Below, one piece after another: positions 1 to 64,000 of a stretch of DNA of 64,000 nt; position 1 is the stretch's first letter; each line of letters starts with the position of its first letter. The notes beneath the pieces were generated by a model, which ran no database searches, was not told where the DNA came from, and was given only the letters and a program-made list of their open reading frames with translations. Made by a program: the position numbers and the translations under genes. Source of the DNA: Mobula hypostoma (Eukaryota); contig NC_086097.1 in the NCBI RefSeq assembly GCF_963921235.1, forward strand, positions 39,806,001-39,870,000, given 5' to 3'.

Positions 1-446
1 GTGATTTTTACCCTGTTGATGTTAACTGCTTGTTCTTCTCATTGCTACTGGGTCATTTTTAGTAAGATAGAAAATACTGGAAGCACTTGACAAGGAAGGT
101 GATATCTGTGACGAGGGAAGAAGGATTAAAGCTTCAGGTCGTTGATCTTCAATAAAGTGCCTTGGAATACTGTAACACAGAGAATGCAACAACGTAGAGC
201 AATGTATACTAAGAGTGAAATACACCATTCGAATCATATACAGTCTTGACAAGCTGATAAATCTGCATGTTCCACTCTGTAACTCACAGAAAAAAATTAA
301 TGCAGCTACAGCAAATAATCCAGAAAGCAAACAGAACATCATTATTTACGGTTTGGGTAGCTGAACACACAGTGAGGAGGTTAACCTTCAGTTACTTAGG
401 GCATTGGTGAACTTCTTCTGGGGTATTATGTCCAATATTGGTCTCC

Positions 447-861
447 TTAGAAGGATGAGGGGGGATCTTGCTGAAACCTTTTGAATGTTGAAAGGCCTAG
501 ACAGAGTAGATATGGAAATGATGTTTCCCATGGTGGGGGAGTCCAGGGCAAAAGGGCACAGCCTCAGGATAGAGGGATGCCCTTTTAAAAGAGAGATGCA
601 GAGAAACTTCTTTAGCCAAAGGGTGGTGAATTTGTGGAATTTGTTGCTACATGCAGCTGTGGAGGCCAGGTTGTTGGGTGTATTTAAGGCAGAGATTGAT
701 AGGTTCTTGATTGAATATGGCAACGAGGGTTATGGGGAGAAGGCCGAGAACTAGGGTTGAGGAGGAGAAAAAAAAGTATTAGCCATGATTGAATGGCGAA
801 GCAGACTTGATGGGCCGGATGGCCTAATTCTACTCCTATGTCTTATGGCCTTATGGTCTTA
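447..861 (+). mobile_element. CR1 LINE 3' fragment (RT C-terminus + 3'UTR)
   Basis: ORF 485..754 (GHSLRIEG..RNFFSQRVVNLWN) is the CR1 ORF2 C-terminus; ends in (TCTTATGG)n-type tail. Confidence 0.9.
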
Positions 862-1039
862 TTTAAAAAAGAACGTAAATATATTGGAAACAGTTCAGAA
901 AAGATATATTTGATTAATACATGAAATGAGCATGTTGTCTCATGAGGAAAGGTGGTCCAGGCTAGGCTTGGATCCAGAACAATGCACAGAAACTGCTGGA
1001 GGAACTCAGCAGGCCAGGCAGTGTCTATGGAAAAGAGTA

Positions 1040-1077
1040 CAGTTGATGTTTCAGGCCAAGACTCTTCAGCAAGACTG
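1040..1077 (-). ncRNA. Degenerate minimal hammerhead ribozyme motif (PLE pLTR)
   Basis: Minus strand CAGTC-TTGCTGA-AGAGTCTTGGCCT-GAAA-CATC-AACTG; core mutated. Confidence 0.5.
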
Positions 1078-1433
1078 GAGAAAAAAAGATGAGGAGTAGA
1101 GTTAAAAGGTGGGGGGGGGGGAAGGGAGGAGAGAAACACAATATAATAGGTGAAAGTGGGAGGGGAGGGGTGAAGTGAAGAGCTGAAAAATTGATTGGTG
1201 AAATAGATACAGGGCTGGCGAAGAGCGAGTCTGAAAGGAGAGGGCAGAAAGCCATGGAAGAAAGAAAAGTGGGGAAGCGCACCAGAGAGAGGCAGTAGGC
1301 AGGCATGGAGATAAGATGAGAGAGTGAAAAGAGGATGGGGAATGTTGAAGGAGAAGGTAGGCATTACTAGAAGTTCGAGAAATTGATTTTCATGCCATCA
1401 GGTTGGAGGCTACCCAGACGAATATGAGGTGTA

Positions 1434-3825
1434 CTTTATAGTTTATACTTTATTGTCGCCAAACAATTGATACTAGAACGTACAATCATCACAGCGATAT
1501 TTGATTCTACGTTTCCCGCTCCCTGGATTACAAATCGATAGTAAACATTAAAAATTTAAATTATATATCATAAATAGAAAATAGAAAAATGGAAAGTAAG
1601 GTAGTGCAAAAAAACCGAGAGGCAGGTCCAGATATTTGGAGGGTACGGCCCAGATCCGGGTCAGGATCCGTTCAGCAGTCTTATCACAGTTGGAAAGAAG
1701 CTGTTCCCAAATCTGGCCATACGAGTCTTCAAGCTCCTAAGACTCCTCCTGGAGGGAAGAGGGACAAAAAATGTGTTGGCTGGGTGGGTCATGTCCTTGA
1801 TTATCCTGGCAGCACTGCTCCGACAGCGTGCGGTGTAAAGCGAGTCCAAGGACGGAAGATTGGTTTGTGTGATGTGCTGCGCCGTGTTCACGATCTTCTG
1901 CAGCTTCTTTCGGTCTTGGACAGGACAACTTCCATACCAGGTTGTGATGCACCCTAGAAGAATGCTTTCTACGGTGCATCTATAAAAATTAATGAGGGTT
2001 TTGGGGGACAGGCCAAATTTCTTCAGTTTTCTCAGGAAGTAAAGGCGCTGGTGGGCCTTCTTGGCAGTGAACTCTGCTTGGTTGGACCAAGTCAGGTCAT
2101 TTGTGATATTGACTTGAAGGAACTTAAAGCTTTTGACTTGTTCCACTTGTGCATCACCGATGTAAATTGGGTCGTGCAGTCCACTACTCCTTCCGAAGTC
2201 AACAACCAATTCCTTCGTCTTGCTGACGTTGAGGGATAGGTTATTGTCTTCGCACCATGCCACCAGGTTCATAATTTCCTCTCTGTACTCAAGCTCATCA
2301 TTACCCAAAATACGGCCTACAATTGTGGTGTCATCAGCAAACTTATATATTGAGTTTGATGGAAACTTGGCTACACCATCATGGGTGTACAGTGAGTACA
2401 GCAGGGGGCTGAGTATACAGCCTTGTGGGGCACCGGTGCTCAGAGTGATTGTAGAGGAGAGTTTGTCCCGTTTTTACAGCCTGGGTCCTGTCTGTGAGGA
2501 AGTTGAAGATCCAGCTGCTGATCTGAGTGCTAAGGCCCAGGTTCCGGAGCTTAGGAATCAGTTTATTTGGAATGATGGTATTAAAGATAGAGCTGTAGTC
2601 AATGAAAAGGAGCCTTACGTATGCGTCTTTATTCTCCAGGTCTTCTAAGGAGGAAAGTAGGGCCAGAGAGATGGCAACTGCCACTGACCTGTTGCTCCTG
2701 TGGGCGAATTACAAAGTGTCGAAGTTGACTGGTAGGCTGTGGTTGATGTGTGCCATAACCAATCTCTCGAAGCACTTCATAGCAATTGATGTCAGAGCCA
2801 CAGGTCGATAGTCATTCAGGCATGCCACCTTGCTCTTCTTCGGCACTGGGATTATCGTTGCCTTCTTAAAACATGAAGGGATCTTAGACTGAAGCAAGGA
2901 GCAGTTGAAGATGTCAGCAAACACTCCAGCTAGCTTGCTTGCACAGGCCCGGAGAAACTGGCCTGGGACGCCATCTGGGTCCATCGCCTTCCTTGGATTT
3001 ATCTTCAGGAAGGCCCTTCTAACGTCCTCCTTGGTGATGATGAATCTCGATGCCGCCAGGTCCGGTTCATCCGGAGGGAGCAGGATGCTCCTCTTCTGTT
3101 CGAATCTTGCGTAGAATACGTTAAGTTTGTCAGGAAGAGAAACGCCACAGTTATTGATTTTCCCAGCCTTTTCTTTGCACCCAGTGATCTCATTTAGACC
3201 CTGCCATAGTCTACTGGCATCGCTCTGGTTAGACTGGGCTTCCAACTTGGCTCGATATTGCCTCTTAGCAGCTTTAATGGCTTTCCGGAGTTCACGCCTG
3301 GATTCCGTGTAGCAACTGGTATCCCCGGACCTAAAAGCCGCAGCTCTAGCCTTTAAAAGGGACTTGACCTCATAATTCATCCAAGGTTTCCAGTTAGGGA
3401 ATACCTGGATCATCCTGCAAGACACACAGTCCTCCGTGCATTTCCAAATAAAGTCCGTGACAGCTGAGGCATACTCATCGAGGTTAGCTGCCAAGTCCTT
3501 GAATACTAACCAGTCCACCGATTCAAAGCAGTCACGGAGGACCTTATCCGTTTCCTCCGTCCAACGCGACACTACTTTTGACACTGTGACCTCCCGCTTC
3601 AGTTTCTGCTTGTAAGCCGGGAGGTCTGATGGTCCGATTTTCCGAAGTGAGGTTGTGGGATGGAATGGTAGACATCCTTGACTGCTGTGTAGCAGTGGTC
3701 AAGTATATTTGGGCCTCTAGTGGGGCAGGAGACATGTTGGTATAACTTTGGCAGCGCCTTTCTGAGGTTGGCCTGGTTAAAGTCCCCGACTGTAATGAGC
3801 AAAGCCTCCTTATTCCTGGTCTCAA
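1434..3825 (-). mobile_element. Rex1/Babar-clade LINE, 5'-truncated (APE end + RT, frameshifted)
   Basis: ORFs 3599..3802 (GDFNQANL..LDHCY), 2709..3584 (KAMDPDG..NDYRPVALTS..MKCFERL), 2379..2684 (YVRLLFIDYSS), 1661..2308 (KAHQRLYFLRKLKKF); AATAAA plus short-repeat tail at 1434-1460. Confidence 0.92.
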
Positions 3826-4200
3826 TTTCACTTCATCAAAGTGAAGTGAAGGTGCTGTTCCTTCACCAAAGTGTGGCCTTATCATGACAGTAAAGGAGGC
3901 CATGGATGGACATATTGGAATTAGAATGGGAAGTGGAATTAAAATGGGTGGCCACTGGGAGATCCTGCTTCTTCTGATGGATGGAGCAAAGCAGTCTCCC
4001 AATCTACATCAGATCTAACCAATATACAGGAGGGCACACTGGGAGCACTGGACACAGTATATGACCGCAACAGACTCACAGGTAAAGTGTCGCCTCACCT
4101 GGAAGGTGTGTTTGGAATCCTAAATGCTTGTGAAAGGGGAGGTGTAGGGGATGTGTCCCCTCCCACCACCTTTTAAACCTACTCCTCATCTTTTTTTCTC

Positions 4201-4238
4201 CAGCCCTGCTGAAGGATCTCGGCCCGAAATGTCAACTG
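4201..4238 (+). ncRNA. Degenerate minimal hammerhead ribozyme motif (PLE pLTR)
   Basis: CAGCC-CTGCTGA-AGGATCTCGGCCC-GAAA-TGTC-AACTG; A6>C in core. Confidence 0.55.
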
Positions 4239-4659
4239 TACTCTTTTCCATAGATGCTGCCTGCTGAGTTCCTCCAGCATTTTGTGTGTGTTGCTAGGAT
4301 TTCCAGCATCTGCAAATTTTCTCTTGTTTGTGATGAGGTGTAGCTGGTTCAAATGGCAGAAAGCAGGTGCTAGAATGGTCTTTTGGTTTTTATTTTCCAC
4401 TCTGTTTTCACTGCAGAAATTGTATTTAAGAGCCTGGAATATAATTCAAAACTATATCTTTGTTACATTAGAACTTGTATCAAAATGCTGACATGGATAG
4501 CAGACAAGAAAGAAAAAGAGAGATGATGTGTTGTTTGCTTATGCAAGGAGCAGAGTGAGAGTTTGAATTCATGCCTCATCCAAGGGAGAGCTGCAGTTTC
4601 TATTATTTGTGGTAATGAAATATTTTCTTAAAAGTAGAACCATCAAGACAAGGTTACTA

Positions 4660-4880
4660 TAGTAAAGGAAGGTGAACTGGTTATTGACTAGAAGGGAGCA
4701 TGACACAACAGACGTGGGTTCATTCCTGACATTGGGTGTTATTTGTGAGGACTTTTGTATGATTTCACTGTCGCAGCGTGAGTTTTCTCCATGTCTTCTC
4801 GTTTCCTCCCACATCCCAAAGATGTGCAAACTGGCCAATGCAAGCCGCCACTTGTGTGTCGATGAGTGGCAGAATCTGAG
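4660..4880 (+). mobile_element. Degenerate V-SINE (HE1-like)
   Basis: GTTTCCTCCCACATCCCAAAGATGTGC V-domain motif, similar to 58510-58785. Confidence 0.55.
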
Positions 4881-6033
4881 AGTAGCTGGGGAGAATGAAA
4901 TTGGGATTTGTGTGAAGGTTGGTGTGTGGCGATGGCTCATAGCTCTACAACATGAATCATTAGATCAATGCTGGGCTCCCAGGGCGATTGTAAGAATATA
5001 CAAGATCCATCATTTGGCAAGGTGTGGTGGAGAGGAAAGGAAGTACATCCTTGTGTCAACTCTTTTATTAACCCCACAGAAAAGGACACAGTACAGATGG
5101 ACATGGATGTCCCTGAACACCCACTGGCACAGCCAGTGGCAATTAATTCCTGGCCTGTTGTAAATGTAGAGGGCAGGGGAAGTGAACAGCTCCACAACAG
5201 ATCTTAACAGGGGAGATGTGGAGAGAATCTTGAACTTGGAGTCACTGCTTAAAAGTGAAGGATCACCCATTTAAGTCAGGAATGAGATAACTTTATTCTT
5301 TCAGAGGCTGGAGAATCTTCGGAACTCTTTCAAGGAGGGATGGAAGCAGAGTCTTTAAATAGTTTTATGGTAGTAGTAGATAGAGGTGAAAGGTCTTATG
5401 AAACTTAATATCTGTACTCACATGCAGATTAAACGTTTCGTGTGTGGGAATATCTGCATTGACCTATACCACAACATTCTGTAGTCTCTCTCCATTTAAA
5501 CAGTATTATTCTTTTCCTGCTACCAAAATAGTTAACTTTACTATTATACATCTCACACACCACCTGCCAAGTTTCTGTTCACTTACTTAACCTACCTGGA
5601 TCCCTTTGCAGACCCCTTACATCCTCTGTATTAATAGAAGTTCTTTAACAAATTTATGACTTTTGGCAAAAATGCTTAAGTCTTCTGTGGTAAAATTATA
5701 TAAAATGATATATACTGTAAGGAGAAAAATTATCAAGATATTTGGTATTTATCTTGTACTTTCAGGTGTTTTGGATATTAAGAAAATCAAACAATATTGG
5801 TTTAGTGCAGGAAAGTAGTACCAAGCTGAAAGATTAGCTGTGATCATATTGAACAGCAAAACTTGTGAGAATCTGAAAGGCTTACTTCTATTTTTGTCTT
5901 ATCTTCTGTTTGAAAGTTGAGTGCTGACAAAATAAAAATTAGTGATTTGATATATGAGCTAAATGATAAATGGATATGGAATGCAAAAATTGAAAAGCAT
6001 AAATTCAAAGGTTTAAACAATTAAGTCAGGAAG

Positions 6034-7224
6034 ATAGAAACATAGAAAACCTAAAGTACTATACAGGCCCTTTGGCCCATAATGCTGCGCCGAACATGTC
6101 CATACCTGAGAAATTACCTAGGGATAACTATAGCCCTCTATTTTTCTAAGCTCCATGTACCTATCCAGGAGTCTCTTAAAATACCCTATTGTATCTGCCT
6201 CCACCACGCACTCCATCACGCTCTGCATAAAAAACTTACCCCTGATATCTCCTCTGCACCTACTTTCAAGCACCTTAAAACTGTGCCCTCTCATGCTAGC
6301 CATTTCAGCCCTGGAAAAAGCTTCTGGCTATCCACATGATCAATGTCTCTCATCATCTTATACACCTCTATCAGGTCACCTCTCATCCTCTGTCGCTCCA
6401 AGGAGAAAAGGCCAAGTCCACTCAACCTATTCTCATAAGGCATGCTCCCCAATCCAGCTAACATCCTTGTAAATCTCCTCTGCACCCTTTTTATGGTTTC
6501 CATGTCCTTCCTATAGTGAGGCAACCAGAACTGAGCACAGTACTCCAAGTTGGGTCTGACCAGAGTCCTATATAACTGCAACATTACCTTTCTGCTCCTA
6601 AACTCAATCCAACAATTGATGAAGGCCAATGCACCGCATGCTTTCTTAACCACAGAGTCAACCTGCGCAGTAGCTTTGCGTGTCCTATGGATTTGGACCC
6701 CAAGATCCCTCTGATCCTCCACACTGCCAAGAGTCTTACCATTAATACTATATTCTGCCATCATATTTGACCTACCAAAATGAACCACCTCACAATTATT
6801 TGGGTTGAACTCCATCTGCCACTTCTCAGCCCAGTTTTGCATCCTATCAATGTCCCACTGTAACTTCTGACATCCCTCCACACTACACACAAAACCTACA
6901 ACCTTTGTGTCATCAGCAATTTACCAACCCACCCCTCCACTTCGTCATCCAAGTCATTTATAAAAATCACGAAGAGTAAGGGTCCCAGATCAGATCCCTG
7001 AGGCACACCGCTGGTGATCGACTGCCATGCAGAATATGACCCGCCTACAACCACTCTTTGCCTTCCGTGGGCAAACCAGTTCTGGATCCACAAAGCAATT
7101 TCACCTTGGTCCCATGCCTCCTTACTTTCTCAATCAGCCTTGCATGGGGTGCCTTATCAAATGCCTTGCTGAAATCCATATACACTACATCTACTGCTCT
7201 ACCTTCATCAATGTGTTTAGTCGC
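6034..7224 (-). mobile_element. CR1 LINE, 5'-truncated RT region
   Basis: ORFs 7045..7299 (VYMDFSKAFDK), 6896..7093 (SGVPQGS.LGP), 6291..6890 (WQMEFN..LVRPNLEYCAQFW); tail at 6034-6050. Confidence 0.92.
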
Positions 7225-8429
7225 ATTGATATTATATTTTAAAACAGATTCAATTAATATCAACTTTGGTAACGAAAGAAAATCTAGAAATGAATTCATG
7301 CTTTCTGAGAGTCTATATAATTGATATCTATAGACACTCCTGTAAAGCTGTTGACTTCATCAAAATAAAAATCCAAGTTTGATAGGCAGTCATGTTCTTC
7401 TTCTCACAAAATCTTGCCTGATATTTTTGCAAGTGTGTTTCTTCCTTGCCTTAGATGATGGGTACTAAAACCTCTCTGCTGATGTTAAACTGTCAGTGTA
7501 TAGTTATTGGTTTCACTTTTTGAGGATAATGAACCAAGCTTTGCAGTTTTCTAATCCAGAGGCACAACTCTTGAATCTAGAGAACATTATAAAATTACAG
7601 CTAACATCATGGGCAATTTGTTTATCAAGTACTTTTCATATCTTGGAGAGGCAACCATGAAGCCTAGGAAATGTGCAGTATGCTTCTTAAATTCCATTTT
7701 CTCCCTTACCATTTAAAAAACCTTAGATCCATGGGTCTGCTCCTCTTTAGTTATTTATTCATTCTGGAGTGCAACTGATATTTTGTCTTTTCTCATTGAT
7801 GAAACTGATACAAACCATTCATTTAATAACTTTGTCTTTATATTATTATCAATTGTAATGTTAACTGCATTCATATTCTACTTTATCATTCTTGATTTAT
7901 TAATACATTTATAAAATATGCTTCCGTAGCTTTCATATCTTCTGCTAATCTTTTTTATTTCATAATATTTCTTTCAATTTCTTATTTGCTTCCTTGCATT
8001 CCTTTGTCACTTTTGATAACAATCGCCTATTTCATTATTCAAAATGTCAAAAGTGTCTTTTTAAAAATATGGTTTCTTCCACTTTGGTATATACATCTTT
8101 TAGTTATTAAATTCCAGCTGCTGAGTTTAACTGCTATTAGGTCTTTGGAATAACAAGTAGTTTTGTGGCCTTCAAGGAACAGGCCACCTCAAACTTCACT
8201 CCACCCATCTATACAATTTGCATAATATTATCATTTCATAAACAGAGATTATCTGATATTTAGTGAGAAGCATCTTTGGGTAGCTAATAGAATGCTGAAA
8301 ATTCTGAATCTGTGCATGCTGTTGTATCACATTTATTTCATGTAAAATATTTTTTTCACAATACCTACCTTATATCCTTCTGTCATTTTGAGTTAGCTAT
8401 GTGTTTGCCTGAGAATCATTAAACACATA

Positions 8430-9490
8430 CTCCAACTGGGAACAGATCTACATAGGGAAATGCACCATGTAAATGTGGAGGTTGTCTTAGGGAGCACTTG
8501 AATGGGGTTCTTGTTAGGTTTATCCCATTGAGGTAGGGAAAGAATGGTAGGGTGAAGGAACCATGGTTGACAAGAGATGTGGAACATTTAGTCAAGCTGA
8601 AGAAGGAAGCATACTTGAGTTTTAGGAAGCAATGATCAGACAGGGCTCTCGAAATTTGGAACATAGTCAAGAAGGACCTTAAGAAGGGAGAGCTAGAAGG
8701 GGACATGAGAAAGTCTTGGCGAGTAGAATTAAGGAAGACTCCAAGGCGTTCTACACGTATGTGAAGAACAGAAGGATGAGGAGTGTGAGAGTAGGAGCAA
8801 TAAGGGATAGAAGATTAGATTAGATTAGATTATGAGGACACGCAGTCCTCTTTTATTGTCATTTAATAATGCATGCATTAAGGAATGATACAATGTTTTC
8901 CCAGAATGATATCACGGAAACACATGACAAACCGACTTAAAAACTAACAAAAACCACATAATTATAACATATAGTTACAACAGTGCAAAACAATACTGTA
9001 ATTTGATAAGAACAGACCATGGCACAGTAAAAATCTCAAAGTCTCTCGAAAGTCCCATCATCTCACGCAGATGGTAAACCTCCAGCACCGCCAACTTGCC
9101 GATGCAGCATATTGGAAGTATCCGACCACAGTCTGACTCCCAGTCCGTCTGAAAACTCCGAGCCTCCAACCAGCTCTTCAACACCGAGCACTTCGACCCC
9201 GGCCCCGGCAACAGGCAATAGGCAAAGCCAAGGATTTAGGGCCTTTGTCTCTGGAGATTCTCGATCGCGCAGTAGCAGTGGCAGCAAAGCAGGCATTTCA
9301 GAAGTTACTCCAGATGAGACATGTGCCTGGAGTTGAGGAGGTAGGAGAAGCCTTTATTGAAGACTTTGCTTCAGTATTCACCAATGAGAGGGACCCGACA
9401 AATGTGAGAACACTGTACTGCAGCCTAATATGGTGGAATATGATGACATTAAGAAGGAGGATGTGATAGAAATTTTGAACAACTTTTGGA
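8430..9490 (+). mobile_element. CR1 internal fragment split by an insertion at 8812-9317
   Basis: Decayed ORF2 linker (PWLTRDV..LASRIKE..AFYTYVK..) resumes after 9317 (FASVFTNE). Confidence 0.7.
8812..9317 (-). mobile_element. Non-coding retroposon with (CTAAT)n tail (non-autonomous, LINE-tail-like)
   Basis: (ATTAG)4 on + strand, same tail type as the Rex1 copy at 56946; CpG-rich body with no RT similarity; interrupts a CR1. Confidence 0.55.
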
Positions 9491-9499
9491 TGTGGTAAT

Positions 9500-10185
9500 A
9501 TGGATTTTTGGAAGACGTTGGCATTTTGGGTTGACACCCTTTATCGGTTGAGATCTGGGGAAAAACAGAGGAGAGCTAACCAATCTAAAATGTGTGTGGG
9601 GGGGGCGGGAACGCAGGAGCTAGTAAATGAGCAAGTGATATTAGATCCCGCTGAGCGGGAAAATGAGGGTGGCAATGATGAGATAAGCTTGGAGGCGAAA
9701 GGTGGAAGTGACACATATCTGGGTGATAGGCAGATGGAGAGTGAGAGGGGAAAGACAAGGGGTGATGTCGAGTTGACATGGACTTTCATACTGTCAGCCA
9801 CCCCAGCCAGGATCCAGTGCACATTCCCACACCAACATGTTTGTCCTTCTCTCCTGACAGGTCATGTCAAATGAAAATGAGAGGAACAACACCTCATAAT
9901 CTGCCTGGGCAATCTCCAGCCTGGTAGCACAAACATAAATATCTCAAACTTACAGCAACTGCCCCCCCCCGTCCTTTTTCACCTATTTTTCTCTTCTTTC
10001 TCTCTTTCTTCGTCTCTCCTCTCTTTCTTTGTCTCGTCTGATCCACCTGGCCTACATCACCCCACGTCTTTCCCCTCCACTATCACCACACCTATCACCA
10101 CAGACTCCTCCAATTGGTTCCAGTTCCCACCTCTTTCCCTTCATTCCAGGCTCCACCACCCTCTTATCATCTTCAATATATTTTT
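9500..10185. mobile_element. Decayed inverted PLE pLTR pair
   Basis: Minus-strand decayed hammerhead at 9520-9547 (CCGATAA-AGGGTGTCAACCC-AAAA-TGCC); plus-strand GIY-YIG C-terminal EEQHLIICLGNLQP at ~9880-9955. Confidence 0.6.
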
Positions 10186-10870
10186 ATCAAGGTGCAGGAT
10201 ACCATGGAAGAGGTGCTGGTAAATGGGCTTAATATGGAAAAGTACTTGATGCTTGGCATTGATGTAGTGGGCCAAAGGGCCTGTATCTGTCCTTCTGAAT
10301 TTGTGGTTCTATTAGTCTAACTTACATTTGCCAATTTCCTTTATAAAAGTGAGTTTAAGATTTCATAATGGAAATATATAATTAAAGAGTGGATGTATGA
10401 TTTAAAAACTGAGGTAGGATGTTTCATGGCTGAATTATTCCGTGAACTCCATTTTGCCAAATGACTGCATTTAGGTTTGACTTCACATACACTGCCATCA
10501 ATAATCAGATTTCAAATATCCTCAGTATGAATGGCTTCTTCAAATGCCAAAGTTCTCATACACAATCCCTCTTTAGGACTAGGACTATGGTAGATAAGCT
10601 GACAAGCAATAAGACTGATAAAAAGTGAATTGGATCAATAGGCTGAATTTGAGGTTGGACTTGCGCTTGATTTAAGCTCACTTTAGGAATATTTTAATTA
10701 CTTGCAGCAAGAATCATTAATGGAGAATTGATGAATCAGATCATGAAATCTAATTACATGCAAAGGATTAATTTCCAGAAAGCATCAGAACCTCTCAACC
10801 CGATAACTGAGTGGAATATTATTTCTTAGTTTCATCACCTGTTGTTCAGTTCTTTTTGAATTACTTGTAG

Positions 10871-11162
10871 CAACTTCTCAAAAAGAATGAGGCAGCTTTT
10901 CCGGATCTGCTGATAGATAAGACTATACTGGACTATTCTCAAGTTCGGGCCACAGCGCAGGATTCTACTCAGCAAAGCACTGGCTCCATATATCTGCACT
11001 ACGCCAGTGGGTTCCTCGTGGTATCTGAAATGTTTATGCCATCATCTACAGATTTCCCAACCCTCAGGCTTGGAGGTCTGCTGACTGAGCCTGTGCTGGT
11101 TAAACCTGGAACATAAGGTGGACCCATTAAAATGAATGGGAGATGTTGATCGTGGGAGTAAG
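10871..11162 (+). other. Candidate spliced exon (81 open codons, then stop), product unknown
   Basis: Pyrimidine-rich tract then TTGTAG acceptor; open frame QLLKKNEAAFPDLLIDKTILDYSQ..KPGT* (10871-11116); donor AAG|GTAAGA after 11162; no homology recognised. Confidence 0.25.
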
Positions 11163-11267
11163 GTAAGAACAGCTTCACATTTGTTTGAATTGTATGTTCT
11201 AAATTTATTTTAACTCTGTGTGTGTGTGTGTGCACGTGCACATGTTTGCACTTGTACTTTTCCAGTG

Positions 11268-11497
11268 TTTCTTCCCCTCTGCCATCTGATTTCTGAAAGG
11301 ATATTCAACCCATGAACACTACCTCATACTTTTTTATTTCTGTTTTTTCACTACTTATTTAATTTAGCTGTTTGGTATACATATACTTGCTGTAATTCAC
11401 AGTTTTTCTCCATTGTTATGTATTGCATTGTACTGCTGTCTCAAAGTCAACAAATTTCACGACAAGTGGCACTGTTATTAAACCTTATTCTGATTGT
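11268..11497 (+). mobile_element. Rex1-type 3' end
   Basis: TTCTTCCCCTCTGCCATC and 3'UTR matching 31375-31648; ATTCTGATT tail. Confidence 0.75.
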
Positions 11498-13949
11498 GAT
11501 GTTTTCTTAGTCTGTTTCCGTGGATTGTGAGCAGCTGTGAACCTTAAACACAACTATTTTCATTTCCATTCCATGGTATAAACCCAGTCTCCCATCAGTC
11601 TGTCTGAATGAACGCAATCTCCCACATTCCCCCATTATTTTCAAATTAAATGATTGTGTTGTTATATTGAAGGCTCTTTATTCCCATATCCTTTTCTATT
11701 CCTCCTGCAAGCCAAAATATACCTGCCCGCCACAGCACCACATTCACCACAGGGACCCACATTCTCTGACTACCCTTGTGTATTCTTCACTATGGTCATG
11801 CCTTAGATGTCTGAGTGCTATAGTCTAATTTCCTTCCTTGCTGCTAAACAGCTCTATCTCCCTCTTTCCTTCTCGTACTAAGATACACCCATTTAAGCAG
11901 TATTTTACTTTTGCCTTTGTTTGCTTGGCAATGTTGTCTGATCACATCTCTATTAAGTGGCACAGAATGTCTTTGTATATTAAAAGGTCGTAAAACGCTT
12001 ACAGTTGTCATTGACATTTTAGTCAGTATAATGCAAAAAAATCTGCCCCTTCAGAAGATTTGAAGCTTCCAAAGCACTACATTCTCCTTTAAGGTTGTGC
12101 TATTACATCTGCATCTGCTAATTCAGCACTGTAAAGCTTGCTGCAGAAAAAAGATTCATCACAATGCACAATGGGTACTGTCTCCTGAATTTAAGTTTGT
12201 AGGATTACCAATAATTGCTGTCTCCTAACTGCCACTCTGATGGACTTTTCTTTGATCTATCAGCCGCCAGACCAGGCTAGGGGCAAGTAAGCATCTTACA
12301 CATGGCTTTAATGGTCGGCAAGGCTAATTGGCTTGCTTTAGGTTTACTATAGGAATTCGGTCATTACCTGCAAGTATTTGACTGATGAATCCTGTTTCCA
12401 CACCCCCACCCTACAAACTATGATCGATCACATTATTTATATTGCAGTGGTAAGGTTCTTATTTGTGGCAGTCACTTCATTCGCTGCCTGACATTCTGAA
12501 TGATTGCTGGAATGGAAGAGGAGCTCCTGTGAACTGAGTTCTTTCTTCATACCCAAGATGGCTGCAAAATACACTCATTTATTCTGTGCGGAACCTGGAT
12601 GGAATTAGATGTGGAGCAGATTTATGAGCAGATTAGTGCTTCTGAAAATCCCAATAGATGCTTAGATTCTGAATAAAAATTTTAATGTCTCGTAATTTGA
12701 ATGTGAGGATGTTATGTTTCATTTCTTTCTGTTCTCAGATTTTTTCTTTGGTGGCATATTTTGTGTGAGGTCTCTCCTGTGGAGCTCCTTGGGATATTTG
12801 GCTATGTTAAACAGGTGTAAGATGTTGTTAGTATTCATCCGTTATTTGGAGCTAGAATCTATTTCTCTTTTGAATTCCTTTATTACATTGTGACTCCACA
12901 AACAGTAGATATCGGAACAAAACTGATGCAAAATAAAAATGGGATTCTAAGTCATCTGTCCCTCTCCTGGCACAAACGTGAGCATGGTTCTCCCCAATAC
13001 AATCTGCTGGTTTCTGTTCCCTTACAACCTTATTTTTCTTTATAAATACCCTTCTTAATTTCTCTGTACAATTAATGTGGCCTTCAAGCCTGGCTGATTT
13101 GCATTCTTGATCAAAGGGAAATCCACTTGCAGCAGGAGTGCTGTGCCATTTATGACTTCTTCCCTACTGCGGCAATAGATGTCCCATTGCCCCAGGTTGA
13201 GAACATGTAGCCATTCATCATTTCATACTGGCTCTTGTTATGCAAATGAGGAGGAAAACAAATAGGAAAAGGTGTAAGATGTGTCTGTGTGGGATAGGTA
13301 CAGCTGAGCAGTTGAATTTATGAATGATGGCTGAATAATATTTGATTTTGAACTATAAAGAACAAATTAGAAGGAAAAGCCACATCAGAACAAAAGGTTC
13401 AAAATAGAAAAGAAAAGAAATAACAAAAGAAGTGCAGTTTGAGACTACATATTAAGGAGAGAGCAGGTTGCGTTAATGGAAGGCAAGTGGAAGGTTGCCT
13501 TTCACCTCAATGGAATAGCAAAAGTATTAGCAGCTATTGAAGTACCTTTAGACACAGTGTAGAAACTATGGCTGCAAAGATTAACTTCCATAACTATTGT
13601 TCACCCAACCAAGATCGTCTTTGATAGTCAAAAGCAATTTAATTAATTTGCTTTACAGCTGATTTCATGAAGTGCAAAAAAAAATTTGCATTCTCTTTTC
13701 AACAATCACTCTGATACTCGTTATAATTTTTTTTCAAGATATGTTTTATTGGGTATCACATTGGTATGACTCAACATTTATTGCCTGGTGCTTACAGGGA
13801 CATTTTGAAAGGGATAGGAAAGTACTACAGATTGCATTTTCTTCTCTTTCCACTGCTTGTTGTATTGGTGTTTGCTAAAGGTGCAATAATGGCAGGTTAT
13901 ATTAAAATAAGACTGAATACTTTGCATTCTGACATGTCTGAGCTGTTCC

Positions 13950-14480
13950 TAGCCAAAATTAGATGTCAGTTTGGCTTTGTGCATGAAATGCCTAGCTTGA
14001 TGAACCATTGAGAGATTTTGAAGAGGTAACGAAAAAGGTAGATAAGAATAGGGTAGTGGATGTTATCTATTTGGATTTTAGCAAGGCCTTTGACAAGGTC
14101 CTGCATGGTAGGCTGGATTGGAATGTTTGGTCCTGTGGAATCCAGGGAGACATAGTTAACTGGATTCAAAATTAGCTTGGAGGCATGAAGCAGAGGATGG
14201 TTGAAAGCTACATTGCAGAACGGAAGCTGGTGACAAGTGGCATGCTGCAGGTGTTCATGTTGGGCAATTTTTCTACACACAGAGTGGTGTGTATATGGAA
14301 TAAGTTGCCACAGGAAGTGGTTGAGGCAGGTACAACAGTATCATTTAAGACACATTTTGTAAGGTATGTGGTGGGCATAGGCTTAGAGGCTTATGGACCT
14401 AGCCTAGGAAATTGGGACCAGATGGGCAGTCACTGTGGGTGGCATGGAATCACTGCTGTATTGCTCTAAAATTCTATGTC
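13950..14480 (+). mobile_element. Decayed CR1 fragment with internal deletion
   Basis: VDVIYLDFSKAFDKV-like segment joined to NFSTHRVVCIWNKLP C-terminus. Confidence 0.75.
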
Positions 14481-15780
14481 TCTTGAATGTTTGATGGATC
14501 CATTGAGAATTCAGAATCAAGGCAACCTTGCCCCAATTGTAAAAAGCATTGTGTGGGTTCAATGAACAACATGAGTACCTTTAACCCTGGTGTGGATATC
14601 AGGATAAGATTGCACTCGGTACAATGTTCAGCCCAAATCATGCATCACAGCTTCTCTGAGGGAGTCAGTGGGATTACATTTTAGAGTCAGTTGGACTTGA
14701 TCTGAAATTTACATAGTGTGATTGATGCATGTAGTCAAAGAGAGTGGAATAAACAAGATAACACATCTTTCAACAGCTTTTCACTCTTGGTGATTTGTTA
14801 CATGTTTTTCACTTCAAATTAAAAGAGTTTTGGTGAGATTACCTCTAGTGTACTCTGTATAGTTTTGCTCTTCTTACTAAAGAAAAGATTTGCTTGTTGT
14901 AGGGTTACGGCAAGAGAATTTCGCCAAGTTGAATGAATCCTGGGATGATGAATATGTGGAGGAAAAATTCGATTGTTTAGGTCTGTATTTACTATTTTTT
15001 TTTAGGGTAAGAGGTGATCTTTTTGAAACGTACAAAATAAAAGAAAGGCTTGATAAGCTGGATGCAAGGAGGATGTTGCCCTGGCTGTGTGGACCGGAAG
15101 CAGAGGTCAGAGTCTCAGGATACTGGGTAAGAGATTTAAAACAGAGAAAAAGAGACATTTCTTTGGGCAGAGTGGAATTTTCTACCACAGTGGGTTGTAG
15201 ATGTCAATTCACAAAATCTAGATGCAGGAGCTTGAGAGCATGGTTTTCACACTGAGAATATTCTGAGTGAGGTTCAGATTACAGCAATGGCAATAGCTAA
15301 GATAAAAATATATATATCATACTCAAGAAGATATATTTAAAAAAATCTTGAAACGACTAACAGGATAAGGCAAATGTCCAGATGAAAAAATGTGTCTGCA
15401 CTATACTCAAAATTCTACATCGTTAACAGGACTAGGTTATAGTAAGTGGAAACACAGATGTCACACGGAATGTGTGGAGAAGACAGAGTCAGAAAGACTT
15501 AAAACAAAATTCTCTAGTATCATAAACATGAAGACAACTTTGAGAAATTTTGCTTATTGATCGTGAGGAGCTAACAGACAGATACGCTATCTAATAGCAT
15601 TGTCGATCCTAATCAGCATAGACACTTTTACAGAGTTGGATCATCTTTCCCAAATAGTACACGTTGTTTATTTTAAGATCAAAACAGAACTAACTTTTAG
15701 TCACTTGGAATGCATGAAAATGAAACACGTTCGATCCACTTCTGCAACAGGACAGTGAAGAACTGAGATCCATTTTCTCA

Positions 15781-15973
15781 CACAGAACACAAAATACTGA
15801 AGGAATACTAAAGAAACAGCATTAGTAGAGGGAAATGGACGGTCGACGTTTCAGGTCGAGACTCTTCATCAGTACTGTCCATTTTCCTTTAGAGATGCCA
15901 CCTGACCCACTGAGTTCCTCCACTATTTTGTGTGCTGCTCCAGATTTCAAGCATTTGCAGCCTCTCTTGTGTC
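15781..15973. mobile_element. 193-bp fold-back PLE-derived mini-element containing a hammerhead core
   Basis: Flanked by direct repeat TCCATTTTCTCA (15769-15780, 15974-15985); arms 15787-15844 and 15873-15933 are imperfect inverted repeats of pLTR sequence. Confidence 0.85.
15837..15880 (-). ncRNA. Minimal type-I hammerhead ribozyme, intact catalytic core
   Basis: Minus strand GGACAGTA-CTGATGA-AGAGTCTCGACCT-GAAA-CGTC-GACCGTCC; predicted cleavage between 15845 and 15844. Confidence 0.75.
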
Positions 15974-17948
15974 TCCATTTTCTCATGTCAAGGCTTACCA
16001 GAAGAATCATTCATGGGTAATAGTTCACAACTACATTAATTTCTACCAGAGCATCTAGGTAATGTGGTAGTAATGATATGTCAATTTTATCATATTATCC
16101 AGTATGAAAAGGTCTTGCAGAGTGATCAGTGAGCATTGTTGAAGAAGCATGAAGGAGCATAATGCGGGTCATCGTGGAAGAATGGTCAGCAAAAGCATTA
16201 ATGAAGTAAGTAGCAAACTTGCATTTTTCTATTTGAGCTTTGTAACCTAATAAACTTTTGTAACCCAATGTCCTAAGCTTAGACTTATTGCAGAGAGCCT
16301 TTCATAATCAGGATACAGCACTGATTGCAGAAAAGAGCAACATACATTCATAGGACATTGTTACTGTCTGTTTTATGATTAAAAATACATTGTGCTACGG
16401 ATGTTCCTATTTACTTCTGGTTATGTATATCTTCATGTGTAACAGAATAGCTTGCATGCCAGTAATCAGGCATATTTGCCTGTTTAGCAGTATAAATACA
16501 TGTTGAAATCGGTCTCCAACCTAGAGCTTTTCATGTTTCTGGCTGCAAGCTATCCATGATATCCTGGTGAATAAAGGTATTGCCACTTGAAGTCTTGTCT
16601 CTAAAGTTATTTTTCTTCCACAGTCATATAATAAGACATTGATTAAACACAAAAACATCAGCTGTTTATTTCCCTCCAAAAATGCTGAGGTTCTGCTTCA
16701 TTTTGTGTTTGTTGCTCAAGACATTGATCAGCTAGCTTTTTTGATAAGCAATAAACAACACCAAATTCCACAACAGCTTATGGCTTTGCTAAGATACTGA
16801 AGTGTGGAATATTCAAAATTCATTTGCTATTAGTTTGGTCAAATCTTGCGGGGTGAGCAGAAGATAAGAGACAGAAACAAAATTATGATATGCCAATAAG
16901 AGAAACAGTTCAAACAACGCAAAGAGTTGTGTATTACCTCAGCTTAGTAAATTTAACACTAGGAAATGGAATCTTAGAATGATAGCTGAATAATGTGATA
17001 GATAGAGCTTATGAAAATATCTGATTGAATTAAAATTACATAGCTTAGCTCCTGCACAAAGTATACAGTGGAATAGCAAAGAATCTTGTGATTTTGCTTG
17101 CATTTCTGAAAGTAATTCAGTGGAAGAATCAATGCAAGATTTTGCTGAAATTGAATCAAGACACATAACTCAAATCAAAAAATGAGCATACAGGCATATC
17201 ACCAGAGACTCACACACCTGCAGAAAGATATCATTGGCAATTAATGTTAATGTATAAATCCTTCTTTCATTTTAAAATTGGTAAAACAGCGCAGTGTGTA
17301 GAAGCATACAACAGTCATTTAAGACATAAGCACATATGCACAATGTATCTGGAAAACTTTGAATAAACCAGATGCAGGTGCTTTAACAATCCTTTATGCA
17401 TCTTAGTGAGTCTTTACATTCTTGGCATTACAGCCAGTTAGAACAACAGTCTCAGACAGTGTATAGAGAATTTACGGTGAAACAAGGACAAATGCTGAAT
17501 ATACCTTTGCGGAATAAGTGCAAGTTACCTGTTGTTAACTGAAATATACAATGAAAAGATTATATTGAGACTGCTCCCGCATATTAAAAGAGTGACTTCT
17601 GGGTTACTATTTTAATACACAAACAGTTATTTTTAATGTTGAATGTCATCAAGTTTCTGTAGATCTATTCTGTTCCTCTTTCCATTACCAACTTCGCAAT
17701 CAAAAACTCTTTCCTTCATTTAGAAAAGGCAACAGTTTTTTTAAAGTTTGCATATTTAAATCGATTATGCCAGGCCCTTTTCCATATTTCATGCTTTTCC
17801 AGTCCTAATCCAGAAAAGGACTAGTTTACAGTGGTAAATCAGTAAAGGAGTATTGGTATTGATACAGGTTTATTATGGTCATATATACTGTGAAAACTTG
17901 TCTTGCTTACTGTTCATACAGATCAAATCATTATACAGTGCATTGAGC

Positions 17949-18248
17949 AGTCAGGAAATGTAGATGAGGTTTGACCCAAATGCAGAGCAACAGAGAAGAT
18001 TTAACGGTGAATGATAACTTTAATAATAAACTACAAAATTGCAAGCCACGAAGGGCCACAAGACAAGAGACAACAGATGCTTAACACAACAAGGCACCGA
18101 GGTAACTGAAGGACTGGAGCAACTAGTTGGGGCTGGCTGGTTCAATGGGTGAACAAGGACTGTGGATGAGACCTGGTTTCAGTAGGCTGCAGGTGACACC
18201 TGTTAGCAGGTTGATGACTGGGAGGTGCTTGCCTGTGCAGGCCTGACA
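17949..18248 (-). repeat. 3' LTR of Gypsy element
   Basis: Direct repeat of 20943-21296; adjacent to polypurine tract. Confidence 0.88.
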
Positions 18249-20942
18249 GAACCCCACCCCCCCATGGCTGGCACCCAATGGCCCACGATGAACTGGATAG
18301 ATCTGGAGGAACTCCTCTGAGCAAAGGATCCAAGATGAAATTGTACAACACACAAGACCTCTCCTGTGTGCTGTACCTTTCCCAGTCAATCAGTCCCTGC
18401 ACACTCCATCCGTGATGCCGTGAACCAATCAACTGGCAAGCTGTATACACTGGGCCGCCTTCCACCATCCTTGGTTCTGGAGGTGCAGGCTCAGGTGGGT
18501 AAAGTGATTCATGTACGACGGGCTTGAGGAAGTTAAGTGTGATCCTGAGGGAAGGTGGCAGCTGGAGACAGTAAGTGATTGGAATGATGCGATGGGTAAT
18601 CTTGAAGGGATCAAAGGACTGGGGTGAGAACTTGCGGGTGTTGATGTGCTGGGGCAGATCTGGCTGGAGTAGTCCAGATATGCAGTGCTGGTGGTTGGCC
18701 AGGCAGCACCAGAACTGGAGTGGGAAAAAATCCAGAGCCTGTCACAGCCTGGATGGTCGGAGAGGGACGAGGAGTAGGCCCACTGGAGTGCCTCAGGATG
18801 CATAGCAGCCAGCATGCACAGTGGATTATCAGGTGTGTCGGTTGGAGCAGGCTCATGATGTAAGGGCCTGGCTAATCTGGTTCTCATTGTCTCAGAGATC
18901 CGGGTGAGGATCTGAGCAGATGAGCTGATGGGCTGAGGGACAACCTCCGTTTCCACTGGTTCAAACCGTCATGACAGTCTGTCTGCCTTGATGTTCTTGG
19001 AGCTGGGTTGGTAGGAAATGGAGAAAGCAAATTGCTTGAAGAAGAAGGCCCAGCGAGCCTGACGTGGGTTGAGTTGGTGGGTCTGTTGTACAGATGTGAA
19101 GATCTGGTGGTCAGTCCAGATCTGGGAAAACTGTTTATTTCCCATCAGTCAATGTCTCCGTTCCTCCAAGGCCCATTTAATGGTGAGTAGCTCCCTGTCT
19201 CCTATTCCATATCTGGCACTGTGCAGAGAAGAAGGCAGGAGGGTGTGTCTTCCTGTCCAGTGTTTGCTAGGAGAGAATGGCCCTGGGTCATCCACAAAGG
19301 GGCTTGGATGGTGGTGAATAGAAGCAGTGGTGAAGTGTCTCATGAGCTCCTTGAAACTGTGGTCCAAGGCAACAGACCAGGTTGTCCATGAGATAGGAGA
19401 CTTGGTGAGGGAGGTGAGAGGAATGGCCATTTGTCTGTGGTATTTGGAGAAGCCCAAGAAGCACTGTAGCTGTTTGAGGGAGCATGGATGGGCCATATTA
19501 TGGTGTGCACTTTCTCTGGGTCTGTGGTTATGCCTCGGGGTGAAAGGTTGTTACCCAGGAAGGAAATCATGGGGGTGTGGAACTGGCATAGAGCTGGTTT
19601 GAGATGACATGTAGGACTGATCGGACATGACAAGTGTCTGAGGGGTCCTTGGAGAAGAAGGGATAAACTGATCTGCGTAGCATGTCTCCGAGGACTTCAT
19701 TAATGAAGGTTTGGTAAATAGTTGGATAGTTGGAAAGTCTGAAGGACGTTACCAAGTATTTGTATGGCCAGGGATGCTAATGAAATTGTCTTCCACTCAT
19801 TTGCTGGTGGATGCAGAGCAAGATGAATACATTCCATTGATCCAGTTTGTTGAAGATCAGGGCCCTGTGGAGTGCTCTGAATGCGCTATCCATCAAAGGG
19901 AGAGGGTAGTGTTCTTAATGGCGATTTTGATGAGTCCATAGTAGTCAATGCTATGACGAAGACCTCCATTTTTGTTTTTGATAAAGAAGAATCCTTCTCT
20001 AGCTAGGGACTGGAAGAGATGAATGAGCCATGTTTTAGTGTGTTTCGGCAATGTAGTCATTCATGGGTTTCAGGAGGGGAGAGGGAAACAGGTCACCTCA
20101 AGGAGGGTGGTGCCTAGGAAGAGGTTGATTGCACAGTTGTGCGTTCTGTAAGGTGGCAGGGTGCCAGCTTCCCTTTTACTGAAAGCGATGGCTAAGTTAT
20201 TGTCCTGCAAAGGGAGTTTGCTGAGGAAGAAGGTTTCCTCCATCTCTATAGACTTACAGGGAGAAGTCAACTAAAGTTGCAGGCAGGTGGTCTGGTACAT
20301 GTAATCCAGCAGTGAACTGAATGACCAGGTAAAGTGAGGATTGTGAGTGGAGAGTCGGGGTAATGCAAGATGAGAGGAGTGCTAGGTGAGTCGATCAGGA
20401 GGAAGTCAATGGACTCACAGTTCTCCCCGATGCTCATGTGTACGGCGAGGATCCTGAATTCCAGGGCGCAATCCGGCACTGAACGTGAGACCAGTTGCAG
20501 GTGAAGTATCTGCTCCACTTCCTGGATGGTTGAAAACCTGGCACTTCTCAGTGGTGAATTCCTGGTATTTATTGCAAATGGTGGTTTTATTGTCTCCATT
20601 GGTGGTGGCCCAGGCCAGAGATCATGAGTCAAGAGAGGCATGATGAAGGCAATCTTGGCTCGCCCCATAGAATATAAGATTGCTGGAGCTTGAAGTGTAA
20701 GATACACTGGGACAGGAAATTGCAGCATTGGGCATCCATCGAAGCTTCCAGGCACTGTATCCGGGGATCTGAGGGAGGAGGTTGACTGGCCTAGAGGTGC
20801 TGTGGTGAGACAGAGAGTTGGTTGACAGTGGTAAGCAGATGGTCTATGGCTTCCCGCTGCTTCTGGATCGTGTCCTCATGTTGCTGGATGACTTCCTTTA
20901 GACAAGCAATCTCTGCAGCGACAGTCGCAGTTTCACCCATCC

Positions 20943-21296
20943 TATCAGGAAATGTAATGGAGGCTTGACCCTAACACAGAGCAGCGGAGATGATTTAGCA
21001 GTGAGCGGTAACTATAATAATAAACTGCAAAATAATAAGACATGAGGGGCCATCAAACAAGAGAGAACTTAATATGACAAGAGGAAATATGATATGGGGT
21101 GCTTAACATGACAAGGCAACAAGGTAACTGAAGACTAGGAGCAACTGGATGAGGCTGGCCGGTTTATTGGGTGATCAAGGACTGTGGTTGAGAGCTGGGT
21201 TTAAATAGGCTGCAGGTGATATGTTGGAAATGAATGGCAGGTGACTCCTGTTAGCTGAGTGGAGACTGAGAGGTGCCCTCCTGTGCAGGCCTGACA
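20943..21296 (-). repeat. 5' LTR of Gypsy element
   Basis: Direct repeat of 17949-18248 with two extra internal segments. Confidence 0.88.
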
Positions 21297-22209
21297 TCGA
21301 TCCAGAATAAGGAAAAACAATAACAATGCAGTATAAAGTGTAAGGTTACTCATCAATGTGATCTCCTCAACAGCTTCAATGAATTCCAGTCTTTGCTTCA
21401 GAGCTGGATCATTATAGAATAGAACAAGAAAGGATACAAGCACTATAGGGACTACAAGAATAATGACAATAGTCTCTGCAATAGGAGTTCCACATGCAGA
21501 CAGAATAGAGTAACAATGTGAATTCTAGCACTGGTGTTGGCTGCATTAGGCCAGGCGTGAATTTGCATGGATGTCTGGCTTACTACAGTGTTCCCATTCT
21601 ATAGGAGTGTAAGTCCCACTGATATTGAAACATGAATGCCATAAAAAGGCAATATTGTGCCTATCACAGACAAGAGGTAATTGAAACACAGATTGAATTC
21701 AAGTGGGACCACAACAGAGTAAGTGGCTCTGACAAGTGAACAAGATGAAATGAAATTATGACGTGACTTGAAATTTGTTGTTCTGTGTCAGCAGTACAGT
21801 GCAAAGACACAGAATCACCATGAAATATAAAAATAAATAAATGGTGCAAAGAAAGGAAGAATGAGGAAGCGTTCACTAACCATTCAGCAATCGGGGATGT
21901 AGGAGGGGAGGTAACTGTTCCTGAGCCACTGAGTGTGTGTCTTTCAATGAGCAATTGCAGGCTCATGTTTTGAAATTCATTGATTAAAACTGAGGATATG
22001 ATCGTATTAAACACGGAACTGTAACCATGAAGTAAGTTGTGGATTAAATTTAGTGAAATAAGCTGGAGATCCAGTTTTGTTAGTTTCTTCCCTTGGTGAG
22101 ATAGGTTAAAATTATTCCCTGCCTATTAACTTCCAGCCCAGTTTTAATTCCTTTGATACAAATCTTTCCAGTGGTGATGTGAGGAGGTCCTTTTAGAAAG
22201 AAGATGAGG

Positions 22210-22385
22210 AAGTATATTTAAGGCAGAGGTTGATAGATTCTTGATTGGTCAGGGCATGAAGGGATATGAGGGGGAAGGCATGAGATTGGGGCTGAGGGGA
22301 AAAATAGATGAGTCATGATGAAATGGCCGAGCAGACTGGGTGGGCCAAATGGCTTAATGCTGCTCCTATGTTTTAATGGTTTTAG
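22210..22385 (+). mobile_element. CR1 3' end
   Basis: IFKAEVDRFLI..GYEG segment and CR1 3'UTR. Confidence 0.8.
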
Positions 22386-23010
22386 ACCACAAGATCATAG
22401 ATATAGGAGCAGAATTAGGCCATTTGGCCCGTCAGGTCTGCTCCACTGTTTTATCATGACTCATCCATTTTTCCTCTCAGCTTCAGCCTTAAACATACAT
22501 AAAGACTTAGCTTCCACAGCTGCCCATGGCAACAAACTGCACAGATTCACCACTCGCCTTATCCCTGTCCTAGAAGGACGCCCCTCTATTCTGAGTCTGT
22601 GTCCACTGGTCTTAGACTCTCCCACCATAGGAAACATCCTCTCCACATCCACTCTATCAAGGCCTTTCAACATTCGATAGGTTTCAATGAGGTCACCGCT
22701 CATTCTTCTGAACTCCAGTGAATACAGGTCCAGAGCCATCAAATGTTCTTCATATGACAAGCTGTTCAATCCTGGAATCATTTTCCTGAACCTCATTTGA
22801 ACCCTCTCCATTTTCAGCACATCCTCTCTAAGATAAGGGGCCCAAACCGGCTCACAATACTCCAAGTACCACCAGCGCTTTATAAAATCTTGACATTACA
22901 TCCTTACTTTTATATTCTAGTCCTCTTGAAGTGAATGCTAACATCACATTTACCTTTCTCACCACAGACTCAACCTACAAATTAACCTTCTGGGAATCCT
23001 GCACAAGGAT
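22386..23010 (-). mobile_element. CR1 3' fragment, tail-to-tail with the previous copy
   Basis: ORF 22461..22865 (EYCEPVWAPYLRED..LEFRRMSGDLIETY). Confidence 0.88.
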
Positions 23011-23389
23011 TATGGTCTATGTGTGAAAATAGCAGTATCAATTCAAATAGCACAACTTGCTTTCTCAAATAATGAAATAGTCATAAAAGGAAAATTAAAA
23101 AAAACCTGCTGTTATAGACTGAATATGTTTCAGAATATACCTGAGATTATTGACAACAAGAGCAGGAGTAGGTTACTTGGCCCCCCCCTCCCTCCAGTCT
23201 CTTCCAACCATTCAATATGATATCTGTCCTGGCCTGTAACTGCTTATCAAATTTATTAAAGCTGACTTATATTGTAATTTCTATTTTTGAGGCAGCAGGT
23301 GTGTCAGTTCCTCAGTTATCTACCTTTGGTGATGTACCTGGCTGGGCACTGAAAACCTGTGCCGGTTATTCGGAGTGCTCAAGGACATA

Positions 23390-24587
23390 CTCATTCTCTC
23401 ACTGCTCCAGTCAAAGGTTCCCACCTGCTTCAAAAAGATGCAATCCCACTGTCTCTCCAGCAATACTAACATAAGGCTGCTGTTTACTGATTAAAGTTCA
23501 GCATTCAAAACCATCATCACATCAGTACCAATCAACAAGCTTCTAAACTGGGCCTCTGTACCTCCCTCTGCAAATGGATTCTTATCTTCCTCATTGGGAG
23601 ACTACGTTCAGTGTGGATCTGAAATAATATCTCCTCCTCACCGACAATCAATGCAGGTGTACCTTAAGGAATGTTCTGCTCTCTCTCTATACTCATGACT
23701 ATGTAGCTAGAGACAGCACGAGTGCCACCTATAAAATCACGGACGACATAGCTACTGTTGGCAAAAATTCATTTGGTGTCGAGGAGGGATATAGGAGTGA
23801 GCAGATTGACTGGTTGAGTGGTGTCACAGCAGCAACCTTGCACTCAATGACAGTAAGACCAAAGAATTGACTGGGGACTCAGGAAGGGGAAGTTGGGACA
23901 ACACACACCAGTACTTATGGAGAAGTCAGCAGTGGATAGGATGAGAAGTTTCAAGCTCCTGGGCATCAACATCTCAGAGGGTCTATCCAGGGCCTGGCAT
24001 ATTGATGCAATCACAAAGAAGGCACACCAGCAACCATACCTCATTAGGAGTTTGACGAGGTTTGGCATGTCACCAACAATTCTTGAAGATTTCTCCAGCT
24101 GTATGGGGGAGAACAATCTGACTGGTTGCATCAACTGGCTGATATTGAGGCTCCAATGCACAGGATCAAGAGAAGCTGCTGGGGTTAAAGGCTCAGCCAC
24201 TTCCATCACAGGCACTGGACTCGTCGCTATCAATGACGTCTTTAAAAGGCAATGCCACTAGAAGGTGGCATCCATCATTAAGGACCCTGACCATCGATGA
24301 CATGCCCTTTGATAATTACTACTATCAGGAAGGGAGTACAGGAGCCTGAAAATGCACTCTGAACATTTTAGGAATAGCTTCTTCCCCTTCACCATCAGAT
24401 TTCCGAACAGTCCATAAACTCATGAACACGACCTCACTAATTTGCACTCTCTTTGCACTATTTATTTATCTTTATAGTTCTTATTGTAATTTATAATAAT
24501 TTTCATGTATTGCACTGTACAGTTGCCGCAAAACAACACATTTCGCGACATATGTCAGTGATAAAAAGCGTAATTCTGTTATTCTGA
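23390..24587 (+). mobile_element. Decayed Rex1/Babar LINE fragment
   Basis: ORF 23893..24261 (SFKLLGINISE..KKAHQQPYLIRSL); ATTCTG tail. Confidence 0.82.
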
Positions 24588-25489
24588 TCCAGCCATCAGG
24601 CACTCTGGAGTAGAGAATTCTAAAGACTCACCCTCTGGAGAAGACCTTAGTACTTCAGTTTTAAATGTCTACCCCTTTATCTTGCCTTATCGAATTGGCC
24701 TGAAGATTTATTTTTATTTATTTATTTTTTCACGGAGACTGCTTCCACCAGGTGATACTGGTGGTAGAAGGGGAAGCGAATGGAGACGACGGGGAGGAAA
24801 GTTTATTTTTCACTTTTCCAGGAGTCAGGATATGGCAAGCATGGTGCACCTGCTAATTTTTGTCTGTGTATGGGTGATACATAGTTACCAAGACTTTGAA
24901 CAAAAGATATTCAGTTCCTTGATCATTATGCAAATCTGTGTGATTTAACTGGAAGCTCAAATCTAGACATTTCATTAGAAATATCAAAGTGGTGATTAAC
25001 TTTATTTCCTGGTCTCCAGGCATTAGAGACCTTTGAAATACAGTTATTTTCATTCCTCATTGGATATTTATTAAAGATTTATTTGATCATATTCTCTCCT
25101 ACCATTTGTAGAACTGCTTAGATGATTTTGACTCTTCCATGCAAACATTTACAATCAATTATTAAAATTGCTGCAAACTTCTGGTTATAGCTTTTGTCAG
25201 ATATTTTCAACCTCTATTCTCAAAAATGTGATTTTATTATTCGCCAAATAATTATCGACATAGCTGGTACTCAGAAAGAAGGTATGCAATTCAGATAATT
25301 GGTTTTAATGATTAACGCATCAACAGCAGAAATTCTGGCTACAATATTCCCTTCATTCTATTTAAAGTTCCCTCAATATCTGAATTACTAACTGGAAAGC
25401 AAATGCCCTGGTTTAAAAATAAAACTTCCTCATATTAAAAATATGTTTGGTGACCTTGTACTTTTGTGATGTAGGATTATTGAGCTTTC

Positions 25490-26510
25490 TTCCAGGGCTG
25501 GTGGAATCTGTTCAAGAAGCTGTTGCACCTAAGTTGGTGTGGGGACCAGTATCTCTGCAGGGATGTTTGCTCATTGTATTTGGGATTTAAACCACTACAC
25601 AAAGGGGGTTGGAACTGGAGCAGTATGTCTGGAGGTTGAGTGACTGAGTGAAGTGAAAGTCTATGAACAAAATCCAGCAGGGTCAGGATGATGAACATGG
25701 TATGAATGATGGCTGGAAGAGTATTTATTTTAATGTAAAGAATGTAATGAGTAAGGCAGGTGATCCTAGAACCTGCATAGTAAGTACATTGACGCCATGA
25801 TATTGTAGCCATTACAAAAACATAGATGAGAGAAGGGGAGCTTTAAATCCCAGTATATGATTGCTTTTGATATGACAGAGAGGGATGTAAACAAAGATGG
25901 GAATTGCATTACCGATCATGCAGGACTTTGGTTCATCGTAGCCATGGGCCAAGTGCCAGTGTTGTTAGGAGAGGATTTACTTGCATTTTAACAATCATAG
26001 CCTTGTTCGGGATAGTCAGCCTGGCTTTATAAAGGAGGTGTCAAATCTCACAAATTTGTCTGACATTTTTGTGGAAATGATAAAGGTGATTGCTGAGGGT
26101 AGGGCAGTGAATTTTGTGGATGTGTACATTTACAAAGCCCCTCATAGTAGGCTGGTTCAAAAGATTAAGGTCGATAGAATCCACTTTGAATTGGTAAACT
26201 GGATCCATACAAGACAGAGGATGGTGATGGAGGTCTGTGACCAATGTTCTGCAGGGATCAGCGCTGGGATCTCTTTTGTTTGTAATATATACTTTGTATG
26301 TTAATTATTTGGATGAAAGGGTAGATAGTCTGATTAGTAAGTTTGAAGACTATGTGAAACTTGGTGGACATGTGGATGGTGAGGAAGTTTGTTAAAGGAT
26401 ACAGCAGCACATAGATCTGTTGGAAATGACAGATGGAGTTTAATCCTGACAAATGTGAGGTGTTGCACTTTGGGGAAAAGTATACAATAAATAGTAAGAT
26501 CCTTACAGGC
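25490..26510 (+). mobile_element. Heavily deleted CR1 remnant
   Basis: SQPGFIK..LTNL..EGRAV and WQMEFNPDKCEVLHFG-like segments. Confidence 0.65.
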
Positions 26511-27428
26511 ATTTTCCCTCTCAACCCCGTTATCCTGCCTTCTCCTGTAATTTATGGCACCCATACTAGTCAAGAACATATCAACCTCGACTTTAAATAT
26601 ACCTAATGATATGGCTTCCACAGCCATTTGTGGGAATGAATTCCACAAATTCACCACCCTCTGACTAAAGAAATTCCTCTTCATCGCTGATTTAATGAGG
26701 TATCTTTTATTCTGAGACTGTGCCCTCTGGTTCTAGACCCTCTCAGAATTGGAAACAACATCTGCACTTCCACTCTGTCTCAGCCTTTCAGTATTCAGTA
26801 GGTTTCACTGAGATCCCCGCTAATCCTACTAAATTCTGTCAAGTACAGGCCCAGATCCAGCAAACACTCTTCATATGTTAACCCTTTCATTGTTGGGATC
26901 ATTCTTGTGAACCTCTTCTGGACCCTCTCCAATAAGCACATCCTTTCTTAGGTATGAGGCCCAAAAGTGCTCACAATGCTCTAGGTATGGTCTGACTAAT
27001 GCCTTACAAAGTCTCAGCATTACATCCTTGCTTTTATATTCTTGTCCTCTTGAAAATAAATGCTAATATTTCAGTTGCCTTCCTTACTACCAATTCAACC
27101 TAGAAGTTAACTATAGAAAATCCTGCACTAGGACTCCAAAGAACCTTTGCACCTCTGATTTCTGAAAATGTTCTCCTTTATTCCTTCTACCAAAATTCAT
27201 GGTTGTGTAGGTCCCAAGATTTGCCACTTCTTTTCCCATATTCTGAATGTGTCCTTCTGCAGACTATCCACTTCCTCCACACTGCCTGCACATCCATGTA
27301 TCTTTGTATCATCAGCAAACTTGGTACAAAGTCATTAATTCCAACGTCAAACATAATTAATCATTAACATATAATATGAAAGTAGTGGAGCTAATACCGA
27401 CTGTTGTAGAACACCACTAATCACTGGA
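26511..27428 (-). mobile_element. CR1 3' fragment
   Basis: ORF 26334..26684 (MKRNFFSQRVVNLWNS); FADD at ~27300-27320. Confidence 0.8.
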
Positions 27429-28784
27429 ACCATAAAAGAATTATCTCCCCTAATCAACTGCATTGGTTCATTTTTCCACCAATCGGAATAGTTTATGTGG
27501 TTTGAATTTAAACCAATTATGAGTTATAATTGTTGTAGCAGTTGATAACAATATTAATATTTTTTAATGCTGGATTAACTGTGATTTTAATGAGGTGCTG
27601 TGTCACATTTATTGGTGAATAATGTTTTGTCACTTTTGTGTGTAGAGTATGATTGCCCTAAAAGTTTTAAAAATATAGATCTTTATGAAAATACGCATTT
27701 CTATAATTTATATTTTGTTCCTTAAATTGATCTCTTAATTTGTGTACACTTTCTAATCTTCATCATGTTTTAGTACAAAGATTTCTATGCAATGGATACA
27801 TGCTGATTATTTTACTTCCCACTTCTCTATCTAATTGGTGAGCCAAAATTCATCTGCGGAAAGCAAGCAGACAGAATATATCAATGCATTTGTGCCCAAG
27901 AGTTCACTAAATCTTTGTGAACGGATTTTCTCAGGAAAAATGTGTCCAGCTTCTTTGCTGCTGGTCACAAAATCCAGGCCATTAAACTATAAAATTATAA
28001 AGATAGTAATTCATAGTAAATAGATGGAAATAAAAAAAAATTGGCTATTTGTTGCAACGAGTCAACCCTTTTATTCAATGACGTTTGCCCTTTCACAATT
28101 CATTGTAGTTTTAATACCCCAAATCTTTTAGTTTTCCATTTGACATGGTAGATTATTCCAAGCAATTTAGTTCTATCTTGAATAAAGATGGTCCAGTATC
28201 TGTTCCAAATTAATGCATTGAATTTCACTAAATTCCATTTATGCCCTTCAGCCTTGATTTCAGAATTTACTTTGAAGTTAATGGTTTACTATTCCAAAGT
28301 CCCTCTTTAATTGTACTCTTTGTAGACCGTGGAGCTTGAATTACTCTGATCTTTCTTCATAGCTCATCCTCTGTAAACATTGGCATTGTTGCAATTCACT
28401 GTATCCTTTCCATTATATGGACAGCCTGCTTATTGTGTGTGGAGAGAAATCGATTTAGTTCATTTATGAAATAATTAGAATAATGGAACGAGTCATCTAT
28501 GACTAAATAAGGTATTGCCTTCTGAGTAAATAAAGCTATTACGTAATTGACAAAAAATCCTGGAAAGTGACAGAGACAGAGACAGAGCTAATTCAGTGCA
28601 CTGCCTGCCTCCATTTTTTGCGTTTGGTTCAGTTTTCTTATGCCAGGATAATTTATTTGTAATAAAAAAAAGCTGCACTTTATATTTGGACATTTTTTTG
28701 GAGTTGAAGATAAAAATCTTTTTGTAAAATCTATCTATTCAAATTTAGTTTTATAATATGGACTTATACTATTGATTCTTGTAA

Positions 28785-29142
28785 GGCTACAGAGTTATGG
28801 ATTCATTGAGCACCACAGTACAGAGACTGGTCTTCTAGTGCATGCCAGGCTGTTACTCTACCAAGTCCCATTGGCACATGCTTTGACCATAGCCCTCTAT
28901 GCCTCTCCCATACATATACTTATCCAAACTTTTCTTGAAATTTGCAATTGCACCTGCATCCACACTCTCACCACCCTGAGTGAAAAAGTTCCGCTTCATG
29001 TTCCCCTTAAACATTTTCCCTTGCATCCTTAACTTCGGAACTTCAGTTCCAGTCTCACCCAACCTCAGTGGAAAAAGATTGTTTGCCTTTACCCTATCTC
29101 AACTCTTCATAATTTTGTATACCTCTATCAAATCTCCTTTCA
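28785..29142 (-). mobile_element. CR1 3' fragment
   Basis: ORF 28853..29062 (FKGNMKRNFFTQ..FKKSLDKYM). Confidence 0.75.
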
Positions 29143-29888
29143 TTCAAAGTTCAAAGGAAATTTATTAACAAACTACATGCACAGTAAATCCAAGAACAAT
29201 AATAGAATCAATGAAAGATGGCACCCTACAGGGTGTACAAACAGCCAATGTGCAAGAGACAACAAACTGTGCAAATACAACCAAAGAAATTAATAATAAT
29301 AATAATAAATAAGCAATTAATATCAGGAAAGTGAGATGATGAGCCCTTTAAAGTCTAATAGGATGTGGGAACACTTCACTGATGGAATGAATAAAGTTAT
29401 TCTCTCAGGGACCTGAGGCAGGAGTGAGAAGAGTGTATGGACTGAGTTGTGGGGCTCCTTGATGATGGATGCTGCTTTCCTGCGACAGCACTCCATGTAG
29501 ATATGCTCAATGGTGGAGAAGAGTTTTACCCATGATGGACTAGGTGGTGTCCACTAATTTTTTTGTAGGATTTTCTGTTCAGTGTCATTGCTGTTTCCAT
29601 ACCAGGCAGTGATTCAACCAGTCAATATACTCTCCACCACACACCAATCGAAGTTTGTCAAAGTTTTAGATGTCATGTCAATCTTTGCAAACTTCTTAGA
29701 AAGTAGAGGCAATGCTGTGCCTTCTTTGTAATTACAATTATGTGCTGGGCCCAGGACAGATCCTCTGAAATGATAAACATGAGGAATTTAAAGTTGCTGA
29801 CCTTCTCCACCTCTGATCCCCTGATGAGGACTGAGAGCTCCTGGATGTCTGGTTTCTTTCTTTTGAAGTCAGTAGTCAGCTCCTTGGC

Positions 29889-31648
29889 CTACAAAGCAAA
29901 ACCCAATAGTATGAATGGCAGTGATGCTTCACTACCAGATGAACTCAATGCCTTCTATGTCCACTTTGAAAGGGAGAATATAACTACAGCTGTGAAGATC
30001 CCTGCTGCACCTGATGACCCCGTGATCTCTGTCTCAGAGGCTGATGTTAGGCTGTCCTTAAAGAGAGTGAACTCTTGCAAGGCAGAAGGTCCCGATGGAA
30101 TACCTAGTAAGGCTCTGAAAACCTGAGCCAACCAACGACTGGGAGTATTCAAGGACATTTTCAACCTCTCACTGCTATGGGCAGAAGTTCCCACTTGCTT
30201 CAAAAAGGCAACAATTATACCAGTGCCTGAGAAGAATAATGTGACTTGCCTTAATGACTGTCACCCAGTAGCATTCACATTGACAGTGATGAAATGCTTT
30301 GAGAGGTTGGTCATGACTAGACTGAACTCCTGTCTCAGTAAGGACCTGGATTCTTTGCAATTTGTCTATCGCCACAACAAGTCAATGGCAGACGCAATCT
30401 TAATGGCTTTCCACATGGCTTTAGACCACCTGGACAACACAAACACCTACGTCAGGATGCTGTTCATTGACTATAGCTCAGCATTTAATACCATCATTCC
30501 CACAATCCTGATTGATTAGTTGCAGAACCTGATCCTCTGTACCTCCCTCTGCAATTGGATCCTGAACTTCCTAGCCAGAAGACCACAATCTGTGTGGATT
30601 GGTGATAACACATCTTCCTCGTTGATGATCAACACTGGCACACCTCAGGGGTGTGTGCTTAGCCCACTACTCTACTCTGTATATACAACTGACTGTGTGG
30701 CTAGGCATAGCTCAAATACCATCTATAAATTTGCTGATGATCAACCATTGTTGGTAGAATCTCAGGTTGGTATTGAAAGGCTGTACAGGAGTGAGATATG
30801 CCAACTAGTGGAATGGTGCCGCAGCAACAACCTGGCACTCAACGTCAGTAAGACGAAAGAGCTGATTGTGGACTTCAGGATGGGTAAGATGAAGGAACAC
30901 ATACCAATCCTCGTGGAGGGATAAGAAGTGGAGAGAGTGAGCAGCTTCAAGTTCCTGGGTGTCAAGATCTCTGAGGATCCAACCTGGTCCCAACATATCG
31001 ATGTGGTTATAAAGAAGGCAAGACAGTGGCTATACTTTATTAGGAGTTTGAAGAGATTTGGCATGTCAACAAATACACTCAAAAACTTCTATAGTTGTAC
31101 CATGGAGAGCATTTGGACAGGCTACATCACTGTCTGGTATGGAGGGGCTATTACACAGGAATGAAAGAAGCTGTAGAAGGTTGTAAATCTAGACAGCTCC
31201 ATCTTGAGTACCAGCCTACAAAGTACCCAGGACATCTTTAGGGAGTGGTGTCTCAGAAATGCAGCGTCCATTATTAAAGACCTCCAGCACCCAGGGCATG
31301 CCCTTTTCTCACTGTTACCATCAGGTAGGAGATACAGAAGCCTGAAGGCACACACTCAGAAATTCAGGAACAGCTTCTTCCCCTCTGCCATCCGATTCCT
31401 GAATTGACATTGAATCTTTAGTCACTACCTCACTTTTTTTTAATATACAGTATTTCTGTTTTTGCATGTTTTTTAAATCTATTCAATATTTGTAATTGAT
31501 TTACTTGTTTATTTATTATTATTATTTTTATTTAATTTATTATTTTTTTTCTCTCTGCTAGATTATGTATTGCATTGAGCTGCTGCTGCTAAGTTAACAA
31601 ATTTCACATCACATGCCAGTGATAATAAACCTGATTCTGATTCTGAAT
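29889..31648 (+). mobile_element. Rex1/Babar LINE, 5'-truncated RT
   Basis: ORFs 30223..30519, 30520..30924 ([16 protein letters not shown]), 30928..31164, 31204..31407; AATAAA then (ATTCTG)n tail. Confidence 0.93.
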
Positions 31649-32185
31649 GAGAGGTGGTTGTTGTCGTGGTACAACTCAGCCTGATTTTCCATCACCCTTT
31701 TACGTGCCGATTCATTACCTACTTTGATTTTGCCAATGATGGTGGTGCTGTCAGCGAATTTAAATATGACATTGCAGCTGTGCTTAGTCATACAGTCATA
31801 AGTGTAATGTGACTACAGCAGAGGGCTATGTACACAAACTTGTGGTGAAGATCGTGGAGGAGATGTTGTTGTCAATCCAACCTGTCTGCAAGTGAGGAAA
31901 TCGTGGATCCCATTGCACAAGGAGGTACCAAGGCCAAGGTCCTGAAGCTTATTGATTAGATTTGCGAGAATGATAGGATTGAATGCCAAGCTCCCGATAT
32001 GTACATCCTTGCTGTCCAGATGTTCCAGGGTTGAATGAAGTGTCAATGAAATGGCATCTGCTGTTGATCTGTCGTGCCAGTAGGCAAACTGGAGTGAATC
32101 CAAGTCAGTTCTCAGGCAGGAGTTGTTATGTTTCATCACCAACATCTCAAAGCACTTCATTACAGTGGATGTAAGTGGATATGTT

Positions 32186-32280
32186 GGGCACGTGGCCAAG
32201 TGGTTAAGGCATTTGTCTAGTGATCTGAAGGTCGCTAGTTTGAGCCTCAGCTGTGGCAGCGTGTTGATATCCTTGAGCCG
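32186..32280 (+). mobile_element. tRNA-derived SINE head fragment
   Basis: Pol III A box TGGCCAAGTGG (32193-32203), degenerate B box AGTTTGAGCCT (32237-32247), then ATATCCTTGAGC. Confidence 0.7.
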
Positions 32281-32663
32281 ATGCAGGCCTCCCATTAGTC
32301 ATAGAGGCATGTTACCAAGTTCCTCTTAAGCACTGGTTTAATTGAAGCCTGCCTGAAGCAGGTGGGTACCAGTGACTGCCAAAGTGAGAGGTTAAAGATA
32401 TCGGTGGATGCTCCAGCAAGTTGATCAGCACAATTCTTTAGTACTCGCCCAGCTGGCTGGATGCTTTTTGAGAGATCACCCACCTGAGGGATGCTCTCAT
32501 GCAGGCCCCAGAGACTGAAATTATGCACTCATCAGGGGCTGTGGGAGTTTGTGAAGATTCCTCCACGTTTTGATGGTCAAAGTGAGCATAGAAGGTATTG
32601 AGCTTACCTGGGATTGAAGTCTTATTGTCACCTATGTTGCTTGGTGTAACTTTGTAAGCGGTG

Positions 32664-33335
32664 TGTAGCCCCCCTGGCCAGCCTCAGGGTCGCTCAACTC
32701 GCTGTCGTCTAGGGGAAGTAGCCCTTGGCCCCGCCAAACTGGGTAATTAAGTTTGTGTGGATGCTGTGTGTTGTACTCCACCCCGCCAAATAACAGACAA
32801 TACACCATATACGATTAAATAAACTACAGTTTATAGATATTACTGGATTTAATTAATAGAGATAAAATGTAAAAGGAAAATAAAAAGGTGCCACACTTAT
32901 CAAAGTTCGATATCTTTGTGCACAACAGTTGCAGCTCTAGTAACGATCCTTTCTTCACCATTTGATCCCCTCTGACCACCTTGACCGCCTGGGACCAACC
33001 ACAGTGGTCGACCAGACGCTCCTCGCCAAAGACCCTGGACCTTAGACTCCTGCTCGGGGTCCGACCCCGTTAGCCAGCTCGCAGCACCTTGTCCATACTC
33101 TCTCTCTCCATTGCGCCTTCTCCCCCAAGAACCTGCGCATCACAAACTTACAGAAGAATAACATCTATCCCAATTGGTTCGTTCGCTCTCTTATCAATAA
33201 TATAACTCAAACAAGGTGCTAGTGAGAGAAATTTCTCATCAGTTAATGTAACAAAGAAGCCATTTTAATTATAACATAACAAAGAAGACGTTTTAATTAG
33301 CCTACGCAGTAACATAAAAGAAGAACCCCCTTACA
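32664..33335 (-). mobile_element. Solo LTR (copy A; strand relative to copy B)
   Basis: TGT..ACA termini, TSD GGTG (32660-32663, 33336-33339); reverse complement of 54563-55250. Confidence 0.88.
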
Positions 33336-34214
33336 GGTGATAGAACTCAAGGCCTGCCACAGATGTCGAGCATCTTTCAGTGATTCAGGTTTGGTCTGGA
33401 AAAGCCACTTTGCATGTGCGATGCCTCTGCCAGAACCCTTACAATTTCTGCATTAGCCTCCCACAAGGTATGGGGTTCAGGCCCTGTGGATTTATCCACC
33501 TAATTTGCCTTAATACAGCAAGTATTTTCTCTTCCGTAATCCATATATGGTCCATGACCCCACTATTATTTTGCCTCAGTTCTATAGACTCTGAGTCCAT
33601 CTCCTGAGAAAATACAAATGGAAACTGTCCATTTAAGATGTTCCCATTCTGTTTTGGAATGCCTTATATTTTCCAAGCTTTTTATTTATTCTTGCTGCTT
33701 ATTCTTACTGTACACCTCCACCTTCTTCTTAACTAGGGCCTTGTCTTAATACCCCTCAAAAACCAAGGTGCCCTAAACCTGTTAGCCTCCCCTTTTACTC
33801 TAACAGGAGCATACAAACTCTGTGCTCTCAGTATTTCTCTCTTGAAGGCCTGTCACTAACCAAGCATCGCTTTGCCAGAAAACAACCCACCCCAATCCAT
33901 ATTTGCCAGATTCTTTCTGATGTCATCATGTTTGCTATCTCTCCACAAGCTTGCTCCTCTGGATCCCATTGACTTTTGGGTGCTAATCCCATTAGCATGT
34001 TCATCTCTTTCTTAATCCTTTGTTCCACCCATACAGCCCTCTAATCTGTCCTGTCTGAGCACTGCCATGACAATTTCCTTCACTGGTAATGCCACCTTTC
34101 CCTATTCATACCTCCCTCTCTATCACGTCGAAGCAACAAAACCCTAGAATACTGAGCTGCCAGTCCTGCCCTTCCTGCAACCAATTCTCATTAATGCCTA
34201 CAATATCATAATTC

Positions 34215-34864
34215 AAAAACATGAGAAAATTTGCAGTTGCTGGAAATCCAGAGCAACACACACAAAGTGCTGGAGTTCAGCAGGTCAGGCAACATATATG
34301 GAAATGAATAATCAATTGACGTTTCGGGCCAAGACCTTTCTTCAGGACTAGATAGGAAGGGAGAAGATACCAGAATAAAAAGGTGGGCTGGCAGGGAAGG
34401 TGGATAGATAGAAGATGATAGGTAAAGCCAGATGAGTATGAAAGGTAAAGGGTTGGAGGCGAAGGAATCTAATAGGAGAGGACCATAGGAGAAAGGGAAG
34501 GAGGAGGAAGAGACCCAGGAGGAGGTAATAGACAGGTGAGAAGAGGTAGGAGGCCAGAGAGGGGAATAAAAGAAGAGGGGAGGGGAAGGGACATTTTTTT
34601 AACCAGAAGAAATCAATATTCATGACGTTAGGTTGGAGGCTAACCAAATGGAATATAAGGTGTTGCTCCTCCACCCTGAGAGTGGCCTCATTGTGGCACA
34701 AGAGGACTGACATGTCGGAATGAGTATGGGAATCAGAATTAAAATGTTTGCCCTCCGGGAAGTTTTGCTTTTGGTGGATGGAATGGAGGTGCTCACCGAA
34801 GCAGTCCCCCAGTTTACAATGGGACTCACCATTGTAAACGAGGCTGTATTGGGAGCACTGGACC
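34215..34864 (-). mobile_element. 5'-truncated Penelope-like element (GIY-YIG + pLTR)
   Basis: 14-bp TSD CAATATCATAATTC (34201-34214, 34865-34878); ORF 34348..34713 EEQHLIFHLVSLQPNVMNIDF. Confidence 0.88.
34313..34350 (-). ncRNA. Minimal hammerhead ribozyme motif, intact core
   Basis: Minus strand TAGTC-CTGAAGA-AAGGTCTTGGCCC-GAAA-CGTC-AATTG. Confidence 0.65.
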
Positions 34865-36834
34865 CAATATCATAATTCCATGTGTTCATCCATGCTCTAA
34901 GCTCAAAATATCTTTCTAATTCCCGTTGATTTGTCTTTTTATTCCATTTTTTTCAGCCATTCTCGACTAAAGATACCGGTTTATTGTATGTAAGAGCTGA
35001 AAAGTAGGAATTCAGGGCTAGAGAAACCATCTTGTCTAGTTTTGATTGGCTGGATGAAGCAGGATGGATTTGCCTTCATTCTTTTTCCATATATTGGCCA
35101 AGAATTCCAAACTAAATTCTGCATGGTTTTGGGTGGGATGAAGAACATAAATGTTTCTTTTAAAAGATTCTGATTTAATGTGGAGCAAGATTTAAACCTG
35201 TGTCTTTTCACCTCTAGATCAACTATTTCAAAATTTTCCAAAGATGATAAGAAATGGAAATAGGAGTAGGCTGCTTGGCCCCTCATGATTACTCTACCAG
35301 CTACTGAGATCATGGGTGACTTTTATCCCAAAGCTGCTTCCCTGCATGAACCTTAAAACCCTGATTCTTATATTCTCGAAATATGTCAGTCTCTGATTTC
35401 CTTGTTGTCAACTTCTAGGTTGGGCTCTTGCTGTGTGCCCTGTAGATTTTAGAGCTCATCTAATAATTGGTTCTAAGCCTGGCCATGTCTTGATTTGGAA
35501 TCTTCTACATTTACCTCTCTCCGTTCCTAGGTGGTAGTAGATGGTTGTCTCTGACTGGAGATGTGTGACTAGTGATGTGCTGCAGGGATCGGTGGTGAAT
35601 CCAATGTTGTTTATCAGTTATATTAATGATTTAGATCACCGTTTCTCAACTGTTTTGCCCTGGAGGAACCCTGTTTTCAGGTCTCAGAGAATCCCTCTAT
35701 ATGTTAGCGTGATCAGTAAGTTGTAGATACAATAATAATCTAAAAATAATTGTCAATGCTTTTTTGTGTAGAAAATGATATTTTAGCCAACCTTTCTTGA
35801 AAAAAAAACAGGCCTTTAAGCTTGGTTTACCTTTCTTGAAATTAATCTCTTTCTTTCCCTTTCATAAATTTTAAAAACTCATCGGACAAACATAATAAAT
35901 TTCTGTTAAAGAAATGGCTTAAGCCAAAATGGGATTTAATTTTTCTAACCATAGGCTTGGTAGACTTATTTAAATAAAGATCGTAAAATGATTTTAATTA
36001 ATGCTATTTACAACATGAAAATTTTGTTTACAATGTTGAAGCAGTGTGTCAACATCAAGATTTTCTTTTTTTTACATGAGAAGCAAAATCTCTCATGGTG
36101 CCAACCATTGATGGGACACCATCAGTATAGATGCCTACCACTTCATCCAAGACAGACCTTTTGTTTCCAGATGTGAAGACCAAATATTAAATATATCTTG
36201 GTCTTTGCTTGTTTCAGGCAGCTCTTTGTAACAGAAAAAGCTTTCTTGAATTTTGCCATCATTTTCAAATCTTACAAATGCTACAACATGACATTTATCA
36301 GTGAAGTCTGTCGACTCATCAACCTGGATAGAGAAGCTGTTGTTTTTCAGTTTATCACACAAAACCTCTTCAGCATCATGTTACATGTCAAAAATACATC
36401 AACTTATTGTACTGTTTGACAGTGAAACCTTTTCAATTTCTTGTACTGCATCTTGTCCTAGCATTTTACCCACTATAATTTTACATGCTGGCATTATTAG
36501 TTTCTCACCAATTGTATGATTTTTCCTTTTCTGGGTAATAAGTTCTGCTGCTGAATAACTTGCTTTCTTTTTTTACTTCTTATACTGACTGTGACTTTAT
36601 TAACAAAAACTCTATTCTGTTTCATTTGAGATTCCATTAGCCAGTTAGAATAATCAGCGCTTTTACGTTGATATGGCTGTGATTTGTAGTTAAGTGTCTT
36701 TTCAATTTTGCTGGAGCCATTGCTGCATTTGTAAGTTGTTTGCCACAGACTAGGCACAGTGGAACAGGACAACTTGGATCACCAGTCCGTGTAAAACCCA
36801 CTGATAAGTAGCTATCTTTGTACTAATGGACTGT

Positions 36835-37557
36835 ATAAGAAGAAGAGTATAATAAAGATAAAAATCGAGAAGCAACACTGAGCGTCATAGGAAGTCATTC
36901 CTGCCTGTGGCCATCAAACTTTACAACTCCTCCTTTGGAGGATCAGATACCCTGAGCCAATAGGCTGGTCCTGGACTTATTTCCATCTGCCATAATTTAC
37001 ATATTATTATTTAATTATTTGTGGTTTTATATTGCTATATAAGACCATAAGACCATAAGACAAAGGAGCAGAAGTAGGCCATTCGGCCCATCAAGTCTGC
37101 TCCGCCATTTTATCATGAGCTGATCCATTCTATCCTATTTAGTCCCACTGCCCCGCCTTCTCACCATAACCTTTGATGCCCTGGCTACTCAGATACCTAT
37201 CAATCTCTGCCTTAAATACGCCCAATGACTTGGCCTCCACTGCTGCCTGTGGCAACAAATTCCATAGATTCACCACCCTCTGACTAAAAAAATTTCTTCA
37301 CATTTCTGTTCTGAAAGGGCGCCCTTCAATCCTGAAGTCATGCCCTCTCGTACTAGACTCTCCCATCATGGGAAACAACTTTGCCACATCCACTCTGGTC
37401 ATGCCTTTCAACATTCGAAATGTTTCTATGAGGTCTCCCCTCATTCTTCTAAACTCCAAGGAATACAGTGATATTTATACTTTATTCTTGGTTGGTGCAA
37501 CTGTAATGAAACCCAATTTCCCTCGCGATCAATAAAGTATGACTGTGACTATGACTA
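36835..37557 (+). mobile_element. Rex1-type 3' end split by a CR1
   Basis: TERHRKSFLPVAIKLYN segment; AATAAA + (ATGACT)n tail at 37530-37557. Confidence 0.72.
37040..37469 (-). mobile_element. Young CR1 3' fragment
   Basis: (AAGACCAT)n tail; nearly identical to 47115-47537. Confidence 0.9.
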
Positions 37558-39004
37558 AATAACTAAGTGAGAAAAACACAAAAAATATGAAAACTTCAGA
37601 GTACAATTCACTTCTAACCTACACATTCCACCTTTTGCAACATTTACAACAGCAGAGTGGAAGGGCAGCAGCTGAGTTGCTGTATGTAAAAATTCCTTCT
37701 TCAGAATGAAAATTTCCCCCCAATTTTTTGCTACACTGGCAGTTTGTTTGCTCCCATAAGTCTGTCAGTGGTGTGTAAAGGGAAGTTGGGGGAGGTAATT
37801 CAGGAAGGGAAGGCTGTCATCACAGCCCAAGTTGGGTGAGTCCATTCAGTGCTTGGAAAACACTTCATGCTTCTCATCAGTCTAGTATCATCCCCTTGGT
37901 GCAATACAGCGCTGACCAATTATCAGCTTACCGTCCTTCCCTCACCCATGCAATACAGGGGGTGTAGTGGACAATGAGGGCGGCTATCAGAGCGATCTGG
38001 ATTGGTTGAAAAATAGGCTGAAAAATGGCAGATAGAACTTAATGGAGACAGGTGTGAGGTGATGCACTTTAAGAGGACCAACGAGGGTAAGACTTACATA
38101 GTGAAGGTATGACACGAAGGGACCTGGGAATATAGATCCATAATTACTTGAAAGTAGTGTCCAGGTTGGAGTGCTTAGTGGCTGAAAGTCAACTATCATG
38201 GAGGTTGGGTCAACAGGAGCTGAAGAGACCAGCAACCCAGAGGTTGGTGAGTCCCGTGTTGGTGGTCCACACGGGCGACTGTCACTAAGGCTGGTGACCC
38301 TACCTAGCCTAGGCCCCAGGGGTTAGACTTCTATGCATCAGACCCAGGTCAGACCCAGTGGTTGGCAAAGTGCAGAGGACATAGCCAAAGGTCGAAGTCC
38401 AGAGCTCAATGAGCCCAGAGGTAAAAGCTTTAAGGCTGAAGACTAAAGTTAGTGAGTCCAGTGGTAGAGGCCTGAAGGTTGGGTTGGATGTTTTAGAGGT
38501 CAGAGTCCTGATGTCTGCAAGTCTGGGAGACTGGTGGTTGGAGGTCTCATATCTGTGAGTCTCAGAGTCCTGGGCCAAGAATTAGAGGCTGGCCTGTCCT
38601 GGAGATGGAGGCCTGTATGTGTAGGTGAGCTGGGAAAGGGGGTTTGCTTTACTGTTGCATGTTCTGTTTTTGTTGTTATTGTTCTGCTGAACATTGTAGG
38701 TATGCTAGGTTGCCGCTGGGATGTGTAGTGGCACCCGCGGGCTACTCCCAGCACATCCTTGGGAGTAGGCAAAATGACCGATTAGCATGGACTAGGTGGG
38801 CCCAAAGCCCTGTTCCTGACTCTCCGACCTCTAAGGGCTTCTAAGTATGCTTGAACTCTGACTTCTTGGGCATTCTGATTTACTTCCCTTGGAAAGCAAA
38901 ACCATGAGTTAAATACCCGGCCTAGTTTAAGGTAACAGTAGGGAGCCCGGAAGACCCGAAGCGAATTCATCTGGCTTGTTACTTTAACACCTGGAACATC
39001 ACAC

Positions 39005-40270
39005 TCAATTCCAGCCCCGTCTGTAAGGAGTTTATACACTCCCCCCAAAGTCGCATGGATTTCCTCTGGGTGCTCTAGTTTCAAAGTTCAAAGTTCAAAC
39101 AAAATTTATTATTGAAATATATATATATCACCGTATACATTCCTGAGAATAATTTTCTTGCAGGCATACTCAATCCATAATAGAATAATAACCATAACAG
39201 AATCACTGAAAGTCAACACCAACTAGGCATTCAACCAGTATGCAAAAGACAACACACTGTTCAAATACAAAAATAGTAATAATTCTAAATAAATATTGAG
39301 AACATGTGATGACGAGTCCTTGAAAGTGAATCTATAGGCTCTAGGAAATATTTCAATGATGGGGCAAGTGAAGTTGAGTGAAGTTATTTCCTTTGGATCA
39401 AGAGCTGATGGCTGAGAGGTAATGATTATTCCTGAAGCTGGTGGTGTGAGACCTGGGCCTCCTGTACCTTCTTCCTGATGGCAGCAGTTAGAAGAGAGCA
39501 TGTCCTGGTGGTGGGGGTCCCTGATAATGGATGCTGTTTTTCTGTGACAACATTTCATGTAGATGTACACAATGGTTGGGAGGGCTTTGGACTGGGTCAC
39601 ATCCACTACCTTTGTAGGATTTTCCATTCAAGGGCATTGATGTTTCCATACCAGGCTGTGATGCAGCCAGTCGTTTATTCTCTCCAACACACATGTATAG
39701 AAGTTTGTTGTCAAAGTTTTCACTGTCATGCTGAATCTTCGTAAGCTCCTAGGAAGTCGAGGTGCTATCGTGCTTTCTTCATAATTCCATTTACACACCG
39801 GGCGCAGGAGAGGTCCTCTGAAATATTAACACCAAGGAATTTAAAGTTCCTGACCCTCTGATCTTCCAATGAGGATTTGCACATAGACCTCTGGTTTCCT
39901 TCTCCTGCATCAATAATCAGCTCCTTGGTATTGCTGATACTGAGTGAGAGGTTGTTGTTGTGGCACCACTCCGCCAGGTTCTCAGTCTCCCTCTTATATG
40001 CTGATTTATCACCACCTTTGATTCAGCCTATGACAGTGGTGTCATCAGCAAACTTGAGTAAGGCATTGGAGTTGTGCTTAACCACACAGTCATAAGTGTA
40101 AAGCGAATAGAACAGGGGGCCTCCTACAGTTCAAAGATGTACTGGTTGGTAGGTTATTTGTTCATGGTAAATTGTCCTGTGATTGGGCTAGTGTTAAATA
40201 TATGGGTTGTTGGCCGGTGTAATTCATGGGGCCAGAACGGCCTGTAACACCCTGTTCTCTAAATAAATAA
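39005..40270 (+). mobile_element. V-SINE split by Rex1 insertion
   Basis: 5' half ends CTCTAGTTTC (~39081); 3' half resumes CTCCTACAG (~40120); AATAAATAA tail. Confidence 0.75.
39082..40119 (-). mobile_element. Rex1 LINE 3' fragment
   Basis: (TTCAAAG)n tail; FADD at ~40035-40052; decayed RT C-terminus. Confidence 0.82.
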
Positions 40271-42617
40271 TCAATTAATAACTAAATCTCACAACAAATA
40301 ATTAAGGATTAGCAGCTTTCAATACAGTGAAAATAACACTCAGATTTATATATGCAATGAATAAGCTGCTGGCAGGTAGAAACAAAATACTTTGTAATCT
40401 GAGGAGCAGCTGACAAATATAGAGAGAAAGTTGCTGACTGAATAGGTTGCAGCTTTTTTATTTGGATTTCTCTCCTGGATTAGAATTGTTTATATACGGG
40501 CCAAATAATGTTCACCAATGGTAGATCAATATTCCTGCTGAAAATATTCATGATTTGATAATGTTACCAAAAATATGAATAATGAGCAATTTAATCAGGA
40601 ATACATCATCTATTTGTTTTGTTCAGTGTTCTTAATTAATTTCTTTGTATAATTGTCATGATATCAGTCACTTCTGACTCTTGTATTTCCATTAGAATAA
40701 TGCGTCTGCTGCCCTGATTGTTATCTTCTGAACCGTGCCAGTGAAGGAGGTGGCTCAATAAATCGGAATTAAGGTAATTGAATAAGTATTGAAATCAGTG
40801 GGGGTTATAATAAATTTTAAGCCCCTATGTTAAACAGCTGAACTGAAATTAGGGCTCCAAGTATGAAATGTAACAGCACTTGGGAATTTATATTTTTGTC
40901 TATAATTTCCAAGGTTATGTGCTTGGGCAAAACATATATTCTCAAATTAATGTGTTGACTGGTGCTCATGTTGAGCCTTTGGTATAAACAGGGATGTCAT
41001 TACATGGTGCCTTAGTTTTCCTACAGTGTGATAAATAATATGTGTATAAGTAGTCAGCTTGTTCTTGTGTGGCATCTTAATCTGATGTTCCATTCTCCAT
41101 ACTGATTTAACTTGTATAACATTTCTCTCAAAAAATTATCTTAATTATGCTGGAGGTGCAAGGATATGCAAGGGATTTAACTAAAGATAAACAGTTATTT
41201 ATAAAGTTGCATGTGTTAAGGTATTATGATATATTTATGATAATGTGTGCAGAATAAGATGAAGGTTAATGGAAATGAACTTGTCTCATAAAGAAGTAGT
41301 AGTAGTAGTCATAAAGAAGAACTACTTAAAATTAAAATTAGTCTTCCAGCAGAATTATATCTTGACAGAAATATTGCCTCAGTGAAAGGATTCTTCAGAG
41401 CCTGAATTTTGATGTTACCCAGGCTGCATTAAATAGCATAATGTTGAAATGGGATTTTAACCCACTCTGCCTTGAAGTAATTGGTGCAAAGAAACCAACA
41501 CTGTTTTTATAGTCTGCCTGAAATTGCCTGAACTGAAATCCTGTGGACTTTTGGCCTAGTTAAGAGGAGCTATTTGGAACTACTCAAAAAATGTTTAAAA
41601 CAGCTCTGGTTTTTCTGACAGAAGATGTTTTCTAATGCTGAATTAGAGGTTTTCTAAAGTGAAAGATTAAGACATGGAGAGTACAACATCAAAGTGTAGT
41701 AAGAAATATGACGTCTCCCACTGAGCAGAGAGAGGCACGAAAAGAATACAGGAGGAGCAGATAAGACGAGAGAGTGAAGAAAAGAGAGGAAAGAGATATT
41801 GGCACCAGGACTCTGAGAACAGAAGAAAAATGTTGTCTTGTGTAATCTTTTGCATTATCTTATGGTTTGAACTGGGAGGTGAATAACTGATACACTATAC
41901 AAGTCAATAATGAAAATAGTATGTGGGCAATGATGGAAAGACAAAACAAGTTTTACTTTCTGTATATCTGTTTCTTAATGTACATACTATTCTAATTTTA
42001 AAACAAAACCTGCAAGTGTTTACATCCTCTATTCCAAAATTCGCATTTTCCAGTTCACTGTGCTCTCCCTTCCTCTTAAAGCATCACATTCTGCTATGTC
42101 CCAGTCACAGACATTTAGAAAGAGTGTAAAAAATATTAAAAAATAATGAATCAAGTTAAATATTAATACAATACTTTAAAACATACTTAAGTTACTGAAG
42201 ATATTTTAAAATATTAATAGTTATTAAAGTAATGTATAAAAAGCAATCACTTACCTTGAAGGCTGGTGGTCTTACTTAAATGGAAGTGTACCAAGTACAG
42301 CAGCAAAGGCTGGTGTAAAGCTGAGAAACCAAGCACCAAGTGTATCCTGTGCCTCAGCTCAAGACATTTCTAGACTTCCTTGGGGTCCAGAAGTGAAGCA
42401 AGAGATTACATTTTCCTGCATCTGAATATGTTCCATCTTTCTGAATGAAACTACCAGCTAACCATCAGTGCAGTCTGGTCGGTAGAAGACCAAGCCAATA
42501 GAGGTGTTCAATTTGAAGACATTCTTGAACTTATGGCCGTAAAATTGATTGAACCTATTTGCATGATTGTAGACTATTCACACTCACCTCAAGCCTGAAT
42601 AAACAAATGGGTGTTTA

Positions 42618-42805
42618 GGATGGTGGTGAATATTGGTAGCCTGGGTTGAGGCATTTGATGTTGTGGTGTTCCCCGAGCTTGGCAATTAGCTTACAGATGT
42701 TTAATCACTGTTAAGGTGACATCCACCGTGTGCAGTTGTTGGTGATACTGTGCACTGAGGACATCATCTCAACCTGTGATGAAATATCTGCAAGTTAATT
42801 GACAG
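42618..42805. mobile_element. Fold-back mini-element with inverted pair of family-2 hammerhead motifs
   Basis: 42683-42734 and 42751-42801 are imperfect reverse complements; possible degenerate TSD CAAATGGGTGTTTA / CAAAGGGGTATTTA (12/14). Confidence 0.65.
42751..42792 (+). ncRNA. Minimal type-I hammerhead ribozyme motif (second family)
   Basis: TGCA-CTGAGGA-CATCATCTCAACCTGTGAT-GAAA-TATC-TGCA: perfect 4-bp stem I, AUCA/UGAU stem II, CUGANGA and GAAA intact, AUC cleavage triplet. Confidence 0.7.
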
Positions 42806-42939
42806 CAAAGGGGTATTTACTTTTAATGTAGTGCCTGAGAAAACTCCAGAACATCTCTTCAAATTTTCACAGGAATTTGTCTTCTGTTGTAGTTGTTGCA
42901 TTGGTGATGTTTAACATCATGTTTTTAGCAGAAATATAT

Positions 42940-44790
42940 TTCAGAATTATTGAAATGCAAAAAAATTTACTGTTTGCAGCAGAAATAGAGTGCAAATGCA
43001 TAAAATTACAATAAATTACAAATATATAAATAGTGCAAAACAAATAGAACAACGGGGTAGGATTCATGTCTTCATGGATCATTATGAAATCTGATGATGG
43101 AGAGGAAGAAAGTGAAAATGGATTGCTGAATGTAGGTCTTTAGGCTTCCATACCTCCTCGCTGATTGTAGTAATGAACAGACGGCATGATGAAGTTCCTT
43201 AATGATGGATGCCTCCAACTTGAGTCACCACCTCTTGAAGATGTCCTGGATGTTGGGGAGGATGGTGCATGTGATGGATTCTAGAAGCCTCTGCAGCCTC
43301 TAGTGATCCTGTGTATTGGAACCTCTATACATGGCTGTAATGAATCAGTTTGAATGACCTCCGCTGTCCACTGTAGAAACTTGTAAGAATCTTTGACGAT
43401 ATACCACACCTCCTCAAACACCTAACAAAGTAGAGCCACTGGTGAGCCTTCTTCATGATTGCATTAATGTGTTGGGCCCCAACAGATCCTCCGAGAGATT
43501 AACACCCAAAACTTAAAGCTGGTCATCCCGTCCATTGCAGCTCCCTCAATGAGGACTGACACATGTTCTCCTGACTTCCTCTTCCTGAAGTCCACAATCA
43601 ATTCCTTGGTCTTGATGATGTTGAGTGTAAGGTTGTTGTTGCAACACCACTCAGCCAGCTGATCTATTTCACTCGTGCGTGCCTCCTCTTTGCCATCTGA
43701 GATTTTTCCAACAATGGTGTCACCAGTGCATTTGTCGATGGAGATTGAGCTACACAGTCTTGAGTGTAGAGAGAGTAGAGTGGTGGGGTAAACATACATC
43801 CTTGCTGGGCATCTGTGTTGATTGTTAGAGAGGAGATGTTATTACTGATCTATATGGACTGAGGTGTCCAAATGAGGAAGTGAGGACCCAATTGCAGAGG
43901 GAGTTATGGAAGCCCAGGTTTTGAAGCTTGGTGATTAGTACTGAGGGGATGTTGATATTTTATGTTGAGATGTGATTGATTAAAAGCAGCCTGATGTATG
44001 TTTTGCTGTCATCTAGGTGCTCCGAAGCCTGTGAGATTGCATCTGCAGTAGACCTGTTGTAGTAGGAGGCAAAATACAGTGGATCAAGGTCTATGTTCAG
44101 GCAGGAGTTAATTCTGGCCATAACCAACCTCTCAAAGCATTTCATCACAGTAGTTGTGAGTGCAACTGGGTGTTAGTCATTAAGGCATCTCAGCCTGTCA
44201 TCCTTGGGTACTGGTATGATGGCTGGCCTTTTGAAGCAGGTGACAAACCTCTGCCTGCAGCAGTGACAACATTCTTGAATTCTCCAGCCAGTTGGTCAGC
44301 ATCTCTTTTCAGTGCCCGACCAAGTATATCACCAGGGCCTGAAACCTTGCAAGTGTTCAGCTTCTTGAAGAATGTTTTGACATTGGCCACAAGACAGAGA
44401 TCACAGGGTCACCGGGTGCTGTGGGAATTCACACAGGTGTAGTGTTATTCACTCTTTCAAAATGTGCATAAAAGGCAGTAAGCTCATTGGGAAGTGAAGC
44501 ACCACTGCATATTATGCTGTTAGGTTTCACCTTTTAGGCAGTAATGGCATGCAAACCCTGCCATAGCTGTCATGCTTCCAGTTGTGGCTCTAATTTCACC
44601 TTCTCGCTCTCACTACAGTCTTCCATTGGTGATAGCTGGAATTCTTGTAGGATTTTGAAAGCCACATAATAGCTCTCAACAGAATGCAAATCTGTAGGTT
44701 CAACCAGGACTTCAGGTTGGGAAAACTTGTTATCTTCTCCAGGGCATGCACTCGTCCACACAGGTCTAGGTGAAGTCAGTGCTGTCTCCT
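42940..44790 (-). mobile_element. Decayed Rex1 LINE
   Basis: ORFs 43960..44148 ([16 protein letters not shown]), 43464..43799 ([11 protein letters not shown]), 44190..44390. Confidence 0.82.
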
Positions 44791-44950
44791 CTCTCCTGAG
44801 GCAGATGAAGTCAGTGATGTCTCCTCTCTCTCTCTGAGGCAGATGAAGTCAGTGATGTCTCCTCTCTCTCTGAGGCAGATGAAGTCAGCGATGTCTCCTC
44901 TTTCTCTGAGGCAGATGAAGTCAGTGATGTCTCCTCTCTCTCTGAGGCAG
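44771..44950. repeat. Minisatellite, 5 copies of ~36-bp unit TGAAGTCAGTGATGTCTCCTCTCTCTCTGAGGCAGA
   Basis: Units start at 44771, 44806, 44844, 44880, 44916; no spacers. Confidence 0.95.
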
Positions 44951-47114
44951 GTTGGGATAAAGCCCTGTATTGGTGTTGATTGTTAGGTAGCATGGCAACC
45001 TGTGTAAAAACTTAATTGTGCAGATGTATGGACCAGATCCAATTTTGGCCCCTGTTATTTTAGCACCCAGGTCTTGGAAGGTGGGTAAAGATATCGTTCA
45101 TTGTCCATAACTCAGCTGAGTTCAACTTTATAATCCTTGCAAAGCTGAATAGTTTTCCTGCTTCAGGCCATGTGATAATTGAAGTTAGCCATTCAAGTCC
45201 TGCAGTTTAGACGAAAGCACTATATTGTTTGAATTGATGCAACTCTTTATGCTTAGGCTTCACTACATATGGTACTAGTAAAGAACTTGGCCCCTGTCAA
45301 TTTGGTATGAGATGCAACAACATTGTGCATAAGGCACAAGATAGGCCTAATTTTTCAGCTTAGTGCGTTTACATATGAAGATATGAACTACCATTCAGCC
45401 CATCCTCCCTGTTCTGCCCTTTAGTTAGATCAATCCTGATCTGACTTCAACCTCACCTTCACCATCCTGTTTTTCCATGGTAATCTTTGACTCCTTCTCT
45501 TATTAAGAATTTATCAACTTCTGACTTAATGATATTCAGACAGTTTCCAGTGTCCTTTGAGAAAGAGCGTTCCAAAAGCAAGAGAGGGAAAAATAAATCC
45601 CTTATACCTACCTTAAATCAACAATCTTTAATTTTTCAACCGATTCCAGTTTTAGATCCTCTTGCAAAGGGAACAACCTCTTCACCACAGACCTTGCAAA
45701 ACATTTTCTAAATGGGAAGAAAACCCAGAAATCAGAGGAGCAAAGGGACTCAGGAGTCCTCAAGAAGGATTCCAAGAAGATTACCTTACAGTTTGAGACA
45801 GTGGTATAGAAGGCAAATGCAATGTTAGTATTCATTTCGAGTGGACTAGAATATAAAAACAATGATGTACTGCTGAGGCAATGCCCTATACCATTAACAC
45901 TTAACCCGAACCCTAAATCTAAGCCTACAACATTGCAAAGGGATTTGCCTATTTTCCTCAGCTCAGTTGAGAGTTCGTATATAACCCTAAATTCTGTTTG
46001 TTTTTGGTCCTGAATTTGTAGTTTTTTCCTGGATTAAGGTGACTCTGCAATCTGTTCAACATTATCCAATCAAAACCGATTTTGCCCTGCATGGCACCTG
46101 GAAAACTGTCTCACCAGAATGTCTTCAGATTCATTGTGCTCTTTGCTAATAGCATTTTGCTGAACCTTGTAATGTATACACCTTTCTCTGAATATATGAG
46201 CTTTGCCCATATTCAGGTATACAGCAGCCATGTTGATATTAATATCAATATGCTGATCTTCAACTCCACTTCAGTTTTGAAATCACGAGATTTTCTGTTA
46301 TTGCTGCTGGTGGAGCATGTATCTTCTAAGATGTTTCAAGGTGTTTATCAGCTTTAATGTCAAACAAACCTCTCCCTTGTTGTTTGCTGTTGTTAACATT
46401 CCCCTTACTCCAAGATCCTATTTATTGACATTATTATTGGCTTGCCATCCTGTGTCTAATCCTACACACTGAGGTGATATGCATGTCTTTCACAGTTAAA
46501 GCATTTCATTATGCTAAATTGGCACAGGTGATCTCCTTCATGCTTGGGGTAGCTTTTCCTCCCTGATTAGCTTTTTGTTCATGCAAATCAGACTTCGGGT
46601 CAGAATCTCTGCCTTGGTGCAACTGGATGACCATAGGGCACATTTACAATACAAACTTGCACAAATTCTTTGGCATGTTTTGCAGGTGTCTCCACTTACG
46701 TGGCTCTTACACTTTCAATAGTTTGTTCATCTGCTAGACTGCACATGAACTTACGCCACAGTACTCATAGAAAATAGGTGGAATAGTAGGCCATTCGGTC
46801 CTTCGAGCCTGCACCGCCATTCAGTGTGATCATGGGTGATCATCCAACTCAGAACCCTGTACCTGCCTTCTCTCCATACTCCCTGATCCCTTTAGCCACA
46901 AGGGCCATATCTAACTCTCTCTTAAATATCGCCGCTGAACTGGCCTCAACTGTTTCCTGTGGCAGAGAATTCCACAGATTCACCACTCTCTGTGTGAAGA
47001 AGTTTTTCCTCATCTCGGTCCTAAATGGCTTCCCCTTTATCCTCAAACTGTGACCCCTCGTTCTGGACTTCCCCAACATCGGGAACCATCTACCTGCATC
47101 TAGCCTGTCCAATC

Positions 47115-49964
47115 ATAAGACCATAAGACAAAGGAGCAGAAGTCGGCCATTTGGCCCATCGAGTCTGCTCCGCCATTTTATCATGAGTTGATCCATTCTC
47201 CCATTTAGTCCCACTCCCCCGCCTTCTCACCATAACCTTTGATGCCCTGGCTACTCAGATACCTATCAATCTCTGCCTTAAATACACCCAATGACTTGGC
47301 CTCCACTGCTGCCCGTGGCAACAAATTCCATAGATTCACCACCCTCTGACTAAAAAAATTTCTTCGCATTTCTGTTCTGAATGGGCGCCCTTCAATCCTT
47401 AAGTCATGCCCTCTCGTACTAGACTCCCTCATCATGGGAAACAACTTTGCCACATCCACTCTGTTCATGCCTTTCAACATTCGAAATGTTTCTATGAGGT
47501 CTCCCCTCATTCTTCTAAACTCAAAGGAATACAGTCCAAGAGCGGACAAATAATCCTCATATGTTAACCCTCTCATTCCCGGAATCATTCTGGTGAATCT
47601 TCTCTGTACCCCCTCCAACGTCAGCACATCCTTTCTTAAATAAGGAGACCTAAACTGCCCACAGTACTCCAAGTGAGGTCTCACCAGCGCCTTATAGAGC
47701 CTCAACATCACATCCCTGCTCCTATACTCTATTCCTCTAGAAATGAATGCCAACATTGCATTCGCCTTCTTCACCAACGACTCAACCTGGAGGTTGACCT
47801 TAAGGGTATCCTGTACGAGGATTCCCAAGTCCCGTTGCATCTCAGAACTTTGAATTCTTTCCCCATTTAAATAATAGTCTGCCTGTTTATTACTTCTGCC
47901 AAAGTGCATAACCATACACTTTCCAACATTGTACTTCATTTGCCACCTCCTTGCCATTCTTACAATCTATCCAAGTCTCTCTGTAGACTCTCTGTTTCCT
48001 CAGCACTACTGGCCCCTCCACCTATCTTCGTATCATCAGCAGACTTAGCCACAAAGCCATCTATTCCATAATCCAAATCGTTGATGTACAATGTAAAAAC
48101 AAGTGGCCCCAACACAGACCCTTGTGGAACACCACTGGTAATCGGCAGCCAACCAGAATAGGATCCCTTCATTCCCACTCTCTGTTTCCTGCCAATCAGC
48201 CAACGCTCTATCCACGTATGTATCTTTCTTGTAATTCCATGGGCTCTTATCTTGTTAAGTAGCCTCATGCATGGCACCTTGTCAAAGGCCTTCTGAAAAT
48301 CCAAATATACAACATCCACTGCATCTCCCTTGTCTAGCCTACTTGTAATTTCCTCAAAAAATTGTAATAGGTTTGTCAGGCAGGATTTTCCTTTAAGGAA
48401 TCCATGCTGAGTTCTGCCTATCTTGTCATATGCCTCCAGGTACTCTGTAACCTCATCCTTGACAATCGACTCCCAACCACCGATGTCAAGCTAACAGGTC
48501 TATAATTTCTTTTTTGCTTCCCTGCCCCCTTCTTAAATAGCGGAGTGACATTTGCAATCTTCCAGTCCTCCGGAACCATGCCAGAATCTATCGACTTTTG
48601 AAAGATCATCGCTAATGCCTCCGCAATCTCCACAGTTACTTCCTTCAGAACACGAGGGTGCATTCCATCTGGTCCGGGAGATTTATCTACCTTTAGCCTA
48701 TTCAGCTTCCTGAGTACTTTCTCTGTCGTAATTGTGACTGTGCACACTTCTCTTCCCTGCCACCCTTGTGTGTCCGGTATACTGCTGATGTCTTCCCCAG
48801 TGAAGACTGATGCAAAATACTTGTTCAGTTCCTCTGCCATCTCCTTATCTCCCATTACAATTTCTCCAGCATCATTTTCTATTGGTCCTATATCTACTCT
48901 CACCTGTCTTTTACTATTTATATACTTGAAAAAGCTTTTAGTATTGTCTTTGATATTATTTGCTAGCTTCCTTTCATAGTTAATCTTTTCCCTCTTAATG
49001 ACCTTCTTAGATTCCTTTTGTAAGCTTTTAAAAACTACCCAATCCTCTGTTTTCCCACTAATTTTTACTTCCTTGTATGCCCTCTCCTTTGCTTTAACTT
49101 TGGCTTTGATTTCTCTTGTCAACCACGGTTGCATCCTTTTTCCATTCGAAAATTTCTTCTTTTTTGGAATATACCTGTCTTGCACCTTCCTCACTTCTTG
49201 CATAAACTCCAGCTGCTGCTGCTCTGCCGTGTTTCCCTCCAGTGTCCCTTTCCAGTCAACTTGGCCAGTTCCTCTCTCATGCCACTGTAATTTCCTTTAC
49301 TCCACTGAAATACTGACGCATCAGATTTCAGCTTCTCTTTTTCAAAATTCACAGTGAGCTCAATCATGTTATGATCACTGCCTCCTAAGGGTTCCTTCAC
49401 CTCAATCTCTCTAATCACCTCTGGTTCATTACACAATACCCAATCCAGTACAGCCAATCCCCTAGTGTGCTCAACAACAAGCTGTTCTAAAAAGCCATCT
49501 CGCAGACATTCTACAAATTATCTCTCTTGAGATCCAGTGCCGACCTGATTTTCCCAGTCCACTTGCATGTTAAAATCCCCCACAATTATAATAGCACTGC
49601 CCTTCTGACAAGCCTTTTCTATTTCCTGTTGTAATTTGTAGTCTGTAATCACTGCAGCTGTTTGGAGGCCTATAAAATAACTGCCGTCAGGGTCCCTTTA
49701 CCTCTGCGATTTCTTAGCTCAACCCATAAAGATTCTGTACCTTCCGATCCTATATCACCTCTTTCTAATGATTTACTATCATTTCTTACCAATAAAGCCA
49801 CGCCTCCCCCTCTGCCTACCTTCCTATCCTTACGATACACCGTGTATCCTTGGACGTTCAGCTCCCTGAGACAAGCATCCTTTAGCCACGTCTCAGTGAT
49901 GGCCACAATATCATACCTGCCAATCTGTAGCTGTACGACAAGATCATCCACCTTATTCCTTATG
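47115..49964 (-). mobile_element. CR1 LINE element B (5'-truncated in APE), nested in A
   Basis: ORFs 49670..49951, 49191..49457, 48418..49203, 47960..48319, 47205..47957; own (AAGACCAT) tail; AATC at both junctions. Confidence 0.93.
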
Positions 49965-49977
49965 CTTTAGAATTTTA

Positions 49978-52699
49978 ATCCCTTTAGAATTTTATACATT
50001 TCAATGAGATCCACCCTCAATCTTCTAAATTCCAGAGAGTACAAGCCTAGTCGATCCAGTCTTTCATCATATGAAAGTCCTGCCATCCCAGGAATTAATC
50101 TGGTGAACCTTCTTTGTACTCCCTCTATGGCAAGAATGTCTTTCCTCAGATTAGGGGACCAAAACTGCACACAATACTCCAGGTGTGGTCTCACCAAGTC
50201 CTTGTACAACTGCAGTAGTACCTCCCTGCTCCTGTACTCGAATCCTCTTGCTATGAATGCCAGCATACCATTCGCCTTTTTCACCGCCTGCTGTACCTGC
50301 GTGCCCACTTTCAACGACTGGTGTACGATGACACCCAGGTCTTGTTGCACCTCCCCTTTTCCTAATCGGCCACCATTCAGATAATAATCTGTTTTCTTGT
50401 TTTTGCCACCAAAGTGGATAACTTCACATTTATCCACTTTAAATTGCATCTGCCATGAATTTGCCCACTTACCTAACCTATCCAAGTCACCCTGCATCCT
50501 CTTAGCATCCTCCTCACAGCTAACATTGCCACCCAGCTTCATGTCATCTGCAAACTTGGAGATGCTGCATTTAATTCCCTCGTCTAAGTCATTAATATAT
50601 ATCTTAAACAACTGGGGTCCCAGCACTGAGCCTTGCGGTACCCCACTAGTCACTGCCTGCCATTCTGAAAAGGTCCCGTTTATTCCCACTCTTTGCTTCC
50701 TGTCTGCCAACCAATTCTCTATCCGCATCAACACCATACCCCCAATACTGTGTGCTTTAAGTTTGCACACTAATCTCCTGTGTGGGACCTTGTCAAAAGC
50801 CTTTTGAAAATCTAAATATACCACATCCACTGGTTCTCCCCTATCCACTCTACTAGTTACATCCTCAAAAAATTCTATGAGATTCGTCAGACATGATTTT
50901 CCTTTCACAAATCCATGCTGACTTTGTCCGATGATTTCACTGCTTTCCAAATGTGCTGTTATCACATCTTTGATAACTGACTCTAGCATTTCCCCCACCA
51001 CCGATGTCAGGCTTACCAGTCTATAATTCCCTGGTTTCTCTCTCCCTCCTTTTTATAAAAAGCGGGTTACATTAGCCACCCTTCAATCCTCAGGAACTAA
51101 TCCAGAATCTAAAGAGTTTTGAAAAATTATCACTAATGCATCCACTATTTCTTGGGCCACTTCCTTAAGCACTCTGGGATGCAGACCATCTGGCCCTGGG
51201 GATTTATCTGCCTTTAATCCTTTCAATTTACCTAACACCACTTCCCTACTAACATGTATTTCCCTCACTTCCTCCATCTCACTAGACCCTCTGTCCCCTA
51301 CTATTTCTGAAAGATTATTTATGTCCTCCTTAGTGAAGACAGAACCAAAGTAGTTATTCAATTGGTCTGCCATGTCCTTGTTCCCCATGATCAATTCACC
51401 TGTTTCTGACTGTAAGGGACCTACATTTGTCTTAACCAATCTTTTTCTTTTCACATACCTGTAAAAGCTTTTACAGTCAGTTTTTATGTTCCCTGCCAGC
51501 TTTCTCTCATAATCTTTTTTCCCTTTCCTAATTAAGCCCTTTGTCCTCCTCTGCTGGACTCTGAATTTCTCCCAGTCCTCAGGTGTGCCGCTTTTTCTGG
51601 CTAATTTGTATGTTTCTTTATTGGAATTGATACTATCCCTAATTTCCCTCGTCAGCCATGGGTGCACTATCTTCCTTGGTTTATTCTTTTGCCAAACTGG
51701 GATGAACAATTGTTGTAGTTCATCCATGTGATCTTTAAATGCTTGCAATTGCATATCCACCGTCAACCCTTTAAGTGTCATTTGCCAGTCTATCTTAGCT
51801 AATTCACGTCTCATACCTTCAAAGTTACCCTTCTTTAAGTTCAGAACCTTTGTTACTGAATTAACTATATCACTCTCCATCTTAATGAAGAATTCCACCA
51901 TATTATGGTCACTCTTACCCAAGGGGCCTTGCACGACAAGATTGCTAACTAATCCTTCCTCATTGTTCAATACCCAGTCTAGACTGGCCTGCTCTCTAGT
52001 TGGATCCTCGACATGTTGGTTCAGAAAACCATCCCGCATACATTCCAAGAAATCCTCTTCCTCAGCACCCTTACCAATTTGGTTCACCCAATCTATATGT
52101 AGATTGAAGTCACCCATTATAATTGCTGTTCCTTTATTGCACGCATTTCTAATTTCCTGTTTAATGCCATCCCCAACCTCACTACTACAGTTAGGTGGCC
52201 TGTACACTACTCCCACCAGTAGTTTCTGCCCTTTAGTGTTATGCAGCTCTACCCATATCGATTCCACATCCTCCCTGCTAATGTCCTTCCTTTCTATTGC
52301 TTTAATCTCCTCTCTAACCAGCAATGCCACCCCACCTCCTTTTCTTTCATGTCTATCCCTCCTGAATATTGAATATCCCTGAATGTTGAGCTCCCATCCT
52401 TGGTCACCCTGGAGCCATGTCTCTGTGATCCCAACTATATCATATTCATTAATAACAATCTGCACTTTCAATTCATCCACCTTGTTACGAATGCTCCTTG
52501 CACTGACACACAAAGCCTTCAGGCTTGCTTTGACAACGCTCTTAGCCTTTATACAATTATGTTGAAAAGTGGCCCTTTTTGATTTTTGCCCTGGATTTGC
52601 TGGCCTGCTACTTTTACTTTTCACCTTACTACTTTTTGCTTCTACCCTCTTTTTACACCACTCTGTCTCTCTGCACTTGTTCTCATCCCCCTACCACAT
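49978..52699 (-). pseudogene. CR1 ORF2p of element A (APE endonuclease + RT); C-terminus at 46849-47112
   Basis: 513-aa and 344-aa ORFs in one frame (ITETWL, GDFN, SDHN, YLDFQKAFDKV, GVPQGSVLGP, FADD); stops at ~52691, ~51083, ~51055. Confidence 0.92.
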
Positions 52700-53625
52700 T
52701 AGTTTAAATCCTCCTGAACAACAGTAGCAAATGCTCCCCCTAGGACATTGGTTCCAGTCCAGCCCAAGTGCAGACCGTCCTGCTTGTACCGGTCCCACCT
52801 CCTCCAGAACTTGTTCCAATGCCCCAGTAATTTGAATCCCTCCCCCTTGCACCATTTTTCAAGCCACGTATTCACCTGAAATATCCTCCTATTTCTACTC
52901 TATCTAGCACGTGGCACTGGTAGTAATCCAGAGATTATTACCTTTGTGGTCCTACTTTTTAGTTTGTCTCCTAACTCCCTAAATTCACCTTGTAGGACCT
53001 CATCTGTTTTTTTACGTATATCTTTGGTACCTATGTGCACCACGACCACTGGCTGTTCACCCTCCCACTCCAGAATGTCCTGCAGCCGCTCAGAGACATC
53101 CTTGACCCTTGCACCAGGGAGGCAACATACCCTCCTGGTGTCTTGTTTGCGGCCACAGAAATGCCTATCTATTCCCCTTACAATCGAATCCCCTATCACT
53201 ATCGCTCTCCCACTCCTTTTCCTTCCCTCCTGTGCCGCAGAGCCACCCATGGTGCCATGAACTCAGCTGCTGCTGCCTTCCCCTGATGAGACATCTCCCC
53301 CAACAGTATCCAAAACAGTATATCTGTTTAGGAGGGAGATGACCTCAGGGGACTCCTGCACTAACTGCCTACTGCTACGCTGCTTCGTGGCCACCCATTC
53401 CCTTTCTGCCTGTGTAGCCTTTACCTGCAGTGTGGCCAACTCACTGAACGTGCTATTCACGACTTTCTCAGCATCGCGGATGCTCCAGTATGAATCCAGT
53501 TGCAGCTCCAGCCGCTCAATGCGGTCTGCCAGAAGCTGCAGCTGGACACATTTCCTGCACACATAGTCGTCAGGGTCACTGGAAGTATCCCCGATTTCCC
53601 TCATGCTGCAGGAGGAACAAACCAC
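52699..53625 (-). pseudogene. CR1 ORF1p (zinc finger + SGNH esterase), two premature stops
   Basis: CSSC..CRKC, IVIGDSIVRG, HIGTKD, DGLHL in one frame; stops at ~53263 and ~52900. Confidence 0.88.
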
Positions 53626-53869
53626 GGGGCCGATCTCAGCTGTCTTGACCTACCCAATACGATACAGCCTCGCGGCCTTCCTTGCTTCAAATAAAATACC
53701 GCTGCAGACTGTTCTCCTTTTAAAGGAACTTACCCGGCCATACCTGACTTGGAGTGAAGCTCGTCCTCAGCCTCTGCTCGCCGAAGCTTCTCGAGACAAA
53801 GCCTTCCTACTCTGTCTCCCTCTACTCCGTTGCCTGCTACAACATCGCCCGCTCTGTCAAACTGCTCTC

Positions 53870-53922
53870 TTTTAAATACTCCCGCTGCCTCACGGACTGA
53901 CATGCACACGCTTGCGCAGTCC
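53870..53922 (-). promoter_or_regulatory. Possible promoter motifs in CR1 5'UTR
   Basis: TATTTAAAA (53870-53878, minus) and TGCGCAAGCG NRF1-like motif inside a GGACTG/CAGTCC inverted repeat; motif match only. Confidence 0.25.
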
Positions 53923-54284
53923 TGTCCCGATCAACTGCTGAGAGAAAAAAAATTGAATAGAATACCAAAATCTTACAATGTTGTGCCTTCACCCTCAATT
54001 TCAATTTTTCCTAAAGAATATCTCTGCAGAGGAACTGAAGGGCTTCATTATTGCACCAAGGTTCCAATTATTTTATTTGGGATGGCTTTCAGTTGAAATT
54101 TTACTTCTATAATTCAGAGCTTTCCCCGGCACTGGAGTGCTCCAAGTTGAAAGGCTCTGGGTCTAATTTTTCATATCTGAGTACAAAATCCAGAGTGTAT
54201 TGTTAGTTGAGATTTCTTTCTAATAAGATTTTGGACTGAGACTTGAACTAATACTTTAAGCTGAATGTGAAGAATGTAAGCTGG

Positions 54285-54485
54285 ATGTAAAGAAGCCCAG
54301 ATAGGAACTTGAACAGTAGGGTCTGGGTCATCTGATAACCTGATAAACTATTCATTGCTTAGCTGGTTTAAAAACTGATTTATAAAGAAGCCCAGAATGA
54401 ATGTAAAGAAGCCCAGAGTGGAACTTGAATAGTAAGGCCTGGGTCATCCTAATAACTTGATAACTACTCATTGCTCAGCTGATTT
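54285..54485. repeat. Imperfect tandem duplication (period 116 bp)
   Basis: ATGTAAAGAAGCCCAGA..CATTGCT.AGCTG at 54285 and 54401. Confidence 0.8.
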
Positions 54486-54562
54486 TCTGTGTTTTTGTTT
54501 TGGTCTTGTTATTATTTGTGGTGTGCAAACCAGTTATTGTGGTTCCTTATGTTATATACCTG

Positions 54563-55250
54563 TGTAAGGGGTTTCTTCTTTATGTTACTGCACAGTCTAA
54601 CTAAAATGGCTTCTTTGTTATGTTATAATTGAAATGGCTTCTTTGCTGTTACCTGCTGAGAAAGTCCTCCCGCTAGCAGTTTGTCTGGATCATGTTACTG
54701 ATAAGAGGATGAACAAACTAATTGGAATAGATGTTATTCTTTCTGTGTGTTTGTAAGTTAGTGTGATGCGTGGGTTTTTGGGCAGAAGGCGGGAGAGAGG
54801 ATGGACCAGGTGCTGTGAGTCCCCTAACGGGGTCGGACCCCGAGCAGGAGTCCGAGGTCCAGGGTGTTCGGTGAGGCGAGGAGACGGAGACGGACTCGTG
54901 TGGAGCAACTGGTCGACCACCATTGTTGGTCCCAGGCGGCAGGTCGAGGTGGTCCGAGGAGAAATGCAGGTTGAAGGAGGAGGGTCCTGAGCTCCAACTG
55001 TTTGTGCACGAAGAGATTGAATTTTGATAAGTGTGGCGCCTTTTGTTTTCCTTTTATATTTTATCTATTAATTATATAGTTCCAGTATTATCTATAAACT
55101 GTAACTCATTTAATTGTATTTGGTGTATTGTCTGTTATTTGGGCGGGGCGGGGTACATCGCACAGCATCCACACAGTTTGGCGGGGCCGAGGGCTGTTTC
55201 CCTCGACGACAGCGAGCTGAGCAACCCTGAGGCTGGACAGAGGTGCTACA
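54563..55250 (+). mobile_element. Solo LTR (copy B)
   Basis: TGT..ACA termini, TSD CCTG (54559-54562, 55251-55254). Confidence 0.88.
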
Positions 55251-55639
55251 CCTGTTTTGTTAAAATATTTGATAACTGAAGTTTTTAAAACCAGTTACCC
55301 CCATCCCTCAAATAGATATCCTCAGTTCTTCTCAAAATAGTATATTCCATAAACACCATCATAAATATTTTACTTTTCATCAGTCAACCAAAGTAATAAT
55401 TCATTAGTATATGATAGAAGAACATTAATCAATCACAATATTCCCAAACTGTCAGAAGTGTTGAATTACAAATAAAGGACTGAAATAAGACTTCCTCATC
55501 TGTGGAAGGATCTGGGAAGGTCCTTTTTTTCCTTCATTTTAACCAAATATACACCTCAGGATAGTAGATCAGAAAGTTTTGTGGTCATCTTGTGTTTTAA
55601 GTAAGTCACCTATTTCACAACAACTAATATAACTTTTAT

Positions 55640-56945
55640 ATAGAACATAAAATAGTACAAGGCAGGAATAAGCCCTTTGACTCACTATCTCTGTTCCGAT
55701 CATGATGCCAACTAACTACTGCCATCTGCCTGCACATAATTCATATCCCTCTTTTCCATGCTTGTTCAAGAGTCTGTCTAAATGCCTCTTACCATCATGT
55801 TCATCTCTGCAACCTTCCCTGGTAGCACATTCCGGGCTGTCACAGTGTGCGCTGACAAATGGCTGATCCCAGGTGCGGAGGAACAATGGACTCCCATGTT
55901 GAGACAGAAACAAAAGGTTATTCATTGGAATTCCAGCTGAACATTGGTAATTTGACCGAGCAACACCATGAGCTGAATCATTCTCCAAACACACAAGGAC
56001 CCCTCGATAAGCCTTAACTGGGAGTCCACTTTAAATAATTACTGTCAGCTGAAAACCCGTGCTAGTCAAAATTAACATGAGAAGATTAAGCACAAGGGCT
56101 TAATGACTCTAGTTAAGACAACAATTAGTAAATACAGGTGCTTGAGAAACCTAGAAGCCCAACAATCTACGGCTCACTGTAGAGGCCTGCAAGCTCATGA
56201 AACCAAGCACCTACCACACATCCTTTAAAGTTTGCCCCCTTGCCTTAATCCTATGCTCTTTAGTATTTCCACCTTGAGAAGATTACCTACTTTATTAATG
56301 TTTCTCATCATTTTTTTATATTACTTTCAGGTTGCCCATCAGCATCTGGTGTTCCAGGAAAAACAATTGTCCAGTCTTTACTTATAGTTAATACACACTG
56401 ATCCAGGCAACATTCTGCACACCTTTTCTGTACCCTCTCAAAAGTCTCTATATCCTTCCACAGTGTGGTGACCAGAACTGCAGACAGTATTCCAGATGTG
56501 TCCGAACTAAAGTTTTGTACAACTGCTGCATGATAACATCCACTGCCTTACACTAATCAATCATCTTTGGTCTGCCTCAAAAAACTCAGTCACATTTGTG
56601 AGACAGGACTTTACTCATAGAGCCATGATGATTATTCCTAACAAGTCCACATTCCCAACAAGTCCAAATGTGAGTAAATCCTGTCCTGAAGAATGGTCTC
56701 CATATCGCTGATGTAGGGTTCAGCAGCTTGTAACTTCCTGGTTTGACCCTTCTGACCTTGTACAAAGGAAAAATATTGTCTATTTTCCACTCTTCTGGGA
56801 CTTCACTCCTGGCAAAGTAGGATGCAAAGGATCACTGGCAAGACCCCAGCAATCTCTGCCCTGCGCACTGAGACAGACTCCATTTGATGCTGGGGACATA
56901 TCCATCTTAATGTTTTATCAGCACCTCCTCCTTTTAATATCACTA
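55640..56945 (-). mobile_element. Decayed CR1 fragments
   Basis: CR1 3'UTR at 55640-55800; LVRTHLEYCLQFWSPH-like segment at ~56460-56520. Confidence 0.65.
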
Positions 56946-58100
56946 TTAGATTAGATTCAACTTTATTGTCATTGTGCCAAGTACAGATACAAGGCCAATG
57001 AAATGCATTTAACATCTAACCAGAAATGCAAAGAATAGTGTTAATTACAAAATAACTGTGAATGAAAAGTAAGTATTACAGCACACAAATATAAAAGTAC
57101 TGAGACAGTACAATATGGGTGCAATACTGCTTAGCTCTGTGATGTGAGGTTCAGCAGGGTCACAGCCTCCGGGAAGAAGCTCTTCCTGTGCCTGCTGGTG
57201 AGGGAGCGGAGGCTCCTGTAGTGCCTACCGGACGGGAGGAGAGTAAAAAGTCCATGGTTAGGGTGAGATGCATCCTCGATAATGCTTTGTGCCCTGTCCA
57301 GGCAGCGTTTATGGTAGATATTCTCAATGGTGGGCAATTGGGTGCTGATAATCCGCTGGGCAGTTTTCACCACACGCTGGAGTGCTTTGCGGTCCGATAT
57401 GGGACAATTGCCATATCACACTGAGATGCAGTTGGTGAGTATGCTCTCAATGTTACAGTAGTAAAAGTCTGTCAGTATCCTGGGACAGAGGTGAGCTTTC
57501 TTGATGATCCGCAGGAAATAAAGGCGCTGTTGTGCCTTTTTGATCAGGATGGAGGAGTTCAGGGACCAGGTGAGATCCTGGGAAATGTGGACACCAAGGA
57601 ATTTGAAGCTTGATACACGCTCCACTACAGCTCCGTTGATGTAGATGGGGATGTGAGTGTGGCTCCTAGCATGCCTGAAGTCCACAATGATCTCCTTGGT
57701 CTTCTAGGTGTTAAGGGCCAGGTTGTTGTTGGCACACCACGCAGCCAGGTGCTGGACCTCGTCCCTGTAGACCGTCGCGTCATCCCCTCTGATCAGGCCA
57801 ACCACCGTGGTGTCATCTGCGAACTTGATTATGGAGTTAGAACCATGTACAGGAACGCAGTCATAGGTGAAAAGGGAGTACAGAAGAGGGCTCAGCACAC
57901 AGCCTTGAGACATGTCGGTGTTCAGGGTGAGAGTGGAGGAGGAGAGGTTGTCTAACTTAACTGATTGGGGTCTGTTAGTCAGAAAATCCAAGATCCAATT
58001 GCAGAGGGATGATCTGATACCAAGCTGGTGAAGTTTGGTGATCAGCTTGGAGGGGGTCACAGTATTGAATGCTGAACTAAAGTCAATGAACAGCACTAGA
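56946..58100 (-). mobile_element. Rex1/Babar LINE 3' part
   Basis: ORFs 57704..58222 (LFIDFSSAFNT..QGCVLSP..KFADDT), 57416..57685, 57131..57373; (CTAAT)n tail. Confidence 0.92.
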
Positions 58101-58509
58101 TTATCAACATTCTTCTTCCCTGATGTCACCATCATTAACGTTCTTTTCCTTGGTGAATACACTGAGGTGAAGGACTCATTTAGGACCTTATCAAGTCCCT
58201 TTGGCTGCATGCATGAATACACTCAAACACTCTGAGTGGACATATCCTTTCCTTAGCAAGCTGCTTCCTCTTAATTTCTGTGTAAAAGTGACCTTGGATT
58301 CTCATTAATCTCACTTGCTAAGGAAATTTCATTTCCCTTTTAGACCCCTTAATTTTCAGTTTTAGTGCTTTCCTTCTTTCTTTATATTCCTGGAGCCAGA
58401 GAGTAATAAAGCAGCGAAATGGATCCTTAGGCTCAACGCACCATGCCAACTAAGTTGCCTGTCTAAGCTAGTTCCACCTGCTGGTACTTGGCCTGTATCC
58501 TCCTAAATG

Positions 58510-58785
58510 GGAGAAGCATCATGGTTGTGTAATGGTTAGCACTATGCCTTACAGATCCAGCGATTTCCGCCGCTGTCTGTAAGGAGTTTGTACGTTTTTT
58601 CCGTGACCGCGTGGGTTTCCTCCGGGTGCTCTGGTTCCCTCCCACATTCCAAGGACGTACCGGTTGGTAGGTTAATTAGTCATTGTAAATTGTCCCGTGA
58701 TTAGACCAGAATTAAAGTGGGGGATTGCTGGGCTTCAAGGCCTACTCTGTGCTCTATGTCAATAAATAAATAAGTAAATATATTA
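58510..58785 (+). mobile_element. V-SINE (HE1-like)
   Basis: tRNA-like head, V-domain GCGTGGGTTTCCTCCGGGTGCTCTGGTTCCCTCCCAC, (AATA)n tail. Confidence 0.85.
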
Positions 58786-58791
58786 TTAAAC

Positions 58792-58871
58792 CAGAGGTTC
58801 CAAACCTTTTTTATGCCATGGACCAATACCTTTAAGCAAGTGTTCCGTGAACCTCAGGTTGGGAATCCCTG
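58792..58871. mobile_element. 80-bp hAT-Charlie-type MITE
   Basis: TIRs CAGAGGTTCCAAACC / GGTTGGGAATCCCTG; target-like CTCTAAAT at 58872-58879. Confidence 0.82.
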
Positions 58872-61036
58872 CTCTAAATCTTTCCTCTACATATATTTGC
58901 CGATATGCCTATTAAACTTTCTAATTATACCCACCTCTAGCACTTCCTCTGGCAGTTTGTTCCATGTACCATTACCCTTTCACCTTAACATCTTCCCCCT
59001 CAATACCTTCTATCTTGAGAAAAAGACTGTGACTATTCCTGTCATCTATGACCCTCATGATATCATAAAACCACTATAAACTCATCCCTTAGCCTCAGCT
59101 CTCCAGGTAAAAAGTCCAGCCTATCCAGTCTTTTCTTGTAACTCAAGCCCTCCAGTCTTGGTAACAGCCTTGTGAATTTTATTTTGCATACTTTCAGTCT
59201 TAAAGACATCCTACCAGCAAACCAGGACACCAAAACTGCCTACAATATGCCAGGTGTGGTCTCACCAACATCTTGTACAACTGTATCGTGACACCCAACT
59301 CCTGTACTCAGTGTCCTGCCAGATGAAGGCAAGTATACCAAAAGCTTTCATCGCCATCCAGATACTAATGGTTCTTGAAAAACTATTAAATACCTCCACA
59401 ATCTCTTCAGCTACCTCCTTCAGAATCCTGGGGTGTTGTCCACCTGGTCGAGGTGACTTATCTACTCTCAGACATTTCAGCTTCCCAAGCAGCTTCTCTG
59501 TAGTAATAGCAATAGCACTCATTTCTAACCCCTGACACTCTCACATTTTTGGCATTGTGCTTGTGTCTTCCATGGTGAATACCGTCATAAAATACTTATG
59601 AAGTTCATCTGCCATTTCCTTGTCTCCCATTACTACCTCTCCAGTGTCATTTTCCAGCAGTCCAATATCTACTCTTGTCTCTGTTTTATCTTTATATATT
59701 TGAAAAAATCTTCTTGTATCATCTTTTATATTATTGGTTAGCTTACCTTTTAGTCTTATTCTTTTCTCTCTTTATGGCTTTTTTAACTGCCTTCAGTTGG
59801 GTTTTGAAAGCTTCCTCGTTCTCTACCTTCCCTCCAATTTTTACTATATTATATGCCTTCTCTTTTGCTTTGTCAGCTACAGTTGCCTTATCCTCACTTT
59901 AGAATGCTTCTTAATCTTTGGGATCTATCTATCTGATAAATCCCAAATTACTTTCCAAATTGCTCCCAGAAACTCCAAGCATTGTTGTGCTACCTTCATC
60001 CCTGAACTCTAATCCTTCTCTATTCACTTTGACTAGCTCTTCTCTCATTCCTCTGTAACTCCACTGTCCTACTGATATCCCGGACTTTATTTTCACCTTC
60101 TCAAATTGCAGGGTGAATTCTATCATATTATGATCACTATCTCCTAAGGGTTCCTTTACCTTAAGCTCCCTAACCAAACCTGGGTCATTACATAACACAC
60201 ATTCCAGAATTTTCCCAGTGGTCTCAACCACAAGCTGCTCTAAAAAGCCATCTTGTAGGCACTCTACAAATTCCCTCTCTTGGGATCCAGCACCAACTTG
60301 ACTTTCCCAATTTACCTGCATGTTGAAATCTGCCATGATTATCATGACATTACCCTTTTTACTTGCCTTTTCTAACTCCCATTTTAACTTTTAGCCCACA
60401 TCCACTGGTCAGAGGCTTGCATATAACTCCCATCAGGGTCTTTTCTCTACCCAGAAGGATTCTATATCTTCCAATCCTTCTTACCTGCAGAGCCACCCAA
60501 CCCCTTCTGCCTACCTGCCTATCTTTTCCTTGGTATAATTGGGTGTGATCTTCTTTCAGTCACAACTCAGTGATGCTCACAATGTCATACTTGCAAACTC
60601 TAACTATGCTACAGGATCGTCCAGCTTATTCCATATACTGTGTGCATTCAAATATAACATCTTCAGTCCTGTATTCATTACCCTTTTCAATTTTGGCCCC
60701 CTGTTGCACTTTGTCTAATCCCAATAACTGCAATTTTGCCTTATCATCTGCCTGTATTTCCTCACTACATGCTGCATCCAGTTGTACACCAACTGTCCCA
60801 TCCTCAGCCCTAGCACTCTGGTTCCCAAACTCCTGCCAAATTAGTTTAAACTCTCCCCAACAACTCTAGCAAACATGCCTGCATCAAAATTTGTCTCCTT
60901 GGGTTCAGGTGTAACCTATCCTTTTTGTACAAGTCATACTTTCCCCAGAAGAGTTCCTAATATTCCAAAAATCTGCAATGGTGTCCCAGCATCAATTCTT
61001 CAGCCTCAAATTTATCTGCCAAATCACCTTATTCTT

Positions 61037-63273
61037 CAACATGAGAAATTCTGCAGATGCCGGAAATCCAAGTAATATGCACAAAATGCTGGAGGAACTC
61101 AACAGGTCAGGCAGCATCCATAGAAATGAACAAACAGTTGACATTTCAGGCGCAAGGCCCTTCTTCAGGACCTGTAATGAAGGGAAAAGATGCCAGAATA
61201 AAAAGTTGCGTGGATGGGAAGGGGGAATAGCTGGAAGGTGATAGTGAAGCCAGGTGGGTAGGAAAGGTAAAGGATTGGAGATGAATGCATTTGATAGGGG
61301 AGGAGAGTGGATCATAGGAGAATGGGATGGAGGAGGGGCACCAGCAGGAGCTGATCCTCAGGTGAGAAGTGTTAAGTTCAAAGTTCAAAATAAACTTATT
61401 ACCAAAGTATTGTACATATATTAATTTTCTAAGAGGCCATAGTGTGGAATAGAAGAAGAGTGGATGTATTTGTTTAGCAGACAGTGAAATTGACATTTAT
61501 GCCATCAAGTTGGAGGCTACCCCAACAGAATATGAGGTGTTGCTCCTCCACCCAGAGGGTTGCCTCATCATGGCACAAGAGGAGGCATGGACTGACATGT
61601 CTGTATGGGAATGGGAATTAGGATTAAAATGTTTGGCCACCGGGAAGTTCCACTTTTGCTGGTTGGTACAAGGGTACTCGATGAAGCTGTCTCACTAATG
61701 TAGAGGAGGCTGCAGCAGAAGCATTGGACATAATAGACAGTGCCAGTAGATTCATAGGAAGGACTGCTTGGGGCCCCGAATGGAGGAGAGGAAGGCAGTG
61801 AATGGTCAGGTTTAGTACTTTGGCCACTTGCTGGGAAGGAGCTTAGTGGGGAGGGGCAAATGGACATGAAATCAAGGAGGGAGCAATTCCAGCAGAAAGC
61901 AGAGAGAGGTGAGGAGGTAAAGAAATGTCTGGTGGTAGGATCCCTTTAGAGATGTCAAAAGATGTGGAGAATGATGTTTTGGATGTGGAAGCCCGTAGAA
62001 TAGCAGGTAAAAACAAGCAAACTCTATCACTGTTAAGGTGGCAGGAAGATGGGGTGCATGTGGATGTCTGGGAAATGGATGAAGAAACTGAGAAAAGGGA
62101 ATAGCATTCTTATAGGAGACAGGGTGGGAAGCGGTATAGTCAAGATAGCCAAGATAGTCAAGAATGAGTAGGTTTATAAGAGTTGTCAGTCAACAGTACC
62201 AACGTAGTTGTCAATATTGTGGAGGATGAATTGGGGAGCATTGCTAGGGAAGGCTTGGAACATGGACTGTTCCATGTAGCCATTGTAAAGGCAGGCAAAT
62301 CTGGGGCCTGTGCGGTTGTCCATAGCTACCTATTGAGTCTGGGAAAAGTGGAAGGAGCCGGAGAAATTATTGAGTGTAAGGACCAGTTCTGCCAGAAGGA
62401 GGAGGGTGGTGGAGGGGAATTGGTTGATTCTTCTATTGAGAAAGAAGCGGAGAGCTTTAAGGCCTTTTTGATGGGGGTATATGGACTGGACATCCAAGGT
62501 GAAAATGAAGTGGTGAGGGCCAGGGAATTGAAAGCTAGAGAGTAGATAGAGAGCATGAGAAATATTGCAGATGTAGGTGGGATGGGACTGAACCAAAGGG
62601 GATAGAATGGAATGAGCCAACAGAAACAGAACGAGCCAAGTTCAGTTTTGCAGGAGCAAGCAGTGACAATGGCCCTACCTGTACAGTCAGGTTTGTGAAT
62701 CTTTGGTAGGAGGTAGAAGTGAGCAATGTTGGGTGAGGGACCTATGAGTTTGGGGGCTGTGGATGGGAGTTCTCCGGAGCTGATGAGGTCAGTGATGGTG
62801 CTGGAGGCAGTTTTCTGATGGACCAGAATGGGATCTTCTTCGAGAAGTTGCCGCCTGGCCTTAGCAAGGTAGAGATCAGCCCACCACACTGCAACAGCTC
62901 CCCCCTTTGCCTGCAGGTTTGATGGCAAGATTGGGATTGGTGTGGAGAGAGTGGAGGGGTGGGTGTTCAGATGGGGTAGGATTTGAGGAGGAATGAGGAA
63001 TGCTGAAATTGAGCTAGTTGATGTCTCGTCACCATTAGAGATGAACATATCCAGGGCAGGCAGAGAACTAGATTAGGGTGTCCAAGAAGATGAGGGAGGT
63101 TGGATATAGGACAAAGGATCATTGGTGCGGGGTGGGGAATTCTTGCTGAAAGTGGGCTCAGGGACAGAAGTGGCAGAAGAATAGCTCGGCGGGTTGGGAT
63201 GGGTGGGGAGCCCATTGAGGTGTGGGTGAAGGAGACAAAGGCACCAAGGTGCAGGCAAAAGAAGTCAAAGGCA
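61037..63273 (-). mobile_element. Penelope-like element: RT + GIY-YIG endonuclease + pLTR (decayed)
   Basis: KGGAVAVW, FYLLPKIHKP..GRAIV, FTLDVQSIY, ELVLTLNNF (PLE RT); VYYVQC..LLYISET (GIY-YIG); flanked by TTATTCTT (61029-61036, 63274-63281). Confidence 0.9.
61135..61173 (-). ncRNA. Minimal hammerhead ribozyme motif in pLTR
   Basis: Minus strand AGGTC-CTGAAGA-AGGGCCTTGCGCCT-GAAA-TGTC-AACTG. Confidence 0.6.
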
Positions 63274-64000
63274 TTATTCTTACCCTCATTGGCCCATGGC
63301 ACAGGCAGCAATCAGAGCCTCACTGGTCCTCCTTTTCAGCTTTCCACCTAACTCCTGATATTCTCTCTTCAGGACTTCTTCCCTTTTCCTACCTATGTCA
63401 TTGGCATCTATATGTACCACAACTTCCAGATGTTCACCCTTCCCCTTTAGAATGTGGTGGACCTGACCTGAGACATTCCGAACCCTGATATCTGAGAGAC
63501 AACTTACCATCCAAGTGTCTCTTTCACGTCTACAGAATCTAATGTCTGCTCCTCTAATTACGGAATCTACTATCACTACTGCTTTTCTCTTCTCCACCCC
63601 TCCACTTCCCTTCTGAGCCACAGAGACAGACTCAGTGCCAGAGATCAGCTCAATCCAGTAAGTCATCCCCCAAAACAGTATCCAAAATGGTATGCTTATT
63701 ATTGAGTCACAGGGGTACTCTACACTGACTGCCTATTCCCTTTCCCTCTGCTGACTGTTTCCCAGGTACATGCCTTCTGCAACTTAGGGGGATAGTTCCT
63801 ATTTATCACTTCCTCATTTTCCCATATGAGCTGCAGGTTATCCAGTGGCATAACATGGTCTCTATCGAGCTACAGCTCAGGGCACTTGAGGGAGACTGGA
63901 GGTCTCATGAAGTTCCCACATCTCATACAAGGAACATACCACTAGCTATGCACTAACAGAAAAAAAACTTACTAGAAACATAGTTAGAAACTCTGCCTGT

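Follow-up and report, generated by a model that had tools for sequence, protein, structure and literature searches.

A two-armed Penelope-like insertion probably joined through a five-nucleotide match at its hammerhead stem I, with the ribozyme uncut

Insertions of Penelope-like elements (PLEs) have been described as an inverted, 5'-truncated copy of the element with a 30-40-nt tail at one end and a TSD (PMC8557442, PMC3846280), and further accounts cover the tail on Penelope copies (PMC8557442, PMC11167929) and the head-to-head architecture (PMC8969392). In the anole PLE PAc, the element's protein, a predicted dimer, nicks and extends both strands; RT begins at two internal sites bounding the tail, and elements with a dead ribozyme insert equally (PMC11167929). 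The family analyzed below bears, through its copy ends, on the role of the hammerhead in PLEs, which this literature treats as an open question (PMC8557442, PMC11167929).

We analyzed a short insert in the window, a 64,000-nt stretch of Mobula hypostoma DNA. A sequence-only reading had described a TSD-flanked, non-coding insert of Penelope-like pLTR sequence, inverted in arrangement and bearing a minimal minus-strand hammerhead, and this outline held. The two copies of TCCATTTTCTCA are 100% identical, with a chance probability of about 5e-5 even with 20x20 placements, and between them lie 193 bp (15781-15973) comprising two arms arranged head-to-head (Table 1). We number element positions relative to the site where the hammerhead is predicted to cut, so that the base directly 3' of GUC is +1; in diverged copies, end positions are uncertain by a few bases.

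Table 1. Features of the insert and its hammerhead motif (positions in the window; element positions relative to the predicted cut).
Feature	Position	Strand	Remarks
Left TSD copy, 12 nt	15769..15780	.	TCCATTTTCTCA, repeat comparison
Right TSD copy, 12 nt	15974..15985	.	TCCATTTTCTCA
Tail-less pLTR arm, about +68 down to -33	15781..15877	-	terminates at family-wide 5' hot spot
Tailed pLTR arm, from +1 (possibly as late as +6) to about +107	15873..15973	+	without hammerhead core
34-nt Penelope 'tail'	15940..15973	+	this arm only; read from sequence
5-nt overlap at inversion joint	15873..15877	.	minus-arm stem I 5' strand = plus-arm +1 to +5
Decayed minimal type-I hammerhead	15840..15877	-	motif reading; stem I 3/5 pairs, stem II 4/5
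Stem I 5' strand	15877-15873	-	hammerhead part
CUGAUGA box	15872-15866	-	hammerhead part
Unpaired A	15865	-	hammerhead part
Stem II	15864-15853	-	hammerhead part
GAAA-C-GUC	15852-15845	-	hammerhead part
Predicted cut	between 15845 and 15844	-	hammerhead part
Stem I 3' strand	15844-15840	-	hammerhead part

The same five bases form the start of the plus arm and the 5' strand of stem I in the minus arm, and stem I is indeed the microhomology at the joint, as had been proposed. Because of this overlap the plus arm's true start could lie anywhere from +1 to +6; therefore, although its register agrees with +1, this copy alone does not show that it begins precisely at the cleavage site. The imperfect inverted arms exist as well, but as segments of 23 nt at 87% and 25 nt at 76% instead of one 60-nt stem, matching in 44/65 aligned columns, and the predicted RNA hairpin was no more stable than shuffles (z -1.19; 17/200 as stable). 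Lengthening of stem I by the fold-back, which had also been suggested, follows automatically from any in-register joint and leaves the broken closing pair unrepaired. Separately, the first nine bases of the TSD (15769-15777) equal plus-arm +6 to +14 (15878-15886), an identity that is likely due to chance because other copies carry the same variant.

From 15872 to 15845 the minus strand reads CUGAUGA-A-GAGUC-UC-GACCU-GAAA-C-GUC, which holds the elements of a minimal PLE hammerhead: CUGANGA and GAAA boxes, an NUH site, an unpaired base after A9 and, in the ACGU of the minus arm, the palindromic remnant of helix III. The stems are not intact. Only three of the five stem I pairs are left, the closing pair at the cleavage site being an A-G mismatch, stem II contains one A-C mismatch, and in organisms B and D an extra change at 15840 disrupts another stem I pair. 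An Rfam scan left the motif undetected at this locus (0/5 matches at E up to 1 fall there), and we saw no sign of the ribozyme being maintained here.

The insert is a known insertion type, the inverted-pLTR form, of a very abundant Penelope-like family. A family 30-mer has 8368 exact matches in the genome, and 1.0 Mb of evenly spaced sequence contained 203 pLTR arms and 44 head-to-head copies, crudely ~150,000 of the latter per genome. Longer copies continue upstream into an ORF with RT-type motifs, read by eye, and a GIY-YIG-type match; in Pfam, the ORFs of two loci (L216 and L193) matched GIY-YIG with E values of 3e-4 and 4e-4, just under the curated cut-off (21.4 bits against 22.6), and the RT domain was not found in these partial ORFs. 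At one of the two, L216, the same end sequence belongs to a long head-to-head copy flanked by a 14-nt TSD. This copy (L216:5394-8322) looks young, has arms of about 1.2 and 1.7 kb and an ORF portion that is open through to the stop codon, and sits inside another mobile element.

In inverted pairs, the 3' end of one arm mostly lies near +100-110 and that of the other near +50-79. Direct repeats of 10-15 nt flank 31/84 inverted copies, this locus included, versus 0/84 controls, and unpaired copies at the 5' hot spot rarely have a TSD (5/80); that TSDs are common on two-armed and rare on unpaired copies is as two-nick priming predicts. The features of an EN+ PLE insertion are all present, namely an RT and GIY-YIG ORF upstream in longer copies, an inverted 5'-truncated copy, a tail on one arm and a TSD.

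More decayed copies of the same PLE end occur elsewhere in the window, at 972-1433, 4156-4337, 16652-16721, 34210-34706 and 61031-61583. Beside the right flank of the insert, 16180-16500 is a second, unrelated dispersed repeat with many paralogous contigs. A long hairpin at 22334-22438, with weak matches to miRNA models far under their gathering scores, is probably another inverted repeat.

We surveyed copy ends in a sample that combined 90 loci anchored by a motif downstream of the cut with 100 evenly spaced 10-kb stretches (1.0 Mb); loci picked via junction or hammerhead patterns were excluded from the sample counts. After edge copies and scores <25 bits were dropped, the 5' ends of 58 of the 337 unpaired copies fell at -33..-30 and those of 91/337 within -40..-26, and only 6/337 fell at +1..+6; about 10 of 80 hot-spot "unpaired" copies turned out to have a short inverted arm. 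Among 118 inverted copies, 74 had one arm ending at -38..-27, and the ends of the partner arms were scattered from about -50 to +55. The pile-up at -33 to -30, which appears in both old and young subfamilies, coincides with the outer edge or first bases of hammerhead stem I.

Genome-wide edge patterns agreed with the sample. Each pattern consisted of three non-template bases followed by an 18-nt body, and the bodies for -32, +1 and +4 have near-equal frequencies in the sample (27, 21 and 19); they yielded 741 matches at -32, 45 at +1 and 59 at +4. Inspection by eye reduced the 45 matches at +1 to at most 9 real starts (3 inverted copies joined at stem I, 2 with a different inverted joint and 4 that may be unpaired starts), the remainder being 22 internal deletions of six or seven bases, 3 other internal deletions and 11 mutated full copies; the first letter of this pattern shuts out many stem I joints, for example 3/17 from the exact 21-mer set described below. 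The 59 matches at +4 included 15 genomic starts, 5 inverted rows representing 3 events and 21 tandem joints, giving about 18 independent non-tandem starts by eye. Ends at +1..+8 were not enriched relative to their neighbourhood for either unpaired copies (7/31, p 0.69) or inverted arms (12/47, p 0.52). The proposal that self-cleavage set the template end is unsupported, there being no excess of 5' ends at +1, and the end that is fixed across the family is that of the other arm, at -33 to -30. The copied templates were mostly uncut and ended at the 5' edge of the ribozyme; this speaks against template ends being set by cleavage and suggests that the RNA starts at about -32.

Two further arrangements were noticed. 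In 22/45 of the +1-pattern matches, the recurrent 6-7-nt deletion lies between two AC repeats and takes out the GTCGAC palindrome that has the cut site at its centre. Three loci (L271:432-556, L272:439-506 and L273:286-562) contain head-to-tail units of ~100 nt without the hammerhead core, in which a TGTTT overlap links the tail end to about +4 to +8, and 16 of the +4-pattern matches, on G000:C18:185-192 Mb, belong to the same unit type. These units are possibly insertions into the element's own ATT site, as in PAc, or tandems of the cut product.

The -32 pile-up most likely marks the 5' end of the RNA. The initiator consensus is YYANWYY, and the sequence around -32 fits it in an old and a young subfamily; it also resembles a 3' splice site. 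Penelope is described as having an internal promoter (PMC2377424). A block to RT at -32 may alternatively cause the pile-up. We rejected stalling of RT at the hairpin by reasoning, since it would stop synthesis near +5, not -32. We also considered splicing onto an element-derived first exon, given the pyrimidine tract and AG at this position; in D. virilis, an intron is reported to end at helix I (PMC4209133). Splicing was unsupported: in the 70-nt stretches preceding 80 hot-spot copies there was no sense match to a 520-position end model, the one pair shared among these 80 stretches is an unrelated repeat, and copies keep the family's A and G at -32/-31. We could not detect an extra G of the kind a cap would leave at copy 5' ends. 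In a literature search with partial coverage of the core papers, we found neither the -32 pile-up nor joint positions relative to the hammerhead reported.

We then asked how often inverted copies are joined as this one is. That inversion breakpoints cluster at stem I had been set as a test in advance, and the breakpoints proved largely scattered, against an end set by cleavage: in-register stem I joints made up 3/118 unselected inverted copies (L089, L143 and L202, with L108 as a near case), a recurring minor class of about 2.5%, although the numbers are small. In-register joints at stem II were about as frequent (about 3/118). The commonest joint diagonal is end-to-end with both hammerheads kept (6/118 vs 3/118 for stem I). 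Genome-wide, exact 21-mers found 79 end-to-end joints vs 17 stem I joints, a 2-3-fold gap after normalising; a looser end-to-end pattern gave 161 matches, which may include native sequence. A different view came from 1484 matches in which an antisense arm extends through -33 and the next base is a pyrimidine, a filter that removes most end-to-end joints: in the first 100, stem I was the commonest single partner by eye, with 7 of ~33 recognisable inverted joints, and the next partner, which has a 3-nt match, accounted for 3.

A preference for overlap is visible in the family and would explain the stem I joint without cleavage. For a cDNA ending at -33, +1 to +5 is the only 5-nt match in the element, with 3-nt matches at seven other places, and flush joints favour overlap, 31% of 64 having >=2 nt vs 16% in shifted controls. 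A modest stem I excess is therefore expected without cleavage, because stem I is the only 5-nt partner and overlaps are favoured. Counted against the overlap model, stem I joints are modestly favoured as a single joint in the filtered first 100 of 1484 matches; the element holds no second 5-nt match and hence no equal-overlap control site by which overlap and cleavage could be told apart.

Together, these observations make it probable that the insert is a two-armed PLE stub joined at the 5-nt stem I match at the usual template end, with the ribozyme uncut. We reconstruct the steps from what the sequences contain: the arms, the tail on one arm, the TSD, the stem I joint, the -33 to -30 pile-up and the parent ORF. 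The element's protein would nick both strands 12 nt apart, and each nick would prime one cDNA, one from the inner start at ~+68 and the other from the tail start at ~+107, so that both would be made in what was likely a single insertion event and would grow towards each other. The tail-less cDNA would run to the usual template end at ~-32, likely the 5' start of the RNA, and its last letters, the copy of the stem I 5' strand, would anneal to the copy of the stem I 3' strand in the other cDNA. Excess would then be trimmed and gaps filled; the insert has since decayed. Fold-back of a single template was rejected by reasoning, since the plus arm continues for ~34 nt past the point where the minus arm stops. 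The proposed route resembles L1 twin priming, except that here one and the same RNA end would be copied into the two arms.

The joint would also fit exactly if the template of the tailed arm had been an RNA that its own hammerhead had cleaved beforehand, the cDNA running off at +1 and annealing through stem I to the other cDNA. We consider this origin unlikely. Stem I's rank as commonest partner in the filtered set agrees with it, as do the two +1-pattern matches that are inverted joints starting at +1 with a different partner position, and 32/114 sample copies with intact core boxes retain stems I and II and the stem III pair whole; in vitro, moreover, the PAc ribozyme cleaves with protein help (PMC11167929). 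However, overlap by itself predicts the stem I joint, and the ends give no excess at +1, whether among unpaired copies, in the genome-wide patterns relative to +4, or against the neighbourhood (p 0.5-0.7). In the parts of the published work used here, PAc inserts normally when its ribozyme is mutated, its cut site coincides with the end of no RNA-seq read (PMC11167929), and minimal hammerheads show no cleavage as monomers and low cleavage as dimers (PMC4209133). It is doubtful that a minority of the family's RNA templates is hammerhead-cut in the germ line and that the few per cent of two-armed copies joined at stem I, the present insert among them, record that cut. If true, this would be the first sign of in vivo cleavage by a Penelope hammerhead, the cut minority coming in addition to a prevailing uncut template whose start is the first base pair of the ribozyme.

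The insert might also have arrived as a longer palindrome carrying both hammerheads and later lost its centre by deletion between the direct copies of the stem I pentamer, a history we consider quite improbable. Such palindromes are common (for example L014 and L019; 9/118 inverted copies have both arms at the hot spot) and contain the direct pentamer repeat, and microhomology deletions are known in Penelope copies (PMC3846280). Against this, the same joint is found in organisms B and D, so any deletion predates their split, and stem II joints, which such deletion would also produce, are not commoner. From the sequence itself, annealing at insertion and later deletion of the spacer would look alike.

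The sequence-only reading had favoured a distinct, minimal non-autonomous ribozyme-hairpin element. A self-propagating element of fixed structure would account for the recurrence of the joint (17 and 3 exact matches) and for the many DNA-search matches that span the centre, but those matches differ at their centres, and a near-identical copy was not found among the 40 scored of 330 candidates, the next best matching at 81% over the centre. The 17 other stem I-joint copies had a median pairwise score per base of 0.64 (max 0.82), and they differ in their outer ends and in which arm carries the tail; being so divergent and varied, they most likely arose independently rather than from one propagating element. 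The fixed-structure element is largely refuted, and we regard it as most improbable.

The joint at stem I is present beyond this genome. In organism B, contigs span the flanks on both sides, both arms and the joint; those of organism C contain both flanks and both arms; those of organism D span the joint and cover most of the insert; and those of organism E contain its right side. No joint in them skips the insert, and no empty site was seen in the contigs of these four organisms, which can show presence only. The insert is old, since it is common to these related species, and the locus is an ordinary, dead and decayed PLE stub.

Compared with known systems, the insert most resembles the inverted-pLTR PLE insertions (Arkhipova et al. 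2013, PMC3846280; Craig et al. 2021, PMC8557442), which, as far as these descriptions extend, are likewise head-to-head with a tail on one arm, a TSD of ~10 nt and a short overlap at the joint. It differs from the published examples in its arms of only ~100 nt each, the absence of any remaining ORF and a joint within hammerhead stem I. Its motif shares with published minimal hammerheads the core boxes, the unpaired base after A9, 5-bp stems I and II and the palindromic ACGU in place of helix III, and these hammerheads also occur as opposite-strand pairs 100-700 bp apart; unlike them, the insert has lost the closing pair, another stem I pair and one stem II pair, and retains the core on one arm only. 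Animal non-LTR retrozymes (bioRxiv 10.64898/2026.07.22.740005) are, in the portion of that report used here, also short, non-coding and PLE-derived with a type-I hammerhead, but they are built of tandem units in head-to-tail order, every unit having its own hammerhead, whereas the insert is a single inverted pair with one decayed motif. For PAc, the Poseidon element of Anolis (Frangieh et al. 2024, PMC11167929), the parts of the study used here deal neither with the joint between inverted arms nor with 5' ends located at the hammerhead edge; its two RT start sites match the 3' ends of the insert's two arms, and its nicking and extension of both strands would yield a TSD-flanked, two-armed product like the insert.
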